A DNA stretch of 64,000 nt from Mayamaea pseudoterrestris (GCA_027923505.1 BROI01000004.1:992001-1056000), one strand, 5' to 3'. Numbered from the stretch's first letter, positions 1-64,000 are shown. The notes: generated from the sequence alone by a model not told the origin. Numbers and translations are program-made.

Positions 1-1548
1 CTCGATGATTGCGTCCAATTCTTCCTTGCGCGTTGCCTCATCAATAGGATACAATGGAAAGGAGGCTCCAGTTGTAAGAGTTTGGCGAACACGAAGCCAG
101 CGCGGGTGGCCGTGAAAGAGCGGATCGAGGAGCTCAATCGGGCGGAAATTGGAGCCAGGGCAAGTCGGCAAATCCTTGTTGGAGAAGAGCAAATGGCGCA
201 AGTCCATGTTATTGGCGGAAAGGACGGCCAAGTTATGGTTAGCAGCATCGTCCGTTAACTCAAAGCGAAAGAATGACGGAATCAAAGGAGGAGGCGACCA
301 TTGAAGAGCGCGTTGAAGGGATTGAAACCAAGACGACTCGACGGCTGGCCAAGGAGCTGGAGCGTAATCGAGGCCAGGATCCATTACTTCAAATGGAATG
401 GAGAGCTCATCGGTTGGTGTAGCGTCGAGGTGAAAGGCGATGGAGGATGGTGGGTTGGCGATGGTGATGGCGTCGTAAAGGGTAGGTTGCTCGACTGACG
501 GAGGGACAGACGGAGCTGTAGAAGAAGAAGGAGGAATTGAATCTGAAGATGGTTGGCAGTGGAGCGCTTGAAAAGTGTTCCAGAAGAGGGATGGAGGCTT
601 GGAAGAAGGACTGGATAAAGGATGCTCTGGCGACGCCAGAGGCAACTTACTCAAATCGTTGTCAATCTTGTCTTGACTCAAATGGAGAGACATTGGATGA
701 CGGTAATTGGAGCGTGAACGGGGAGGATCCCCTTCCGTTGGATCCAGTATGGGTTTCTCAGGTGGCGCTGATGGAGGAACGAGGCGTTCCCACAAAGGCG
801 TTCCTCGTGGCTTGAAAGACTGAAGTAACAAGGAGCCACGTGGCTGCGAAGAAGAAGGAGGAGAGCCTCCAAAGGGTAGAGGAGAGCCTCTGCGGCCAGT
901 TAGAGAGCCAACTGGATTTGGGAGTAAATTCCCGGAAGGAAGAGGAGAGCCTCTTGAACCAAGCAGAGAGCTACCTGGGGTTGGAGGAGAGCCTCCGGGG
1001 TTGAGCAGAGAGCCGCTCGATGGAGGAGAGCCTCCGGATCCAAGTGGAGAGCCACTTGGTAATGGAGGAGAGCCTCCTAGTTGATTTAAAATCGCTCCAC
1101 GTGGAAGACGGCGAGTTGGAACATAAAGAGGCTCCAAAGGCGCAGTGTCGCTCTCAGGGATTGGGGATCCCGTCATGACGCGAAAACTGGCTTTGGAGCG
1201 CCCTCCAGTGCTCCGTCTGCTATCTCCAGTGAAAGAAGAAACCTCCGCAGGACACGCGAGTGTTGTGTCGGTTGCCATTATAGATGTTAATGGCGAGTTG
1301 CGGGGACGGTTTGTAGTTGATGATGTGCTGCGCACCGATGTCGCTAGAGAAGTCGTTGCGGTTTCGAGTTGTTGGCGAAAGACTTGCAATTGATTATGAA
1401 GAGGCGCAAGATCGAGGTTTGTAGGAGTCACTAGCCTACTCGTAGCGTTTAAAGAAGCATTGGAACTGGACGCTACTAAGTTAGACGAGTCATAACTAGT
1501 AGGAGGTCCTCCAACGTGGATTCCCGCCGGCCACGTGGAGGAGGCGAC
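1..1548 (-). CDS. pol-like ORF, partial (S/P/G-rich linker then pre-RT region); not in the ORF track because it runs off the edge
   Basis: Manual translation of 1548->1 gives 516 codons with no stop, in the same frame as ORF 1549..2805. First in-frame ATG is at 1278. Confidence 0.8.
855..1080 (-). repeat. degenerate ~18-21-nt tandem array encoding GGSPP/GSLL units
   Basis: About 10 copies of (g)gagagcc/agagagc on the + strand; several are the full ggaggagagcctcc (e.g. 1022, 1064). Confidence 0.8.
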
Positions 1549-1551
1549 TCA
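1507..1551 (-). other. candidate stop-codon readthrough signal (UGA + 6-nt spacer + stem-loop)
   Basis: mRNA reads UGA GUCGCC UCCUCCACGUGG-(11-nt loop)-CCACGU(U)GGAGGA; 12-bp stem with one bulge. Confidence 0.55.
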
Positions 1552-2805
1552 GGCGCCGCCAGCTGCCTCCTTTTGAATCTTGACAAACGCCTTGAGCTCA
1601 ATCATCTTAGCTCCATTAAGGTTGACATGCGCGCGGTTGCACTTCTTGATCGTGCACTTGTTCAAGCAATAGAACTTGAGGCAGAGAGCGACCTGCTTGC
1701 CTTTGATGGAAACCTTGGGGACCTTGGTCCAGCAATCGGGCGGAAACACCACGTTGTAATCCTTGGAGATGGTCAAAGCAGGATCAGGATTTGGATTAGT
1801 TCCACCAGCTTTAGAAGCAAAAGAAGAAGAACCACCATTGCCGCCGCCATTGCCGCCGCCGCCGTTGCCGCCGCCATCGCCAGAATGATGGTGCTTGGGT
1901 GAAGGACCGTCGTTGCCGCCGCCATACTTGCGCTTGGATGGAAGACGAGAAACCAAACAATGAGGAATGGCTGTTTGAATACCAGCTTCAGAATCAATTG
2001 AATCCAGAAAATCGCCCAGTTTGTTGGCGTAACGGAGGGACAACGACGTGCTGTCTCGGCACGCCGTCATGTGACGGTTAATAAGCGCATCAATGGCGTT
2101 GCTCAAGTGAGCCAAGTAGTCTTGATCTGTTACCATAAAAGCCATGATTTGCTTAGTGCGCTGCTTGATCTCGTAGGCCAAGTAGCGAAGACGGTGACTA
2201 AAGTAGCAGGCGTTGTCGTCGTCCCCGTCATATCCGCCCAAAACGTCGAAGAGCATTGCCATATCATAGAGACTGGTGGAGAGCGCATCAACGGAGGAAG
2301 GAAAATCAAGCTTGAGGGTACAGGCCTTCTTGTATGTATCATCGCTGATGTTGGTGTCAGCAAGTTTCATGTCGAGAATCATGCTTTCGTCCGTGTTGTA
2401 AATCTCCGCAGTCGCGGCAAAAGCCATTACCGAGACTCGCACGCCTTCACCACGAATCTTGCTTGTAAAGTCGCCAAGGTGAATATGCATCGCCAATGAT
2501 TTGGGAATGCTGTAAGTGGAGCCGCGGCTGTCGAAAGCAGCCTGCAGGATCTTGTGCGCCATATCCTTCTTGTCGCCGTAAAGCTTGAGCATGAACCGTG
2601 ATGGCTGCGAGGGAACGTTTCCATCATTATCAGTCGCCAAACGGAGAAGCATCCGTTGAGTTTCCTCCAAGAGCTTGTGAAAACCCACGCGTGAAGTCTC
2701 CTCCGAGTGCTTGTGAAGTGCTTCGATAAAGGCCTTGCTTTGCTCAGACGAATGAGCCGACGTCGTTTGAATCGTCTGCAAAAGCTCCTGGAGTACATTC
2801 GTCAT
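1549..2805 (-). CDS. Gag-like protein, C-terminal part, with Gly-rich linker and CCCH zinc knuckle
   Basis: C-terminal CLKFYCLNKCTIKKCNRAH preceded by GGGN repeats; directly upstream of the pol-like ORF. Confidence 0.65.
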   Translation of the reverse strand: MTNVLQELLQTIQTTSAHSSEQSKAFIEALHKHSEETSRVGFHKLLEETQRMLLRLATDNDGNVPSQPSRFMLKLYGDKKDMAHKILQAAFDSRGSTYSIPKSLAMHIHLGDFTSKIRGEGVRVSVMAFAATAEIYNTDESMILDMKLADTNISDDTYKKACTLKLDFPSSVDALSTSLYDMAMLFDVLGGYDGDDDNACYFSHRLRYLAYEIKQRTKQIMAFMVTDQDYLAHLSNAIDALINRHMTACRDSTSLSLRYANKLGDFLDSIDSEAGIQTAIPHCLVSRLPSKRKYGGGNDGPSPKHHHSGDGGGNGGGGNGGGNGGSSSFASKAGGTNPNPDPALTISKDYNVVFPPDCWTKVPKVSIKGKQVALCLKFYCLNKCTIKKCNRAHVNLNGAKMIELKAFVKIQKEAAGGA

Positions 2806-3695
2806 AAGCGGGGGAACCCCGTCGGGAGTGGGACTGCCGGACGGCGTGGAAACTGTAGGAGACGAGGACGGCGGCGATACTGTCGTACTGAGCTGGGTAG
2901 GGTTAACTCTTGACTGATGATCGACTCAAAATCCATGAGCGTTTCCTTGGGAACGTCTTCCTTGACCAAGACGACTGGAACGTCTGGAAAGGATTGAATA
3001 AACTTCTGAACGGCAGAAGACGCTGGATCTCCTGTGGTCGCGAGGATCCAAAGGAATTGGACGAGCTGGAAGCTGGCCGCCTTGATATCTTGACAGGGGA
3101 TATTGCTTCCGTATTGAACGTCCCAAGTACTCAAGGCGCGCATGATGCTAAAGAGCATGTCCTTGATGTTTCGTCCTGGCGCAAACTTGTCAATAATCGC
3201 AAAGGCAAAGGGAGGAATTGGAATCAACGCTGACATTTTCAAGAACGTTTTGTCGTCCGCTTGCAATCCAAGGATCTTGGAGACATCCTCCGCCTCCAGA
3301 ACGTCGTCGTCGAATAGAGACTCAAAGGTAGGCGTATTGATGGGATCGCCAGGATCAGTAATCATCCGAAGGCAGCTTGCGTTGAGCTCCGATACCAAGA
3401 GCGAGTCGGAGCTCCCCTGCAACATGAAAACGCTCGACGCCGCGCTTGGATCGCCTTGATACTGAAGAGGAATGAGCAGGTGATGGTAAAGATGAACGTT
3501 GACTCGTCCTCCAGTTACTCCCGCTAGTAACCAAGGAGAGAAAGGCGTATCGCTCAACGTCTGCAAACGCTCCGGAATGGATCCATTTGAAAAGATCTTG
3601 GCATTGAACGAGAGACGCTGGTAGCATTTCGGCGTAAAGATGCGCTCACGGCGATCAGGCGAATAGAAGCTGTTCCAAGTATTGAAGGATGACAT
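2802..3695 (-). CDS. Gag-like protein, N-terminal part (probably one ORF with 1549..2805, split by a frameshift near 2890-2925)
   Basis: 297-aa ORF overlapping the next ORF by ATGA; the downstream frame is already open from ~2925 and reads as an S/T/P linker. Confidence 0.55.
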   Translation of the reverse strand: MSSFNTWNSFYSPDRRERIFTPKCYQRLSFNAKIFSNGSIPERLQTLSDTPFSPWLLAGVTGGRVNVHLYHHLLIPLQYQGDPSAASSVFMLQGSSDSLLVSELNASCLRMITDPGDPINTPTFESLFDDDVLEAEDVSKILGLQADDKTFLKMSALIPIPPFAFAIIDKFAPGRNIKDMLFSIMRALSTWDVQYGSNIPCQDIKAASFQLVQFLWILATTGDPASSAVQKFIQSFPDVPVVLVKEDVPKETLMDFESIISQELTLPSSVRQYRRRPRLLQFPRRPAVPLPTGFPRL

Positions 3696-3965
3696 TATCT
3701 TGATTAGTAAAGAAACTTTAATCTATCTTACAGTCCTCGAACAAGAGCTTCGAGGCAAACAGACCAAAAGAATGACAAGCAAGCAAAGATTGCGAAGCAA
3801 TCCTTGGAGAGGACCCATGACCTCGAGGAGAATCAAAGGAAAGAGCTAATAAATCTAGTCGCTGAAAATGACCGGCGATGGAAGCACTTGTGATCGCTTC
3901 TTCCTGTCGAACACACTGCAACGACTTCCTAATGCGCCAATGTCTGTCGATCAAAATGAAAGTAA

Positions 3966-4790
3966 ATGAAGCCTGGCGAGTATTTTCTCAATTGCATGTT
4001 TCAAGCGGAAGCACACTTGATGCAAACGTCTCCTCACAGCGAATGGAAGATTGGCATTGAAAGAATGCGTCAAAAGCTGCTGCAGCAATCACAATCTAGT
4101 CATCAAAGTGCCAATTGCGTTGACGACGAGATTATGCGGGAGCTTGATCGCGAGCTGGTGACTAGTTATCATGATTCGCTGGAAACCAACAAATTGACTG
4201 TCAAGGAACTGGAGCGAGAGGAGAAACGACTGCATCGTTTAAAATACCAACTGCAGGAACTCACAGAGCTCAAGGAGCAGCTGGAAGCGGCGCGTGTCGA
4301 GCAGGAGGAAGCAAAGTTCAAAGAGCCCCTCATTGACGATCCAAACGCGCATGCTATCGAACACGAACAACTCCGAAATGAGCTGATTCACATCTGCAGT
4401 GTCATTGACAAGCACCAGCTCAATCCTCCACCTCCAGCTCCAACATTCAACGAACGGTTGCTGCGACAACATCTCGACTCTCCCGAGCATGATGCATTTT
4501 CGCCTAGCATTGTGCCGTTCCACGAGTTGGTATTGGAGTTGATTCATCGAGTAACGACTCACGACAAGGAGGAGGATCAGTATCTGCAGGTTCGTTTACT
4601 GCCGGTAGACATTGATGGCTCGAGCAACCTGGCGAATGATTCTGCCGATTCTAATGCAAATAGTGACATTACCGATGGACCTTGGCATCATCCGCGCCAC
4701 GTTGAATTTCTTCTCGACTTATGCATGGCGGAAGCTTTTGAGGACAATGCAAGTTTGGTGCGACTGCTGCCCGAGTATCGAGACTTGTGA
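3966..4790 (+). CDS. coiled-coil protein, CENP-K-like kinetochore subunit
   Basis: N-terminal coiled coil. C-terminal FHELVLELIHRV..DQYL...PRHVEFLL...A..DNASLVRL resembles the CENP-K C-terminal motif. Confidence 0.5.
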   Translation: MKPGEYFLNCMFQAEAHLMQTSPHSEWKIGIERMRQKLLQQSQSSHQSANCVDDEIMRELDRELVTSYHDSLETNKLTVKELEREEKRLHRLKYQLQELTELKEQLEAARVEQEEAKFKEPLIDDPNAHAIEHEQLRNELIHICSVIDKHQLNPPPPAPTFNERLLRQHLDSPEHDAFSPSIVPFHELVLELIHRVTTHDKEEDQYLQVRLLPVDIDGSSNLANDSADSNANSDITDGPWHHPRHVEFLLDLCMAEAFEDNASLVRLLPEYRDL

Positions 4791-4918
4791 GTGGAATGCG
4801 AGGTGCTGTAAAAAACTTATTGTGCTTTGGTGCGGCTAAATATTCAGAGACCACTATACTCTCATCAAAAAGGTTATGAGTAGAACATAATTCGAATGCC
4901 CATACATCATTCTTATTC

Positions 4919-7822
4919 TTAATCCCACGCCATTGGTACGATTTGAGCTTCGCGCTCTGCGGATTCGATTGACGCAAACCTCATCTCATCCAACTGCGCA
5001 ACGCTCAATGTTTGCGACAAGCGTCTACGAGTATCCTCCAGCAGTTCACTCAGCTCTGCCACTCGATGTCCCTGTGCTAGCAGACAATCGTACTCGCGTC
5101 CAGGAACGACGCTCGTCAATAGCGCAGGATCACTCATTTCTTCCGCTTGCTCCAAAAGTCCCAGCTTCTCGAGTTTACGTTTCTCAGCTCGTTTTCGACG
5201 ATGGTGAATGTAGTTGATGCACTCGCTACACATGAAATCAGTGTCCGGCTCCTGTACAATGTAGCGGGAGAGCATACATTCCCAATGGACACTGCGAGCG
5301 CAAAATTGACATTCCATCAAGGGAGCAACTTCGGCGTTGTACTTACAAAGATAGCAACTCGTATGGTGTTCTTGATCTGGCTTATTGCGCTTCATGCTTG
5401 GGTATCTTCCTGCGTCGACTTCCACGGCGAGTACGCCAGTGTCAATTGAAAGCAAACGATGATTGTGGGGCGCTTGGATTGCCTTGAGAGACCCGGCTGG
5501 CTTTGCCTTAGACACTCGTAGAAACTCATCATATCCAGTCTTTGCAGGGACATTCGATGTCTCACGGACGCTGTCTGCTTCCTTTTTACGACCTCTCTTG
5601 CGCCGCTTTACTTTCTCTTTCTTAAATTTGAGTGACTTGAAAACACATTCATATATGGACCCAAGCTGCTTTGCTTGTTCGAACATCAGCTGCTTCTCCA
5701 AATCAGCCAAAACAAGCCTCGGGTTCATTGCTTCTTCCGGTGTCGGCTTCCGCAAATTTGATTTTGGACGTCTTGCCCCTACAGGTGGTACATCACTTGA
5801 GAGAACTACAGTAGCCATCACATCATCATCTGCATCTTCATCGACATCTGTGATTTGCTCGGTTTTGCGAGGCTTGGTGCGTTTTTTGAACGCGCTAATA
5901 GTGCTCTGCTTGACCGGTACAGCTGAGCGCGCCAAAAAGCGAAAGCCCAAGGCCATATATACTTGCGGATATACCGATACATTGGTGATCAACTTCTCCT
6001 TCTTGCGTGTAAAAATTCGCGTTGGCGCAGGTGCGTCACGCAGCATTGAACCGAAAGCGCGCATCTTAGGAAAAGCTAATGCTTGCTTGGCTGTTCGATG
6101 ACCAACCGAACCGGACTCCTCGTCAGAATCAGTGCACATTTGCGAATCGACAAGAGACTCCATGGTATGCTTAAATGATTCCGCGGCATTCCTAGATTTA
6201 ATTATGCACACTTCCGACTGCAAATGATACTTAGCTCCAGGTTTAGAGGCAAACTCTTGACCGCAATGATGGCAGCAAAACAAAGATTGATGCTCATTGA
6301 ATGGAGTGTTTAGCAAACGCCGCTGCAGAAACATTTTGCATCCAACGTTTCCCGACGGATGCACGTGGATTGGATCCTCGTCATCGTCGCCATGAAAACG
6401 AGTGCGATTGTCTGGAATGACGACGCACTCGACAATGCGATCTGGGAAGCTGCCCTCCGGCTCTGAAGGATTTGGTGGACGTGAAGGAGCAACCATCGCC
6501 GATGGGTAATCACCACTATTTTTGAAAATCATCGGATGTTTTACTCCAATGCTGGTCTCGAACACAGATTCCTGAGTCACTTCTCGAGCTGTGTACAATT
6601 CTGTCAACTTCGCTCGCTTTGCCAAATGCTGGATCGTATTCGCTAACTTTAAATTCTGCAAACGCTTTTCATACTGGGCTCGAGCATTCGAAAATTTCTT
6701 GGACTCCTGCTTGTAGTCTTTGCTGTAGACAGCAGTCGGAACAGCTCGATTGTCAGCCACCACCTTGACAACTCCGTACTTGGTGACAAATAAGAGACCA
6801 GGCTGCAGGGTTGAAAGGGGAATATTGTTGGCGTTGCTTGCAGCTTTGCGCGCAGTAGATGTGCACACGTTCTTTTCGACATGATACTTGCACCCCAGCG
6901 TGCTTGTAAAGACTCGCTTGCACTTTGGACATGTGCGAGAACTTAGATTGCCGCGAATTCTTCTATAGTCCGATTTGCTGCTGCTGTCATTGCTAGCAAG
7001 TTCGGACGCCTTGCGCTTGCCCTTGCGAACAGGCCCACCTGGTCGCAGCTCTTGGCGACAAACAAAATTGTTAACGTGATATAGATATCCAGTGGCAACC
7101 TTGAAGGATTTGGAGCAATGGGGACATTTCAAATCGTCTGGGAGATTAATCTGTGACGAAACTTTGGCGGGGGCACGTCTGCGCTTGCCCGTGGACGGGA
7201 GCGAATCAGAAGCGTCGTCTCCATCGGCGTCATCAGTATTGCTCGCCCCATCTACCTCCTTCTCGTTTAATCTATCTTCGTCGTCATCGTCATCATCTCC
7301 AGCCTCGTTATCACTAATGGAATCACTTGTTTCATCCTCGCGATATGTCCTGACAATTTTGGTTCGCTTCCTAACCACCGCACGAGCACGAGTCTTGCGC
7401 GCGGGTCGCTTACGATTGTTTTCGTCGTGACTTTCTTCGTCGCTGGAGCTCTCATTGTCTAGATCTCCCGCTTGTTGCTCGTCATTGCTCTCTCCGTCCC
7501 TGTCCTCATCGTCGCTTTCTAGTTGCTGCTTTGCAGGAACCTTTCGTTGCTTTGTCAAGGACGCTGCTTTTGGTTTCAATTCGGCCCGACAAACAAAATT
7601 GGAAACATGATAGTTAAGACCATGCTCCTGCTTGAACGTTTTGCTACAGTGCGGACAAGCAAACGCAACGTTGGCAGATGGAGCTGCGGCGCCAGAAACG
7701 TGTGAATTATCATCATCATCGGTATCCTCATGGCTGCTTGCTGCTGCAGCTCCTCCTCGACGAGGGCGGTTAGAAGAGCTAGTTAAAAGCTCATAGTTGT
7801 TGCTTTGTCTCCTACGAGGCAT
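4919..7822 (-). CDS. nuclear protein with four C2HC/C2H2-like zinc fingers and a C-terminal PHD finger
   Basis: Four CxxC-x12-H-x5-C units (e.g. CPHCSKTFKQEHGLNYHVSNFVC); PHD CYLC..CQFC..HWEC..CSEC; basic NLS-like tracts. Confidence 0.8.
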   Translation of the reverse strand: MPRRRQSNNYELLTSSSNRPRRGGAAAASSHEDTDDDDNSHVSGAAAPSANVAFACPHCSKTFKQEHGLNYHVSNFVCRAELKPKAASLTKQRKVPAKQQLESDDEDRDGESNDEQQAGDLDNESSSDEESHDENNRKRPARKTRARAVVRKRTKIVRTYREDETSDSISDNEAGDDDDDDEDRLNEKEVDGASNTDDADGDDASDSLPSTGKRRRAPAKVSSQINLPDDLKCPHCSKSFKVATGYLYHVNNFVCRQELRPGGPVRKGKRKASELASNDSSSKSDYRRIRGNLSSRTCPKCKRVFTSTLGCKYHVEKNVCTSTARKAASNANNIPLSTLQPGLLFVTKYGVVKVVADNRAVPTAVYSKDYKQESKKFSNARAQYEKRLQNLKLANTIQHLAKRAKLTELYTAREVTQESVFETSIGVKHPMIFKNSGDYPSAMVAPSRPPNPSEPEGSFPDRIVECVVIPDNRTRFHGDDDEDPIHVHPSGNVGCKMFLQRRLLNTPFNEHQSLFCCHHCGQEFASKPGAKYHLQSEVCIIKSRNAAESFKHTMESLVDSQMCTDSDEESGSVGHRTAKQALAFPKMRAFGSMLRDAPAPTRIFTRKKEKLITNVSVYPQVYMALGFRFLARSAVPVKQSTISAFKKRTKPRKTEQITDVDEDADDDVMATVVLSSDVPPVGARRPKSNLRKPTPEEAMNPRLVLADLEKQLMFEQAKQLGSIYECVFKSLKFKKEKVKRRKRGRKKEADSVRETSNVPAKTGYDEFLRVSKAKPAGSLKAIQAPHNHRLLSIDTGVLAVEVDAGRYPSMKRNKPDQEHHTSCYLCKYNAEVAPLMECQFCARSVHWECMLSRYIVQEPDTDFMCSECINYIHHRRKRAEKRKLEKLGLLEQAEEMSDPALLTSVVPGREYDCLLAQGHRVAELSELLEDTRRRLSQTLSVAQLDEMRFASIESAEREAQIVPMAWD

Positions 7823-8142
7823 GCTGTTACAGAAATGCTTAAAGTACGGACGTTGCTTGAGTTTTTGCGGCCATGGTCGCGAGCGTTCGCGAGCCTAGAT
7901 GAGAACCGGTGCGATGGGTCTTGCATTCATGTCGCAGACGTGACGTTCAGTCCCGGTTGAAGCTTCGATGATCCACAACTTTTGCACGTTTTTCTCCTCC
8001 TTCACTTGGACCATCGCGACGACGTTTCTCTTGTCCTCTCCAGTTGCTTCGTATTTGGGAATAGAATCACTCATAGCTTACGTGGACGGTTTGCTGATCC
8101 GATCCAATTTTATTCTCATAGTTTCCGTCTTGCAATCGCAGT

Positions 8143-9386
8143 ATGAGATTCTTCCTTGCCGCCATTGCCGTGGCATCAACATCATGCTCGGCCTTTGCGC
8201 CCCGATCTCGATTTGGCATTCGAGGAGGAGAACTGTAAGTGCAAGTAAATAGCAGCGAGTAAGACGTCTGGATAGATACCTTGTATTTTATTTGATACAG
8301 TCTGTCTCACAATCCTTTCGCATTTACCCTGACAGTTTCTCCACCACGGAAGCCAAGACGGAAGCTTCGACGGACAAGCCACCCGTACACCTTGGATGGA
8401 CCGTCGACAAGATTGACTCGGTTCCCGAAACACTCGTCAAACCAGGTGATGGCCCCGAGGGAAACTATCCCATGCGCAGCAAGATGGAAAAGATGCTTCG
8501 CCAGGGGCAAATCGCCATTACCAAGGCCATTCAGGAGATTGATGGAGGGGCAGAGTTCCAGGAGGATTGCTGGACACGCCCATCGGGTGGCGGTGGCATG
8601 TCGCGCGTCCTCAAGGACGGCAAGGTTTGGGAAAAGGCTGGTGTCAACTTGTCGGTTGTATATGGAAGCATGCCTCCCGAAGCGTTGCAGGCAGCGACGG
8701 AGCGAGGCGTGAATCGCGCCAAGGGCATGGCACCAGGCGAAAAGGTTCCATTCTTTGCGTGCGGCCTATCTTGCGTCATGCATCCCAAGAATCCATTCTG
8801 CCCGACAATGCATTTTAACTACCGCTACTTTGAGACGGATGGTGGCGTTTGGTGGTTTGGAGGAGGAACTGATATTACGCCAGCCTATGTCAATGAAGAA
8901 GACATGAAGCATTTTCATGGAACATACAAGGAAGTTTGTGACAAGCACGATTCCAAATTCTACCCAGAGTTCAAGGCCTGGGCCGATCGCTACTTCGCCA
9001 TTACGCACCGCAACGAGACTCGTGGACTTGGTGGAATCTTTTTTGACGATTTGAACGACCGTGATCCGGAAAAGATCTTTGCCTTTGCCGAAGAGGCATT
9101 GAATTCGGTCGTTCCAGCATATGGTCCAATTATTCAAAAGCACATGAATGACCCATTCACTGAGCAGCAGAAGCAATGGCAATTGATGCGACGGGGTCGC
9201 TACGTAGAATTCAACCTAGTCTACGACCGAGGAACCATTTTTGGACTCAAGACTGGCGGCCGCATCGAATCCATTCTAATGAGCTTGCCGGAAACGGCCC
9301 GATGGGAGTACGACTTTCACCCAGAACCAGGTTCACCGGAAGCCGACTTGATTGATGCATGCAGGCACCCTCGCGAATGGGTATAG
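8143..9386 (+). CDS. hemF: oxygen-dependent coproporphyrinogen III oxidase, plastid-targeted; exons 8143-8234 and 8336-9386
   Basis: Motifs [51 protein letters not shown]. Upstream exon [20 protein letters not shown] splices in frame via GTAAGT...CAG (8235-8335). Confidence 0.95.
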
Positions 9387-9487
9387 ATTCATTTAACACC
9401 TTTACAGAAGTTGTATAAAACATTCTTATACTGTAAGCATGTTTACTAGCTAATTCTATGGCACAATCTATGTCTATATCAATTTTT

Positions 9488-10788
9488 TCATTTTGGTCGT
9501 TGCAGGGACGAGACCAATTTGACAACCATGTCATTGTTTCGTACATTTTTGCACCAGCTCGAGAGTTGCTTGTGCAATCGTTCGTACCGATTTCGATTTC
9601 CATTCGCTATATCCGCTTCACTGCTGTTTAGCACGGCGAAGCCGCCAAGAACAGTCCCCGTCAAGTGACTAATGCGCGGCTGCAAGCCATGGTAAAAGTT
9701 CTTACTGTGTAAGATTGGCAGCTTCATCATGTCTGTTCCCTGAAAGACTTTGCGCTGCAATAGATTCTTGGGTTGCTTGTCCAGCACTGCTCTCGCTTGC
9801 GACATGATGCCGCCTTGCGTATTGGAGCAGTCAAGGCACTGTGGAAAGAAACGAAATTTGACTTTCATTCGAAAGAGTTTTCGGTACCAGATTCGGTTCA
9901 GCTCGTTGGCCACGAGTAGAGGAGGCATGTGCTGCAAAGGCAAATGGAGCGAGAAGGATCGAGAGACTAGACGATTGAGAGAAATGCTAAAGAAAGAGTC
10001 AATAAAGTATCTTGCAGACTCACATCGCCGTTAAACCTTGGTCGCTGGAAGAGCATACGCGTCCCACAAGTATGGCAGCCCGCGAGACGTCCCATGCGTT
10101 GCAGCGCCAATCGTTGCGTCTCGGTCGCATACATCGACGTTGCCTTGAGGCTAAAGACCCGTGGCCTCGCGAATGATCCATGGTGAACGTAGCTACTTGG
10201 TGCGACGGACCAGAAGCGTCCGCCCAAAAGCTTGAAAGTCAATAGACCCAGGCAGCAAATGCGTAGCGTGTGAAGCGGAATCTGAACAAAGTGTAAATCG
10301 AGACAATCATTGTTTCTTCGTGTAAAGGAATCATCAAAGAGTATATCTCTTTGGCGTCGCTTGGTGTCAAACAAGGTGGGAAGTTTACCTTGCACCACGT
10401 ATTCATTCGTCGCAATGGCAGCATGATGACTCGCCACCGATGCCAAACAGACACTCGCCACTCCAGAAAGACTTGGTATTGGTCGATTGGTTGCCGTGGA
10501 AATGCGCAATATTTGATGCATCACGTAGGTCGACAGGGCCAAGGTTGACGAAAAGGCAGCCGTTCCAGCAATCATGGCGTATACGTCAGACCGTTCCAAG
10601 CCTTGCTGAAAGCCGCGCTGAACAGTTTCGAGTGCATAATCCAAGTCTTGAGGGTCAATCATTGCTGCAGTTTCCTTGCTGGAAATCGTTACTAGGAGAC
10701 TAATACGCGACAATCCGTGGATGCAGAAGATGAAGGCTGCATGATGGAGATGCTGGCGATGAACGGCTATTGTTTGTCGCACCATCAC
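9488..10788 (-). CDS. membrane protein with HNH-like Zn/nuclease domain; two exons, intron 9932-10023; start uncertain
   Basis: A GTGAGT...TTTGCAG intron joins the two ORFs to give GCHTCG...GDHMPP...FFPQCLDCSNTQGG; hydrophobic segments on both sides. Confidence 0.75.
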
Positions 10789-10983
10789 CAGTTCAGCTAT
10801 TTACAAACGAATTGTCGCGCCAAGGCGCACGTTATAATAAGTCGCCATAACATACATACTAGTCGAGGATGAAATATGCAAACAATCCAAATTAAATTAA
10901 TTCTCTAAATTCCTTATTGCGGGGGGAACCCCCGCTCTTACGCTAACCCCTGAGAGGGTGGTCACGGGATTGGATTGGCTGAG

Positions 10984-11312
10984 TCGTGCCGCATCCCATG
11001 CGAAAAAGCGCGGTTCCTTGGTCTCCGGGTTTTTTGATCGATTTTCATGGCATCGCCATTTTTGCGCTGGATTTGCGGGACCAAGGAGGCGTTGCATTGC
11101 AACCAGCAAGATGTCATGAGAACCACAAGAAAGCAGGGAATATGATTCCGTTGGAACATTTGCCGCGGGACCAAAATTGAGTGAGTGAGTCGCCTTTGTT
11201 TGAACGAGGTGCAAACTGGTAACATCTTCAATCGTCGACGCGACATCGTGCCGCATCCCATGCGAAAAAGCGCGGTTCCTTGGTCTCCGGGTTTTTTGAT
11301 CGATTTTCATGG
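10984..11312 (+). repeat. perfect 67-bp direct repeat (10984-11050 and 11246-11312)
   Basis: tcgtgccgcatcccatgcgaaaaagcgcgg...gatcgattttcatgg occurs twice. Confidence 0.95.
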
Positions 11313-14308
11313 AGAGGATTTGAGCAATCGGCCAAAACAAATCAGAGACTCTTTGATTGAGCGGTTTGTTCTATTCTCTGATACTGAACCAGACCTGCAT
11401 ACAAGCGAGGAGATTTTATCAGCTAAGTATAACAAAGTGTCGACAGACGAGGTTGCCGATCAATCAACTCATTTAAATGAGGAGCAACGTACCGATTTAA
11501 AACGTCTCTTACGACGCTTTCCCGCTCTCTTTTTCAGGCAAGCTTGGCAAATACCCACACGAGCTAGTCCACATTGACATTGATCCACAAGCTAAACCAG
11601 TTCATAAAAGACATTATCCAGTGCCTCGAGTGCATGAGCAAACCTTCAAGAAAGAGCCCGATCGACTCGTCGAACTCGGTGTACTTGAGCCTTGCGGCCG
11701 CAGCGAATGGGCGGCGCCCACCTTTATTATACCAAAGAAGGACAAGACTGTACGCTTTGTCTCTGACTTTAGAGCATTGAACAAAGTAATCAAGAGGCGC
11801 ACGTTCCCGATGCCGCGAATCCATGAGCTACTGGCGAGGCGCAGCGGGTACAAGTTCTTCACAAAGCTTGATATTTCAATGCAGTATTATACCTTCCAGT
11901 TGGACAAGGAAAGCAGCGAGCTCTGTACAATTGCAACGCCGTTCGGTTTGTTTCGATACTTGCGTTTGCCAATGGGCGTCAATCAAGCCCCCGATATTGC
12001 TCAAGAGGTGATGGAGAAGGTTTTACAAGGGTTGCGCGACGTTGAAAAGTACCTTGATGACGTCGGCTGCTTTAGCGACACTTGGAAGGAGCATTTAACG
12101 CTGTTAGAGTCTGTTTTAAAGCGACTCGAGGATAGCGGCTTTACAATCAATCCAAGCAAGTGCGAATGGGGCGTCAAGGAAACCGACTGGCTTGGGTACT
12201 GGCTCACGCCGACAGGACTCAAACCCTGGCCCAAGAAAGTCCAAGCAATTGTGGATATGAAGCCTCCTACTAATCTCAAGCAGTTGCGCTCATTCCTTGG
12301 TCTTGTTACATACTATCGAACCATGTGCGCGTGGTCGCACATGCTTGCTCCTTTGACGAATCTCGTCGGCAAAAAGTCTTTTCAATGGGGTGCGCCTCAA
12401 CAAAAAGCATTCGAGGAAATGAAAGCAGTTGCAGCAAGCGATGTTCTTCTTCGCTATCCTGATCATAACAAACCATTCGTTATTAAAACGGATGCGTCTG
12501 ATTATCAACTCGGCGCCGTCATCCTTCAAGATGGCGTGCCGGTCGCTTACTTTTCGCGCAAGCTCAACAGCGCCCAAGTCAATTATACCACCATTGAAAA
12601 GGAATTGCTAAGTATTGTTGAAACGCTCAAAACGTTTCGTTCGATGCTGCTTGGTGCGCGTTTGCAAATCCATACGGACCATAAAAATCTCACCCACGAG
12701 TTGACCGCCTTCCAAACGCAGCGCGTCCTTCGATGGCGTCTGTACTTGGAGGAATTCGGACCCGAGTTCCTTTACCTCAAAGGGGAGCTTAATACTGTTG
12801 CAGATGCTCTTTCAAGGGTTCCAACGGCAAGGGAAACCTCTCTAGTGGGGGAGAGCCCTGTTGATGTTTTAAAGCAACAACAGGATGCCCGACAAAAGGA
12901 AGCGCAAGAGGCAGCAGTGCCCATGCGACATACCCATCACGATGACAACTTACACGGTGTCAACGATGGCCATCACGATGGCGGCGTTCTTGCACATTCA
13001 ATTGAATCAACAACAAACGACCATGGGGAAAGGCAAATTGAAGAGCTATCAATTGCTAATGAAGGTTACTGTCTCCTACGGGACGAACCAGAGCTTGCAG
13101 AGTGCCTGCTCCTCCATCCGGAGTTCGACGAACAAGGGCGATATCCCCTGTCGTATTCAACCATTGCCGAGTATCAACAAGAAGATGCAACGCTAATGGC
13201 CGCAGTCCAAAACCAAGACGCGACAACCATACAATACAAACAACTTGGAGACGTTCAGATTGTTGTATTCCAAGCAGACGAACGCTGGCGAATCTGCATC
13301 CCCAGTGCGATCCTCGATCGCTTGATTCTTTGGTACCACCTCTCAATGGCCCACGCTGGAATGACTCGCCTCACAACGAGCATCAAACAGCACTTTTACC
13401 ATCCTAAGCTCAAGCAGCGCGTCGAGCATCTTGTTGGTGCTTGCGATACTTGCCAACGCAACAAAGGAGGCAGTCGCCAATATGGAGAGCTGCCAGCGAG
13501 AGACGTGCGCGTCGCTCCTTGGTATGAAGTCCACGTTGACCTCATCGGCCCATGGAAAGTATCAGTGAACGGCATTGACTGTTATTTCAGAGCGTTAACG
13601 ATGATTGACCCAGTTACTAACCTTGTCGAAATTGTTCGCTATCAGGACAAGTCGGCGTATCATATCGGCCGTCTCTTTGAAGACAACTGGCTCTCTCGCT
13701 ATCCTCGACCAATGCGACTCGTTGCCGACCAAGGCAGTGAGTTTAAAGGAGCATTTGGAACCATCCTTGAACACAATGGGATTGAATGGCATGCCGCTTC
13801 GGCCAAGACGCCCACTGCTAACAGCATTTGCGAGCGCTGTCACCTCGTTATTGGCAACGTGCTTCGTACACTTGTACACGCTCATCCGCCCGAGGATTTG
13901 ATGGAAGCTGACGATATAATCGATCAATGCCTCGCGACAGCAATGCATGCAACACGAGTTGTATCAAGTGGAGCTCTTGATAACCTTTCTCCCGGCGCCG
14001 TCGTCTTTCAACGCGACATGTTTCTGGATATACCTTTGGTTGCCGGACAATCTAGCTATCTCTGTTAGAGCGAAGGATTGTCAATGAACGTTTGCTCCAG
14101 AGCGATTCGGAGACTGACTCATGACTTTAAAGTTGACGAGCAGATCCTCAAGAAGGTATACGACCCTAACAAGCTCGAAGAACGATGGATCGGTCCTTAT
14201 TCAATTGAACAAGTCCACGTTAATGGAACGGTTACCATTCGCCTCTCGCCTATGGTGACTGACCGAGTTAATATTCGGCGTATCAAGCCGTACCGGCAAG
14301 ACGTCTAA
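11313..14308 (+). pseudogene. Gypsy pol with frameshifts at ~11530-11534 (extra T) and ~14040-14110; main intact ORF 11621..14068
   Basis: Removing one T restores [27 protein letters not shown]. The tail HDFKVDEQIL..WIGPY..NIRRIKPY is in another frame. Confidence 0.85.
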
Positions 14309-14454
14309 GGTTTGCGCAGCTCCCTTGCTTCAATCTACCAAGATCGAGCTAAATTACGGCACCCTGTGCGACAGGAAGGCCGCTGCCACTTTACAAACAA
14401 GAAGGAAGACATTTTACCCCAGCTACCCTCATGGTCGCTCTTAGTGTGGGAGAG

Positions 14455-14680
14455 TGTGCTATCTGACACGATTCACATGCACCGGCCCGTCCTCAACGGC
14501 GAGCCGGACAGTCAACGGACACGCCCGTCGGGTATTAGCGAAGATGGGCGATCCTGTTGCGACATCTGCGATCCTCGCTCTTTTAAAGCGATGGCTCGCC
14601 ATGGAGGCAATCTTCAATTGCAGTCTTTTAAAATACCATCATAATTTCCATTTACATATCATCCTACGATAGGTACTTCA
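14455..14680 (+). repeat. probable 3' LTR (TG...CA) preceded by polypurine tract GGGAGAG
   Basis: gtgggagag|TGTGCT at 14446-14460, ~150 nt after the pol stop. The end at ...gtacttCA 14680 is tentative because no second copy is present. Confidence 0.5.
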
Positions 14681-15118
14681 GCGTCATCCTCTTTGCTTCG
14701 CCGCAAACCCACAATACGAAACATACTCGGACATTCCATCCGTTCGGCCTTAACAAAAATGTATTGAAGCCAGCTGTCGATTCAATATGTATGACGCCGT
14801 TGCTTCCGCTAAAGTAACTGACGTTTGAATCTTGACTATCAGCCGAAAAGTGCTTGAGAAAAGAGAAATGATTCGCTTCCGATCGACATCGCGCAACGGG
14901 CATCGTCTGCAGGTTTGCTTGACGTAGCGCAGCTCGCGAGCTAAAGCACATCATCTATTGCTGCCTATGAACGGTAACATCTTTGGAGCCTTGCTGAAAC
15001 TTTGAAGTAATCAGTTCTAAATCGCTCAATTGGAGCCGACTGGCTTTGCTTAATAAGAGAGGCCTATCGCGTATTCTGCACCCCTTCAAATCTGCCTCGG
15101 TTTCGCATTGCAGTCACG

Positions 15119-16216
15119 ATGAAGAGGGTCCGGAAAAAGCAGCCCTACCGTCGCAAAAAGCCCGTTGACCTTCCGCGTCGCGCACTGAGTGCGTATAATT
15201 TGTTCTTTCGGGACGAGCGAGGGAAAATCATGGAGGAGCAAAAGCTGGCTGGCTTGGCAAGCACGAGTACCTTTGGTGCACTCGGCAAAGCGGTAGCTGA
15301 CCGATGGAAAAACATGACACCAGAAGAACATTCCCGATATAAACAGCTAGCTGCTGAAGACAAGATTCGTTACAATCGAGAGATGGAGCAGTACAAGGCA
15401 AATGCGTTATCTGTCCATCAGCTGCGGACTGAAGAGGGGCGGTTAGCAGGCGAAATGATGCACGCCTCTGTCGGATATCCCAATCGATATTCTTCTCCTC
15501 AATTCCGTTTAGGCTCAACCATGTTGCGTCAACCGCATGACACTGGTTTCTCCATGGCTCAAGCTAATCCAACGCCCTTTGCTGCTGCTGCCGCCGATGC
15601 AAGCAACTTGTCGTTGCGCGACGCAGCTGGATTATTAGCTGACATACAAAACCCACTCGAACTATCACTACTATTGGGGGCTCAAGACTGCTCATTGTCA
15701 CTGTATTCGCGACTATTGGCTTCGCAGCAATATGGAAATGCTCATGTGCCCCTTGGAGCATCTTCGTTAGACAGTTTGGGCGCACAACAACAAGCTCCGC
15801 TACTACTAAACCACCATCTTGCCTGGGCGAAAGCTGAACGCGATTTACAAGTAGAGCAGGCGACGCAGCAACTGTATCAGAGCGCCATGGCGAGCCAACA
15901 GCTCCAGCTACTGACGGCGCAGCAGTCGGCGTTTGCCTCAACTGCTGCAGGTGCAACACAGCCGCCGCCAAACTATTTTGCCATGCTGCTGGGTAGCAGC
16001 GCCAATCAGTCGCCCCTGCCGAATGCCACTGCTGATTGCGTTCCAGGTAAGATTGTCTTGGACGATGCACAAGAACAAGGTGACGCGGCTGCCACAATCA
16101 ATCCCTTGCTGCGGCACTACCTGCGACAAGCGCAACAAAATAGGGAATCAGTCAAGGCGACGTCATCTATAGGCGCAGATGCGCTAGGTAAGTTTAGTAA
16201 CTTGCCGTGGCGATAG
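15119..16216 (+). CDS. HMG-box transcription factor with Q/A-rich C-terminus
   Basis: PRRALSAYNLFFRDER...FGALGKAVADRWK...YKQLAAEDKIRYNREMEQY. Confidence 0.9.
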   Translation: MKRVRKKQPYRRKKPVDLPRRALSAYNLFFRDERGKIMEEQKLAGLASTSTFGALGKAVADRWKNMTPEEHSRYKQLAAEDKIRYNREMEQYKANALSVHQLRTEEGRLAGEMMHASVGYPNRYSSPQFRLGSTMLRQPHDTGFSMAQANPTPFAAAAADASNLSLRDAAGLLADIQNPLELSLLLGAQDCSLSLYSRLLASQQYGNAHVPLGASSLDSLGAQQQAPLLLNHHLAWAKAERDLQVEQATQQLYQSAMASQQLQLLTAQQSAFASTAAGATQPPPNYFAMLLGSSANQSPLPNATADCVPGKIVLDDAQEQGDAAATINPLLRHYLRQAQQNRESVKATSSIGADALGKFSNLPWR

Positions 16217-16566
16217 GAGGGATACGATAGTAATTAGCAGACTCTTCTAGGCTTGGCATTTAGTACATCAGTAGCCACCGGTAGTTATAGAAGTAGAAAT
16301 GAGTCGAGTTTGTGAAACGGAGTAACCTTGTCAATTCTACGACTAAACGTTCGCAGAAAATGTCAGTCACGTGTCCATCGTTCCGTTTCCCCACAGATAA
16401 TTCTAAGAAAAGGTACACATTACCCTACAGTGACATGCGCCAGCCAGAGGAAGACTCCATCCACACGCGAGCGAATCGAGAGGCCTTTGCCACTTTTTTA
16501 CGACCAGCAACAATTATTGCGTTCGAGTCATGGCGAACCTATGGAGTGCTTGCGTGAAGTAGCATC

Positions 16567-17493
16567 ATGATGATGGAGCTCTTGTCCAATGCGTCAATGT
16601 TCGTCTTGACCGTGGCGCTGATTGTCTTGGCAAACAATCCAAGCTTGCGGCGAACCGCATTCAAGTTTCTGTCGTCTGTTTTGATGCTGCGGCGTCGCAA
16701 CAAGGCGGCGCCGCGACGACTTGTCTCGAAAACAAAGAGAGTTACATCGATTGGAGATACAATTACTTCGAGTGTTCCAACGATGATGGAGTCTATCGTC
16801 GAGTCAAGTGAAGAGACGGCGGACGGTGTCGAGGAACCGTCAGGGGTTCTGGCGGCGGCGAAGCAATCAACGGACCGGGACACAAAGCGAAACGTTCGAT
16901 TCGGCTCGCTTAAAGAGTCTGCGGTTGACGAACAAGCCAAGGTTTTGAAGAACGAGAATTCGTTAAACGCTAGCTTGCATTCCACGAATTCTGCGAATAG
17001 CCGAGTCAGCTTCCATGAATCGCTGCATCAACCCGTCGCGGCTGTACCTATTGATGCCTTTAGTCTCGATTCGATTCATAGTAGAGTTTCCAGCCAGCGA
17101 CGGGAAAGCAGTTTTCTGAAGAATCTGTCAACGCCAAGCTTGGAACGGCCTGCGCCAAGCATTCCGTGGCTTGACGATTTAGCGAATTGTGGCTCCTCAT
17201 CCGTGTCAAGCACAAGAGACGAGTCAGCGACGGTATCGGAACACGGAGGTGAAGAATTTACAAACTCGGCTTTTAGCGTCAATGACTCGAAAGACGAAGG
17301 ATCAATTCGCTCCGAGCTTTCGTGTCGTTTGCGAAATCGACTGGTGCATGGACCAAAGGCGGCACCCACCAAGAAGAACAAGTCTCGCAATGGACCCAGT
17401 AGCTCGGTGGGGACGGATTTTGAATCCATGCCCTCGTCACTATCGAGCGACATGCTGGATCGAAGCTGCAGTCCCTTTCGTGTGGTGGTCTGA
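16567..17493 (+). CDS. hypothetical Ser-rich protein with N-terminal hydrophobic anchor
   Basis: 308-aa ORF with N-terminal hydrophobic helix and RVxF-like motifs (NVRF, RVSF). Confidence 0.6.
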   Translation: MMMELLSNASMFVLTVALIVLANNPSLRRTAFKFLSSVLMLRRRNKAAPRRLVSKTKRVTSIGDTITSSVPTMMESIVESSEETADGVEEPSGVLAAAKQSTDRDTKRNVRFGSLKESAVDEQAKVLKNENSLNASLHSTNSANSRVSFHESLHQPVAAVPIDAFSLDSIHSRVSSQRRESSFLKNLSTPSLERPAPSIPWLDDLANCGSSSVSSTRDESATVSEHGGEEFTNSAFSVNDSKDEGSIRSELSCRLRNRLVHGPKAAPTKKNKSRNGPSSSVGTDFESMPSSLSSDMLDRSCSPFRVVV

Positions 17494-18040
17494 TAGCTTG
17501 TCGCCATGTTGCATGCTCGATGCGTCCTTCATATTTGCACCAAACTCTTGTTTATTCAATGGAATGGAACGGTTTGCGTGCAGATGATAATTATATGTAT
17601 TGATAAAAGTTTCTACTTTACGTCAAGATGATTAGATCTAGTAGCAAGAGAAAGATTAATGGCGTACCGGCAGCACGCGCAAACGTTGCGATGTGTCTTT
17701 ATTCCCCTACAGACGGCATGCAAGCAAGTATGCAAACAACACTGATATGGCCGGTAGCTACAGATGCCTCTATGTATGTGTACGTTTCAAGATAACTTTG
17801 TATTACACGACACCGAAATTGCATATCTGGACCCAAGACAATCCGCTCAAGAAGCATGCCAAACCGGCTCAGTCGAAAATGCTGCACTCGCAGCCAATCT
17901 CTCGCTCCTTGGAACAATCAGGCGCTAACGTCCTTGCTCGTTAATAACGTTTTGCCTGATTTCGATAAGGCTCACGTCCAGATGAATCAAAGCAGCACGC
18001 CATCGAATCGATCCAGATTACCAGGAATCGCAACCTTTTC

Positions 18041-18901
18041 TCACTCGCCCGCCACGACCGCGCCTTGGTCGACATGAATCTCTTCGACAGAATCAATATA
18101 TGAGAGCAATGGAAACTCCTTTTCCAGGTACTTGTTTCCTTGATTCTGTATCTTTCCTTGGACTGGCTTTTCGCGATACTCGGCATAGATGCGATCAACA
18201 TACTCCATGCCTTCCAGCACCACTCCGACTGGGGCAAAGCCTTCCTTATCCAAATAGCGATTCCCTGAAGCTTTCGTATTGATGAACATTTGCGTCGTTC
18301 GCGTATTCTTGCCGCTCATGGCGAAGGAAATTGTCCCTCGCGCGTTGGTTTGCTTGACGACATCATCCTTCAAAACGTCGTCTCGCCACTGACGTTGTAT
18401 TTCTGGGTCTGCCGCAATCCCAAACTGCACCATGAAGTTGGGAATGACGCGAAAGAAGCGACATTGATCGTAAAATTTGGCGTCCAAGAGCTTGTGCAAG
18501 TGTGCCACTCCAATGGGAGCCCATGACGGACGCGTTTCCAGTACAATCGTTCCATTGGTTTCGCCCATACTATTTGCAACAAGTCCTTTCAAATGTATAG
18601 AAAACCTTCGACTAGATGATTCTGTGGCTGCCACTGCTTGGACTCGTTGATTGCGAATAAAGTCTTGGGCCAGCAGCTTCTCCGGAGTCAGCAGTGGTCG
18701 CTTCACGGCTGCACCAGCGACCGCTTGCTGATCCGCGTTTGCCGCTGCTGCTGCACGCAGTGCTGCTCGTTGCTTGCGATCTGGAAAGCCGTCGTAGCGA
18801 AACAGCACAATGGCAAAGAATGTAATGCTGCAAACGCCAAGGAATAGTCGGAGGAGTGTGATGCGTTGTGGATTTCGAGTCGGTCGTCTTATCTGAGCCA
18901 T
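18041..18901 (-). CDS. cyclophilin-type peptidyl-prolyl isomerase with N-terminal membrane anchor
   Basis: WAPIG, FFRVIPNFMVQFG, NARGTISFAMSG, RTTQMFIN, LDKEGFAP. The MAQIRR start is inferred. Confidence 0.92.
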   Translation of the reverse strand: MAQIRRPTRNPQRITLLRLFLGVCSITFFAIVLFRYDGFPDRKQRAALRAAAAANADQQAVAGAAVKRPLLTPEKLLAQDFIRNQRVQAVAATESSSRRFSIHLKGLVANSMGETNGTIVLETRPSWAPIGVAHLHKLLDAKFYDQCRFFRVIPNFMVQFGIAADPEIQRQWRDDVLKDDVVKQTNARGTISFAMSGKNTRTTQMFINTKASGNRYLDKEGFAPVGVVLEGMEYVDRIYAEYREKPVQGKIQNQGNKYLEKEFPLLSYIDSVEEIHVDQGAVVAGE

Positions 18902-19318
18902 TGCAGAAAAATGTAGCACAGTTTCCTTTTGGCAATGTAATGAAAATGCTCAAATGAAATACAGCGCTGTCGGTCAATGTAATGGAGCACCTATATAGTT
19001 TGAACAGTGTTCAAACATTGGCGGCGATGCAGCGTTTGGCGTTGGTGTGGTCATGGTCAAGCAAGGCCGCGCGTTTCTTCCATTGTGGAAATTGTTGAGG
19101 TTAAAAGTTTTCACAGCGGAAATTGTTAGGGTTTAAGGTTCTCAATCACACAACAAAATCCACTGGAACGTTTCGATTGGCTGAAGGACGTCACTTGATG
19201 ACGCATTAGGCTCGGCTCGCGCTTGGCGCTTTCGTGGTTCATTCGCTGGGACGAACGACTGCTCCTCCATGAAAAACCTGGACCGTTCTCAACGCCACAT
19301 TTGCAGCTGCGCTTCACG

Positions 19319-22300
19319 ATGCACTCGTCGACTCCGTTGGCCATGCAGGCAGATAGCGAGGAGCGAAAAGGCGTCCATCGGAACGAAACTGCGAGCGAGC
19401 GCGCCGTAGCTTCGCCGCACGATACTTATAACGACTCGGCGCAACGTGCTGCTGCAACCACGAGCGAACAGCAGCCACGCTCCACTATGCAGTCGTTGAA
19501 CCAGTCTGCCACAATGCCAAACAGTGGGCAGCGCAACAGCGTTCATCGGAACGCAAATAACAACGCTCACGTTGTTGCTCAGCCACAAGACATGGGCAAT
19601 GTTGAATCACTACTTAACCGCGCAGCATGTTCTACATTGCCGCAGCAGCAAATGAAGCAACAAGACAACATCGAGATTATTGAAATCAAGAACTCTTCAT
19701 CAGAAGATGAATTGAGTAACCGGAGTGGTAGCAAAAGCAAGGTCGATGAGCGTCCCCAAACTCCAACTGCAATTACAACTGGACACTCAACTGCGGCTTC
19801 CAACTTATCACATGGATCTCTCCTGGAACAATTGAATAACTCAAATCAAGAATGCGGTTTTGATGATGACTTTTCAGGGGAGGAAAAGAAGGGTCTTTCA
19901 GTTCTAGAAACAATGTTTGATACTGCGTGTGGCACTGGTAGCTCCAAGGATGCTAGCGAGCATTCCGTGGCTACTAAAGAGCTACCAAGCCTTGCAAGTA
20001 GGAATGGATCCACTGAAAGTGAGTATTGAATGTGTGAATGTGCTCCAGCTAACACCACAAGTTTGCCAAAGCTCATGTACACCCATATTCTGCAATTACA
20101 GAACACCGCCACAGCTTAAATGGTTCAGTTGCTGCCAGTCACGGCACCAATGTCTTCACAGGTCCAGGCCAACCTCCGTTCTCGCCATTACTCAGCACTC
20201 TTGGACAAGGATTGGCCCAAGGCAGCAATCATGGAACAAGTATATCTCGTGGGAATAAACCGCAGCGTAACGCTGGACATCGGGCGCACAAGGGAAATAT
20301 ACACAGACATTCCTTGACAGATGGCAGCAACAACTCACGGAAGCGATCACAGCCTTTTATGCAGCAATTAACAAACGGATTGGATTCAACTGTAGAGTTT
20401 GACACTCAACGATTCACATATGACAAGGCAGCCAAGCGATTGATGCGCCACCGGGTACTAGAAGCATCCGGTCGACGTCAGAAGGGTTTTCTGAGCATTC
20501 CTTCGACCTCCAAATCTCCTGTAAAACGCACAAGGAGTATGATAAACAAGAATCTCACGACAGCAGGAAATCCCATTTGGTCATTGTCAGCAGAACGAGA
20601 GAAAGAAGTGATGATGGTCGGTTCAAGTTTTCAATCTGCCATCCCACCTCGTCAAATTTGGAGCCATGCAGTCAGTCATCCCTTGGCTGCTGGTCATAGC
20701 ATTTGGGATCCATCCAAGGCAGAACAAGCGAAAAGCAGGGGCGAACCTATTGAGGAGTTCATGAACACTGGTGGGTCACTTGATTTGCAGACTTTAAAAA
20801 TGGAGGCGCTACACTTATCTGGCTACAACATCCAGAAGGCCAAAGCATACATGCAGTCGCATTCTGACGCTGTTCACGCCACAAGCATCAACCTAACTGA
20901 AGAAGAAGAGACCAAGTTTTTGCAGCTTCTTCTTGATGACACAAATCCAAAAAAACAATTACATCGGATTTCGAAAACGTTGGGACTTCCGATGCGAAAA
21001 GTATTGATTCAATACTACCGCTGGAAGAAGTCTTATCCAAGTTCCTACAAGGTTTTGAAAGCAAAAGAAGCAGATGAGTGCGCTAAATGCCACGACGGTG
21101 GGGACCTGGTGCTTTGCGACAAGTGCAACAAGGCATACCACTGGAAAACGTGCTTGTTAAAACCGTTAGAATTTCCGCCTGCTCAAGACGAGATTTGGCA
21201 CTGCGACAATTGTAGCAATGGGTCCCCAGAAAAGTCGCGTCTTTTATGCATGAGCGGAAACAGACATCGTCATGCAAGTCCATCATCAGCCCAACAGGCA
21301 ATGCCAAACGATGTTCGAAACCAACTACGCATGTGCCATTTGGAGCTTCTCGATGATCATCAACCAGCAGTAGACGAAGCTTGCCGCGTTGGGGACTTTG
21401 AGAGACCAAAGCCCCAGTGCGATGGTATGTTCTGGGATAAAAGACTACGCGTCTATCGTTTTCGTGAGTCAGAGGGGCCAGATCGTTCTCAAAACCTGCG
21501 TCAAAATTTATTCTCGTCTCAAGACGGTGATGTGTCCGCGAATCAAGTAGGTATTCTCGCTATCGATGACGACAATGACAGCGATGCATCAGCTTCATCG
21601 TCTGGCATATCATCCTCTAGCGATAAGAAACAAACGAAACAAACCACATTAAAAAATAATGTTGAGATCCAAAGCGGACCTGACAGTTCAGATTCATCTT
21701 TTCACGACTCTGATATCGTGGATGATGGCGACAGCGAGGATGAAGAGAGAATTGACAACAAGAAGCAAGCCGTTGTACCTACGATATCTACTTTTAGAGC
21801 CCTGGCGACAAGCTCGAGTAAGCAGACGCCGCGCATGCCTACGACAACTTACACAGCTGTCGTTCCTATTGGAAGTAATGGCTTGGGTGTATCGTTTGCC
21901 GAGACTTTATCTAAGCGCATTATTTTTTCAGAGTACCGTCGCGAAAATGATTGTATGGGGCTTGCGGAGATTCAAAACGCCTTTAAAAACGTCAACGATG
22001 AAGTACTCGAGGTTGAAGGCATGTCGTGTGTGGACAAGCCCTTTTTTGAGGTTATGGAATACATTCGAAACATACTCGCAAGAGCGAAGGGGAGGCCGGG
22101 TCAGACAATTCGATTCAAGATGGGTACTTTGCCTCATAAAGACGCGGGCATTCGTTCTGCAGCCTTGCACGCACGTGCCCAACCATCTCACGAGACCTCC
22201 GTGCAAAGGTTGAGGGACGTTTATCATGGCCCTGCTGTAAAAGATCGCCATCAGCAAGCTGTCCCTCCTGGGCAAGAGACCTCCGTGCAAAGGTTGAGGG

Positions 22301-23103
22301 AAGTTTATCATGGCGCTGCTGCCAAAGATCTTCATCAGCAAGCTGTCCCTCCCGTACAAGAAAAATCCTTGCAGAAGTTGAGGGAAATTTATCATGGTCC
22401 TGCTGCCAAAGCTAGCCACCAGCAAGCTGTCCCTCCCGGACAAGGTCAACAATACCCAGCTCCTTCGCTGACACTACCTCCTCCTGGCGTTAATTATGCG
22501 CATCATAGGAAAGCGGTGACAAACGAAAGTGTCAGTGTTGCGCATGAACCACCGCATTCGCGAGGAGCTTTAACCAAATCGACATCGAGTGATGTGAAGG
22601 CGAGGTCGGGTGTGCAACATCAAGATCAAACACTGGCACAACGAGGTCCGCAGCGGCACCAGCCGCATACGAATAAGCCGGTGACGGGTGGCACAAATGT
22701 TCGCCATAGTCAATTCCTTAAAGCAAATGTTCCTCCACCCATACATGGGCGTTATTCGTTTGCTGATCCAACTAATCGTGGGGCAAGCTCTTTGCCTACA
22801 TTGAGCGAAACGCGTATGCCTCGCGATATCTTACCTTTCCCTTCAGTGACGGAGCAAATAATAATGGAGCCATCCATGCGAGCTGCTTTCAGCGACCAGC
22901 CACAATTCTTGGTGTTCTTGCAAACAAGAAGAATTATGACCAGCAGCAGCTTTTTTAACATTTCATCTGATGCTCTTGCTCATGGTTGGGCTCAACACTT
23001 GGGTCAACCATCTGCGGATTCAGTAATAAGAGATTTTGTGGGCGCTTTGAAGTTTCGATTGGGTGATTACCTGCGAAAGTGTGATATCAAAAACAACGTG
23101 TAG
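19319..23103 (+). CDS. chromatin protein: ELM2-SANT-like region, PHD finger, PDZ-like domain; intron 20019-20101
   Basis: MVGSSFQSAIP..IWDPS (ELM2); IQYYRWKK (SANT); CAKCHDGGDLVLCDKCNKAYH (PHD); GLGVSF..NDEVLEVEG (PDZ-like). A GTGAGT..TTACAG intron joins ORFs 19223 and 20212 in frame. Confidence 0.8.
22192..22443 (+). repeat. three 84-bp coding tandem repeats (28 aa)
   Basis: ETSVQRLRDVYHGPAVKDRHQQAVPPGQ x3 with divergence. Confidence 0.9.
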
Positions 23104-23177
23104 CTCCGCATGTGATTCTACATTAGGCAAAATCTAGTCTATTTCTCGATTGTAATGTGTCTATGCGTGCACTATTT

Positions 23178-25586
23178 TTATTGATAAGTGGAGTGATCAC
23201 GCACTTGCGTCATGAATTGAAATAGCTCATTGTCGATGAGACTATTTCGATTGGACAGTATGGACCGACTGCTTTCCTGACGACCCAAACTTCGCAACGC
23301 CGGAGACTCGCATGAAGTACTCTCCCGGTTTTTATTAAGTAATGCGGCGCGCAGTGCCTCATTCTCTTTCTGCAGCCGATCATTTGTTTCTAAAAGCGAC
23401 TCATTGACGGCGGCAAGCTTTAGATTTTCCATGTTGACAACTTGAGCTGGTTTCGTCACGCTGCTATCGGTGATCTTGATTGTTAATGGAAGTGGATAGC
23501 TCATTTTCTCAATGACCTGTTTGCCTTTCTTTTTCGAGGCATACACCATATCGTTGAGCGTCTTCATTGGACTGAATTTAAACATGTCGGGATGCAAGGG
23601 AGGCTCAGGTACAGCCACATCACTCTGTGAGGGCGCTCGTATCGTTTCCTCGTCTCCACAAAATACCCGAGGTTGAGCGCAATCTCGAGTGAAATGCTTC
23701 GAAACACCTGGAGGATAATCAGATGTATTGCTCCTTCCGTAAACTCCAGTCGGCGCAGAGAATTGATACAGCATTGTCGAGTCTGCTACGGCATAGGCAG
23801 CTTCAAGTGGAGCACTAGGCTCTGGACTTCCAACGGAGGCCATGTAGGCTGGCGCCAGCGGCGGAGGCAATGGAACGTACGAGTTGTCATCTTCCGAGTC
23901 CGAGTAGGAGACATTTCGGATTCCAGGAGCAACGGCGACAGGCTTTGTCCGGAGAACATCAACCTTCTTCGTCAACTTCCTCCTCGGATTCAACGAGCCT
24001 TCGTCGTCCGCATCCGAAGGGAGCGCAATGGGAATCTTATTTTCTTTGCGTCGCGACTTTTCTCGCTTACAAGTCGGTCGTACGGATTCCTTTCTCGTGC
24101 CCGTCGATGATGCTCGATTCTTGACGACGAGTCCAGTGCATACTTTGAGCGGGGCACCGCAAAAGAACACTGACACATCATTCATCAGTGCCTTCTTTTC
24201 GACAAAGTCACGATGTCCAGTATATGCAGTGACAATTAGTCGGACAAAGGTTGCGTGAGCCGTTGCGCCAAAGAGAGGCTGCAGTAGCATGGTGAGCTTG
24301 TGTTGGCGGTAAGGGACCTTTTTGAGATTGAGACTTTGCCGCCGCATCGATTTGTCATCATCCATTTGCGATTCAAGCGAGCAGCCATCGTCACTGTAGG
24401 AGCTGTTGATTGCTGCTGCTGCGGCGCCACGAGTCGATGAAGCAATTTCTTGATTGTGTTGAAGCGTCGTCAAACAGTGCATGACGGCGGCATGCCCATC
24501 ATTGACACTTGGGAGCACCGTCTCCTTGCTCCGATTGCCGCGAATCTGCTTTGACAGTTTCACCGATGGATTATCGTAGCTGGCCATGTCCAAGACGCCG
24601 ACGATGCCGCCCGTTTGAACAATTTTGTCAGTCACGCGGTCCAACAGAATTGGCTGCACCGTGGCGTAAACGTGCGACTGGTATCGCTTCGCGTTGGACA
24701 AGCGAGACGTTTGCTTCAACGCAGACTGCAACGTTTCACGTGCTTGCACCTCGCTCCGACATTCTTTGACGTGTGCATTGACAACCTTGTAGTCGGAGGT
24801 GACGGAGTCCTGCTGCACGAAAATGTCAACGTGACTGCTGCGGCTGCTCTTCTTGGCTGCGCTAGCATTGCTTTGCTTCAAGTGTTGATTGACTGGTGAC
24901 TTGCCTGCCGACGTGCAGCCAAACAGCGCCGACGCCTTCGGAAGCGCTGACATGGCCGTGGTGGCCGAAAATGTTCCAGCGGCTGGCGTCTGCAACAAGT
25001 CGTGAATCTGACAATCCTGTGGCTTGGTGCGGTTCTGATTCACTTGCAGTAGCGTCACGTTGACTGCAAACGCATGCTTGCTATTTTTGTAAACTTGGTG
25101 CTTGTATTGTCGAAACAAACTGTCAATCATGAGCGGCAGCAGGCCATCGCTTTCCGTCTTGCGAGCGTGAATGGACGTTCCGCCCCACGCCGTAAACGTT
25201 TTACCCGATCCAGAGGCTCCCATGGTAACGAGTAAATGATTCTTGGTTGCCATGGTTGGATCCTTGATGCGCTCCATGACGCTCAAGGCGGCAGGATGGC
25301 CGTGAGCAGCATATAATGTGTCTTGATCGGACGACGAGTCTGGCCACAAGACGCTATTAAAGCGATAGTCGGCATCGACAGAAGATCTGGCTACATTTGG
25401 AGATAGCGTCTGACGAACCAAGGCTGAGCTTGGCGATAGTAGATTGATGTGTGGAGGATGCAGGACGACGGTGTTTGGTGCATCGGAAATTGGTTCAATG
25501 AGCACCGGATCGTCCCTCTCCTTCTTTTGGTGGGCTCGCAAGCGGAACACCGTCTGGATCTCAACGAATCGCTGTGTTTTTGTCAT
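23178..25586 (-). CDS. divergent kinesin-like protein (N-terminal motor-like domain, C-terminal coiled coil)
   Basis: VFRLR, YRFNSV, P-loop GASGSGKTFT, IHDLL, VPYRQHKLTMLLQP; switch motifs are degenerate. The MTKTQRF start is inferred. Confidence 0.8.
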   Translation of the reverse strand: MTKTQRFVEIQTVFRLRAHQKKERDDPVLIEPISDAPNTVVLHPPHINLLSPSSALVRQTLSPNVARSSVDADYRFNSVLWPDSSSDQDTLYAAHGHPAALSVMERIKDPTMATKNHLLVTMGASGSGKTFTAWGGTSIHARKTESDGLLPLMIDSLFRQYKHQVYKNSKHAFAVNVTLLQVNQNRTKPQDCQIHDLLQTPAAGTFSATTAMSALPKASALFGCTSAGKSPVNQHLKQSNASAAKKSSRSSHVDIFVQQDSVTSDYKVVNAHVKECRSEVQARETLQSALKQTSRLSNAKRYQSHVYATVQPILLDRVTDKIVQTGGIVGVLDMASYDNPSVKLSKQIRGNRSKETVLPSVNDGHAAVMHCLTTLQHNQEIASSTRGAAAAAINSSYSDDGCSLESQMDDDKSMRRQSLNLKKVPYRQHKLTMLLQPLFGATAHATFVRLIVTAYTGHRDFVEKKALMNDVSVFFCGAPLKVCTGLVVKNRASSTGTRKESVRPTCKREKSRRKENKIPIALPSDADDEGSLNPRRKLTKKVDVLRTKPVAVAPGIRNVSYSDSEDDNSYVPLPPPLAPAYMASVGSPEPSAPLEAAYAVADSTMLYQFSAPTGVYGRSNTSDYPPGVSKHFTRDCAQPRVFCGDEETIRAPSQSDVAVPEPPLHPDMFKFSPMKTLNDMVYASKKKGKQVIEKMSYPLPLTIKITDSSVTKPAQVVNMENLKLAAVNESLLETNDRLQKENEALRAALLNKNRESTSCESPALRSLGRQESSRSILSNRNSLIDNELFQFMTQVRDHSTYQ

Positions 25587-25795
25587 TATGATAGTTGTTT
25601 TAAATTTAAATGATATGAAAAGAGGTAGAATGGTAATGACTCTTGGCTCGTCTTGTTCGTGTGGAGCGTTCCGAGTCGATATTGGCGATCTCAAAATGTC
25701 GTAGCGCGACTAACGGTTGCCCGCGCAGCGCGCGCGCCGAGCTCATCGTTTCGGCGATTTCTTCCATCACAATTCGCACACCGACACCCTCCACC

Positions 25796-27964
25796 ATGGC
25801 GGACACTACTCCCATGCAGTCAAACGCATCCATAATGCCCCAGGACGAGAATACGGATCCCATGACTAGCTATGGTCGCCATAGTTTGGCAGTAATGAGT
25901 GCCACTCCCATCAAAGCGGTCAATAATGCCGTTAATTCAACCTCATCATGCAAGTCTGACAAGTTGCCGCCCTTTGTCACGTCGCGGCAGCGACGTTCAT
26001 TGCCGGCCACGCTCCAAACTGCAATTCACTCATCACCATTTAGTCTTGGCTACTCGTTGTCACCTGAAGATGCGTCGTCGAATGAACAACCAGCGCATGG
26101 CAGCAGAGGCGCACGAACCAAGCTCCTTCTGTCGCCCAAAAGTCCATGGACCTACACCAACGAGCCATCAAGTGAACTCAAATTGTCTCTTTGGGAGAGT
26201 CTCTCTCCTCGTCAGCAAGAATTCTTGAACATGGCCATGGCGGAGCGGCCAAATGTGGATGGAACTATTACACCACGCAACTCCATTGTTGCCTTTCAGC
26301 GCGACTCGACGGATCCACTGTCGCCTCTCGAATCGCCCAATACTTGTATCCAACACAAAGCGGTTACTGCCAGCGGAGCGTTTGTGAACGATGCGAGTCG
26401 ACAAGAGCTTCGTAGAGAACACCATCCGCGTCAAAATCAGCAAGTCGACTGCTACGACAGCTCGGTTGCCCCGTCCATTGCTCCAGATGAAAACGAAGAA
26501 GACTCACTAATGAGCTTTGTCACTGCAGCGCAGCATTCATGTGATTGGACGAGTCATGATCACGTGAACAAGCCGCCGCTGGTGCCCGCAACTCACAAGT
26601 CAGTCAATGACAAGAATGCGTACAAACCATTGGCTGCAACATTGCCCTCTACCACCGGGGTGTCTATTAGTGTCGATAGCAATCCAAATCTTCCTATCGC
26701 TGCATCTCCATTCCATCGCAGAAGCGATTCGCCACGTTACAAGTCACGACGCCCTCCTACCTTTGGCCATCAGTCGTCACCATGGTCGGCTTCATCGAGC
26801 ACAATGGATCGATCGTTCGGCTCGTACTACGACAAGTTAGAAAGCTTGGACGAAAAGTCAATTACTCACGGACCGATGTCGCAAGCCCACTCACTTGCGT
26901 ATACGCCCATGTCGAGAACTTCCTTTTCAGATGATCAATCTCCGTGCTCAACCAGAGTCCATACGCCCGTCTTTGACGGCTTTGGATCGGGAGGAAAATG
27001 CCGCCGCCGGCAGAGTCGCAGGCTTGATAGCATGACGATGCGTCTTCCAACGCCTCCTTCGTCGCTGCGAAAAGACCAACAGTATGAGAGTCAAGCTGGC
27101 AATGTTCGAAGCGTTGTGCAGCCTCGTACCCACCTGCAGCAATCACCATTGGCACAAGCTCCCCAGATTAAATCGGCCACGCCACGTCTTGGCGACGGCC
27201 GGGCGTTTGTTACTGATGAAGATGATGTTGCGACTGCGAGCGACGAAAGTGGTGCCCGACTAGTGAAATGTTCATCAGTACAGACTGCCACAGGCACTCC
27301 GAAATCCGTCGAGCACATGGCGCCTCCACAAATATGCTGCGCGGATATCGGCACTGAAAAGAATGTTCCACGGGACGTGCGTCAAGAAGGCACACTGGAA
27401 ACCCCTTCAGATCTCATGGCTTACCACAGTAGTGGGCTAGATCCAGAGTTCCTGGCGAGTTATTCGGGTCCGCAAGAGCTTCCTACATATAGCGGACGCA
27501 CCATCCTTTGCGCAATTCAAGAGGAAGTTGTCGTGTCACGGGAGACGCCGTTGCCTCTTGTTTCCAAACTCGACGAACTGGAATCACTAAACGCACAACT
27601 AGCATTCGAAAAGCGTGTCGTGGAGGCAAAGCTGTTTGCTTTGCGCAAGGCGCCTGAAGCAAGGTTGACGCCATTCCAAGACGTGTTTGACAATGCGCGA
27701 AGACTGCGTGCCCAGCGAGAGGCTGATATGAAACGGCACAAGGACGAAATGGAACGCTTAAAGACCCACCATGCAAAGGAGTTGGGGGAAGCGATGGGGC
27801 TAGCAGCGTTGGTAGCTGGAAGATTGGAGGAGGCAGGTACTCTAATCCACGCCCTCAAAGCTTCTTTAGCATGTTCCGAGGAGGAAAAACTGCAGTTGCA
27901 AGCTATGTTAGATGACACATCTAATTGTTATCAGGCAGCCGCCAACGCCAATATTGGACAATAG
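25796..27964 (+). CDS. hypothetical SP-rich disordered protein with C-terminal coiled coil
   Basis: Long ORF; ATG in ccaccATGG context; many SP/TP sites; heptad-rich C-terminus. Confidence 0.7.
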   Translation: MADTTPMQSNASIMPQDENTDPMTSYGRHSLAVMSATPIKAVNNAVNSTSSCKSDKLPPFVTSRQRRSLPATLQTAIHSSPFSLGYSLSPEDASSNEQPAHGSRGARTKLLLSPKSPWTYTNEPSSELKLSLWESLSPRQQEFLNMAMAERPNVDGTITPRNSIVAFQRDSTDPLSPLESPNTCIQHKAVTASGAFVNDASRQELRREHHPRQNQQVDCYDSSVAPSIAPDENEEDSLMSFVTAAQHSCDWTSHDHVNKPPLVPATHKSVNDKNAYKPLAATLPSTTGVSISVDSNPNLPIAASPFHRRSDSPRYKSRRPPTFGHQSSPWSASSSTMDRSFGSYYDKLESLDEKSITHGPMSQAHSLAYTPMSRTSFSDDQSPCSTRVHTPVFDGFGSGGKCRRRQSRRLDSMTMRLPTPPSSLRKDQQYESQAGNVRSVVQPRTHLQQSPLAQAPQIKSATPRLGDGRAFVTDEDDVATASDESGARLVKCSSVQTATGTPKSVEHMAPPQICCADIGTEKNVPRDVRQEGTLETPSDLMAYHSSGLDPEFLASYSGPQELPTYSGRTILCAIQEEVVVSRETPLPLVSKLDELESLNAQLAFEKRVVEAKLFALRKAPEARLTPFQDVFDNARRLRAQREADMKRHKDEMERLKTHHAKELGEAMGLAALVAGRLEEAGTLIHALKASLACSEEEKLQLQAMLDDTSNCYQAAANANIGQ

Positions 27965-28432
27965 ATTGCTGCTCATAATATTAAGTTCGATTGGATTTTG
28001 AAGTACTGGCGCTGTACTACTGTAGTAATGTTGTCCCGAAGTTGACTGACTGTATTTTTATGAGCAGTAGCGAAACCTTACCGCTAGTAGCAGCACCATA
28101 TATCCCTAACACTAATATTCTGTACTCTAACCGACAATGGCGAGGGGTGAGCTTTGCAGCTCAGTACCTTAACAAGCTGACAAGACCCAACCTCCGCACA
28201 AAACGCATCATCTGAAGCGCGCGCCTCACACATCAGAGTTTCCAGCCTTCTAAAAGGGTCCAGCGACAGTAAAGCAGTGACCCGTGCAGCCCAAATTCAT
28301 GCCTGGGGTTGGATTTTGTTGAGCCTTCTTTTGCAGCTGATCTTACCAAGCTAAAAGGACATCTGCTAAACCTGCTCCATCCACCAAGCTCCATCCACTG
28401 CCACAAAAACCCCTGTGCGTTAGTCACTGCCA

Positions 28433-29863
28433 ATGCAGATTACCCTGTATAAATGCCATACAATAATGACAATTCTTTTGCCTTGCCTGTACGGGCCCAT
28501 AAAGTGCCAAGCAAACAACGATCATGTTGGAACACATTTGTTCGCACCTATCGTGTGGAACCACCCACTGATGAAGATATACGCAACGGTAAGGTCAAAG
28601 CAGTCTTATTGTTTTTACATCATTTATAGCATCTCATTTGAGAAGTTTTTCTTTCCAGCTTCAGAAAACTTGCCCCATACACTGCAGCAACAGCAGCCTT
28701 CTACAAAACGCAAAGCGTTGGTCACAGCCAACGTCACAAAGTCTTCAAAACCAAGAATTAAGGCACTCAAGCAAAGTGATCAACAAGGCAAAGAGTTGAC
28801 TAAAACGCAACGTAAGTCTGCCATAAATAAATCCAGTCTCACTTCACACAAGCAGACTTCAATACGCATACATTTAAAGGCATACCCTAACTATCAACTG
28901 CAAATGAGTCCTACGTCACAGTCACTCCATGATGCAACACTTGATTTGGAGTTCAATACAAGGGTCTACATGAATGTGAACAATAAAACAAGCAAAAAAT
29001 TGACACACAGATGCATCCCTTACAACTTTGTGAGTACCGCTGATAAGCTGGCACTGGTACCACATAGCCACATGCACATCTCAAACTGGCAAACAGCCTC
29101 CACCATCAATTACCATTCCAAGTGTACTAGGAATATGATGGAAAGGAACATCAGTACAACTGATGCACCAATTTGGTCAAAGGCATTTGATAGAGCAAAG
29201 TGCACCATGATGGTTGGCCGTACTTTCCAATGTGCCATCCCACCACGTCAGGTATGGGCACATGCAAGCACCACTCCTTTGGCTGGAGGCACTTGCATTT
29301 GGGATCCTTCCAAGGCAGAGCAAGCAAAGAGCAATGGTGAGCCGATTGATGAGTTCATGGGCATGAGCCGATCACTAGAGTTGCAGACCCTAAAGATGGA
29401 AGCACTGCATTCCACTGGCTATAGTGTGCAGGATGCAAAAATGCATTTGCTGGTGCATGCACAAGTAATTGATGATGCTGCAAGGAACTCTTTCACTGCC
29501 AAAGAAGGATACTTGTTCCAACAACTAATTTTCCATGATCAAGCAAGGGGAATTACTAAAGACTTTCATAGGATTGCCCGACTCATGGGATGCTCCTTGA
29601 AGTCCTTACTTGTCCACTACTACTCCTGGAAAGTGGCAAATCCACTTGCATATCATGTTTTAAAATCTAGAAGCGGCGAACCAGACGCGTGTGCAATTTG
29701 CGGAGAAGGCGGTAACTTGCTGCTCTGTGACAATTGTAACAAGGCCTTTCACTGGAAGAACTGCCTGCCCAGGCCTCTGAGTGTGTTGCCAATGGAAGAT
29801 GAAGCATGGTACTGCTATTCGTGTACCCAGAGCTCACCTGCACGACTGCGAAGGCTCTGCTGA
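28433..29863 (+). CDS. truncated paralog (possibly pseudogene) of the ELM2-SANT-PHD gene at 19319
   Basis: PIWS..MMVG..FQCAIPPRQVW..IWDPSKAEQAKS.GEPI.EFM..LQTLKMEALH matches ~20570-20830; the ORF ends right after the PHD; CpG-poor. Confidence 0.65.
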   Translation: MQITLYKCHTIMTILLPCLYGPIKCQANNDHVGTHLFAPIVWNHPLMKIYATVRSKQSYCFYIIYSISFEKFFFPASENLPHTLQQQQPSTKRKALVTANVTKSSKPRIKALKQSDQQGKELTKTQRKSAINKSSLTSHKQTSIRIHLKAYPNYQLQMSPTSQSLHDATLDLEFNTRVYMNVNNKTSKKLTHRCIPYNFVSTADKLALVPHSHMHISNWQTASTINYHSKCTRNMMERNISTTDAPIWSKAFDRAKCTMMVGRTFQCAIPPRQVWAHASTTPLAGGTCIWDPSKAEQAKSNGEPIDEFMGMSRSLELQTLKMEALHSTGYSVQDAKMHLLVHAQVIDDAARNSFTAKEGYLFQQLIFHDQARGITKDFHRIARLMGCSLKSLLVHYYSWKVANPLAYHVLKSRSGEPDACAICGEGGNLLLCDNCNKAFHWKNCLPRPLSVLPMEDEAWYCYSCTQSSPARLRRLC

Positions 29864-29877
29864 TGGAGCATTCTTTG

Positions 29878-30046
29878 AAGTCTTCCGCATGGGGTACTTG
29901 GCAAACTCCAAGGACATGCTAAACAACCAAATTCAAGTGACCAATGAATGGGTTGCTTGCGTCCAACTTGGGAGACCAGCGGCGCTGACGCCTTGTGATG
30001 TGCAATCACCCATGGGCCACATTTTGTCAGGACTGTATGGAGTGAC
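29878..30046 (-). pseudogene. diverged ~170-bp duplicate of part of the adjacent amine oxidase gene (30313-30482)
   Basis: VTPYSPDKMWPMGDCTSQGVSAAGLPSWTQA versus VTPYSPDEMWPAGDYTPQGVSAAGLPSWTQA. Confidence 0.9.
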
Positions 30047-30179
30047 GCTACTTCCAGTGTATGGCAAGTGGAAATTGCTACATGCGTCAGTGAAAATACC
30101 TGGGCTATTGATAATGCACAATATTGCAGTAAATTTATTCCTACTTTGGAATTTGTGTGATATGATGATCAACAAGGTG

Positions 30180-32192
30180 TCACGCAGAGCAGCATTGGCT
30201 AGCCAACTTGCTGGCCCCATTCACTTCTGGGATCAAATCAATTGCTGGATTACCTGCAAAAAAGTTGTCTGGTTTGAGCGTAAAGCCACTCACCTCGCAT
30301 GGCATAATGGGAAAGTCTTCCGCACGAGGTACATGGCAAACTCCAAAGACATGCCACATAACCAGATCTTCATCAACCAAGGATCGGTTTGCTTGCGTCC
30401 AGCTTGGGAGACCGGCGGCGCTGACGCCTTGTGGCGTGTAATCGCCTGCGGGCCACATTTCGTCTGGACTGTACGGAGTGACCCACAAGTTGGCCTTGGC
30501 GAAAGCTCCCTTCATTGCCACCGCGCATGATGGATCAACCAAGAGAGTTGGTTGCGCAGGGCCTTTTGTAAAAGGAATTAGCTTGTAAGCCGTTGCCTTC
30601 CCATTCACAGAATTGGTCTTGCCCATCGCGTTCGAGATTTTCCAGACGCGTGCCTTGGTCATGTCCGCGATACGAATAGCATTCTTCTCAAAGTCTAGCT
30701 GCGTTTCAACTGTATAAAAGGCATTGCCGTACGGGTTCTTGACGGGATCAAGCTCCGCGGAAACCACGTCAATTTCGCTGACATTGTTGCGCTGCCCGTC
30801 GACCGCCATGTCCAATCGTGCACAAAACATGTGCTGATGGATCTGCGCGTTCACACAAGGAGCGACCATGACACCGTGCGTTGGATGGTCGCCTTCCTGC
30901 GCGGACAACAAGTTGGTGGACAGCTCGCCTGATAACTTGATCTCATAATCAATGGTTCCATCCTGCTTGAAGCGCCAGTAGAACAAGTACTCGTAGTTGA
31001 CGACTGTTGCGACAAAGGAAACAACCAACTCGCGCGACCGACGCGACTCATTGTGCCCGTTGCGATAGTCTACATGCTTGTAGAGTAGTCCGCCATCCTC
31101 CTCGTGCATGCAAATCACCTTCTTCTTATTCTGCGGCGTTCCGGTTGAATCGACTAGAACGGCGTCAAAGTAGTAAATCTTGCCGAGGCAGTCACATCCA
31201 AGCTCGAGCGAGTTGCTGGAGAATCCTAATCCGTAGTCACCCACGTCCATGGCACACTTGCGCTGATGGGGCGGATATGGATCCGCGTAAGGCACGGCCA
31301 TTTCCACCAACGACGCTCGATGCAGAATGGATCGATTCTGAAACTGCACGTCGTGCAACACGAGGCCTTCGCGGTAGTTGAATCCAACGCGAAACGACCA
31401 CTTTTGCCAGTCGACATGGTAGCCATCCGTGACGGTAAAGGAATGTCCATCGGGCTGTATAATGTCCAGCGCCTTTAACGTTTCCGACCGCCACTCCGTC
31501 TGCAGGTACGAGTTGGTGTGCAGCAAGTCGCGATGATACTGCACCGCATCGGTTGGAATCTTTGGGGCTGGCAAGCGATCGAGTCCATCAATGCGAACCA
31601 GCTGGCGCGTGTTCAAATTAACAATGGGCAAAATGTCGATGGGATGTGCGTAGTGATTATCCTCCAATCCGTTGCCGTAGCAACGCAGGTACAAGAATGT
31701 TTGCACCAATTGCGCCGGCTTGTCGCCATTGTAGTTGACCAACTGCGTATCTTCGTGCGATGCCAAGTGAATGCTCCACGGGTCGCAGGCAACGCGCGAA
31801 ACGTCAATGTTGTAGCGCTCTAGCAAGGCGTGTTTGACTTGGTTGGACGTCTTGACAATTTGCTCGGCCAAGTCGCAATCGTCTGGAGTCAACATGGGCT
31901 GAGTTCCTGGAGGGAGCGTCTTGGATGATACAATGGTTGCGTCGCCTTCATCCAGCTGAACAATATACTCCGTCGCTAAACCAGTCACTGGATTGAGCGT
32001 CAGAACAAAGGCTTGACGAAACGTTACTTCCAAAGCGAGCACCTGGGCCTTGGGTGGCTCGTGAAGCGAAACGGCAACGAATCGAAGCTTGTCTGCCAAT
32101 GGATCATCGGCAAACGTAACGCTGACGCTTGTGCGGATCGCATCAACGGCGGCTTGTACTTCGGAAATTGACAGTGGATCGAGTGGATGCAT
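30180..32192 (-). CDS. copper-containing (TPQ) primary amine oxidase
   Basis: HPLDPLS N-terminus, VVNYEY (TPQ site), HQH and HVPRAEDFPIMP Cu ligands, LGCDCLG. The MHPLDP start is inferred. Confidence 0.95.
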   Translation of the reverse strand: MHPLDPLSISEVQAAVDAIRTSVSVTFADDPLADKLRFVAVSLHEPPKAQVLALEVTFRQAFVLTLNPVTGLATEYIVQLDEGDATIVSSKTLPPGTQPMLTPDDCDLAEQIVKTSNQVKHALLERYNIDVSRVACDPWSIHLASHEDTQLVNYNGDKPAQLVQTFLYLRCYGNGLEDNHYAHPIDILPIVNLNTRQLVRIDGLDRLPAPKIPTDAVQYHRDLLHTNSYLQTEWRSETLKALDIIQPDGHSFTVTDGYHVDWQKWSFRVGFNYREGLVLHDVQFQNRSILHRASLVEMAVPYADPYPPHQRKCAMDVGDYGLGFSSNSLELGCDCLGKIYYFDAVLVDSTGTPQNKKKVICMHEEDGGLLYKHVDYRNGHNESRRSRELVVSFVATVVNYEYLFYWRFKQDGTIDYEIKLSGELSTNLLSAQEGDHPTHGVMVAPCVNAQIHQHMFCARLDMAVDGQRNNVSEIDVVSAELDPVKNPYGNAFYTVETQLDFEKNAIRIADMTKARVWKISNAMGKTNSVNGKATAYKLIPFTKGPAQPTLLVDPSCAVAMKGAFAKANLWVTPYSPDEMWPAGDYTPQGVSAAGLPSWTQANRSLVDEDLVMWHVFGVCHVPRAEDFPIMPCEVSGFTLKPDNFFAGNPAIDLIPEVNGASKLASQCCSA

Positions 32193-32638
32193 GGTTTTGT
32201 AATGTGACGAAAGCCAAGATGAGGCAACGACCAAGATTCCTTCGAAAAAGTGGGAAGCATGGAAAGATCTCGCTCCAAGCTGGCTGGCGTGTTCCACAAA
32301 TCTTTGCGCGCCGGGCGGGCAGCCTTGCTTTTGCGATGGCTGCGAATCATGCCGCGACAATGCTCAGATAGGTAGACTGTTCCATGCCACCAGATATGTC
32401 TTGATAGTGAGAACAACGCGCTGTTCTCAGATGTGATAGTTGGATTTTGTGAACGGAGTTGTAGATGGAGGTAAGATGGTGCAACAATGTCTCAAAGTGC
32501 TGGCTACCGGTAGAGGCAGCCCCTCATCAAAATGACAGTAAGCAGGAAGTACATCTTGAATCATGATTGGCAGAACACAAACAAAATAGAAATTTCCCCA
32601 GTGGCAGGTGACAAGTTGTAAAGATCGGCTTTTAATAT

Positions 32639-33808
32639 TTATTCATGCTTACTATACACTGACATGATCCGTGTAACCTGTTCAGACACACTTACAGCGT
32701 GGGTGTGGTAATCATCGAGATGGCAATATCCGTTGTTTATCCCAATCCAAAAATGCTCACACTGGGTTTTCAGCTCTTCAAGGTCACTACCAAACAAAGC
32801 CACGCGGCGGACATTCTTAATCAGCAGTTTTGAGAGAAACAGTGCACCTTGCTTTTGTAAGTTTTCGATGACCGTATCATCATTTATAAGGAATCGATTA
32901 TTCCAAGTTAAAGACACAATGCATCGTTCTTGCAATGTTGAGAGTTTTGAAACATTTTCAACTTTACTTAGCTCTGCTTCAGCATTGAGCAAGGACAGGG
33001 CAGCAGATGAGTAAATACGTGGCATGTAATCTTCCTTTGTCAGCTCATGAAATGTCTCCAAATCCAATGCCCTGTTGCAACAGACATAGCTGATTATTTT
33101 GCTGGTGTTGATGTTTGCTCCCCTGCGAGACGTGAACTTTTTGACGACGAGAATCCAAAACTGGGGTTCTGCAACTTCGACGAGCTTGCAATTTTGGTGA
33201 TTTATTTTTAAAAACTCATCAGCGCAGAAGCCTACCAAGACACCAAGGACTTGCTTATTCTCAAGAATGTAAGCATGATGGTAATACTCATGGCAGTTTG
33301 CCATACAGAGATTTTCCTTGATATAGTTCATGGTTTCCCAACGAAGCGAGTGTACATCAAAGTATTGACTAAGGAAATGCAAAGCAGTCGCCGAATGTGA
33401 CGTAAGTTCGAATGATTGCTGCGAAACGCCTTGATACTGGTAATCCAAAAAGTCAGGAAACGCGTCAGCGGCGATCTTTGGAAGTGCGATAACACTAGTT
33501 CTCGTTGACGATTCCTGAAAGTCCGAGTTATTGCGGCAAACCCGTTCAAAATACCCACACTTCCTAGGCCCAATGGTGAGTATGCACCGATGCACTTTAT
33601 ATTCAACCACTGTTGAGTCCGACAACTCGTCCTTGACTACAATCTGGATGGTCCAGTCGCTGTGACTGACTTCTGGATCACGGCGCCAGTGGAGATGAAC
33701 GTCTTCGCCATTCGCATCGTTTGGAGGCTGAATGTCGGCTTCATTGAGCTCGTCAAAGTTATCCCCCCAAAAAGTATTCTTTACTTGTGAATCATCGCTC
33801 TCCGTCAT
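32639..33808 (-). CDS. BTB/POZ-domain protein (diatom-type)
   Basis: WRRDPEVSHSDWTI..YKVHRCIL..YF..AFPDFLDYQY..ATALHFLSQYF. The MTESDD start is inferred. Confidence 0.85.
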   Translation of the reverse strand: MTESDDSQVKNTFWGDNFDELNEADIQPPNDANGEDVHLHWRRDPEVSHSDWTIQIVVKDELSDSTVVEYKVHRCILTIGPRKCGYFERVCRNNSDFQESSTRTSVIALPKIAADAFPDFLDYQYQGVSQQSFELTSHSATALHFLSQYFDVHSLRWETMNYIKENLCMANCHEYYHHAYILENKQVLGVLVGFCADEFLKINHQNCKLVEVAEPQFWILVVKKFTSRRGANINTSKIISYVCCNRALDLETFHELTKEDYMPRIYSSAALSLLNAEAELSKVENVSKLSTLQERCIVSLTWNNRFLINDDTVIENLQKQGALFLSKLLIKNVRRVALFGSDLEELKTQCEHFWIGINNGYCHLDDYHTHAVSVSEQVTRIMSVYSKHE

Positions 33809-34106
33809 GGCAATCAAGTGTACAAGCAGTAAGAAATGATAAGGGTGGGCATGTAGGTTGTCGAAGAATGAGATGTGAGAATGCCGTCGCGGCATGTCAG
33901 ACATTTGATTACCGGTACGACGGACCCTACTGCGCGGAGCTACCAGTGTAGGGACGACTATGTTGTACCTATGATGATGTCCATTCACATATTTTGAACG
34001 CAATAATCGAATAGGCATAAACCTAAATGCACTCAGAGTCACAAGATTTAACTTTATTTAACATTCATTAGCAGTGTGCATGTGCAAACGGTCACATGGA
34101 CTGCAC

Positions 34107-35606
34107 TCACTCACGCATCCGTTGATAATTCCGTTGACTTCGATTGGCACAATAGTTGCACGTTGCTGGACAAAACTCTCTCACCAAACCATACGCCGGC
34201 TGACAGTAAATGAGTTGAAAGGCAATGGACTGGTTGGCCAGCCACCGGCAGTTGCGCTTGGTGCCGTCAATGTCAAAGACAAAGTCCGAGTCCTTGCACT
34301 CTGCGGAAGGAGATGCACTGGGAAGTCGCGTTCGCGCGGGCTGCGTCGTGACTGTCAATGTCGGAGCTATTGTATTCGCAATTGGTTCCGTGGTCGGTAT
34401 GCTGGTGGGAAGCAGTGTTGGAGCTGCAAGAGATGGACTCGACGTTTCCGTCGATGGTTGCGCCGTCAAGGTAGTAGGTGCCATGGTTGGTGCGCTAGCC
34501 GCGGTCGGAGCCACTGTCGGAAAGAAAATGGGCAAATCTGTAAAGGGCGTCGGTGCTTTGCTGCTGCTGCTAGCAGATTTATTAGTCCGAAGTGCAACAC
34601 CAGCATAAATGGCCACTCCAATCATGGCCAGCACTATTACAGCGGCCAGGAAAATGACAAAGAAGCAGAGCCTCGATCGACGAGGCTCATAGTTTGACTG
34701 CATGTGCTTGTCTTCTTCCAGTTCTTGGTGACCCTTCTCAATGTCGTTCGCAGCGGGAGGCGCATTGGCGACGCTGCTGGCACTTTCTCTGGCTCTTGGT
34801 GGACCGCGATTGGAAAACAAAACAGTCGCGTCATCATCATCGGCCGCTGCAAGGCTTTCAGACACTTCGTCGCCGTCGGGAATGTTTTCGAACGAGTCAG
34901 TGTGCGTCTTGTCTTTTGGAATGGCACATTCGATAAAACTCGACGACGCAGTAGCAGTAGTAGCAGCAGTTCCAATCGTTACAGGAGATTCGGTTGCGCT
35001 ATCATTCAAATCAATTGTCTTGAGACTCGACAAGACTTCATGAATATCACTCTCCGTCATGTCGTCCAAACTATTGGACTTGTCGTAGTAGTCATGCTCA
35101 TCGTCGTGTCCGTCACTGAAGAGCAGCGGAGGTGCGGTGCTGTCCTGACCGTCGTGACTGTCCAGTTCCACCATGCGGGCCAAGTCGGTCGAAGCAGAAG
35201 CAAGACCCAAAAGGTTTAGTTCATCATGACCTTCAGAATCATTGTCGCTAGTGTGTAAATGCAGCTGCATGCCTCCTTCCGTTGAGGAATCGTCGGATGA
35301 CGACAAGTATGACTCGTCAAGGGTGTCGTCGCCGTCAAACGACTCGTGCGGTAGTTGACCGACAGCGCCACCAAATGGCGTCTCAAGGACAATGAGTCCG
35401 TCATCAACATCATCTCCATTCTCAAAGTTCTCCTTATCATTCTTGCTGCCACCGGAGTCGTGACCCTTCTCATCTAGTTTTGAAATACTTGGTGGTCGGC
35501 TGCCATTCGTGTTGGCAATGATGGCAGCTATCTCTTCATCGTCGCTGTCATCGCTTTGCATCTCATGATATCGCCTGGTATCTGCTTTAGTGGAAAACAA
35601 CTGCAT
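34107..35606 (-). CDS. single-pass membrane protein: acidic N-terminus, TM, PT-rich stalk, Cys-rich (ShK-like) C-terminal module
   Basis: TM LCFFVIFLAAVIVLAMIG; APT repeats; ECKDS..NCRWL..YC..CPATCNYC. Confidence 0.75.
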   Translation of the reverse strand: MQLFSTKADTRRYHEMQSDDSDDEEIAAIIANTNGSRPPSISKLDEKGHDSGGSKNDKENFENGDDVDDGLIVLETPFGGAVGQLPHESFDGDDTLDESYLSSSDDSSTEGGMQLHLHTSDNDSEGHDELNLLGLASASTDLARMVELDSHDGQDSTAPPLLFSDGHDDEHDYYDKSNSLDDMTESDIHEVLSSLKTIDLNDSATESPVTIGTAATTATASSSFIECAIPKDKTHTDSFENIPDGDEVSESLAAADDDDATVLFSNRGPPRARESASSVANAPPAANDIEKGHQELEEDKHMQSNYEPRRSRLCFFVIFLAAVIVLAMIGVAIYAGVALRTNKSASSSSKAPTPFTDLPIFFPTVAPTAASAPTMAPTTLTAQPSTETSSPSLAAPTLLPTSIPTTEPIANTIAPTLTVTTQPARTRLPSASPSAECKDSDFVFDIDGTKRNCRWLANQSIAFQLIYCQPAYGLVREFCPATCNYCANRSQRNYQRMRE

Positions 35607-36141
35607 GACTGCTCTTTAAGATGTCAATTGAGTTGCTGTTGCTTGCGCGACGAGGTCGGCTGCTTCTGCAGCAGGTCATCAATCGAAAACCCTCGTGCAA
35701 TGGTCCGTTTCCCGATTTTCCCGGCGGGCGGCGAGTTACATAGCCGATTAGAGTTCGCAATAACATTCAACGGAAATAAAAACTGCCCAAAAATGGCTGA
35801 AACATCTTCGGCGAGCGAGCCGGCATCGAGACGCTCTCGTTTTCCAAGCAAAAAGGCATCGCTGCGATTTGATGAACACATTCGCGGGGCGGGGAGGTGG
35901 CAGGATCTATGGTTTCACAAAGCCTGCAAATACTTCTGCGCGCTCCGCGCGCACAAACACTGCCAAATAGTAGAGACCGTAAAAGCAACCGATTGATGGA
36001 TTAATGCCAACAATATTCTTCTCTATACCAAAGGACATGTCTAGAGATTGCAGTAATTGAGTGGCAGTTAATGGATCTTTGAAAGCATACTCCTAAAGTA
36101 AAGCAATGTGTTTTGAGATAGCTAACACGGTCATTGTAGGG

Positions 36142-36505
36142 GTCATTGCATGCACCCAAAGCCCGACGTAAAATGCGTCGCAGTGGCAGCATGACAAACA
36201 CATTCGCGGAGCGGGGAGGTGGTACCGGTAGGATCAATGGATTAACTTAGAACAATGGCTGTCGCGCGCTTCGCGCGCGCAACTACAACTAGTCGGGATG
36301 CCTCTTGAGTTGCAGGTTGTGCATGAGATTGATTTTAGGTGCATGGGTGAAGTGGACAGATGATGGGTCCAAAGGCTTTCACGCGCTTTGCGCGCGCTAA
36401 CACAACTGCTAGGCAATGGCCACACTACAGAGCAGTTTTGAGGTCCTTCATAGCCAGTCATTGCATGCGCCCAAAGCCTGACGTGATATCTGTCGCAGTG
36501 GCAGC
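36142..36505 (+). repeat. diverged ~49-bp direct repeat (36142-36190 and 36457-36505)
   Basis: gtcattgcatgc(a/g)cccaaagcc(c/t)gacgt...gtcgcagtggcagc occurs twice. Confidence 0.85.
36263..36412 (+). mobile_element. two tandem Helitron-like 3' termini (GC hairpin then CTAG)
   Basis: cgcgcgc-ttc-gcgcgcg, 9 nt, CTAG|T (36263-36293). A decayed copy reads cacgcgc-ttt-gcgcgcg...CTAG (36380-36412). Confidence 0.55.
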
Positions 36506-36623
36506 CTTCCAATTAATGTCGTGAAGCATGTTCGGATAGATCCTACCACAAAAACATCTTCCTCTTCTAGTTCCATCGTTGACGAAACATTGCTTCCTGG
36601 GTTCCCATTCAGTCCAAAGTAGA

Positions 36624-37874
36624 ATGTTGTCAATACATCGATATCATATTTTTGCCTTTGCGGCTCTGATTTTCGTCGCCACCGGAAGAGCATCCGCCGA
36701 AATGCTCACCGCTTTGCCAACATGCAACCTTGATTGCCAAAATGGCGGCACTTGTATTCTACTTTCCAGCGATATATCAGTTCTGCAACGAAACATGCAG
36801 CAGGGGGACCTCATTATGGAGTGCGTATGTCCATTGCAGTGGGGAGGATTAACCTGTGACATTCCTCGAGCCACATGCACAGTGGAACACAAGTGTCCCT
36901 TGAGCGGCGCGCCTTGCGATTTGCAAAACGACGGCAAGTACTTGTGCACAACGGATGACTGCGAGTACGCCAAGGCGATGGGAGACTTGGCGGCCAAAAT
37001 GTGTCGTGAACCGTACACCGAGTACTGTCCCGGTAGCAACGAAAGTGCGAGCAGCGCCACCGGCACGGAGCTGCAATTTTGCACCAATGGAGGCAAGTGC
37101 CAGAGCACCATTTTGACGTCCCGGCAAGTTACTTCGCAGTCAACGGATGATTACCAAACTGTCACCGAGCAGTATCAGCTACAGCAGAGTTACGAGGAAG
37201 GGTGTGTGTGCGCTAATCACTTTAACGGACCGCACTGCGAAATTATGGAGTGGGAGGATGCGATGGAAAACGACAGCGAAAGCCAGACACTTCCAGTCAC
37301 TATTGCTGCAGTAACTGGAGTTTTGGCACTGCTCTTGGGTATACTCATGGCCTGTCGATGCGTATGCCAGCGACGAAAGGGATTGCGCCCACTCGATGCA
37401 AAGGAATTGATTTATTATGATGCGACTGGCTATCTCGAAGAAGATGAATCCGTGTTTCCTCAGTATCAACCAGATCAGTATACGGACGCACTTGGCTCGC
37501 ATCCGCAGTACGATGCATCGTTCAACAAAGGATCAAGCGGCTATGGCGGAGCTTCATTTAAGAGTTATGCTAACGATGGTGCTGCGCGGGCTAGCCTTCA
37601 ATTCAGCAACGAAGTGCCAGATGCGAGGACACGAAGAGCCCTGAACGCGTCGCGAAGAGTCGAAGCGACATGTATTTCATCCCAATTTGATGCCGGTCTT
37701 GTCATGCCCTCTCATGCCAGTGCAACAGACCCATGTTTGTTGACTGACGCGGACTACCGCGACTCGACAGGTCGAAATGCTGACCTCAACAGCGAGCACT
37801 CCCAAACCACGTCGAGATGGGACTTGACTCATGGAGATGACTCGTCAAGCAATAATGGTTTGGAACTAAGTTAG
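36624..37874 (+). CDS. type I membrane protein with EGF-like domains
   Basis: Signal peptide; CNLDCQNGGTC..CVCP..GLTC; FCTNGGKC..CVC..GPHCE; TM followed by RRK. Confidence 0.85.
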   Translation: MLSIHRYHIFAFAALIFVATGRASAEMLTALPTCNLDCQNGGTCILLSSDISVLQRNMQQGDLIMECVCPLQWGGLTCDIPRATCTVEHKCPLSGAPCDLQNDGKYLCTTDDCEYAKAMGDLAAKMCREPYTEYCPGSNESASSATGTELQFCTNGGKCQSTILTSRQVTSQSTDDYQTVTEQYQLQQSYEEGCVCANHFNGPHCEIMEWEDAMENDSESQTLPVTIAAVTGVLALLLGILMACRCVCQRRKGLRPLDAKELIYYDATGYLEEDESVFPQYQPDQYTDALGSHPQYDASFNKGSSGYGGASFKSYANDGAARASLQFSNEVPDARTRRALNASRRVEATCISSQFDAGLVMPSHASATDPCLLTDADYRDSTGRNADLNSEHSQTTSRWDLTHGDDSSSNNGLELS

Positions 37875-37984
37875 CTAAAGATCATTGTAGTGATCGGTAG
37901 CGCAATTAGCGGTTGTTCCCATCGACAACATTGTTTCAACTGAAATTTAATCTTACATTTGCTTCAACTTTACTTTAACTATTG

Positions 37985-39339
37985 TTACAAAAAGTAATCT
38001 GGAGTCTTGCGCGTTGAGTTCGGCTCGCCTCGTCGTGGAGCCGGATCAAACTGCAGAAACTGCTGATGGCGCAGATCCTCATCCACTTCCAAAATCGCCG
38101 CTTGGTTACCGCATCGATAGCAATAGTTGGGCGCCGAAAAGATTGTCACCACTTGCCCCTCGTGGCTCCAGTTGTATCCCTCCATGACCAACTGATGCGC
38201 CCGCGCCACTGTCGAAAGTCCATTGCGCTGGTTAAAGGCGGCGGAAATGTCACTGCCAAAGGTGAATCCAGCTCCTCGCGGCGAAATGCCCCAACCGGAT
38301 CGGTCGTCAGGATCCGACCAAAGCAAATCACATTGGGGACCTTCGTGTGGAACCTCCTGAACACGATCCAGCTGTCTTATGTGATCCAGCGTGTCAATGG
38401 ACGGAGACAGTCCACCATGCAGACAGAAAATGGCGTGATCAACCACGGCAGTGAGCGGAAAGTAGTCGAATAAATCCGTAAACAGTTTCCAAACGTTTGC
38501 AGAACCGTACTTGCGGACGCACTCGTCGTAGAATCCGTAGACTTGCGTAATTTGTCGACTCTCGTGGTTGCCGCGCAAAATAAAGACGCGGTCAGGGTAG
38601 CGTACCTTGAGGCAGACCAAGAGCGACACTGTCTCGACCGAGTAGTAGCCCCGATCAACGTAATCACCTAAAGTGAGGGATGAACAGTTGACATGAGTAT
38701 AAAATTGTTGTCGATTTATGAAACAAAGCAAACCATGCGTTTCAACAAGCGTTGTTACGCCAAACACTGTGCTCATCCAAGACTAAAAGTTTTGACTCGG
38801 AAACAACGCACTACTCACCCATGAATACGTAATTCGTAGAGGGCGCGCTTCCTCCTATCTGAAAGAGCTCCATCAAGTCATGCCATTGTCCCTACATTGG
38901 AAGTGGAGGGGTGAAGATGAAAGTTAGTCATGCAATGCATGTTTCGCAACGTCAAATGTCTCTCACGCCGAGTTCGTCAACACCAAGCAAGTACAGCCAA
39001 ACATATATAGAAATGTTCATTGTTTCATAAACATACATGAATGTCTCCACAAATCGTGACTGGCGCTCGGACGGGCTGCACGTTGGATTCCTGCAGGAGC
39101 CGCTCCCTAGCCAGTTCCGTCAGCGCCTTGACCTCCGACTCGGTGAGGGGCGTTCCCTGCGTCAGTTTCGCGAGCCACGCCTCCAAGTCGTGGTATGACC
39201 GTTCGGGGTCCATGGATGATGATGAAGCTGATTGCATGGGTGGTGGTGGGGGAGGTGGTGGGGGAGCACTGAGCGTCGAAGATCCGGATGGCGATTTGCT
39301 GCCTTGTTCTGCTGAAGTTGGTCCGGCTGCGTCACTCAT
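37985..39339 (-). CDS. PPP2C: serine/threonine protein phosphatase 2A catalytic subunit; exons 39339-39037, 38891-38819, 38667-37985
   Basis: GDIHG, GDYVDRG, RGNHE, SAPNYC, C-terminal TPDYFL; both GT-AG introns restore the frame. Confidence 0.95.
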
Positions 39340-39627
39340 GTCTGCTGCAGCTGATCGTCAATAGAATAGGATTTGCGCAAATCTGCAATTGCGAGGGAAT
39401 AATTTCTGTACTTCGTTCTTGTCGCAGACGCGGTAGTATACTAATTACAAGAGAGGGACGAGCGGCTGCGATCCGTTTTTGTCTCCATGGTCGGCGCGCT
39501 GCTTGCAATCTCCGGGTCTTTTAGTTGTTTTCAAAGTCGCTTATGATCGCACCGGTTTTCGTTTGCATCGAGTGCGTCGGTCGACCAACACAAATCCATC
39601 TCATTCTTCACTTGAGAGGAAGCCATC

Positions 39628-42600
39628 ATGCTTGCTTCTACTAGACTGCAAGCAGTATATTTATGCTTACTTTCTTGTTCATTATGGCAATATGAGGCTT
39701 CCGCTTTTCACTTTCCGCTTTCGTTAGCTCGGTCAAGCAGTCGACTCTCGGCAGCATCGGGCTCATCCTCAACACCGTCTTCATTGGATCCCATTGCCTT
39801 TGGCGCGGGCGCATCCACAAAGTCGGATCTGGTTCAAGCCATTACGGAAGCAGTTTCATTGGCGTTGGATTCCTTGCCGCGCCACGCTCGTGCGATTGAC
39901 TTGGGACTGGTATCCGTGTCGAGCTTGTACGACGGAGGCATTCATCCAGTTTCCACCACTGTTGTTCCGGCGATACTAGCGGCGTTGCAAGTATATCATG
40001 ATGATCAAACGAAAAACAACAACCAGCAATCTACCAATAATGAACCGTATACATTGAAGAATCTCATGGGATCTACAGTGGCGGGTTGCATTGCCAGCGT
40101 TCCCAGTCGCCAACCATCATCGTCGTCATTTTCAAAAGCCGACGCATCCACTGCCTTTGTAACTCGCGCCTGCCAACCCATCGAGTACGAAGGCGTTCCC
40201 GCCGTGTCCATTACTCTGTGCGTATTGCCGGATTGTAGCGCCAGAGTCTTTCACGTATCGGCGGCTGACCTGCCGGACGATCCGGATGGACAAGTGAGTC
40301 TCGACGAGTGGAAGCGCATTGTTGGACTCAAGGGGTTTGGTGATGATGATGATGATGATGATAATAATAGTAATGACAACAAAGACGCGGCGCCGCCCAG
40401 CTTTCTACTCGTTCCTCATCCCGCCTTTGCCACGGACTTGGACGATTTCTTGTCCAGTCTCGCCACCTACTTTCCAAACTCGCCCTGCGTGGGAGGGATC
40501 GCCTCCACTGTGTCGTCTTTATCGCGCGCCAAGCTCTTTTTGTACGCGCCCGGAGCATCCACGACGTGTCACGCGGATGGCTGCGTCGGCGTGGCGCTTT
40601 GTGGCGACGTGCGGCTGGAGCAACGCACGGCGCTCGGCGCCAAGCCCGTGGGAGGCATTTACCAAATCGTCAAGGGACAAGATGCGACCATTAACGCCAT
40701 TGTGTTGGATGAGACGGCCACGGAAGCACTTCATGATGAGGAAGATGATGATGATGATGATAGTTTGGAGGAGACGGAGGAAAATGAAGCTGACATGACC
40801 AAGAAGGAACGGTTGATTGCGTCCTACGCCAAGGCTCGCATTCCGAAGCCACCACTCGCCGAAGCAAACTTTGTCATGCGCACGCTTTCGGACGATGACC
40901 AAGCATTCATGCGTCGCGTACTGCTCGTGGGACTAGACCAGGGCGCCGGAGGCATTGGAAGGACGGCGTCGGAACTGGCACGGTTGGCGCAGGGCGAAGG
41001 ACATCGGTTCACGGTCAAGCAAGTGGCAAGTGGCGGCATGAAGGATGGCAGTGTCACGTTCCCGTTGGGGAGTGTTAACATCAAAGCCGGTACTCGAATG
41101 CGATTCTTTGTGCGTGAGAGTAGCTTTGCCAAGAAGGAGATTAAGGCATTGTGGACTGGATATAAAAAGTCTATTTTGGATGAGCAGTTTCAGTCGTCGA
41201 ATGGTGCAAGCAGCACTATATTTGAGCCTGCTGCGTGCTTTGTGATACCTACACTCGACAGAGGCAATAAATTCTTTCTGGGAAAGGCAGGATATGAGAG
41301 CAATGCAGTGGCGACGTCACTTCCAGGCGTCCCATGTATTGCTGGATTCTTTTCAAACGGAGTTATTGGACAGATTGATAAATCAGAGAACAAAAAAGTC
41401 GGCGTTCAGGGAAGTGCTTCGAGCTATATTTTGATTGGAAGTCGATCTGGTCGGCCAATCTACTCACCGGCAAGTGCGGCATCTGACGAGGCCTCGGAAC
41501 AGATACGACTGGCGGCGCAGAAAGCCGAGGCGACGAGATTGGCAGCAGAGGATGAAAAGCGACAACAACGAATGAAAACTCATACTGTCGGTGAAAGTGA
41601 AGCTGCGCCGCGGAACGAGCAGGGTGAACTGATATTAAAGCGACGAGAGGTGCATGCTGGTCGCGCCCTTACGGTATCCACAGTCGAATGGAGTGTTGCT
41701 GAGAAAACAGCGAAACCTTCCAGTGTTTTGGAAGGATATATGTGGGACAAGGAGACTGAGGTTGATCGATTTCGGGAGCGAGTTCCATTGGCCAATCTCG
41801 TGTCGCAGTGTCGCCTCTCGGCAAGTGACCCTGCTGCTGTTAAACCGCGAGACTGGCTGAAACCTTTGACTGATGCTATTGCGTCCGATGGATTCGTTAT
41901 CATTCCGGAACTAAAACGATCGGAGCCAACTATTGGCTCCATTCGGAAAAAATACGATTTGAACAAACTCACCAAGATCTTTGTCGAAGCGAAGGTTCCT
42001 GTATTGTGTGTAAACTGCGATCAGATATTATTTGGCGGTTCGCTGGACGACGTTTCGACCGTCCGACAAGCAGCTACTACTGCCGCTATCGACCAAGCAT
42101 CAGAGGACGGGGTAGTGGTGCCGCCGCTATTGGCATCTGATCTTTTGTTGTACCCGTATCAGCTCTACAAACTTCGCTTGGCTGGAGCTGACGCAGTAAA
42201 CCTTATTGTTGGCGCCTTGGAAAAGAAAGATTTGATATATCTGACGAAGATTGCCTCCACTCTACAACTGCAATGCCTTGCAACAGTCACTTCCGAGATT
42301 CAGATACAGAATCTTTCAGTTTTAACAAAAGGTGGTATTGCAGGAGTCATTGTTTCAAATCGAGAATTGGAGGATTTCTCGTTTGACATGTCGGGTGAAC
42401 AAGCTCTGCGATTATTGAAAAGCGACGCTTTGAAATCCTGTCTTGAGACTCACGGCTCGGATATTCCCGTGCTCGTCGAAGGTCGCGTGGGTATGATCAC
42501 GCGAAGAGACTCCAGTGGGACGGAGACGACGCGTGCCTACCTCGATGAGCTCAAGGCAGCAGGCGCCAACGCTGCCATTGTTGGCGGAGGTCTTGCGATC

Positions 42601-42651
42601 GAAGGAAGCGATACCGCGCAGCTACTGGAATCACTTCGCGCTACTGTATAA
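39628..42651 (+). CDS. plastid-targeted FIST-N/FIST-C + IGPS(TrpC)-like TIM-barrel fusion
   Basis: Signal peptide ending EASA-F; FIST-like GSTVAGCI, VGGIAS, GCVGVAL, GAKPVG, GTRMRFFVRE, GFFSNGVIG; IGPS-like IIPELKRSEP, FGGSLDDV, YPYQLY..RLAGADAVNLIV, SNRELEDF. Confidence 0.8.
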   Translation: MLASTRLQAVYLCLLSCSLWQYEASAFHFPLSLARSSSRLSAASGSSSTPSSLDPIAFGAGASTKSDLVQAITEAVSLALDSLPRHARAIDLGLVSVSSLYDGGIHPVSTTVVPAILAALQVYHDDQTKNNNQQSTNNEPYTLKNLMGSTVAGCIASVPSRQPSSSSFSKADASTAFVTRACQPIEYEGVPAVSITLCVLPDCSARVFHVSAADLPDDPDGQVSLDEWKRIVGLKGFGDDDDDDDNNSNDNKDAAPPSFLLVPHPAFATDLDDFLSSLATYFPNSPCVGGIASTVSSLSRAKLFLYAPGASTTCHADGCVGVALCGDVRLEQRTALGAKPVGGIYQIVKGQDATINAIVLDETATEALHDEEDDDDDDSLEETEENEADMTKKERLIASYAKARIPKPPLAEANFVMRTLSDDDQAFMRRVLLVGLDQGAGGIGRTASELARLAQGEGHRFTVKQVASGGMKDGSVTFPLGSVNIKAGTRMRFFVRESSFAKKEIKALWTGYKKSILDEQFQSSNGASSTIFEPAACFVIPTLDRGNKFFLGKAGYESNAVATSLPGVPCIAGFFSNGVIGQIDKSENKKVGVQGSASSYILIGSRSGRPIYSPASAASDEASEQIRLAAQKAEATRLAAEDEKRQQRMKTHTVGESEAAPRNEQGELILKRREVHAGRALTVSTVEWSVAEKTAKPSSVLEGYMWDKETEVDRFRERVPLANLVSQCRLSASDPAAVKPRDWLKPLTDAIASDGFVIIPELKRSEPTIGSIRKKYDLNKLTKIFVEAKVPVLCVNCDQILFGGSLDDVSTVRQAATTAAIDQASEDGVVVPPLLASDLLLYPYQLYKLRLAGADAVNLIVGALEKKDLIYLTKIASTLQLQCLATVTSEIQIQNLSVLTKGGIAGVIVSNRELEDFSFDMSGEQALRLLKSDALKSCLETHGSDIPVLVEGRVGMITRRDSSGTETTRAYLDELKAAGANAAIVGGGLAIEGSDTAQLLESLRATV

Positions 42652-42672
42652 TAGAATGTATATATATCGTGC

Positions 42673-44921
42673 TTATAATTCAGCTATTGCTTGCTCCATT
42701 TCTGCGTCTTGCTGCGTCGCCGGCGCCGTACTCGTGTCCTTGGTTTTCCGTCCTTCCTTATACTGCGGCCGTACACCCCTTGCAATAGGACCTGGATAAG
42801 TAAAGCGCTCAGAGGTGCGAAAAAGTTTGTTCAAGTATCCAATACGGCTAGGATGGCAAATAGCATTGTTGCCTAGCGGTCGGAGGGTGTCCATTGCCAT
42901 TTGACAGCACTGAAGGAAGCTTTTGGCTCGAAAGGTCATGTGCTCGCGAGCATTAATGTACGTTTGCAAAAGCAGCTGAAGTCGGCACCGAATATAAAAC
43001 ACTTCCTCCTCGCTGCAGACGGTGCGTTCAGGGTCAGAAAACTCTATTAATGCTCGCCAACCATCAAACGTACTCAGTGCCGCACGAAACGTTTCAATGC
43101 GCCTGTCAAGAGTCTTTGACACATCTGCATCGTCTATCGTCGTACCAAACAAAAAACAAGCCTCGCTGCTGTTCCAAAATGTGACATTTTGGAATTCATT
43201 CAATACTTGTGGTGGTGGCAAGCGGGGTCGTTTCGCTGGGAGTGCACGGCCGTTGCCCTTTCTCTTTTCAGTATTAATCGTCACTTTTGCAGAAACGGCG
43301 GTTGCAGCATCTCGAGCAACGCTAGAAACTGGCGGCGGACCCGTGCCTACAATAGGCTTGCAAACACTCTCTTCATACGCTTCAACGTCTTTTATAAATT
43401 CGCTTTCAAGCTCGATGCGAGAAACCAGCCACTTGTTGACATGGTAGTATGTGACACCCTGGCATCGCTGACGATAGACGCCAATCGTATTTCGCTCGTC
43501 AAAGTAATCAATCTGTGCATTCAACCCTGGGTTGCGCGACAATGATCGACTAAATTCTCCCTTGTTGAAATTATTCAAATCAAAGCTTGCGTCCCGCAAC
43601 AGCATGGCCGATAGTGGTTGCAGCTTCTTGTAAACGGCGTTGAACCACGTTGACGCCGATATCCAACGACCTAGCAGTGGCGCTCCCAAAATCGAATCGT
43701 CGCGCACCTGCTGCAACGCTCTCCAAACAATTTCGCCCTTGGTTGGCGGGCTAGCCTTGCGCAATTGACTCGGCGCCATGATTGGTGTCACGACGTTGAC
43801 CACCGAGGTTCGTTGCGGCGGCGGAGGCGCTTTTTTAGGTTTTGCAACCGGCAACCGTTTCCGTTTCACGTTCCTGCCCGTGGGACGACGCGGCAATGCC
43901 GACGGCGCAAAGCCTCGTCCCTGCGCCAACGCCAATGGAGACGGACGCGAAGTCTTTTTGCAGCCGTATGATATAGCCAGGGAAAGTAAACCTTCATTTG
44001 CGCCTCCGTGTAGCCTCCCACTGGCGGAACTGCGGCACCCCAGTACGGAAAGGTTGGGTTTGACGCAACGTCAGCCCAGACTTTGGCAAGGTCTGCTACT
44101 CCTGACGCTGCCGCTTGAGTATTTTTACTTGTTGTGATGGTCGTTGTAAGTTGTGTTGTCACAATACCAGACTGATGCACTGCAGTTTCTACTGGCTCTT
44201 TTGTTTGATTCAAATCGACTGACTCCACCAGAGAGCTTGTTTTGGTAAACAGGTTAGCCTTTTCCGTAGCATTTGCAGCAGTGGAGCTTGTGTTCGATGA
44301 ACCATGTTTAGCAGCAGTCGAACCATTCGTAGTTAAAGCTGATTCTTTGTCATCAGCAACATCCGCAGCTTTCTCTACACTAGCCATTGCTTCTTCTGAC
44401 TTGCTACTCGTAGCAGCTTCTGCGTTACTTTCACCATGTAAATTGCAGTTACCCAATGATTCCTTCGCGACAGTCGAAGAAGCAGCAGTCGAATCGTTCG
44501 TCGAAGCTGAATCAATTTTGTCAGCGTGATCCGCAGCTTTCTCAAGATTCGCCATGGCTTCTTCTGACTGAGTAGCAGCTTCGTTAATTTCTACATGTAT
44601 ATTGCTAGTCTCCAATGATTTCTTCTCGCCGGTCACAGCTGCAGCAGCAGCAGTCGAATCGTTCATTGAAGCTAGTTCATGTTCGTCAGCATTATTCGCA
44701 GCTTTTTCACATCTCGCCATGGCTTTTTCTGACTGAGTAGCAGCTTGAGCGTTAATATCGTCGTGTAAATTGTTGCTAGTCTCCAATGATTTCTTCTCGG
44801 CGGTCGAAGCTGCTGCAGTGACTTTTTCTTGTGCAGCGCTAAATTCCTTGTCACAAGAATGCATCAGCTGATCCACTGGAAGAGAGTCCATTCTCAATCC
44901 CAAAGTTACAATGTTGTTCAA
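42673..44921 (-). CDS. hypothetical protein, probably one gene split by a 1-nt frameshift in the A5 run at 43955-43959; N-terminal repeats, C-terminal domain possibly transposase-derived
   Basis: Adding one A fuses ORF 43866..44921 to 42673..43935 (HTAAK-KTSRPSPLALAQG). Confidence 0.55.
44310..44800 (-). repeat. three ~165-170-bp coding repeats
   Basis: EKKSLETSN.H...AATQSE.AMA..EKAA..AD...AS.NDSTAA x3. Confidence 0.85.
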
Positions 44922-45120
44922 GAAAGGTGTGAATGGCGCAGCATTAGCTTGACAACAACAAGCGAAACAAACAACGAAGTGTGATGGAGCTGCTTGCTAA
45001 ATGATTACCGTTACGACGTTCTTTTTTTAGTACCTTTACGACGTGATCAATCGGCATCGCATTTTGATCGTCGTCACCATGGCCACAAGCCGATCAAGCG
45101 CTGCACAAAAAAGCCTTTCA

Positions 45121-46491
45121 ATGACAATGACAGCAAAACAGTTACTGTTTCTTCTTGGAATTCTCATAGTTCCTCCTACAATAGCCGTGACAAGAAGTCG
45201 CCGCCGCAAGAATAGTCATCCCGATCAACGCGACATTAAAATCATTAATGAGTCCAAAGTCAGAATTGACGTGAAATGGATCAATCCAAATACGCGTCAA
45301 CCAGCCGACTCGACCATTGGTCCGGACGGTCTCATTTACGGAGGTGAAACTGGATTGAACTCGTTCGCGGGTCATTCCTTCGTCGTGGAGGAATTGGCAA
45401 ACGCTAAAACGAAAAAGTGTCTGCACAAACTCTGTCGCAAGGCGTACTTTACGGTCAGCAAGCACGAGGATCAAGTCTACATTGTCAATGACAGGTTTCT
45501 GGTGGACGCGCAAGATAGTCATACCAAAGCGACGCAGCAAGCCAAGGAGGCGCTACAGAAATGCCAGTTACAAACTAACCGCAAGAGTCTAGTAACAGCG
45601 AGTCAAGACGAAACTCTCAATCCACTCGACTTGGATCAAATGTATGCTTGTTTGGAAGCCAGCATTAACGAAACCTTGACGGAAACGCAAAACGATATCG
45701 ACTTTCAGCGCAGCGTGCGCAAAGACATGGCCCGTCGCTTGGTGCCATACACGTGCGGCAGCGGCTTGCCCGGCACCAGAGAGCAAATCATATCAACGAC
45801 ACGCGCCTTGGTGAATACCACGTTCCAGTTTTACGATCAGGAGGCGACTCCGCCATATCGAGTCAGCAGCAACGTGCAAGTATTGTTTGAAACACCAAAC
45901 AGTGCGATACTGCTCGTGCAAGATTTTTGGACCGCGCAGGAATGTCGCGAGCTGATCCACGAGAGTCAGCCGGCGGTGCATTCCAGCAACGTGCCACTGG
46001 CGGCCAAGCGAACCAATCCAGTGGTCAAGCGAGCTGTACGAAAGCTGCAGGAGTTTGCCAAAATGTTTTTGAAAGGTTCTGTCTTTACGTATGAACATGA
46101 TCCAGTCGTTCGGTTATATACGTCATGGCCACTGGACAAGGACGACGACGAGTGTGACATGACAAACGACGGAACCTGTTTCGACAAGGACGTTCCGCAG
46201 CAAAATCAAGTCATTGTCAAGACTCCCTACAATCTACCAAGCGACGCGGCTACCATGCGCATCTTTTGCGAAGTCCCCAAGCAGGGCGGCGCCATTCACT
46301 TTCCGCAGGCAGGTGTGCACGTTCACTTGCCGGAATTAAAGGAAGGGTCGGCACTCTTTACCATGTATGCGGATCCACAGACGGGTCAACAAGACGAAGA
46401 ACTCTTTTTAAACGAAATGATAGAGTGTCCCGTTGTAGAGGGAACACTTGTGCAGGTTGTGGATCATTATCATATTGGTTGGTCGCGTTGA
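45121..46491 (+). CDS. secreted/ER prolyl-4-hydroxylase-like 2OG-Fe(II) oxygenase-fold protein, degenerate
   Basis: Hydrophobic N-terminus; VQDFWTAQEC, ATMRIFCEVPKQGGAIHFP, GSALF, CPVVEG. Start is inferred. Confidence 0.6.
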   Translation: MTMTAKQLLFLLGILIVPPTIAVTRSRRRKNSHPDQRDIKIINESKVRIDVKWINPNTRQPADSTIGPDGLIYGGETGLNSFAGHSFVVEELANAKTKKCLHKLCRKAYFTVSKHEDQVYIVNDRFLVDAQDSHTKATQQAKEALQKCQLQTNRKSLVTASQDETLNPLDLDQMYACLEASINETLTETQNDIDFQRSVRKDMARRLVPYTCGSGLPGTREQIISTTRALVNTTFQFYDQEATPPYRVSSNVQVLFETPNSAILLVQDFWTAQECRELIHESQPAVHSSNVPLAAKRTNPVVKRAVRKLQEFAKMFLKGSVFTYEHDPVVRLYTSWPLDKDDDECDMTNDGTCFDKDVPQQNQVIVKTPYNLPSDAATMRIFCEVPKQGGAIHFPQAGVHVHLPELKEGSALFTMYADPQTGQQDEELFLNEMIECPVVEGTLVQVVDHYHIGWSR

Positions 46492-46756
46492 TTGATGAGA
46501 CAAGATTGAATGAATAATATAACGAGGCGACAGAGACTACCGTAGTAGGTACGAGGACTATGTAACAATAAATACCCTACAAGCTTTTGTCATTACAATT
46601 AATGTATGCTAAGATGCGACTTTGTGCGTATTGCATTTTTACAACGACATCCTTCAAGGGAGGGTGAGTTTCTTGACGGGCGATTACAATGTCATACCTT
46701 TGCAGCCGTAGCAGCTATGTATCAGAGCAGTTATGACAATATTTTACTGCATGTCC

Positions 46757-48175
46757 TTATCTCTTCTCTCGCTTATCAGACATATCAACAGTTGTCTTGA
46801 TTGTTTCCAAGTCAGCCACTGCCGTCGCTGCTGCAACCAGTTCAGCCGCCTCGTCCATGCCTTGCTTTCCCTTGCTCTGTCCAATAGTGACTGGACAAGC
46901 TTTCTCCCCATCGGTCGACTTGCTCACAACAACCTCGTGCAGACAAAGTTCCTTGCCCTTTTCCCGAACGTTATGTATCCAATCCCAAACAGTCTTGGCC
47001 ACGAAATCATCCTTCTTTTCCTCGTCCCACTTTTTCGAATGCAGCAAGTAGAGCATTAAAAAGGTGGGAAGGTACCAAAGACTCGTCAGAAACACTTTGC
47101 GGGCGTTTTGGTTCGTTTTTTCACGTCGAAACCGATGCGCCACGTGCAGCGCGTACGCGTTCAAAGCGAGTCCCTCGAGCGCAAACATGCTGGACGTGGC
47201 GCCACACAACGTCGCAACAAAGGGCATGGCGGACAAGTACCACGCGTACTTGGTAATGAGTTGCGCCGTCTCTTGTCCATTCTCCTCCAAGCATGATACC
47301 ATTTGAAAGTTGCCTCGCTGGTAGTCGATGCGGTTGCAGTAGCTCAATGCGAAAAAGTGCGGAAGCTGCCACAAGTACAAGGTTCCTGCCAAAACGAGCG
47401 ACGCGGGGTCCAACATGCCGGCGCCACCCGTGGCGGCCGAATAGCCCATGACGGGCGGAATGGCGCCAACGACTGCGCCAACGTACGTGTTCAACGTGGA
47501 ATGCTTCTTCATGTAGGTATACACACCGGAATACAAGACAATGTTGCTGACACCAAGCGCCGTGGTGACTGGATCAGTTCCAATATACAGAAGCGATGTT
47601 CCAGAAACGGCCCATGCAATGGAGGCGTTCCTTGCTTGCTTTAACGTGAGTGCACCCGTCACGAGTGGCCGTTGCTGCGTTCGCTTCATGCGCGAGTCTT
47701 GCGACACTTCCAGCAACTGGTTCATGGCGGCCGCGCTGGCACTGCATAGACCCGTTCCAATGAGGCAGGCGCCAAGTACGTCCAGCTGCGACGATATGGG
47801 ACCTCCTGCGGCGAGGAACCCAGCCGCGGAAGTGGTCACGACGAGGGCTGATAGTCGGGCCTTGGCAAGGTCCAAGTAGGCGACGGAGCGTGACAAGGAT
47901 GACGAGGACTTTGCAGTTGAAGCGGAAGCGTGAGTACGCAATGGATCCGATGTTTCACTTGACTCATTTTCATTTTCAGAAGACTGGAGTAGCTCCTTTT
48001 CGTTCGACAATGGGTCTCGACTGCTGCTTGAGGACGAGGCGAACCATCGACGAGCCGAAATGCCAATTGAATCTGCATTTAATTTCGTTGGAATCTTTAT
48101 TCGATTATCATATCTAATGGTTCTAATCACTAGAAATGACTCCGTGCATCTTCGATTTCGTAAGAGCAACGCCAT
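46757..48175 (-). CDS. COX10: protoheme IX farnesyltransferase (heme O synthase), mitochondrial
   Basis: R/S-rich presequence; LAKARLSALVV, NQLLE..DSRMKRTQQRPL, VGAVVGAIPP, WQLPHF, DYQRG. Confidence 0.95.
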   Translation of the reverse strand: MALLLRNRRCTESFLVIRTIRYDNRIKIPTKLNADSIGISARRWFASSSSSSRDPLSNEKELLQSSENENESSETSDPLRTHASASTAKSSSSLSRSVAYLDLAKARLSALVVTTSAAGFLAAGGPISSQLDVLGACLIGTGLCSASAAAMNQLLEVSQDSRMKRTQQRPLVTGALTLKQARNASIAWAVSGTSLLYIGTDPVTTALGVSNIVLYSGVYTYMKKHSTLNTYVGAVVGAIPPVMGYSAATGGAGMLDPASLVLAGTLYLWQLPHFFALSYCNRIDYQRGNFQMVSCLEENGQETAQLITKYAWYLSAMPFVATLCGATSSMFALEGLALNAYALHVAHRFRREKTNQNARKVFLTSLWYLPTFLMLYLLHSKKWDEEKKDDFVAKTVWDWIHNVREKGKELCLHEVVVSKSTDGEKACPVTIGQSKGKQGMDEAAELVAAATAVADLETIKTTVDMSDKREKR

Positions 48176-48386
48176 GATGCCGTAAATCGTACATGGAGCT
48201 GCAAAAAGCGGTTCAAAATCTCATGGTGGCGGTGCAGCCCGCATCAGTCGTATGGAAAGACCCGGAGCTGTGAGTACCGATGCGAAACTAGTTTCAAACC
48301 GCAAAGGATCGCAGGCAACAGCGTAACTATAACCATCGCGGCGACTGATAGTACTGTACAACAACACTCACAGTAAACTGTATATT

Positions 48387-49664
48387 CTATTGAAAGAAAT
48401 CAAGTAGAGCACCCCATTCAAATGGATTCGATGGCCGATGCTGCCACCAATACCCGGGAGCATGTTGTCGCCAGGAAACCTCGCGCAACGCAAAGGTGGT
48501 TTCCAGCAATTCATTGTTGCCGTAAGCCCTGGCGTAAATGTTGACCAAGTCGCTCAAACACTTGGCCCGGCGACCGACAAAGCCACTCTTGGTGCTAATG
48601 CCGCCAAACAAACCTTGGTCGTAAATGCTTCCCTGGACGTAGATGGGTTTGGATGGCAGCTGCTGCTTGTTGTTACTTTGACTAGATTCATATTTCGTCA
48701 CATTGGCCACAAGCAGCGACATGGCGATATCCTCGCAGTTCATCTGTTCGTCAACATATTCCTTGATGTCGGCCAAATGCTGATTGGATGAGTAAACGTC
48801 CAAATAGCGACGATGCAGAAAGCTCGCCTTGGTGAGCACAAAATTGACGCGCTGCCGCAAAAACACAATGGGCCAGCAATGTTCAATGTATGTTGCAACG
48901 CCGCTTCCTCGTCTCGCCAAGCTCGCCAGTCGCGGATAGTAGCCAACCATGGAGTTTGGAAAAACCTTCCACGCCTCAAAACCTTGAGCAAGTGAGGCGC
49001 AGTCGACCTGCACGTCGTCGTCCACCATGAACAGTCCAGTAGTCTTCATGGCTGGTATAGGAAGGAACCGGCTGTTGAGCGAGTTTGGTACCTGTATGAA
49101 ATGTATCTGGGATTGATTATTATCTTCGATAATAGTTGTATGATTCGTTCCCTTGAGAGAGTGCGGCTTGCGTAAAAGTGCATATGGATCGTTCGGTGGC
49201 GGATTGTCTTGCTCGGCCCACACGACAAAGACATCCGAGACGCCGCTCCTTCTTCCACACTGCACTGCATAATGTTGAATCGCTTGCTGTAGCATTAACG
49301 GTCGCTTGTAAGTATTGATAACGACGGAAAAGGAAGACTCGTGAATGACATGATTGTCAGTAGCATCATGATTGGGCAAGCCGTATTTGCCAAAGATCGA
49401 GTCAATGATGGAAATGACTGTGAATGGAAAGCATATCGTGACTGCTATCACAAGAGCAGTCTTTCGTCTTGACGAACTTGCCGACCACCAGAGACGAATG
49501 TGATTGCAAATGGTTCGACGACGATGGCGAAATAACTTTGGAGTTGCAGCAGCAGCGCCGCTTTGCTTGTTGCTGCATCCATTCGATCGATCCGGCGACA
49601 ATGGCGCTGACGTTGCGGCTGCAGCAGCAGCCGAGGATCCTCTTCCTCGCAAAGAACTCATCAT
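48387..49664 (-). CDS. glycosyltransferase family 64 (EXTL2/EPC1-like), type II membrane
   Basis: VINTYKR, NSLNSRF, MVDDD, VGYYPR, VLTKASF, NCEDIAMS, RAKCL. Confidence 0.9.
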   Translation of the reverse strand: MMSSLRGRGSSAAAAAATSAPLSPDRSNGCSNKQSGAAAATPKLFRHRRRTICNHIRLWWSASSSRRKTALVIAVTICFPFTVISIIDSIFGKYGLPNHDATDNHVIHESSFSVVINTYKRPLMLQQAIQHYAVQCGRRSGVSDVFVVWAEQDNPPPNDPYALLRKPHSLKGTNHTTIIEDNNQSQIHFIQVPNSLNSRFLPIPAMKTTGLFMVDDDVQVDCASLAQGFEAWKVFPNSMVGYYPRLASLARRGSGVATYIEHCWPIVFLRQRVNFVLTKASFLHRRYLDVYSSNQHLADIKEYVDEQMNCEDIAMSLLVANVTKYESSQSNNKQQLPSKPIYVQGSIYDQGLFGGISTKSGFVGRRAKCLSDLVNIYARAYGNNELLETTFALREVSWRQHAPGYWWQHRPSNPFEWGALLDFFQ

Positions 49665-49873
49665 CGTTTCGATTTCGTGTAGAGTAGGGTAATTGGATCA
49701 GCAGTCAATAAAGAGTATAGTCAGACCTCTGCTTTGCGATGCTGATCAGTCGACTTTGTGATGCCAAATCCCATGGCCGCCTTGAATTTTGCAAGCAAAA
49801 ATGCACGTCGTACCGGTATCAAAGTCAGTACCGGTAAGATCTTTGAAAACTTCGAACGAATTCTTTTTCGACC

Positions 49874-51097
49874 ATGTCGAGAGTTGAAGACGACGACGGT
49901 CTCACTGTCAATGCGTTTGTCTCGATGAAGAGATACAACGATTGCAGTAATACTCGCTTCATTAAATATACAATCATCCTTAAAGCGGTTTTTAATAATC
50001 CATTAGCATCTGCATTTCTGCCACTACTCCGGCATCAGTCATCATCCACTTCATTTCAACTGCACTCTTCACATCACAAGATGCAATCTGCTACGGATGA
50101 AACGTTGAACAACATCCAAGACATTATTGGACAAGACGCTGGAAATCGCGGAATGAAGCATTTGATTGTTCCCGGCGATTTTGTCAAGGCATGTCGAACT
50201 TTGGCGCATCATCACCACCATGCCACCAACAACAATAATGCAGCAACTACCACTAATAACAGCATCACAACCGTCATTATACTTTCCGGTTTTCCCTGCT
50301 GCGTCGGTGAAACGCCGCCCACGGAGACGGACGGTCCACCCGGGGCCTGCGCCCTTTCGCTGGCGGCACTGGAGCTTGGCAGTCACGTTGTACTGGTGAC
50401 GGATGACTGCAACCGCGTCGTGTTTGAGGCTGCGGCGGAGCAACTGTTGCAAACGTATAAAGGTAAAATGACATTGGAAACGTTTCCGGTGGAAATGAAA
50501 GAGGCAGATATTGCTCGCATGCAAGCCTTGTCGAATACAGAAAATTCCTTGATGGTTGCGATTGAACGATCGGGTCCTGCGGCGGACGGTCAGTGCTATA
50601 CCATGAAGGGCATTGACATGAAGGAGCTGACTGCTCCCATTCACAATATTGTATTGAATCGAAGCAAAGATACGACATTCATTGCCATTGGCGACGGCGG
50701 CAACGAGCTCGGCATGGGCAAGGTCATTGACATGGTGCACAGACACATTCCAAACGGAGAGAAAGTTGGCTGCGTCGTCCAGGCCGACCTTTTGATCGCC
50801 GCCAGTGTTTCCAACTGGGGCGGGCATGCGCTGGCGGCGGGTGCGGCGCTGGTGCGGGCGGAGCAGGAGGCAATCGACAAGCATTTGGGTGAGGAAAATC
50901 GAACCATCTTTCTTGATGAATGGATGAAACGATGTTCGACAACTGAACAAAATGAGGTGGAGCTGCTCAATCGATGTGTTGAAAAATGCTGTCGGGATGG
51001 CGTCAGTGGGAAAGTAGAAGCAACTGTGGACGGCATGTCACTCGAAACTAGTTTGGAATGTCTGCGAGACATTCGAGCAGCGGCATCCAAGCGCTAG
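49874..51097 (+). CDS. DUF4392 / D-glutamate cyclase-like protein; start may be 50081
   Basis: SGFPC, ETDGPPGA, AIERSG..DG..YTMKG, IGDGGNELGMGK, SVSNWGG, DG..VDG. Confidence 0.8.
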   Translation: MSRVEDDDGLTVNAFVSMKRYNDCSNTRFIKYTIILKAVFNNPLASAFLPLLRHQSSSTSFQLHSSHHKMQSATDETLNNIQDIIGQDAGNRGMKHLIVPGDFVKACRTLAHHHHHATNNNNAATTTNNSITTVIILSGFPCCVGETPPTETDGPPGACALSLAALELGSHVVLVTDDCNRVVFEAAAEQLLQTYKGKMTLETFPVEMKEADIARMQALSNTENSLMVAIERSGPAADGQCYTMKGIDMKELTAPIHNIVLNRSKDTTFIAIGDGGNELGMGKVIDMVHRHIPNGEKVGCVVQADLLIAASVSNWGGHALAAGAALVRAEQEAIDKHLGEENRTIFLDEWMKRCSTTEQNEVELLNRCVEKCCRDGVSGKVEATVDGMSLETSLECLRDIRAAASKR

Positions 51098-51210
51098 TAA
51101 TTGTATAAAGAAGCGAAGTTAGAAGTTTGCTTGTAGTATATGTTTAATGATAAAAAAATTGCTTGAATTGTCTATTACCGTTCACGCCATTGTAGTTGCT
51201 ACTCGTCGCC

Positions 51211-52955
51211 TCATAGCCGATCAAGTACAATCAACAAATCAAGACGAAAAGTGTCCACCGCGCCTTCCGCCAAATCGAGCCTTCGAGGTATCATGGATGT
51301 TTCCCATGAGCCATTGCCCAGCTCAATCTCGAGAGCCAAAGGGATTGCCACGCCAGTGGATGAAGCTTCACTCATGCCTGTCAATGTCAACTCGAACCAG
51401 GCAACCGATGCGCTTTGCGCGATGAGAGTAACACTGCCACCTCCATCATCCCCTTGTCTCGGTTGCCAATTCTTTACTTCTATTGGTACCTTGCTTCCGC
51501 TTACCCCAAGCTCAATTATCTGTAATGTTGGGAGAGGGTGGCGAAAAGATGTCAATGTATTGAGATGAAATGTTGAAGTGTCACTAAAACACGTCTTTTG
51601 CCACCACTCACCGAATCTTCGCCCGATAATAGTTCCACAGTCGTCGACGGCTTCATATCTTTCAAAACATCAACATCTAGCTCTGCATCAACACCCGTAC
51701 TTGCCATGGAATGCAGTAGTAAATGCTCCATGGACTTGGACGTTTGCTCACTGTTTTCCCACGCCGGCTCGCCTTGATAGTCGGACGAAACGAACCGAAA
51801 GCGCAGTGACTCCAAATTTGGATTATCCACCGTCAGCAGCAGCGACACTGCTCCTGCCGCAAGGCTGCAACACTTGACGACCCTGACGCAAGGAATCACG
51901 TGAATGGCGCTAGCGTCCTGAAAATATCAAGCCAAGAAAAGAGCTTGTAAGTGCAAAGACACGAAGCGACGAAAAACTGATAATACATTAACATGGCATA
52001 CCTTTTTCATCCACTGCCCCACTCCGGTTCGCTGAGAGCTGTCTCCGTCCAATGGATCCAACTTTGGTTTAAGTAGAATGCCAGGTTTTCCTTCCTTTAG
52101 TTCCGCCCGACATCGTCGCCCCAGTCGCACGCGCAGTGGCGTCGGTAGTGGCAGCAAGGCGGAAATACGCAGAGGAAGTTGGCACGAGTTGATGGATTGC
52201 AACTGGAAACAATACTTTGGTAACGCATTGGTCAAATGTTCGTCTGGACCAACCGGGTTGTCGTCCGTCAATGATAGTCGTCGCATGCCAATGTCTGCAT
52301 GACGCGATTCGTGCTGAATGGCACTCAGCTTGTTTTTCGTTTCCTGAAGACTAGACTCTAGCGCGGCAAGTGACCACGGCTCCATGCGCGCCTTGTTTGT
52401 CAGCTGCTGCCAATCCACATTTTGTTCGTGATATTTTTTCAACGATTCAAAGTATGCTTCCAGTGGCTTGCTTGCGCTCTGTCGACGCTTCTTTAGATCC
52501 AGAAACAAATCTTCCGCCGATCGCGCCAACTCCAATCGATCCACATTGATAACGTCTCCCTCTTTGCCCACGTCTTCGATTTGCACCGGCACTTGCAAGT
52601 GACACTGTTGACTCGACCAGTGGCAGCGTCCACACTTGTAGACACACAAGCCATTCGTTTCACTTGTTTCAAAATCATTAACGACTGCATTCACAAGCGC
52701 CGAATGATTGCAGAGAGGACAGCGTTGACAAGTCGTCTTGGGGCAGTACGGAGAGCGACCAAGCGCCGCCTTGTCCTGCGGCGTCAAGCAGTTGGGACAG
52801 TAGGCACTCTCCGGCTCGGTGAATGTTGACAAGGGATAGCGGTCGACGGAACTGGACAAGCGACGCGATGCTGTCGCGTAGTAGCAGTGGGAGAGGGGTG
52901 CCGGATGACCAACCCAGTCAATGTAGAGGACGTGCGCTGCAGCAGATTCCGCCAT
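51211..52955 (-). CDS. DCTN4: dynactin subunit 4 (p62); exons 52955-52002, 51917-51612, 51519-51211
   Basis: YCPNCL..C..CPLC..YKCGRCHWSS; P.PTPLRVR..RRCR..GILLKP; two GT-AG introns restore the frame. Confidence 0.8.
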
Positions 52956-53138
52956 GGTGAGAAGAATAGTGAACGGATAGCGCGGGCGCCGCGAACCAAT
53001 GTCACGATTGTATCGTAGTGGTACTGAAAGATGCGTCAGCCGTCCATCCGACCGCGTCGGCCATGGCGCTTGCCGATCGAGTCACGTCGTCACAATTTCG
53101 ATCAAGAAACCACTGCAACACAATCACACACAGCAATC

Positions 53139-53609
53139 ATGAAACTGACAAGCCTACTACTCCCTCTCAGCCTATGCATTCCTTCAGCCGCCTTTGCGTC
53201 ATCACGAAGAGCGTTTTTAACGGCAGCCGCCGCTGGCAGCAGCTCACTCGTCGGTCGCAGTAATAGTCATGCATCATCATTACGAACTATCCGCCACATG
53301 ACGACAAGTCAGTCTCCGCAAGACTTTATCGAAAGCCAAATCAGTTCCAACAAGGTGACAGTCTTTAGCAAAACCTACTGTCCCTACTGCTCCAGCACCA
53401 AGTCGCTGCTGGACGAGCTCAAGGTGGAATACACTGCCGTCGAACTGGATAACTGCAACGATGGAGCCGCCGTGCAGCAAGCCTTGCTCGAAAAGACGGG
53501 GCAACGCACCGTGCCAAACACGTTCATTGGCGAAACGTGGATGGGAGGTAACGACAAGCTTCAAGCTGCCGCCAAGGCTGGCACGTTGCAGAAAATGTTG
53601 GGACTGTAA
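53139..53609 (+). CDS. dithiol glutaredoxin (CPYC) with signal/bipartite presequence
   Basis: FSKTYCPYC, TGQRTVPNTFI, GGND; N-terminus MKLTSLLL..SAA-F. Confidence 0.93.
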   Translation: MKLTSLLLPLSLCIPSAAFASSRRAFLTAAAAGSSSLVGRSNSHASSLRTIRHMTTSQSPQDFIESQISSNKVTVFSKTYCPYCSSTKSLLDELKVEYTAVELDNCNDGAAVQQALLEKTGQRTVPNTFIGETWMGGNDKLQAAAKAGTLQKMLGL

Positions 53610-54012
53610 ACAGCAGCAGTAACAGCTAATTTTGATAGTAATGCTCGCTTGTCTCACTTATATCCATGTTTCTATTTGTTGCGATAGAAAGATTGCTGGC
53701 TGGAATCACTCGCAAGTTAGTAAAAGCATTCTGACGGTATATAGATGCGACACTCGCACTGTCTCACCAGCACTCTTCAACTGAGTCACACCGAAAACGC
53801 TGATGACGCAGAATATCTTTCAGCCAATCAGATCACACGGAGTGACGCAAGCCTGAAACGCATCTGCGGCCGTGACAGCTCGTTGCCGGAGCCATCAATC
53901 CAAACACCCAGCAAGCTCGTGTGCGAATCGCCGGAGAGGATCATATCAATACATATCATACGGTCATTGTCTCGCTACATTTACATTACGCTGCAATCAC
54001 ATCATATATAAC

Positions 54013-55619
54013 ATGACGAAAGCATCCCAAAAGCGAGTCATTATTGGAGTAGCAGCGTTATGCTGCGCCTGTAGTGGTGAGTGAAAAGCTCGTGTTTCGT
54101 GTGATGGTTGGAGGCGAGCGAAGCAGATGCTGCAGCTACGCACCCTTCAATGCGGCGACGTCTCTGCATATCAAACAAATTGTTAGTCGGTGAAGTGCGC
54201 ATACATATTCGAAATATCATCTCATTCCTTCTTATTTCTATTCGTGCAGTCGACGCCTTCTCCGCGGCCCCCGTCGCGCCACGCACCTCTCCATCACAAC
54301 CCGCTCTCGCTAGCCGACAATCACCGTTGCATTCCACCGTCATGGACTTGACTTCCGAAATATCATCAACATGGGACAGAACTAGTCGCTCCAGCGAAGT
54401 ATTGGATTTTGCAGAGCAAGTGTTGGTACTGGAGAAGCGGCGAAACGCCGACCACAAACTCATGGAGGAATCGTCGCAAACGTCGCCACTATCCGCAAGC
54501 GCCCTTGATTTAGACGACGACGGCTTTACCAATCTACCAGTCCACAATGAGGCGCTCCGCGAGTCACTACTGGCAGAAAAGCGCTCCAAGTCGACCAGCT
54601 CCACTTCCACCAAAATCACCGCATCCGTACGCGAGACTGGCTTTGACAGCATGCGCACCTACATTAAGGAAATGTGCAACCACGAGCTGCTGAACAAGAA
54701 TGAGGAAATTATATTGGGGCGAGAGATTCAGATTCTCATTCAGTACGAAAAGGAGCGCGACAAGCTCGAGTCGGAGCTGCTGCGACCACCCACCTACCAG
54801 GAGTGGGCGCACCACATTGAACCAAACATGACGGTATCGGATTTAAAAAAGCAGATTCGCAGAAGCTTGCGCGCCAAGACGGCGCTGACCGAGTCCAACG
54901 TACGACTCGTGGTGAGCATCGCCAAGCGATACAAGAGTAGTGGCGTGAGCTTTCAGGACTTGTCGCAGGAGGGAATTTTGGGATTGACGCGGGCGTGCGA
55001 AAAGTTTGACCCCGAGCGGGGCTTTCGCTTTTCGACGTATGCCACCTGGTGGATCAAGCAAAGTATTAGTCGAGCGATTGCGGATCAGGCGCGGACCATT
55101 CGACTGCCCGTGCATATTCATGACCATATTCGGCAGCTACGGAGCGCGGAGCGTGACTTGAAGAGTGAACTTGGTCGGGAGGCAACCATGCAGGAGATTG
55201 TGGAGCGCACCAAATTGTCGGAGGAGCGAATCATGTTTCTCTATCGAGTTGGCCAGAAGCAAGTGTCGACGGAGCAAAAGTTAATATCCGGCGGCAAGGC
55301 CAAGGGAGATGGAGACGGCGTTACATTGGGAGAGATTGCCAGCGATCCTGACAGTCAACCGATTGAGCTTGCGGCCTACCAAATGCTCAAGGACGATATC
55401 AGTCGCCTCATTTGCACACTAAACAGTCGCGAACAGGCAGTGGTGCGAATGCGATACGGTCTCGACGACGGTAAGGCCAAGACGCTCGAGGAGATTGGAG
55501 CACGATTCAGTGTGACACGCGAAAGGATACGGCAGATTGAAGCTCGAGCCTTGCACAAGCTACGACAGCCATACAGAAATCATTCGGTCAAGTCCTATGT
55601 GAAGGAGTATGCGGGTTAG
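54013..55619 (+). CDS. nucleus-encoded plastid RNA polymerase sigma-70 factor; intron 54077-54249
   Basis: [61 protein letters not shown]; the spliced presequence ends CSVDA-F. Confidence 0.95.
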
Positions 55620-55757
55620 ATTTGCAATTGCGTTGTACAATACTGATATTATGAAGCTTAAACATTACATTTGATTCCAAAACTGCTATACTGTTAAGAT
55701 TAAATAATTACTATATGCGTGTCCATTTGTGACATGCCCCGTCGACCTAAACAACTT

Positions 55758-57382
55758 TTACGAAGCAACGTGCCCAGCATCGGAGACTACCTTGGCGACG
55801 GAGCTTTCAAACATTCGTAGCGCATCATCAATTTCTTGCTCGGAAACAATCAAGGGCGGAACGAATCGAACAACGTTGGCACCAGCACCGACGAGTAGTA
55901 GACCTTGTTCCATGGCTTCCCCAACAATCTTGCCTGGTGCAATGTTGCTATCCGTTATTTCCACTCCCTTCAAGAGGCCCCATCCACGAACTTCACCAAG
56001 TACTTGCGGATACTTTGCCGCAACAGCCTCCAATCCCTTGGACAGCTGTTCTCCCCGGTCTACAACATTTTGAAGAACGTTGTGATCCGTCATGTACTTG
56101 GCCACGGCCAAGCCCGCGGCGCACGCCAAGGGATTACCGCCATACGTACTCGCATGATCGCCCGGTCCAAACACATCCGCCACTTTACTCGACGCCATCA
56201 TGGCGCCAATGGGAACGCCACCTCCCAGTGCCTTGGCCGATGTAAACACATCTGGCTCCACACCAAGATTTTGGTAACCCCACAGCATACCGGAACGTCC
56301 CATGCCAACTTGCACTTCATCGCAAATCATGAGTGCACCAGTGTCATCGCAAAGTTGACGAACCCGGGCAAAGAAATCCTTGTCGCCAGGAATAATGCCA
56401 CCTTCACCCTGCAAGGCTTCCATCATGATTGCTGCCAATCCCTGTCCATCAGCTTGCTGCACTTGTTTGACAGCCTCTTCGAGTGCACTCACATCGTTAT
56501 AGGGAACGTACTTGAATCCAGGCACCATTTCGCCATTGTAGCCAAAGCCCTTGTGATACTTTGGCTGCGCCGTGGCGGTCAGCGCAGCCAACGTTCGTCC
56601 GTGAAAGGATTGCTCCGCCGTGATAATGATTGGCTTGGTAATGCCGCGGTCACTGGCGTGTCGGCGCGCCAGTTTGATCGCCGCCTCGTTACTTTCGGCG
56701 CCACTGTTGCAAAAGAACACTTTTTGCGCAACAGAGTTTTGCGACAGCCAATGGGCGAGTGCTGCCTGCGCCGGAATCAAGTACAAATTGCTGCAGTGGT
56801 GGACCGTTTGCATTTGCTGCGTGACCGCGTCGGCAAGCTCCTTGTTGCCGTGTCCGAGTGCGCATGTGGCAATGCCGGAGACGCAGTCCAAGTACTCCTT
56901 GCCGTCCGTCGTGTAGAGCTTGCAGCCCTTGCCGCTCTTAATGGTCAATGGGAAGCGACTGTGACATTGGAGAAGAGAGTGATGGGAGGATGAGTTAACG
57001 TGAAGCGAAACATAAACAGTTGCGAGCCAATTGTATTGATTTATATTTACAATCATACATTCAATGACTTCACAGCCGATGATTTTCCCTGTCGTTCTCT
57101 CGAAACATTTAACGCGGTCAATGGCTCTTACCCATAGGTCTTTTGCACATTTTCCTCATACAAGTCGGCCGTCCCCGAAGGCTGACTCATGATTTCATCC
57201 AACGACATCGGAGGAACGAGTTGCGGCGCCGTCGTTGTTGCTGTTGCCGTCGTCGACTGCTGCAAACTTGTCTTAGCAAGGCGAGCGGATGCAGCTGACG
57301 CAGTTGACGACGAAACAAAGGCATTGGCGCTAGAGGCGGCAGCAGCTAGCAATAGTGCGAGACATAGATTCTTGTTCATCAT
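55758..57382 (-). CDS. argD: acetylornithine aminotransferase, plastid-targeted; exons 57382-57132 and 56958-55758
   Basis: TYG|RFP, FFCNSGAESNE, SFHGRT, EALQGEGG, DEVQVGMGRSG, SAKALGGG, HASTYGGNP; presequence SANA-F. Confidence 0.93.
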
Positions 57383-57899
57383 GATTCTATTGTAAGTGGA
57401 TACAAAAAGCAATGGCTCAAATGATTGAAAGAAATGGATATGACGAAAAGTGCAAGCCAACCACCACGGAAGTTCTTGACCCTTCGGGATGCAGCTGCAG
57501 ACGCGCGATCTTTGAAAATGTCTTAGCGTTTCTCAGTCATGGTTGTCGCTTCGGTACTTGGTCATTTTCTTGGTCACATCATGGTGAAAACACCAGAAAA
57601 TGACCGCATGGCGCAACTTGTACGAGGCCTTCTCCCGACATAATTGCAGCTCTCCGTTTCGACAGAGGATCCATTGCCCACAAGAGCCAAGCATTCCAAC
57701 AATATTTGAAAGCAAGCTCTGACACTATAGTCAAACTGTAAAGCCAAGCAAGCAAATTACATTACCGAGCTGTCATTGAGCGTTCCGTCGGATCAGCCCG
57801 ACCTTTTTTCACAGAAAACGAATACGGACATCCTACATACTACATACCGATCCTTTCACATTGATCAAGCAGGCTGTACATTGACGAGACGAAGAAAGC

Positions 57900-60471
57900 A
57901 TGCCAGCCAGTTTTGAGCTCGAAAGCTCCATTCACAATGATGACGACGACGAGGAGGAAATGGCGTCGCTCATGAACGAAACCGTCGATGGCCAGTCCGC
58001 CAAGCGATCACCGTCGCAACGACCAGATCAGCACGACAATTTGAGTGGCAAGAAAAAGTGGGTTGGAATGGTTTGCATCTTTGGTTTGATTCTCTTGATA
58101 GTAGCCTATCCAAGAGGATCAGAGAGAATTGACGGATCAGTCGATACACTCAACAAGCCAAAGGGTAGTGGAAATTATGCACCCGCTCCGACGCCAGCTG
58201 CCGCGTTCGAGCGACCCGGCACCGGCCCTTTCGGTGCACCTGGTTGGAAGATGAGTCCAAGTCGTCTTTCACCAACGTATTTGCCACGAGGACAACCTAT
58301 TACACCCGCACAAAAGCAAGCCATGACGGATCAGTACGGACAATGGACGTTCGTCGACCCCAAGGCGACGCAACGTCCCGGAGAAGACTTTTACGCCAAA
58401 TTTCCCAACCGCGACGTGCCGCGCGAACAGTTTCCGTCAAACGCTTGGCAGACTGACTCTGAATACTTGTCGGAATTTTTGAATGCCAGCTTGGAGCTAG
58501 TGATTCGTGCGCAGGAAGCCATTTTGAGCGAGTACGGCCACGGCAAGTTGGACGAACCGGAGCTCGACTTTGACGAACGGTCCAAAATGTTTTACGTCAA
58601 CATGGTGGACATGCGCAACGACACGTGGGCATCCGACGTCACGGAGCCAACCGCGGCGGGCTGGCACGACAGGACGGCGTGGGAGAATCTGCAGAAGCGC
58701 ATTCTGCATGCCATTTTGACGGAAGATTCCTTCACATTTCTAATGGGAGGTCATTCGGCGGCAGCTGGACATGGCAATCACTTTTGGCAGAGTTATACGT
58801 TGCAAATGGGTAAAATTATTGAACCAGTCTTTGCTCGAATGGGAGTGTTTTTTTTTTAAAGCACACAATATAGGAATGGGAGGCCTTGGGACAGTTCACA
58901 ACGCCATGGGAGCGAGTGAAATTTACGGAACTGACATTGATATATTGTATTGGGATTCCGGAATGACAGAAATGAGCTGGCAAGCATTGGATTTATTTTT
59001 GCGGGCCAGCATTATCAGCGAAGGCAAAGTGCCAGTGAGTTGGGGCTCGTTGGCGAAGGACGGTATTCGACAGTTTGCCCTTAACACCGGTGCTGATGTG
59101 GCCATCATTGGCGGAGGCGCTTTTGGAATGTTGGGCATTCCAAAGACGGCATCGCTGGCCGAGGTGGAAAGCATACCGTGGGCTGCTCGGTATCTTGACT
59201 GCACTTTGGATGTGGCGGACGAATGTCAAGTGAACAAGTATTTGACGAAATGTTGGGTAGATAGACCGGATTTTATTCCACCAACTGATCAAGCTCCCGT
59301 GAATACCGGATCGCAGGTTAGTTGGCATCCAGGTTGGAGGACTCACCAACTTAATGGTCGAGTACTAGCGTTTGCTTTGCTCCGAGCAACGCGTCAGGCC
59401 TTGAAGCGATGGAAAGAAGCGGACGGATATATTCTCCCCGATGAAGCATGGCACGTTACTAGCCTTTACGAAACAATTCGATCAAAAACGCTCAGTTTCG
59501 AAAGTGAGGCATGTTTGGGGCTTCCTTGCCCAGACTTGTTCTGTAAGTACCCTATGAAGGCCAAGACGGAATTCACGCCAAAGGTCGGTGGTTACGAGTC
59601 TAGCATTCGGAGTATTATGAAACTCGGTGGTGTTATTCGTAGACCACCCCCCAACGTCTACGATCCTCCCGATGTCCGTCTCCCATTCGCCGAAGTTCCA
59701 GAAGGTGCAGCGGATGCCGTGAACATAATCGAAAATGGTATCGACTTCGTCCCGAATCTCGCTCGCATAAAACATACGGAGCGCCTATTGAATCCCGTAC
59801 CTTACGAGTTTAAAAGCCAAAACTACATCACTCCAGGCAATGGAACTTGGACTAACTCCAACGCAGCTCCGGATAACTGTGATGGCACGTGGGACTCATT
59901 TTGTAATCGTTTTGCAGGTTCTAATTGCCTGTTGATCGATCACAACGATGGTCGTAACGGTCTATTGATGGATGGGCTGAGTGGATGGATTGTCCTCGAC
60001 ATTGCCAATGTTGAAAAAGGCCTGATCGTTGTCAAAATTGAAACCTGGCATAACTCGGGTGAAAATCTAGCGACGACCAACTGGACGTGTGCAAACAATG
60101 ATTGTCCTCCCGAGCGACAATTACAATCTACAACCTTTGTGAAACAAACCGGAAGTCCCTCACAACAACTTCTATTTTCATCTGACAATGCTTCCGTGAC
60201 TCGAGGCAAGGCGCGTCGGCTAAAACCGGAACCTCCAAAACCATGCGAGGCATTTCGCTTCGAGTTTGCCATTGATGGTAAGATTACGAGTTGGACCAAC
60301 GAAGAGTTTGAAGCGCGGCGCACCCAAATAGCTCGAGTGGTCGCGACTTGGACATTGCTCGATGATCCCAGCTACGTGGCGGATGGAGCAAAGGATATCG
60401 AGCTAGCAATAAGGATCACAGGGTGTGGCAATTTCGTCACGCACTCACTGACACATGTCTATTGGGCATAA
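57900..60471 (+). CDS. type II membrane SGNH/GDSL-like protein, split by a frameshift in the T10 run at 58848-58857
   Basis: TM near the N-terminus; MGGHSAAAGHGN, NIGMGG, WDSGMTE, SWHPGWRTH. Removing one T joins the two ORFs. Confidence 0.65.
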
Positions 60472-60809
60472 AATTGCGTTGAGCATGCAACAAAAGCATG
60501 CCGGGAACTACTGGAAGCCATAATTGATCATAAGATGTGCAACTATTCGCTTCGCATTTTGTAGCTTACAAGGGCGTTCATAAGGCAGACGTACTCTTGT
60601 TTGTTTTTCGTTTCGTGCAAGATACATGGCAGCATGGCACATAACTAAGCAATCATTTTTGCCATCGTAACACTGTGCGCACCATTGTTCTCCGTCAAGG
60701 ATGCAGATAGTTCAATCCTGGTCTTCAGCAAGACTGTTGCGGACGCCAAGTATTGGCCACCAAACTTGTTCGCAAGGATATTACTCGAATTAGCGGAGCG
60801 CAATGACTA

Positions 60810-62285
60810 TTATCGCACCACTTTCGCACATGGATCCTCGTGCCAGTCCCTCACGAGCGTTTCAAAGTAATGACGCTCCGAAATTTTGACCTTGGGGTTA
60901 TTCATCACGTAGTGTATGATCCACACCGAAGCCCTCATGCTGATTTCCATTAGCTCTTGTCGCAACGTATAGTATTTGGTTTCGCAAATGTTGATGGCAG
61001 TTTCCGACGTTTCCGTCACCTTGATTGGTGCCACCATGATGGGCTCGTCATTGTCCATGATAGAGTCGCCGTCGAGTTTTAAAAACGACTTGATGTCGCG
61101 TCGCAGCGCGGCGCGTCGGTCAGCATCTTCGTCATATAGTTGCCTCGTTTCCAGCAACAATATGTGGTTGCTTCGACGCCTGTTGTCATGTTGCGCAGCT
61201 ATATTTTGCTTTTGCCTCCACAGCGCAAACGGCACGTCCAGTAATTGACGGGCCCGTGCATCGTGTTCCGTATGCAGCCACAGACTCAAGTGAACGTGGA
61301 CGCGCACTTGATCCGGCATGGCGGCGCCCACGAGCGTTTCGGCGGGGGGTAGCATGTATATCGTATTATTATTGTTGTTACTACTGATGTTAGAGGCATC
61401 ATGACGCCGCATACGACGACGACGTTGCTGCTGGTGATTGTACCAGCGCTCGAACCAGCGCACGGGGTGCTGCAAGACCACCACGAGTTTGGTGCGCGCA
61501 AAGTGCTGGGCCACAAACTTGGCCGAACCAGCGGATTGCACGTCCTTGGTGTTGACGTAGCCTCGTCGAAGTGTGTTATTGTTGTTGTTTTTGGCAGTTG
61601 ACATTAGATTCGCATGCAAAACTTGCACCAGTTGACTTGGTTGCTTGCGCTGGAGCGATTTATCCGAAAGTAGCTGCACGTTGCCATGCTTTCGCAACCA
61701 CTTTGCCAAGTGACTTGCCCCCGCGTAGGGCGATCCAATCATGGCAAAATCCAGCAGAAACTGCACGTCTCCAATAATTTGGTTGGTGCTATTGTCATAG
61801 AGCTGGTCGAGTGATGGATAATTTAAAGTGCTGTTGTACTTGTCGCTGCTGATGTCGTCAGTTGCTTTTAATTTCGAATCTTTTTCTTGACTGCCTTCGA
61901 CTCCATCAAAAGAACTGTCAAACCGGTCGTCACTGTAGCGCTTAGTGTCAACGAAACCATCGTCCGTGACATCCTCTGGGCGAACGTAGGCTTGTCTGTC
62001 CGAGACGGAAACGTCGTGAAACATTTCAAACACCTTTGTGGATTGCTGTCTATCGTCATCGTCGTCGTCGTACGAAACAAATTTTCCGGCTTCACCATGC
62101 TTGCCCTTGTTTGTTTGATGACTCTGCGGAAGACTCTGCAACGGTGACTGAACATGCAGCAGTTCATTCAGAGTTTGCTGCAAGCCAAGTTGCGTTGACG
62201 ACGACGATCGCTGCCACCAAAGAGCGACGAGGCACAGCGAGCCGAGAATCACCGACAGCCTGTATATGATCAAAAGCTTTGACAT
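60810..62285 (-). CDS. Golgi-type sulfotransferase-like protein with degenerate PAPS motifs
   Basis: N-terminal TM; LLDFAMIGSPYAGAS, KLVVVLQHPVRWFERWYN, INIC, W..DPC. Confidence 0.75.
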   Translation of the reverse strand: MSKLLIIYRLSVILGSLCLVALWWQRSSSSTQLGLQQTLNELLHVQSPLQSLPQSHQTNKGKHGEAGKFVSYDDDDDDRQQSTKVFEMFHDVSVSDRQAYVRPEDVTDDGFVDTKRYSDDRFDSSFDGVEGSQEKDSKLKATDDISSDKYNSTLNYPSLDQLYDNSTNQIIGDVQFLLDFAMIGSPYAGASHLAKWLRKHGNVQLLSDKSLQRKQPSQLVQVLHANLMSTAKNNNNNTLRRGYVNTKDVQSAGSAKFVAQHFARTKLVVVLQHPVRWFERWYNHQQQRRRRMRRHDASNISSNNNNNTIYMLPPAETLVGAAMPDQVRVHVHLSLWLHTEHDARARQLLDVPFALWRQKQNIAAQHDNRRRSNHILLLETRQLYDEDADRRAALRRDIKSFLKLDGDSIMDNDEPIMVAPIKVTETSETAINICETKYYTLRQELMEISMRASVWIIHYVMNNPKVKISERHYFETLVRDWHEDPCAKVVR

Positions 62286-62524
62286 GCTATTTTATAACGC
62301 TTCGATACATGCAATAACTGAATTTGCTTGCAGCAGAGACGGCAGAAGGGGTGCCAGAGGTGCTGCTTTTGTGAAAGATGAACGAAGCAGCATGGCATCA
62401 AAACGTGTTCAGTACCGCTAAGAGGATATGTATGTCGTACCACCACTAACTATCGCCGAAACAAAACGGTTCTCCATCACTGCCAAAAGCCGACGAGAGG
62501 TGCAACGAACGAGTCATCCACGGC

Positions 62525-63730
62525 ATGACGACCATCCAGCTAGCTCGCAAGAATGCTAACAAAAGTACTAAAAGCTGCCTTCATCCGCAGCGACTACGCC
62601 TTGCCATATTTACTGCTTGCTTTCTCGCCACTGGTTTCATCGGCAGCAACAGCAACACCATCAAGTCGTTGAGAAATTCGATTTCAGCATTTCATCTACC
62701 ATTCGTTTGCAAGCGCTCTGCTACAATTAAGAAACCTCCATTATATTCATTGATATCCAAAGATGAAGCTAACATTACCGGAAAGGTCGACTGGCTGTTG
62801 GACTTTGTCATTGCCGACCACCCCAAGTGCGCCACCACGAGCATCATGCAAGCTTTATATCAACATGAACAAGTCAAAATGTACAATCATGAAATATACT
62901 CGCTGGCCAATGGCGATCCGGTGGATCTGGTCAAGCAACTGTATGCGCTTGGTGGTGATAATAAAAATAATGACAATGCGCATTCATGCAGCAACAACAA
63001 GATTATGAGGGGTTACAAGTCTCCCAACGAACTGCGACGCCTGCAATCACTCTGGTTGCTGCAGAAATATTTTCCAACGACAAAGCTCATTGTCGGACTC
63101 CGGCATCCCGTGTGGTGGTTTCAATCCTGGTACAATTTCAAGGCAACCCAAGGTAAATTATTGAATAACCATTCCACGGAACGGTTCGTTGACAACCTTC
63201 CGCCCATGCTCGACTTTCACAAGAATTTGGCGCAACTAGGCAAGACGAATGCAACCACTGATAGTCGCGAGCAAGGCTTGCTGGGAAACGATTTTCCGCG
63301 GCCGCTCAAGCCGTTTCAGGTGCGCCTCTATGAGCGACTCAACATGGAGCTAGTCACCGACGAAACGAGCGGCGCCACCACCGTTGCCATGACAAAGCTT
63401 GACAATCCAGTATTCTTGTACGTGGACGAGCAAGTCAACGATCCAGCCTTTTCATCCAGTCTTCAGTCATTTTTGCACCTCGACACACCCATCGCTCCCA
63501 TTGGCCGCAACAATTCCGCCGCCGCGCATCGCATGGACGTTTGCCACTACAGTCATCGGCCTCTGCGCGCTGCGCTGGTGGAGCTGGGAAGCGACATGGC
63601 CGACTGGATCTTGGAGTATTTTGTAACATTGCCAGAAGTGACAGTTTCGTCGCCAAACAAGTTTCGCGCGTTACTGCTGGAATGGAAGAAGGATCCCTGT
63701 CGCGGGCCGTTGGTGTTTGAATATGACTGA
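62525..63730 (+). CDS. Golgi-type sulfotransferase (heparan-sulfate-sulfotransferase-like fold)
   Basis: N-terminal TM; LLDFVIADHPKCATTS, RGYKSP, KLIVGLRHPVWWFQSWYN, WKKDPC. Confidence 0.8.
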   Translation: MTTIQLARKNANKSTKSCLHPQRLRLAIFTACFLATGFIGSNSNTIKSLRNSISAFHLPFVCKRSATIKKPPLYSLISKDEANITGKVDWLLDFVIADHPKCATTSIMQALYQHEQVKMYNHEIYSLANGDPVDLVKQLYALGGDNKNNDNAHSCSNNKIMRGYKSPNELRRLQSLWLLQKYFPTTKLIVGLRHPVWWFQSWYNFKATQGKLLNNHSTERFVDNLPPMLDFHKNLAQLGKTNATTDSREQGLLGNDFPRPLKPFQVRLYERLNMELVTDETSGATTVAMTKLDNPVFLYVDEQVNDPAFSSSLQSFLHLDTPIAPIGRNNSAAAHRMDVCHYSHRPLRAALVELGSDMADWILEYFVTLPEVTVSSPNKFRALLLEWKKDPCRGPLVFEYD

Positions 63731-64000
63731 GTCATTAAAGTCAATGGCACGTGAGTGATTTGACGTTAGGCGAAAGGATTGATTGTTGCAGCTTTGTGGG
63801 GGTGAACAAAAGCCACCAATGCTAATTTCAGCTGAATGACATAACAAAAATAAGTAATAGCCTGATAAGAATGAGTATATGTGACACAATATTTCTCTAC
63901 ATCCTGTTCGTCGCATGCGATGAGTGCCTGGCTTTCTCTGCTATTACTAATCGCTTCGCCAATCGAACGGATAGCCTCTCATCGTACCGGTACTGAATTC

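What the first reader, a model, noticed from the sequence alone, without database searches (positions are those of the whole stretch)
39628..42651. Plastid-targeted FIST sensor fused to an apparently catalytically dead tryptophan-pathway (IGPS) barrel
Seen: one uninterrupted 1007-aa ORF with a signal peptide + ASA-F motif, FIST-N/FIST-C-like domains (~39800-41440), a helical linker and an IGPS-like barrel (~41690-42600). The barrel keeps E-x-K (ELKRSEP, 41908) and NR (SNRE). It has LASDL where IGPS has LRKDF, LATVT for LVEVH, and VEGRVG for AESGI. Established: the Lys of RKDF is the IGPS general acid and the Glu of VEVH is an essential active-site residue. FIST domains are proposed small-ligand sensors, and bacterial NosP FIST proteins bind heme/NO. 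Inference: a plastid pseudoenzyme-sensor linking Trp/indole intermediates to heme, NO or amino-acid status. I know of no characterised protein with this architecture.
Basis: partly seen in the sequence, partly recalled or inferred. Interest (0 to 1): 0.8.

Follow-up and report, generated by a model that had tools for sequence, protein, structure and literature searches.

The report
Plastid FIST–IGPS-like fusion protein of diatoms
This diatom gene encodes a plastid-directed protein that joins a FIST binding module to a tryptophan-pathway barrel which has lost its key catalytic residues, and the same fusion is kept in many algae with red-alga-derived plastids, so it probably has a new, still unknown plastid job.

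Summary
Window 39628-42651 (+) is one intron-free 1007-aa ORF. It has a signal peptide with an ASA|F cleavage motif, a FIST module, a very conserved linker and an IGPS-fold barrel. The IGPS general-acid Lys is Ser and the E159 position is Thr. E51, K53, R182 and E210 equivalents are kept.

It is not a singleton. At least 120 full-length diatom homologues exist. The same FIST+barrel fusion occurs in Nannochloropsis, Mallomonas, Chrysoparadoxa, a non-photosynthetic Nitzschia, and the chromerids Vitrella and Chromera. None of the 19 fused proteins checked has the Lys or the Glu.

The barrels form one clade derived from cyanobacterial/plant-type TrpC. The catalytic face is the most conserved part of the barrel, so the pocket is used, not decaying.

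The closest published kind is the "IGPS-like" group of Tang et al. 2019: PfAMR1, essential for apicoplast biogenesis, and two Vitrella proteins. Direct homology to PfAMR1 could not be tested. A heme/NO reading finds no support. This is a new member of a known but uncharacterised kind, and the FIST half appears undescribed.

The parts
39628..39705 (+). Signal-peptide-like N-terminus (residues 1-26), ending in ASA with Phe at +1 (residue 27).
   Evidence: Read from the translation. An x-F junction is shared by 19 of 24 aligned diatom homologues and by Vitrella and Chromera. No predictor was run.
39706..39789 (+). Ser/Thr-rich transit-peptide-like stretch (residues 27-54), poorly conserved.
   Evidence: Mean column identity 0.19 over residues 1-54 in 24 diatoms.
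39790..41463 (+). FIST module (residues 55-612; FIST N plus a FIST_C-equivalent part).
   Evidence: Pfam PF08495 at 146-353. AF2 pLDDT 88.8. FBXO22 FIST is the top match: Foldseek E 2.5e-11; VIA Z 25.4. In the Atlas feature search, 28 of 30 hits are FIST/FIST_C clusters.
40339..40383 (+). Asp/Asn-rich low-complexity insert (residues 238-252) within FIST.
   Evidence: Read from the translation. Falls in a low-pLDDT block of the model.
40732..40785 (+). Glu/Asp-rich insert (residues 369-386) between the FIST N and FIST_C parts.
   Evidence: Read from the translation. pLDDT below 50 at model residues 330-338.
41464..41604 (+). Long helix linker (residues 613-659).
   Evidence: DSSP helix at 565-590 of the FIST model. 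Mean identity 0.42.
41605..41859 (+). Most conserved segment of the protein (residues 660-744): a family-specific segment plus the IGPS N-terminal helical extension.
   Evidence: Mean identity 0.84 in 24 diatoms, the highest of all segments. Motifs are kept in chromerids. The NCBIfam NF001372 match starts at residue 675.
41860..42648 (+). IGPS-derived (beta-alpha)8 barrel (residues 745-1007).
   Evidence: Pfam PF00218. AF2 pLDDT 91.7. Solved IGPS structures are the top Foldseek matches.
41908..41916 (+). E761-L-K763, the equivalents of IGPS E51 and K53. Invariant in 24 diatoms.
42136..42138 (+). S837 at the position of the IGPS general-acid Lys (K110).
   Evidence: Ser in 23 of 24 diatoms and Met in 1. 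Lys in 0 of 19 FIST-fused proteins of the wider set.
42283..42285 (+). T886 at the position of IGPS E159.
   Evidence: Variable (T/S/A/M/K) in diatoms. Glu in 0 of 19 FIST-fused proteins.
42355..42363 (+). S910-N911-R912: N180 replaced by Ser, R182 kept.
   Evidence: All three residues are invariant in 24 diatoms.
42478..42492 (+). E951-G-R-V-G, replacing the E210-S-G of the IGPS beta7 loop.
42649..42651 (+). Stop codon. A convergent minus-strand ORF ends 21 bases downstream.

Best explanation
The ORF is a nuclear diatom gene for a plastid-imported (probably stromal) two-module protein. It belongs to a family that is conserved in ochrophytes and chromerids.

The C-terminal module is a (beta-alpha)8 barrel descended from the cyanobacterial/plastid type of TrpC. 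The whole family lacks the general-acid Lys and the E159 Glu, so it does not make indole-3-glycerol phosphate. Diatoms do that step with a separate InGPS-PRAI fusion. The barrel keeps a strongly constrained pocket with E51, K53, R182 and E210 equivalents and Gly-rich beta7/beta8 loops.

Inferred from this: the pocket still binds an anionic, probably phosphorylated, small molecule. It either converts that molecule by new chemistry or reports its presence.

The N-terminal module is a FIST domain, a pseudo-threefold YjgF-like fold that is also seen in chorismatases. It carries family-wide conserved Glu/Asp/Arg residues. It is tied to the barrel by the most conserved segment of the protein.

Inferred from this: the FIST module binds a second ligand or a protein partner and works with the barrel as one unit.

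Inferred by analogy: the cellular role is plastid maintenance or biogenesis, independent of photosynthesis and of tryptophan synthesis, as shown for the apicomplexan IGPS-like protein AMR1.
For: Architecture and folds.

Loss of catalytic residues. Lys at the K110 position in 0 of 24 diatoms and 0 of 19 FIST-fused proteins of the wider set. Glu at the E159 position in 0 of 19. The canonical plant control in the same alignment has both. All NCBIfam TrpC scores are far below their cut-offs.

Spread of the family. At least 120 listed full-length diatom homologues, out of 198 hits. FIST+IGPS in Vitrella, Chromera, Nannochloropsis, Mallomonas, Chrysoparadoxa and the non-photosynthetic Nitzschia Nitz4, plus a partial Pinguiococcus record.

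Single origin from cyanobacterial-type TrpC:
- P0001 and all 4 non-diatom fused barrels scanned hit NF001372 best. That model is also the best for a plant IGPS, for 3 cyanobacterial TrpC pieces and for the piece from a Chloroflexaceae-labelled MAG, but not for an Acholeplasmatales one.
- 46 of 52 prokaryotic loci carrying the family's YPYQ motif are cyanobacterial.
- In the tree, the 18 fused barrels form one clade with SH-aLRT 100.

Pocket under selection.

Single transcript: MMETSP transcripts marked 'type:complete' encode the 1040-aa Skeletonema fusion. Contigs from runs that carry spliced forms of the neighbouring gene cover the ORF without joints.

Literature:
- IGPS-like proteins of Vitrella and P. 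falciparum lack catalytic residues and did not complement trpC. AMR1 loss causes apicoplast loss (PMC6380595; passages and section 13).
- AMR1 depletion raises DOXP and MEP (PMC8022201, passages).
- Diatoms carry an InGPS-PRAI fusion (PMC3942023, passages).
Against: - No ligand, activity, partner or localisation was measured.
- Direct homology to PfAMR1 was not tested, because its sequence could not be retrieved with the three word-indexed searches. Vitrella has two IGPS-like proteins, and AMR1 may be the orthologue of the other one.
- E51, K53, N180 and R182 equivalents vary outside diatoms. A common ligand for the whole family is therefore not assured.
- In diatoms the G212 position of the phosphate loop is Arg, so phosphate binding is an inference.
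- A canonical IGPS in this particular genome could not be checked, because no genome is held.
- The tree has narrow sampling. The prokaryotes were picked through a motif of the family itself, there are no red-algal or InGPS-PRAI sequences, and the position inside the cyanobacterial group is unresolved.
Confidence: 0.7

Rival explanations
1. It is a working indole-3-glycerol phosphate synthase whose activity is regulated by the fused FIST domain. Other residues would take over the roles of K110 and E159.
For: Public annotations call it IGPS. Pfam IGPS is above threshold. E51, K53, R182 and E210 equivalents are invariant in diatoms, and the pocket is conserved.
Against: The general-acid Lys is absent in all 24 diatoms and all 19 wider-family proteins, and E159 and N180 are also replaced. 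All NCBIfam equivalog cut-offs are missed by a wide margin. Vitrella IGPS-like genes did not complement trpC, although protein could not be detected on blots (PMC6380595). Diatoms have a separate InGPS-PRAI (PMC3942023). The fusion is retained in chromerids beside a canonical IGPS, Vbra_4894.
Confidence: 0.05
2. One reading: a catalytically dead pseudoenzyme-sensor. The barrel only binds Trp-pathway intermediates (CdRP, IGP, indole), and the FIST domain senses heme, NO or amino acids.
For: The barrel derives from IGPS and keeps part of the substrate-binding set. FIST domains have been proposed as small-ligand sensors (statement in bioRxiv 10.1101/2024.06.03.594717). Heme/NO binding by NosP is recalled; only a search listing of an NO-sensing FIST paper was seen.
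Against: No His or Cys in the FIST part is conserved across the family. No output or effector domain is present. The family persists in lineages where Trp synthesis uses another enzyme and, for IGPS-like proteins at large, in Trp-auxotrophic apicomplexans. Pocket residues differ between diatoms and chromerids.
Confidence: 0.12
3. Both modules are enzymes: a two-step plastid catalyst. The FIST module, with a fold shared with chorismatases and cyanuric-acid hydrolases, and the re-tooled barrel would act in sequence on a chorismate-derived or sugar-phosphate metabolite.
For: The FIST model matches chorismatase 5a3k at Z 11.7 over 242 residues, second only to FBXO22. The same relation is reported for FBXO22. 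Glu/Asp/Arg residues in FIST are conserved family-wide. The barrel face is conserved. Tang et al. propose a new enzymatic activity for AMR1.
Against: A shared fold does not show function. FBXO22's FIST has no obvious ligand pocket.
Confidence: 0.15
4. Artefact: two neighbouring genes, or a gene-model fusion, read as one ORF.
For: None found.
Against: The frame is uninterrupted. The same fusion occurs in at least 120 listed proteins, including transcript-derived ones marked complete. The junction segment is the best-conserved part of the protein. One contig of run X2 spans 41260-41768 across the junction.
Confidence: 0.01

Closest known systems
IGPS-like proteins of apicomplexans and chromerids (PfAMR1, PF3D7_1363700, and two Vitrella proteins; Tang et al. 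2019, PMC6380595)
   Same: An IGPS-homologous TIM barrel without the IGPS catalytic residues. A large N-terminal extension. Entry into a red-derived complex plastid by a signal peptide. Kept independently of tryptophan synthesis. A Vitrella FIST+IGPS-like protein (P0176) sits in the same clade as the window's barrel. PfAMR1 is 790 aa (PMC3637116), a size that would fit FIST plus barrel.
   Different: The paper does not contain the word FIST. It is not shown that P0176 is one of the two proteins that paper tested, nor that PfAMR1 has a FIST part or is the orthologue. Diatoms keep E51, K53 and R182 equivalents that chromerids have lost.
Canonical cyanobacterial/plant TrpC (NCBIfam NF001372 subfamily)
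   Same: The fold, including the N-terminal helical extension. The YPYQ(I/L)Y and GADA motifs. E51, K53, R182 and E210 equivalents. It is the best-scoring model.
   Different: K110, E159 and N180 are replaced, and there is an insertion after beta2. It scores 137 bits against a 370 cut-off. It is fused to FIST and sits on a long stem branch in the tree.
FBXO22 FIST domain (PDB 8ua3, 8s7d)
   Same: The whole-domain fold: Z 25.4, 303 residues aligned, rmsd 3.3; Foldseek E 2.5e-11.
   Different: 10-17% identity. FBXO22 is a cytosolic/nuclear F-box substrate receptor that binds the BACH1 BTB dimer through its third repeat. Here there is no F-box, and the protein has plastid targeting and a fused barrel.
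Bacterial FIST sensor proteins, including NosP
   Same: Pfam FIST N, and FIST_C in relatives. Stand-alone FIST N+C proteins are the nearest non-fused hits (P0293, P0294).
   Different: Bacterial FIST proteins are usually tied to signalling output domains or partner kinases (recalled). Here the partner is a degenerate metabolic barrel. There is no conserved His or Cys for a heme ligand.
TrpC-TrpF pseudoenzyme of the colourless ochrophyte Leucomyxa plasmidifera (PMC11528492)
   Same: A plastid protein with a TrpC part whose essential Lys is mutated (to Ala), interpreted as a pseudoenzyme (passages).
   Different: That protein derives from the InGPS-PRAI fusion and has no FIST. It is a lineage-specific decay of the canonical enzyme, not the ancient FIST-fused family.
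Chorismatases (FkbO/Hyg5 type, PDB 5a3k) and cyanuric-acid hydrolases
   Same: The pseudo-threefold YjgF-like repeat fold of the FIST module: Z 11.7 and 6.7.
   Different: 7% identity. No catalytic residues were compared. The relation is one of fold only.

Membership tests
[quoted passage not shown] | (beta-alpha)8 barrel with an N-terminal helical extension, and a Pfam PF00218 match. | tested here: met
   PF00218 77.7 bits against 27. AF2 model pLDDT 91.7. Solved IGPS structures are the top hits, target TM 0.85-0.87.
[quoted passage not shown] | General-acid Lys (K110 in S. solfataricus numbering; numbering recalled). | tested here: not met
   S837. Lys in 0 of 24 diatoms and 0 of 19 FIST-fused proteins. 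The canonical control has Lys.
[quoted passage not shown] | Active-site Glu of the VEVH motif (E159) and Asn of N-x-R (N180). | tested here: not met
   T886 and S910.
[quoted passage not shown] | E51, K53, R182 and E210 equivalents. | tested here: met
   E761, K763 and R912 are invariant. E951 is present in 23 of 24 diatoms. These positions vary outside diatoms.
[quoted passage not shown] | Score above NCBI's curated TrpC cut-offs. | tested here: not met
   Best is NF001372 at 137.4 bits against 370. All 14 models matched are below their cut-offs.
[quoted passage not shown] | CdRP to IGP activity, or trpC complementation. | not testable with these tools
   Only literature on relatives is available: Vitrella and P. 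falciparum IGPS-like genes failed to complement, with expression unverified (PMC6380595).
FIST domain proteins | Pfam FIST N (PF08495) match. | tested here: met
   34.5 bits against 23.2. Matched in 18 of 24 diatom homologues.
FIST domain proteins | Pfam FIST_C (PF10442) match. | tested here: inconclusive
   Not found in this protein at E<=1. Found in 2 of 24 diatoms and in 11 of 17 wider-family proteins scanned at E<=0.01.
FIST domain proteins | Whole FIST fold as in the only solved example (FBXO22). | tested here: met
   Z 25.4, rmsd 3.3, 303 of 327 target residues, model range 7-558. Foldseek E 2.5e-11.
NosP-type heme/NO-sensing FIST proteins | A conserved heme-ligating residue. The identity of the ligand is recalled only as a His. 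| tested here: inconclusive
   H459, C319 and C537 are invariant in 24 diatoms but are not kept in the wider family.
IGPS-like / AMR1 group (Tang et al. 2019) | IGPS-homologous barrel without the IGPS catalytic residues, with large extensions. | tested here: met
   The definition is taken from PMC6380595 section 13 and methods.
IGPS-like / AMR1 group (Tang et al. 2019) | Common descent with the chromerid IGPS-like proteins. | tested here: met
   Vitrella P0176 and Chromera P0275 fall in the single FIST-fused clade, SH-aLRT 100. They have the same domain order.
IGPS-like / AMR1 group (Tang et al. 2019) | Sequence or fold homology to PfAMR1 itself, including its N-terminal part. | not testable with these tools
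   No apicomplexan sequence was returned, nor within the 150 rows shown.
IGPS-like / AMR1 group (Tang et al. 2019) | Required for plastid biogenesis. | not testable with these tools
   Needs genetics.
Diatom bipartite plastid presequence (ASAFAP type; motif name recalled) | Signal peptide followed by a cleavage site with Phe at +1 and a hydroxylated transit-peptide-like stretch. | tested here: met
   Read from the sequence. An x-F junction in 19 of 24 homologues. Also in the chromerids.
Diatom bipartite plastid presequence (ASAFAP type; motif name recalled) | Positive call by a targeting predictor, or an experimental localisation. | not tested

The most novel reading that the evidence does not exclude
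The FIST+IGPS-like fusion is one ancient protein of red-derived complex plastids, shared from diatoms to chromerids. In this reading the essential apicoplast-biogenesis factor AMR1 is its apicomplexan form, and AMR1's uncharacterised N-terminal half is a degenerate FIST domain. The two modules together would make or sense a small anionic metabolite, either chorismate-derived or a sugar phosphate, that plastid propagation depends on. If so, genetically tractable diatoms become the system in which the unknown biochemistry of AMR1 can be solved.
Probability: 0.25. Interest if true: 0.8.

Novelty: new member of a known kind. Interest (0 to 1): 0.55.

Why it matters
Databases name this protein 'indole-3-glycerol phosphate synthase' in dozens of algal genomes. 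That name is very probably wrong, and it inflates inferred tryptophan-pathway redundancy.

The family is a conserved, plastid-targeted protein of unknown function. It is retained in ochrophytes, chromerids and a non-photosynthetic diatom. Its only studied relatives are the IGPS-like proteins, of which AMR1 is essential for the malaria parasite's apicoplast, with no known biochemistry.

Two results here give concrete handles for working out what this class of protein does in a free-living, transformable alga:
- The N-terminal half is a FIST domain.
- The barrel descends from the cyanobacterial TrpC that the host-type InGPS-PRAI made redundant.

Tried and rejected
1. Own-genome search for a canonical trpC: no genome is held for this window. 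Whether a canonical IGPS exists in this organism rests on literature for diatoms in general.

2. Retrieval of apicomplexan AMR1 sequences:
- Three word-indexed searches were run: diatom protein, Vitrella barrel, and a 15-sequence non-diatom profile.
- None returned an apicomplexan.
- One search did not even return the Chromera orthologue, so this blank says nothing about relatedness.
- The exhaustive profile search lists only 150 rows and ends at 138 bits.

3. Atlas feature searches returned only generic FIST and IGPS clusters.

4. RNA evidence for this very gene:
- No RNA holder is listed.
- The four runs are of unrecorded kind.
- Their contigs show spliced forms of the neighbouring gene and cover pieces of the ORF. 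This is told only as coverage.

5. Complex prediction of the FIST part against the barrel part gave no answer: score 0.00, the alignments were not used, and the controls were not run.

6. Earlier findings of the scan: three look-ups, nothing to show.

7. Literature:
- Of 36 papers with 'FIST domain', the 29 listed concern bacteria, FBXO22 or unrelated 'copper-fist' and 'fist' uses, none algae, judged by title.
- 'IGPS-like' in the relevant sense occurs only in Tang et al..
- No paper holds the P. tricornutum accessions B7G698, XP_002182536 or EEC45823.
- One search was badly framed and is uninformative.
- Dorrell et al. 2017 (PMC5462543) does not mention indole, tryptophan or the FIST domain in its main text. 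Its supplements were not opened.

Pocket positions were therefore taken from DSSP strand ends.

9. A gene-fusion artefact and a bacterial contaminant were both considered and rejected. The neighbouring gene is spliced, the GC content is even across the window, and there are eukaryotic homologues only.


Full report
**1. What is in the sequence**

Window 39628-42651 (+) is a single open frame of 1007 codons, from an ATG to a stop. It lies in a region of even composition, about 0.50 G+C. It sits between a divergent minus-strand PP2A-type phosphatase gene (Metallophos) and a convergent minus-strand ORF without a Pfam match.

Pfam finds IGPS (residues 703-928, E 1.1e-21) and FIST N (146-353, E 2.4e-8).

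NCBIfam finds only TrpC models, all far below their curated cut-offs. The best is NF001372 at 137 bits against 370, covering residues 675-1002.

HMMER against PDB sequences aligns the barrel to M. tuberculosis and Brucella IGPS (E about 3e-11) and shows the substitutions residue by residue.

**2. Structure**

With a 49-row alignment, AlphaFold2 models residues 655-1007 at pLDDT 91.7 as a (beta-alpha)8 barrel with an N-terminal helical extension. The 50 listed Foldseek matches are IGPS structures or designed proteins such as the Kemp eliminases and retro-aldolases. The best natural ones are 3t44 and 6y88, with target TM 0.85-0.87.

Residues 50-640 model at pLDDT 88.8. They match the FIST domain of human FBXO22, with Foldseek E 2.5e-11. 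In a Foldseek-independent scan of 48,161 chains, FBXO22 scores Z 25.4 with 303 residues aligned at rmsd 3.3.

The next match is chorismatase 5a3k (Z 11.7, 242 residues). After it come RidA/YjgF proteins (Z about 6-7) and barbiturase (Z 6.7). The same relation of FIST to chorismatases, cyanuric-acid hydrolases and YjgF is reported for FBXO22 in bioRxiv 10.1101/2024.06.03.594717 (passages).

So the FIST assignment covers the FIST_C-equivalent part too, although Pfam FIST_C is not detected in this protein.

**3. Catalytic residues**

I aligned 24 diatom homologues and read the motif columns.

| IGPS position | Residue in this protein | State in 24 diatoms |
|---|---|---|
| E51 | E761 | invariant |
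| K53 | K763 | invariant |
| K110 (general acid) | S837 | Ser in 23, Met in 1 |
| D111 | D838 | invariant |
| E159 | T886 | variable (T/S/A/M/K) |
| N180 | S910 | invariant Ser |
| middle residue of N-x-R | N911 | invariant |
| R182 | R912 | invariant |
| E210 | E951 | 23 of 24 |
| S211 | G952 | invariant Gly |
| G212 | R953 | Arg in 23 of 24 |

The residue numbering and the roles of these residues are recalled from the IGPS literature. The essential Lys is also stated in PMC11528492 (passage).

'NR kept' hides the loss of N180.

**4. Is the pocket dead?**

I took the last two residues of each modelled beta-strand plus the next three as the catalytic face (40 positions). Mean column identity in the 24 diatoms is:
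- 0.86 for the catalytic face;
- 0.74 for the opposite face;
- 0.68 for the rest of the barrel.

None of 10000 random sets of 40 barrel positions reaches 0.86. The pocket is under purifying selection. That fits ligand binding or a new reaction better than a relic.

The best-conserved segment of the whole protein is residues 660-744 (0.84). It joins the FIST module to the barrel and includes the IGPS N-terminal extension.

**5. Distribution**

A word-indexed search returned 198 hits. The 120 listed are almost all full-length diatom proteins, 49-77% identical, from pennate and centric genera. The named ones include Phaeodactylum, Seminavis, Cylindrotheca, Fistulifera, Nitzschia, Skeletonema, Thalassiosira, Epithemia and Amphora. 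Where named, they are called IGPS.

An exhaustive profile search of 1.84 billion representatives gave 171 proteins below 1e-30. Among the more distant full-length hits, look-ups and Pfam scans show the same FIST(+FIST_C)+IGPS order in the following:
- Vitrella brassicaformis (P0176, CEM12188.1);
- Chromera velia (P0219/P0275);
- Nannochloropsis (P0280, P0281);
- Mallomonas (P0223);
- Chrysoparadoxa (P0163);
[quoted passage not shown] Nitz4 (P0129);
- several unnamed records.

A partial Pinguiococcus record (P0188) was a profile hit but was not scanned with Pfam.

In an alignment of 19 such proteins plus a canonical plant IGPS as control, none of the 19 has Lys at the K110 position or Glu at the E159 position. 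The control has both. E51, K53, N180 and R182 equivalents vary outside diatoms.

Both chromerid proteins start with a signal peptide followed by Phe. So do 19 of 24 diatom homologues.

Haptophytes, cryptophytes and apicomplexans could not be assessed.

**6. Origin of the barrel**

P0001 and all 4 non-diatom fused barrels scanned score best on NCBIfam NF001372, by a wide margin. The same model is best for:
- a plant IGPS (678 bits);
- three cyanobacterial TrpC pieces (436-443 bits);
- the piece from a Chloroflexaceae-labelled MAG (372 bits).

An Acholeplasmatales TrpC prefers NF001377.

A scan of one genome per prokaryotic species with the family motif D[LFI][LVI][LV]Y[PG]YQ[LI][YF] gave 52 confirmed loci. 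By title, 46 of them are cyanobacteria.

I built a quick maximum-likelihood tree of 32 rows:
- 18 fused barrels, taken from the 49 rows of A3;
- 9 cyanobacteria, the Chloroflexaceae-labelled piece and 3 Firmicutes-type outgroups, chosen from the 52 loci;
- 1 plant IGPS.

One frameshifted cyanobacterial piece was dropped before the tree.

In this tree all fused barrels form one clade (SH-aLRT 100) on a long stem. The clade lies inside the cyanobacterial/plant group (SH-aLRT 100 against the outgroup), and its position within that group is unresolved.

The sampling is narrow, and it is biased by the motif used to fetch the loci. I read the result as support for a single origin from plastid-type TrpC, not as proof.

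Inference: once the Trp pathway of these algae used the InGPS-PRAI fusion, the plastid-type TrpC was free to change. This rests on passages of PMC3942023. Jiroutova et al. 2007 is known to me only as a cited title.

**7. One gene, expressed?**

Several MMETSP transcripts marked 'type:complete' encode the 1040-aa Skeletonema fusion.

For the window itself no run on record as RNA was listed. When the four coded runs were laid on the window, contigs of X2-X4 skip 38663-38815 and 38890-39036 with CT..AC ends. On the minus strand those are GT..AG introns of the neighbouring phosphatase gene. The same runs cover pieces of the ORF at 95-99% identity without any joint. One piece (X2, 41260-41768) spans the end of the FIST part, the linker and the start of the barrel.

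**8. Known relatives**

Tang et al. 2019 (PMC6380595; passages and the whole of section 13) report the following:
- PfAMR1 has a TIM barrel closest to IGPS but without its catalytic residues.
- Its loss causes apicoplast loss that IPP rescues.
- Vitrella has one canonical IGPS (Vbra_4894, which complements E. coli trpC) and two 'IGPS-like' proteins.
- None of the IGPS-like genes complemented, although protein was not detectable on blots.

The word FIST does not occur in that paper. Its alignment figure S6 is an image and was not seen.

PfAMR1 is 790 aa with a signal peptide (PMC3637116, passages). Cobbold et al. 2021 (PMC8022201, passages) found that AMR1 depletion impairs isoprenoid synthesis while DOXP and MEP rise.

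The Vitrella protein P0176 lacks the catalytic residues and is annotated IGPS. It is therefore probably one of the two IGPS-like proteins of that paper, but I could not map identifiers. I also could not obtain any apicomplexan sequence.

A different case is the TrpC-TrpF pseudoenzyme of Leucomyxa (PMC11528492, passages). It derives from the canonical fusion.

**9. How it most likely works**

Shown:
- The domain order, the folds and the presequence features.
- Family-wide loss of K110 and E159.
- A conserved pocket and a conserved junction.
- Retention in a non-photosynthetic diatom and in chromerids that also have a canonical IGPS.

Inferred:
- The protein is imported into the plastid stroma, because of the Phe at +1.
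- The barrel cannot close the indole ring, but still binds an anionic ligand through E761/K763/R912/E951/R953 and the Gly-rich beta7/beta8 loops.
- The FIST module binds a second ligand or a protein. It has family-wide conserved E186, the S293/T294 loop, D327, R496, R545 and E557, and no conserved His or Cys.
- The two modules act as one unit through the conserved junction.
- The role is in plastid upkeep rather than in photosynthesis or Trp synthesis.

My odds:
- 0.9 that it is not a TrpC.
- 0.95 that it shares descent with the chromerid FIST-fused proteins.
- About 0.5 that PfAMR1 is the same protein in degenerate form.
- About even between a new enzyme activity and a purely binding/regulatory role.

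**10. Verdict**

The protein is a widely conserved, mis-annotated member of the little-studied IGPS-like kind. Its N-terminal half is here recognised as a FIST domain. That is not mentioned in any paper my searches found, although public domain tables already list both Pfam families on these proteins. Interest is moderate.

Noticed in passing
window 37985-39339 (minus strand): A PP2A-type Ser/Thr phosphatase gene (Pfam Metallophos, E 4e-33). It is split by introns. Contigs of runs X2-X4 skip 38663-38815 and 38890-39036, and X3 alone skips 38375-38606. All have GT..AG ends on the minus strand.
   Followed up: partly
window 42673-43935 (minus strand): A 420-aa ORF convergent with the FIST-IGPS gene. 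Its end lies only 21 bases from that gene's stop. No Pfam family at E<=0.001.
   Followed up: partly
window 43866-44921 (minus strand): A 351-aa ORF with about three internal repeats of an Ala/Glu/Ser-rich unit (EKAA...D...S..NDSTAA). No Pfam family. Contigs of run X1 show joints at 44433-44601 and 44653-45075 with non-canonical ends, possibly allelic length variants of the repeats.
   Followed up: no
window 40339-40383 and 40732-40785: Asp/Asn- and Glu/Asp-rich low-complexity inserts inside the FIST module. They are modelled with low confidence, and the read-laying tool skipped them as repeats (40331-40382, 40728-40768).
   Followed up: partly
L038:1165-1800: A MAG labelled Chloroflexaceae carries a trpC piece that scores as the cyanobacterial subfamily (NF001372, 372 bits). 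In the tree it groups with a cyanobacterial endosymbiont sequence. This is either binning contamination or gene transfer.
   Followed up: no
P0229 (Brassica cretica, 511 aa): This plant record matches the IGPS profile in two stretches. It looks like a tandem or partly duplicated IGPS gene model. I used only its second copy, as the canonical control.
   Followed up: no
P0254, P0293, P0294: Stand-alone FIST N + FIST_C proteins of 390-550 aa are the nearest non-fused relatives of the FIST half. One is from a Thermomicrobiales MAG and two are unnamed. The Atlas also lists eukaryotic stand-alone FIST clusters, commonest in haptophytes and diatoms.
   Followed up: no
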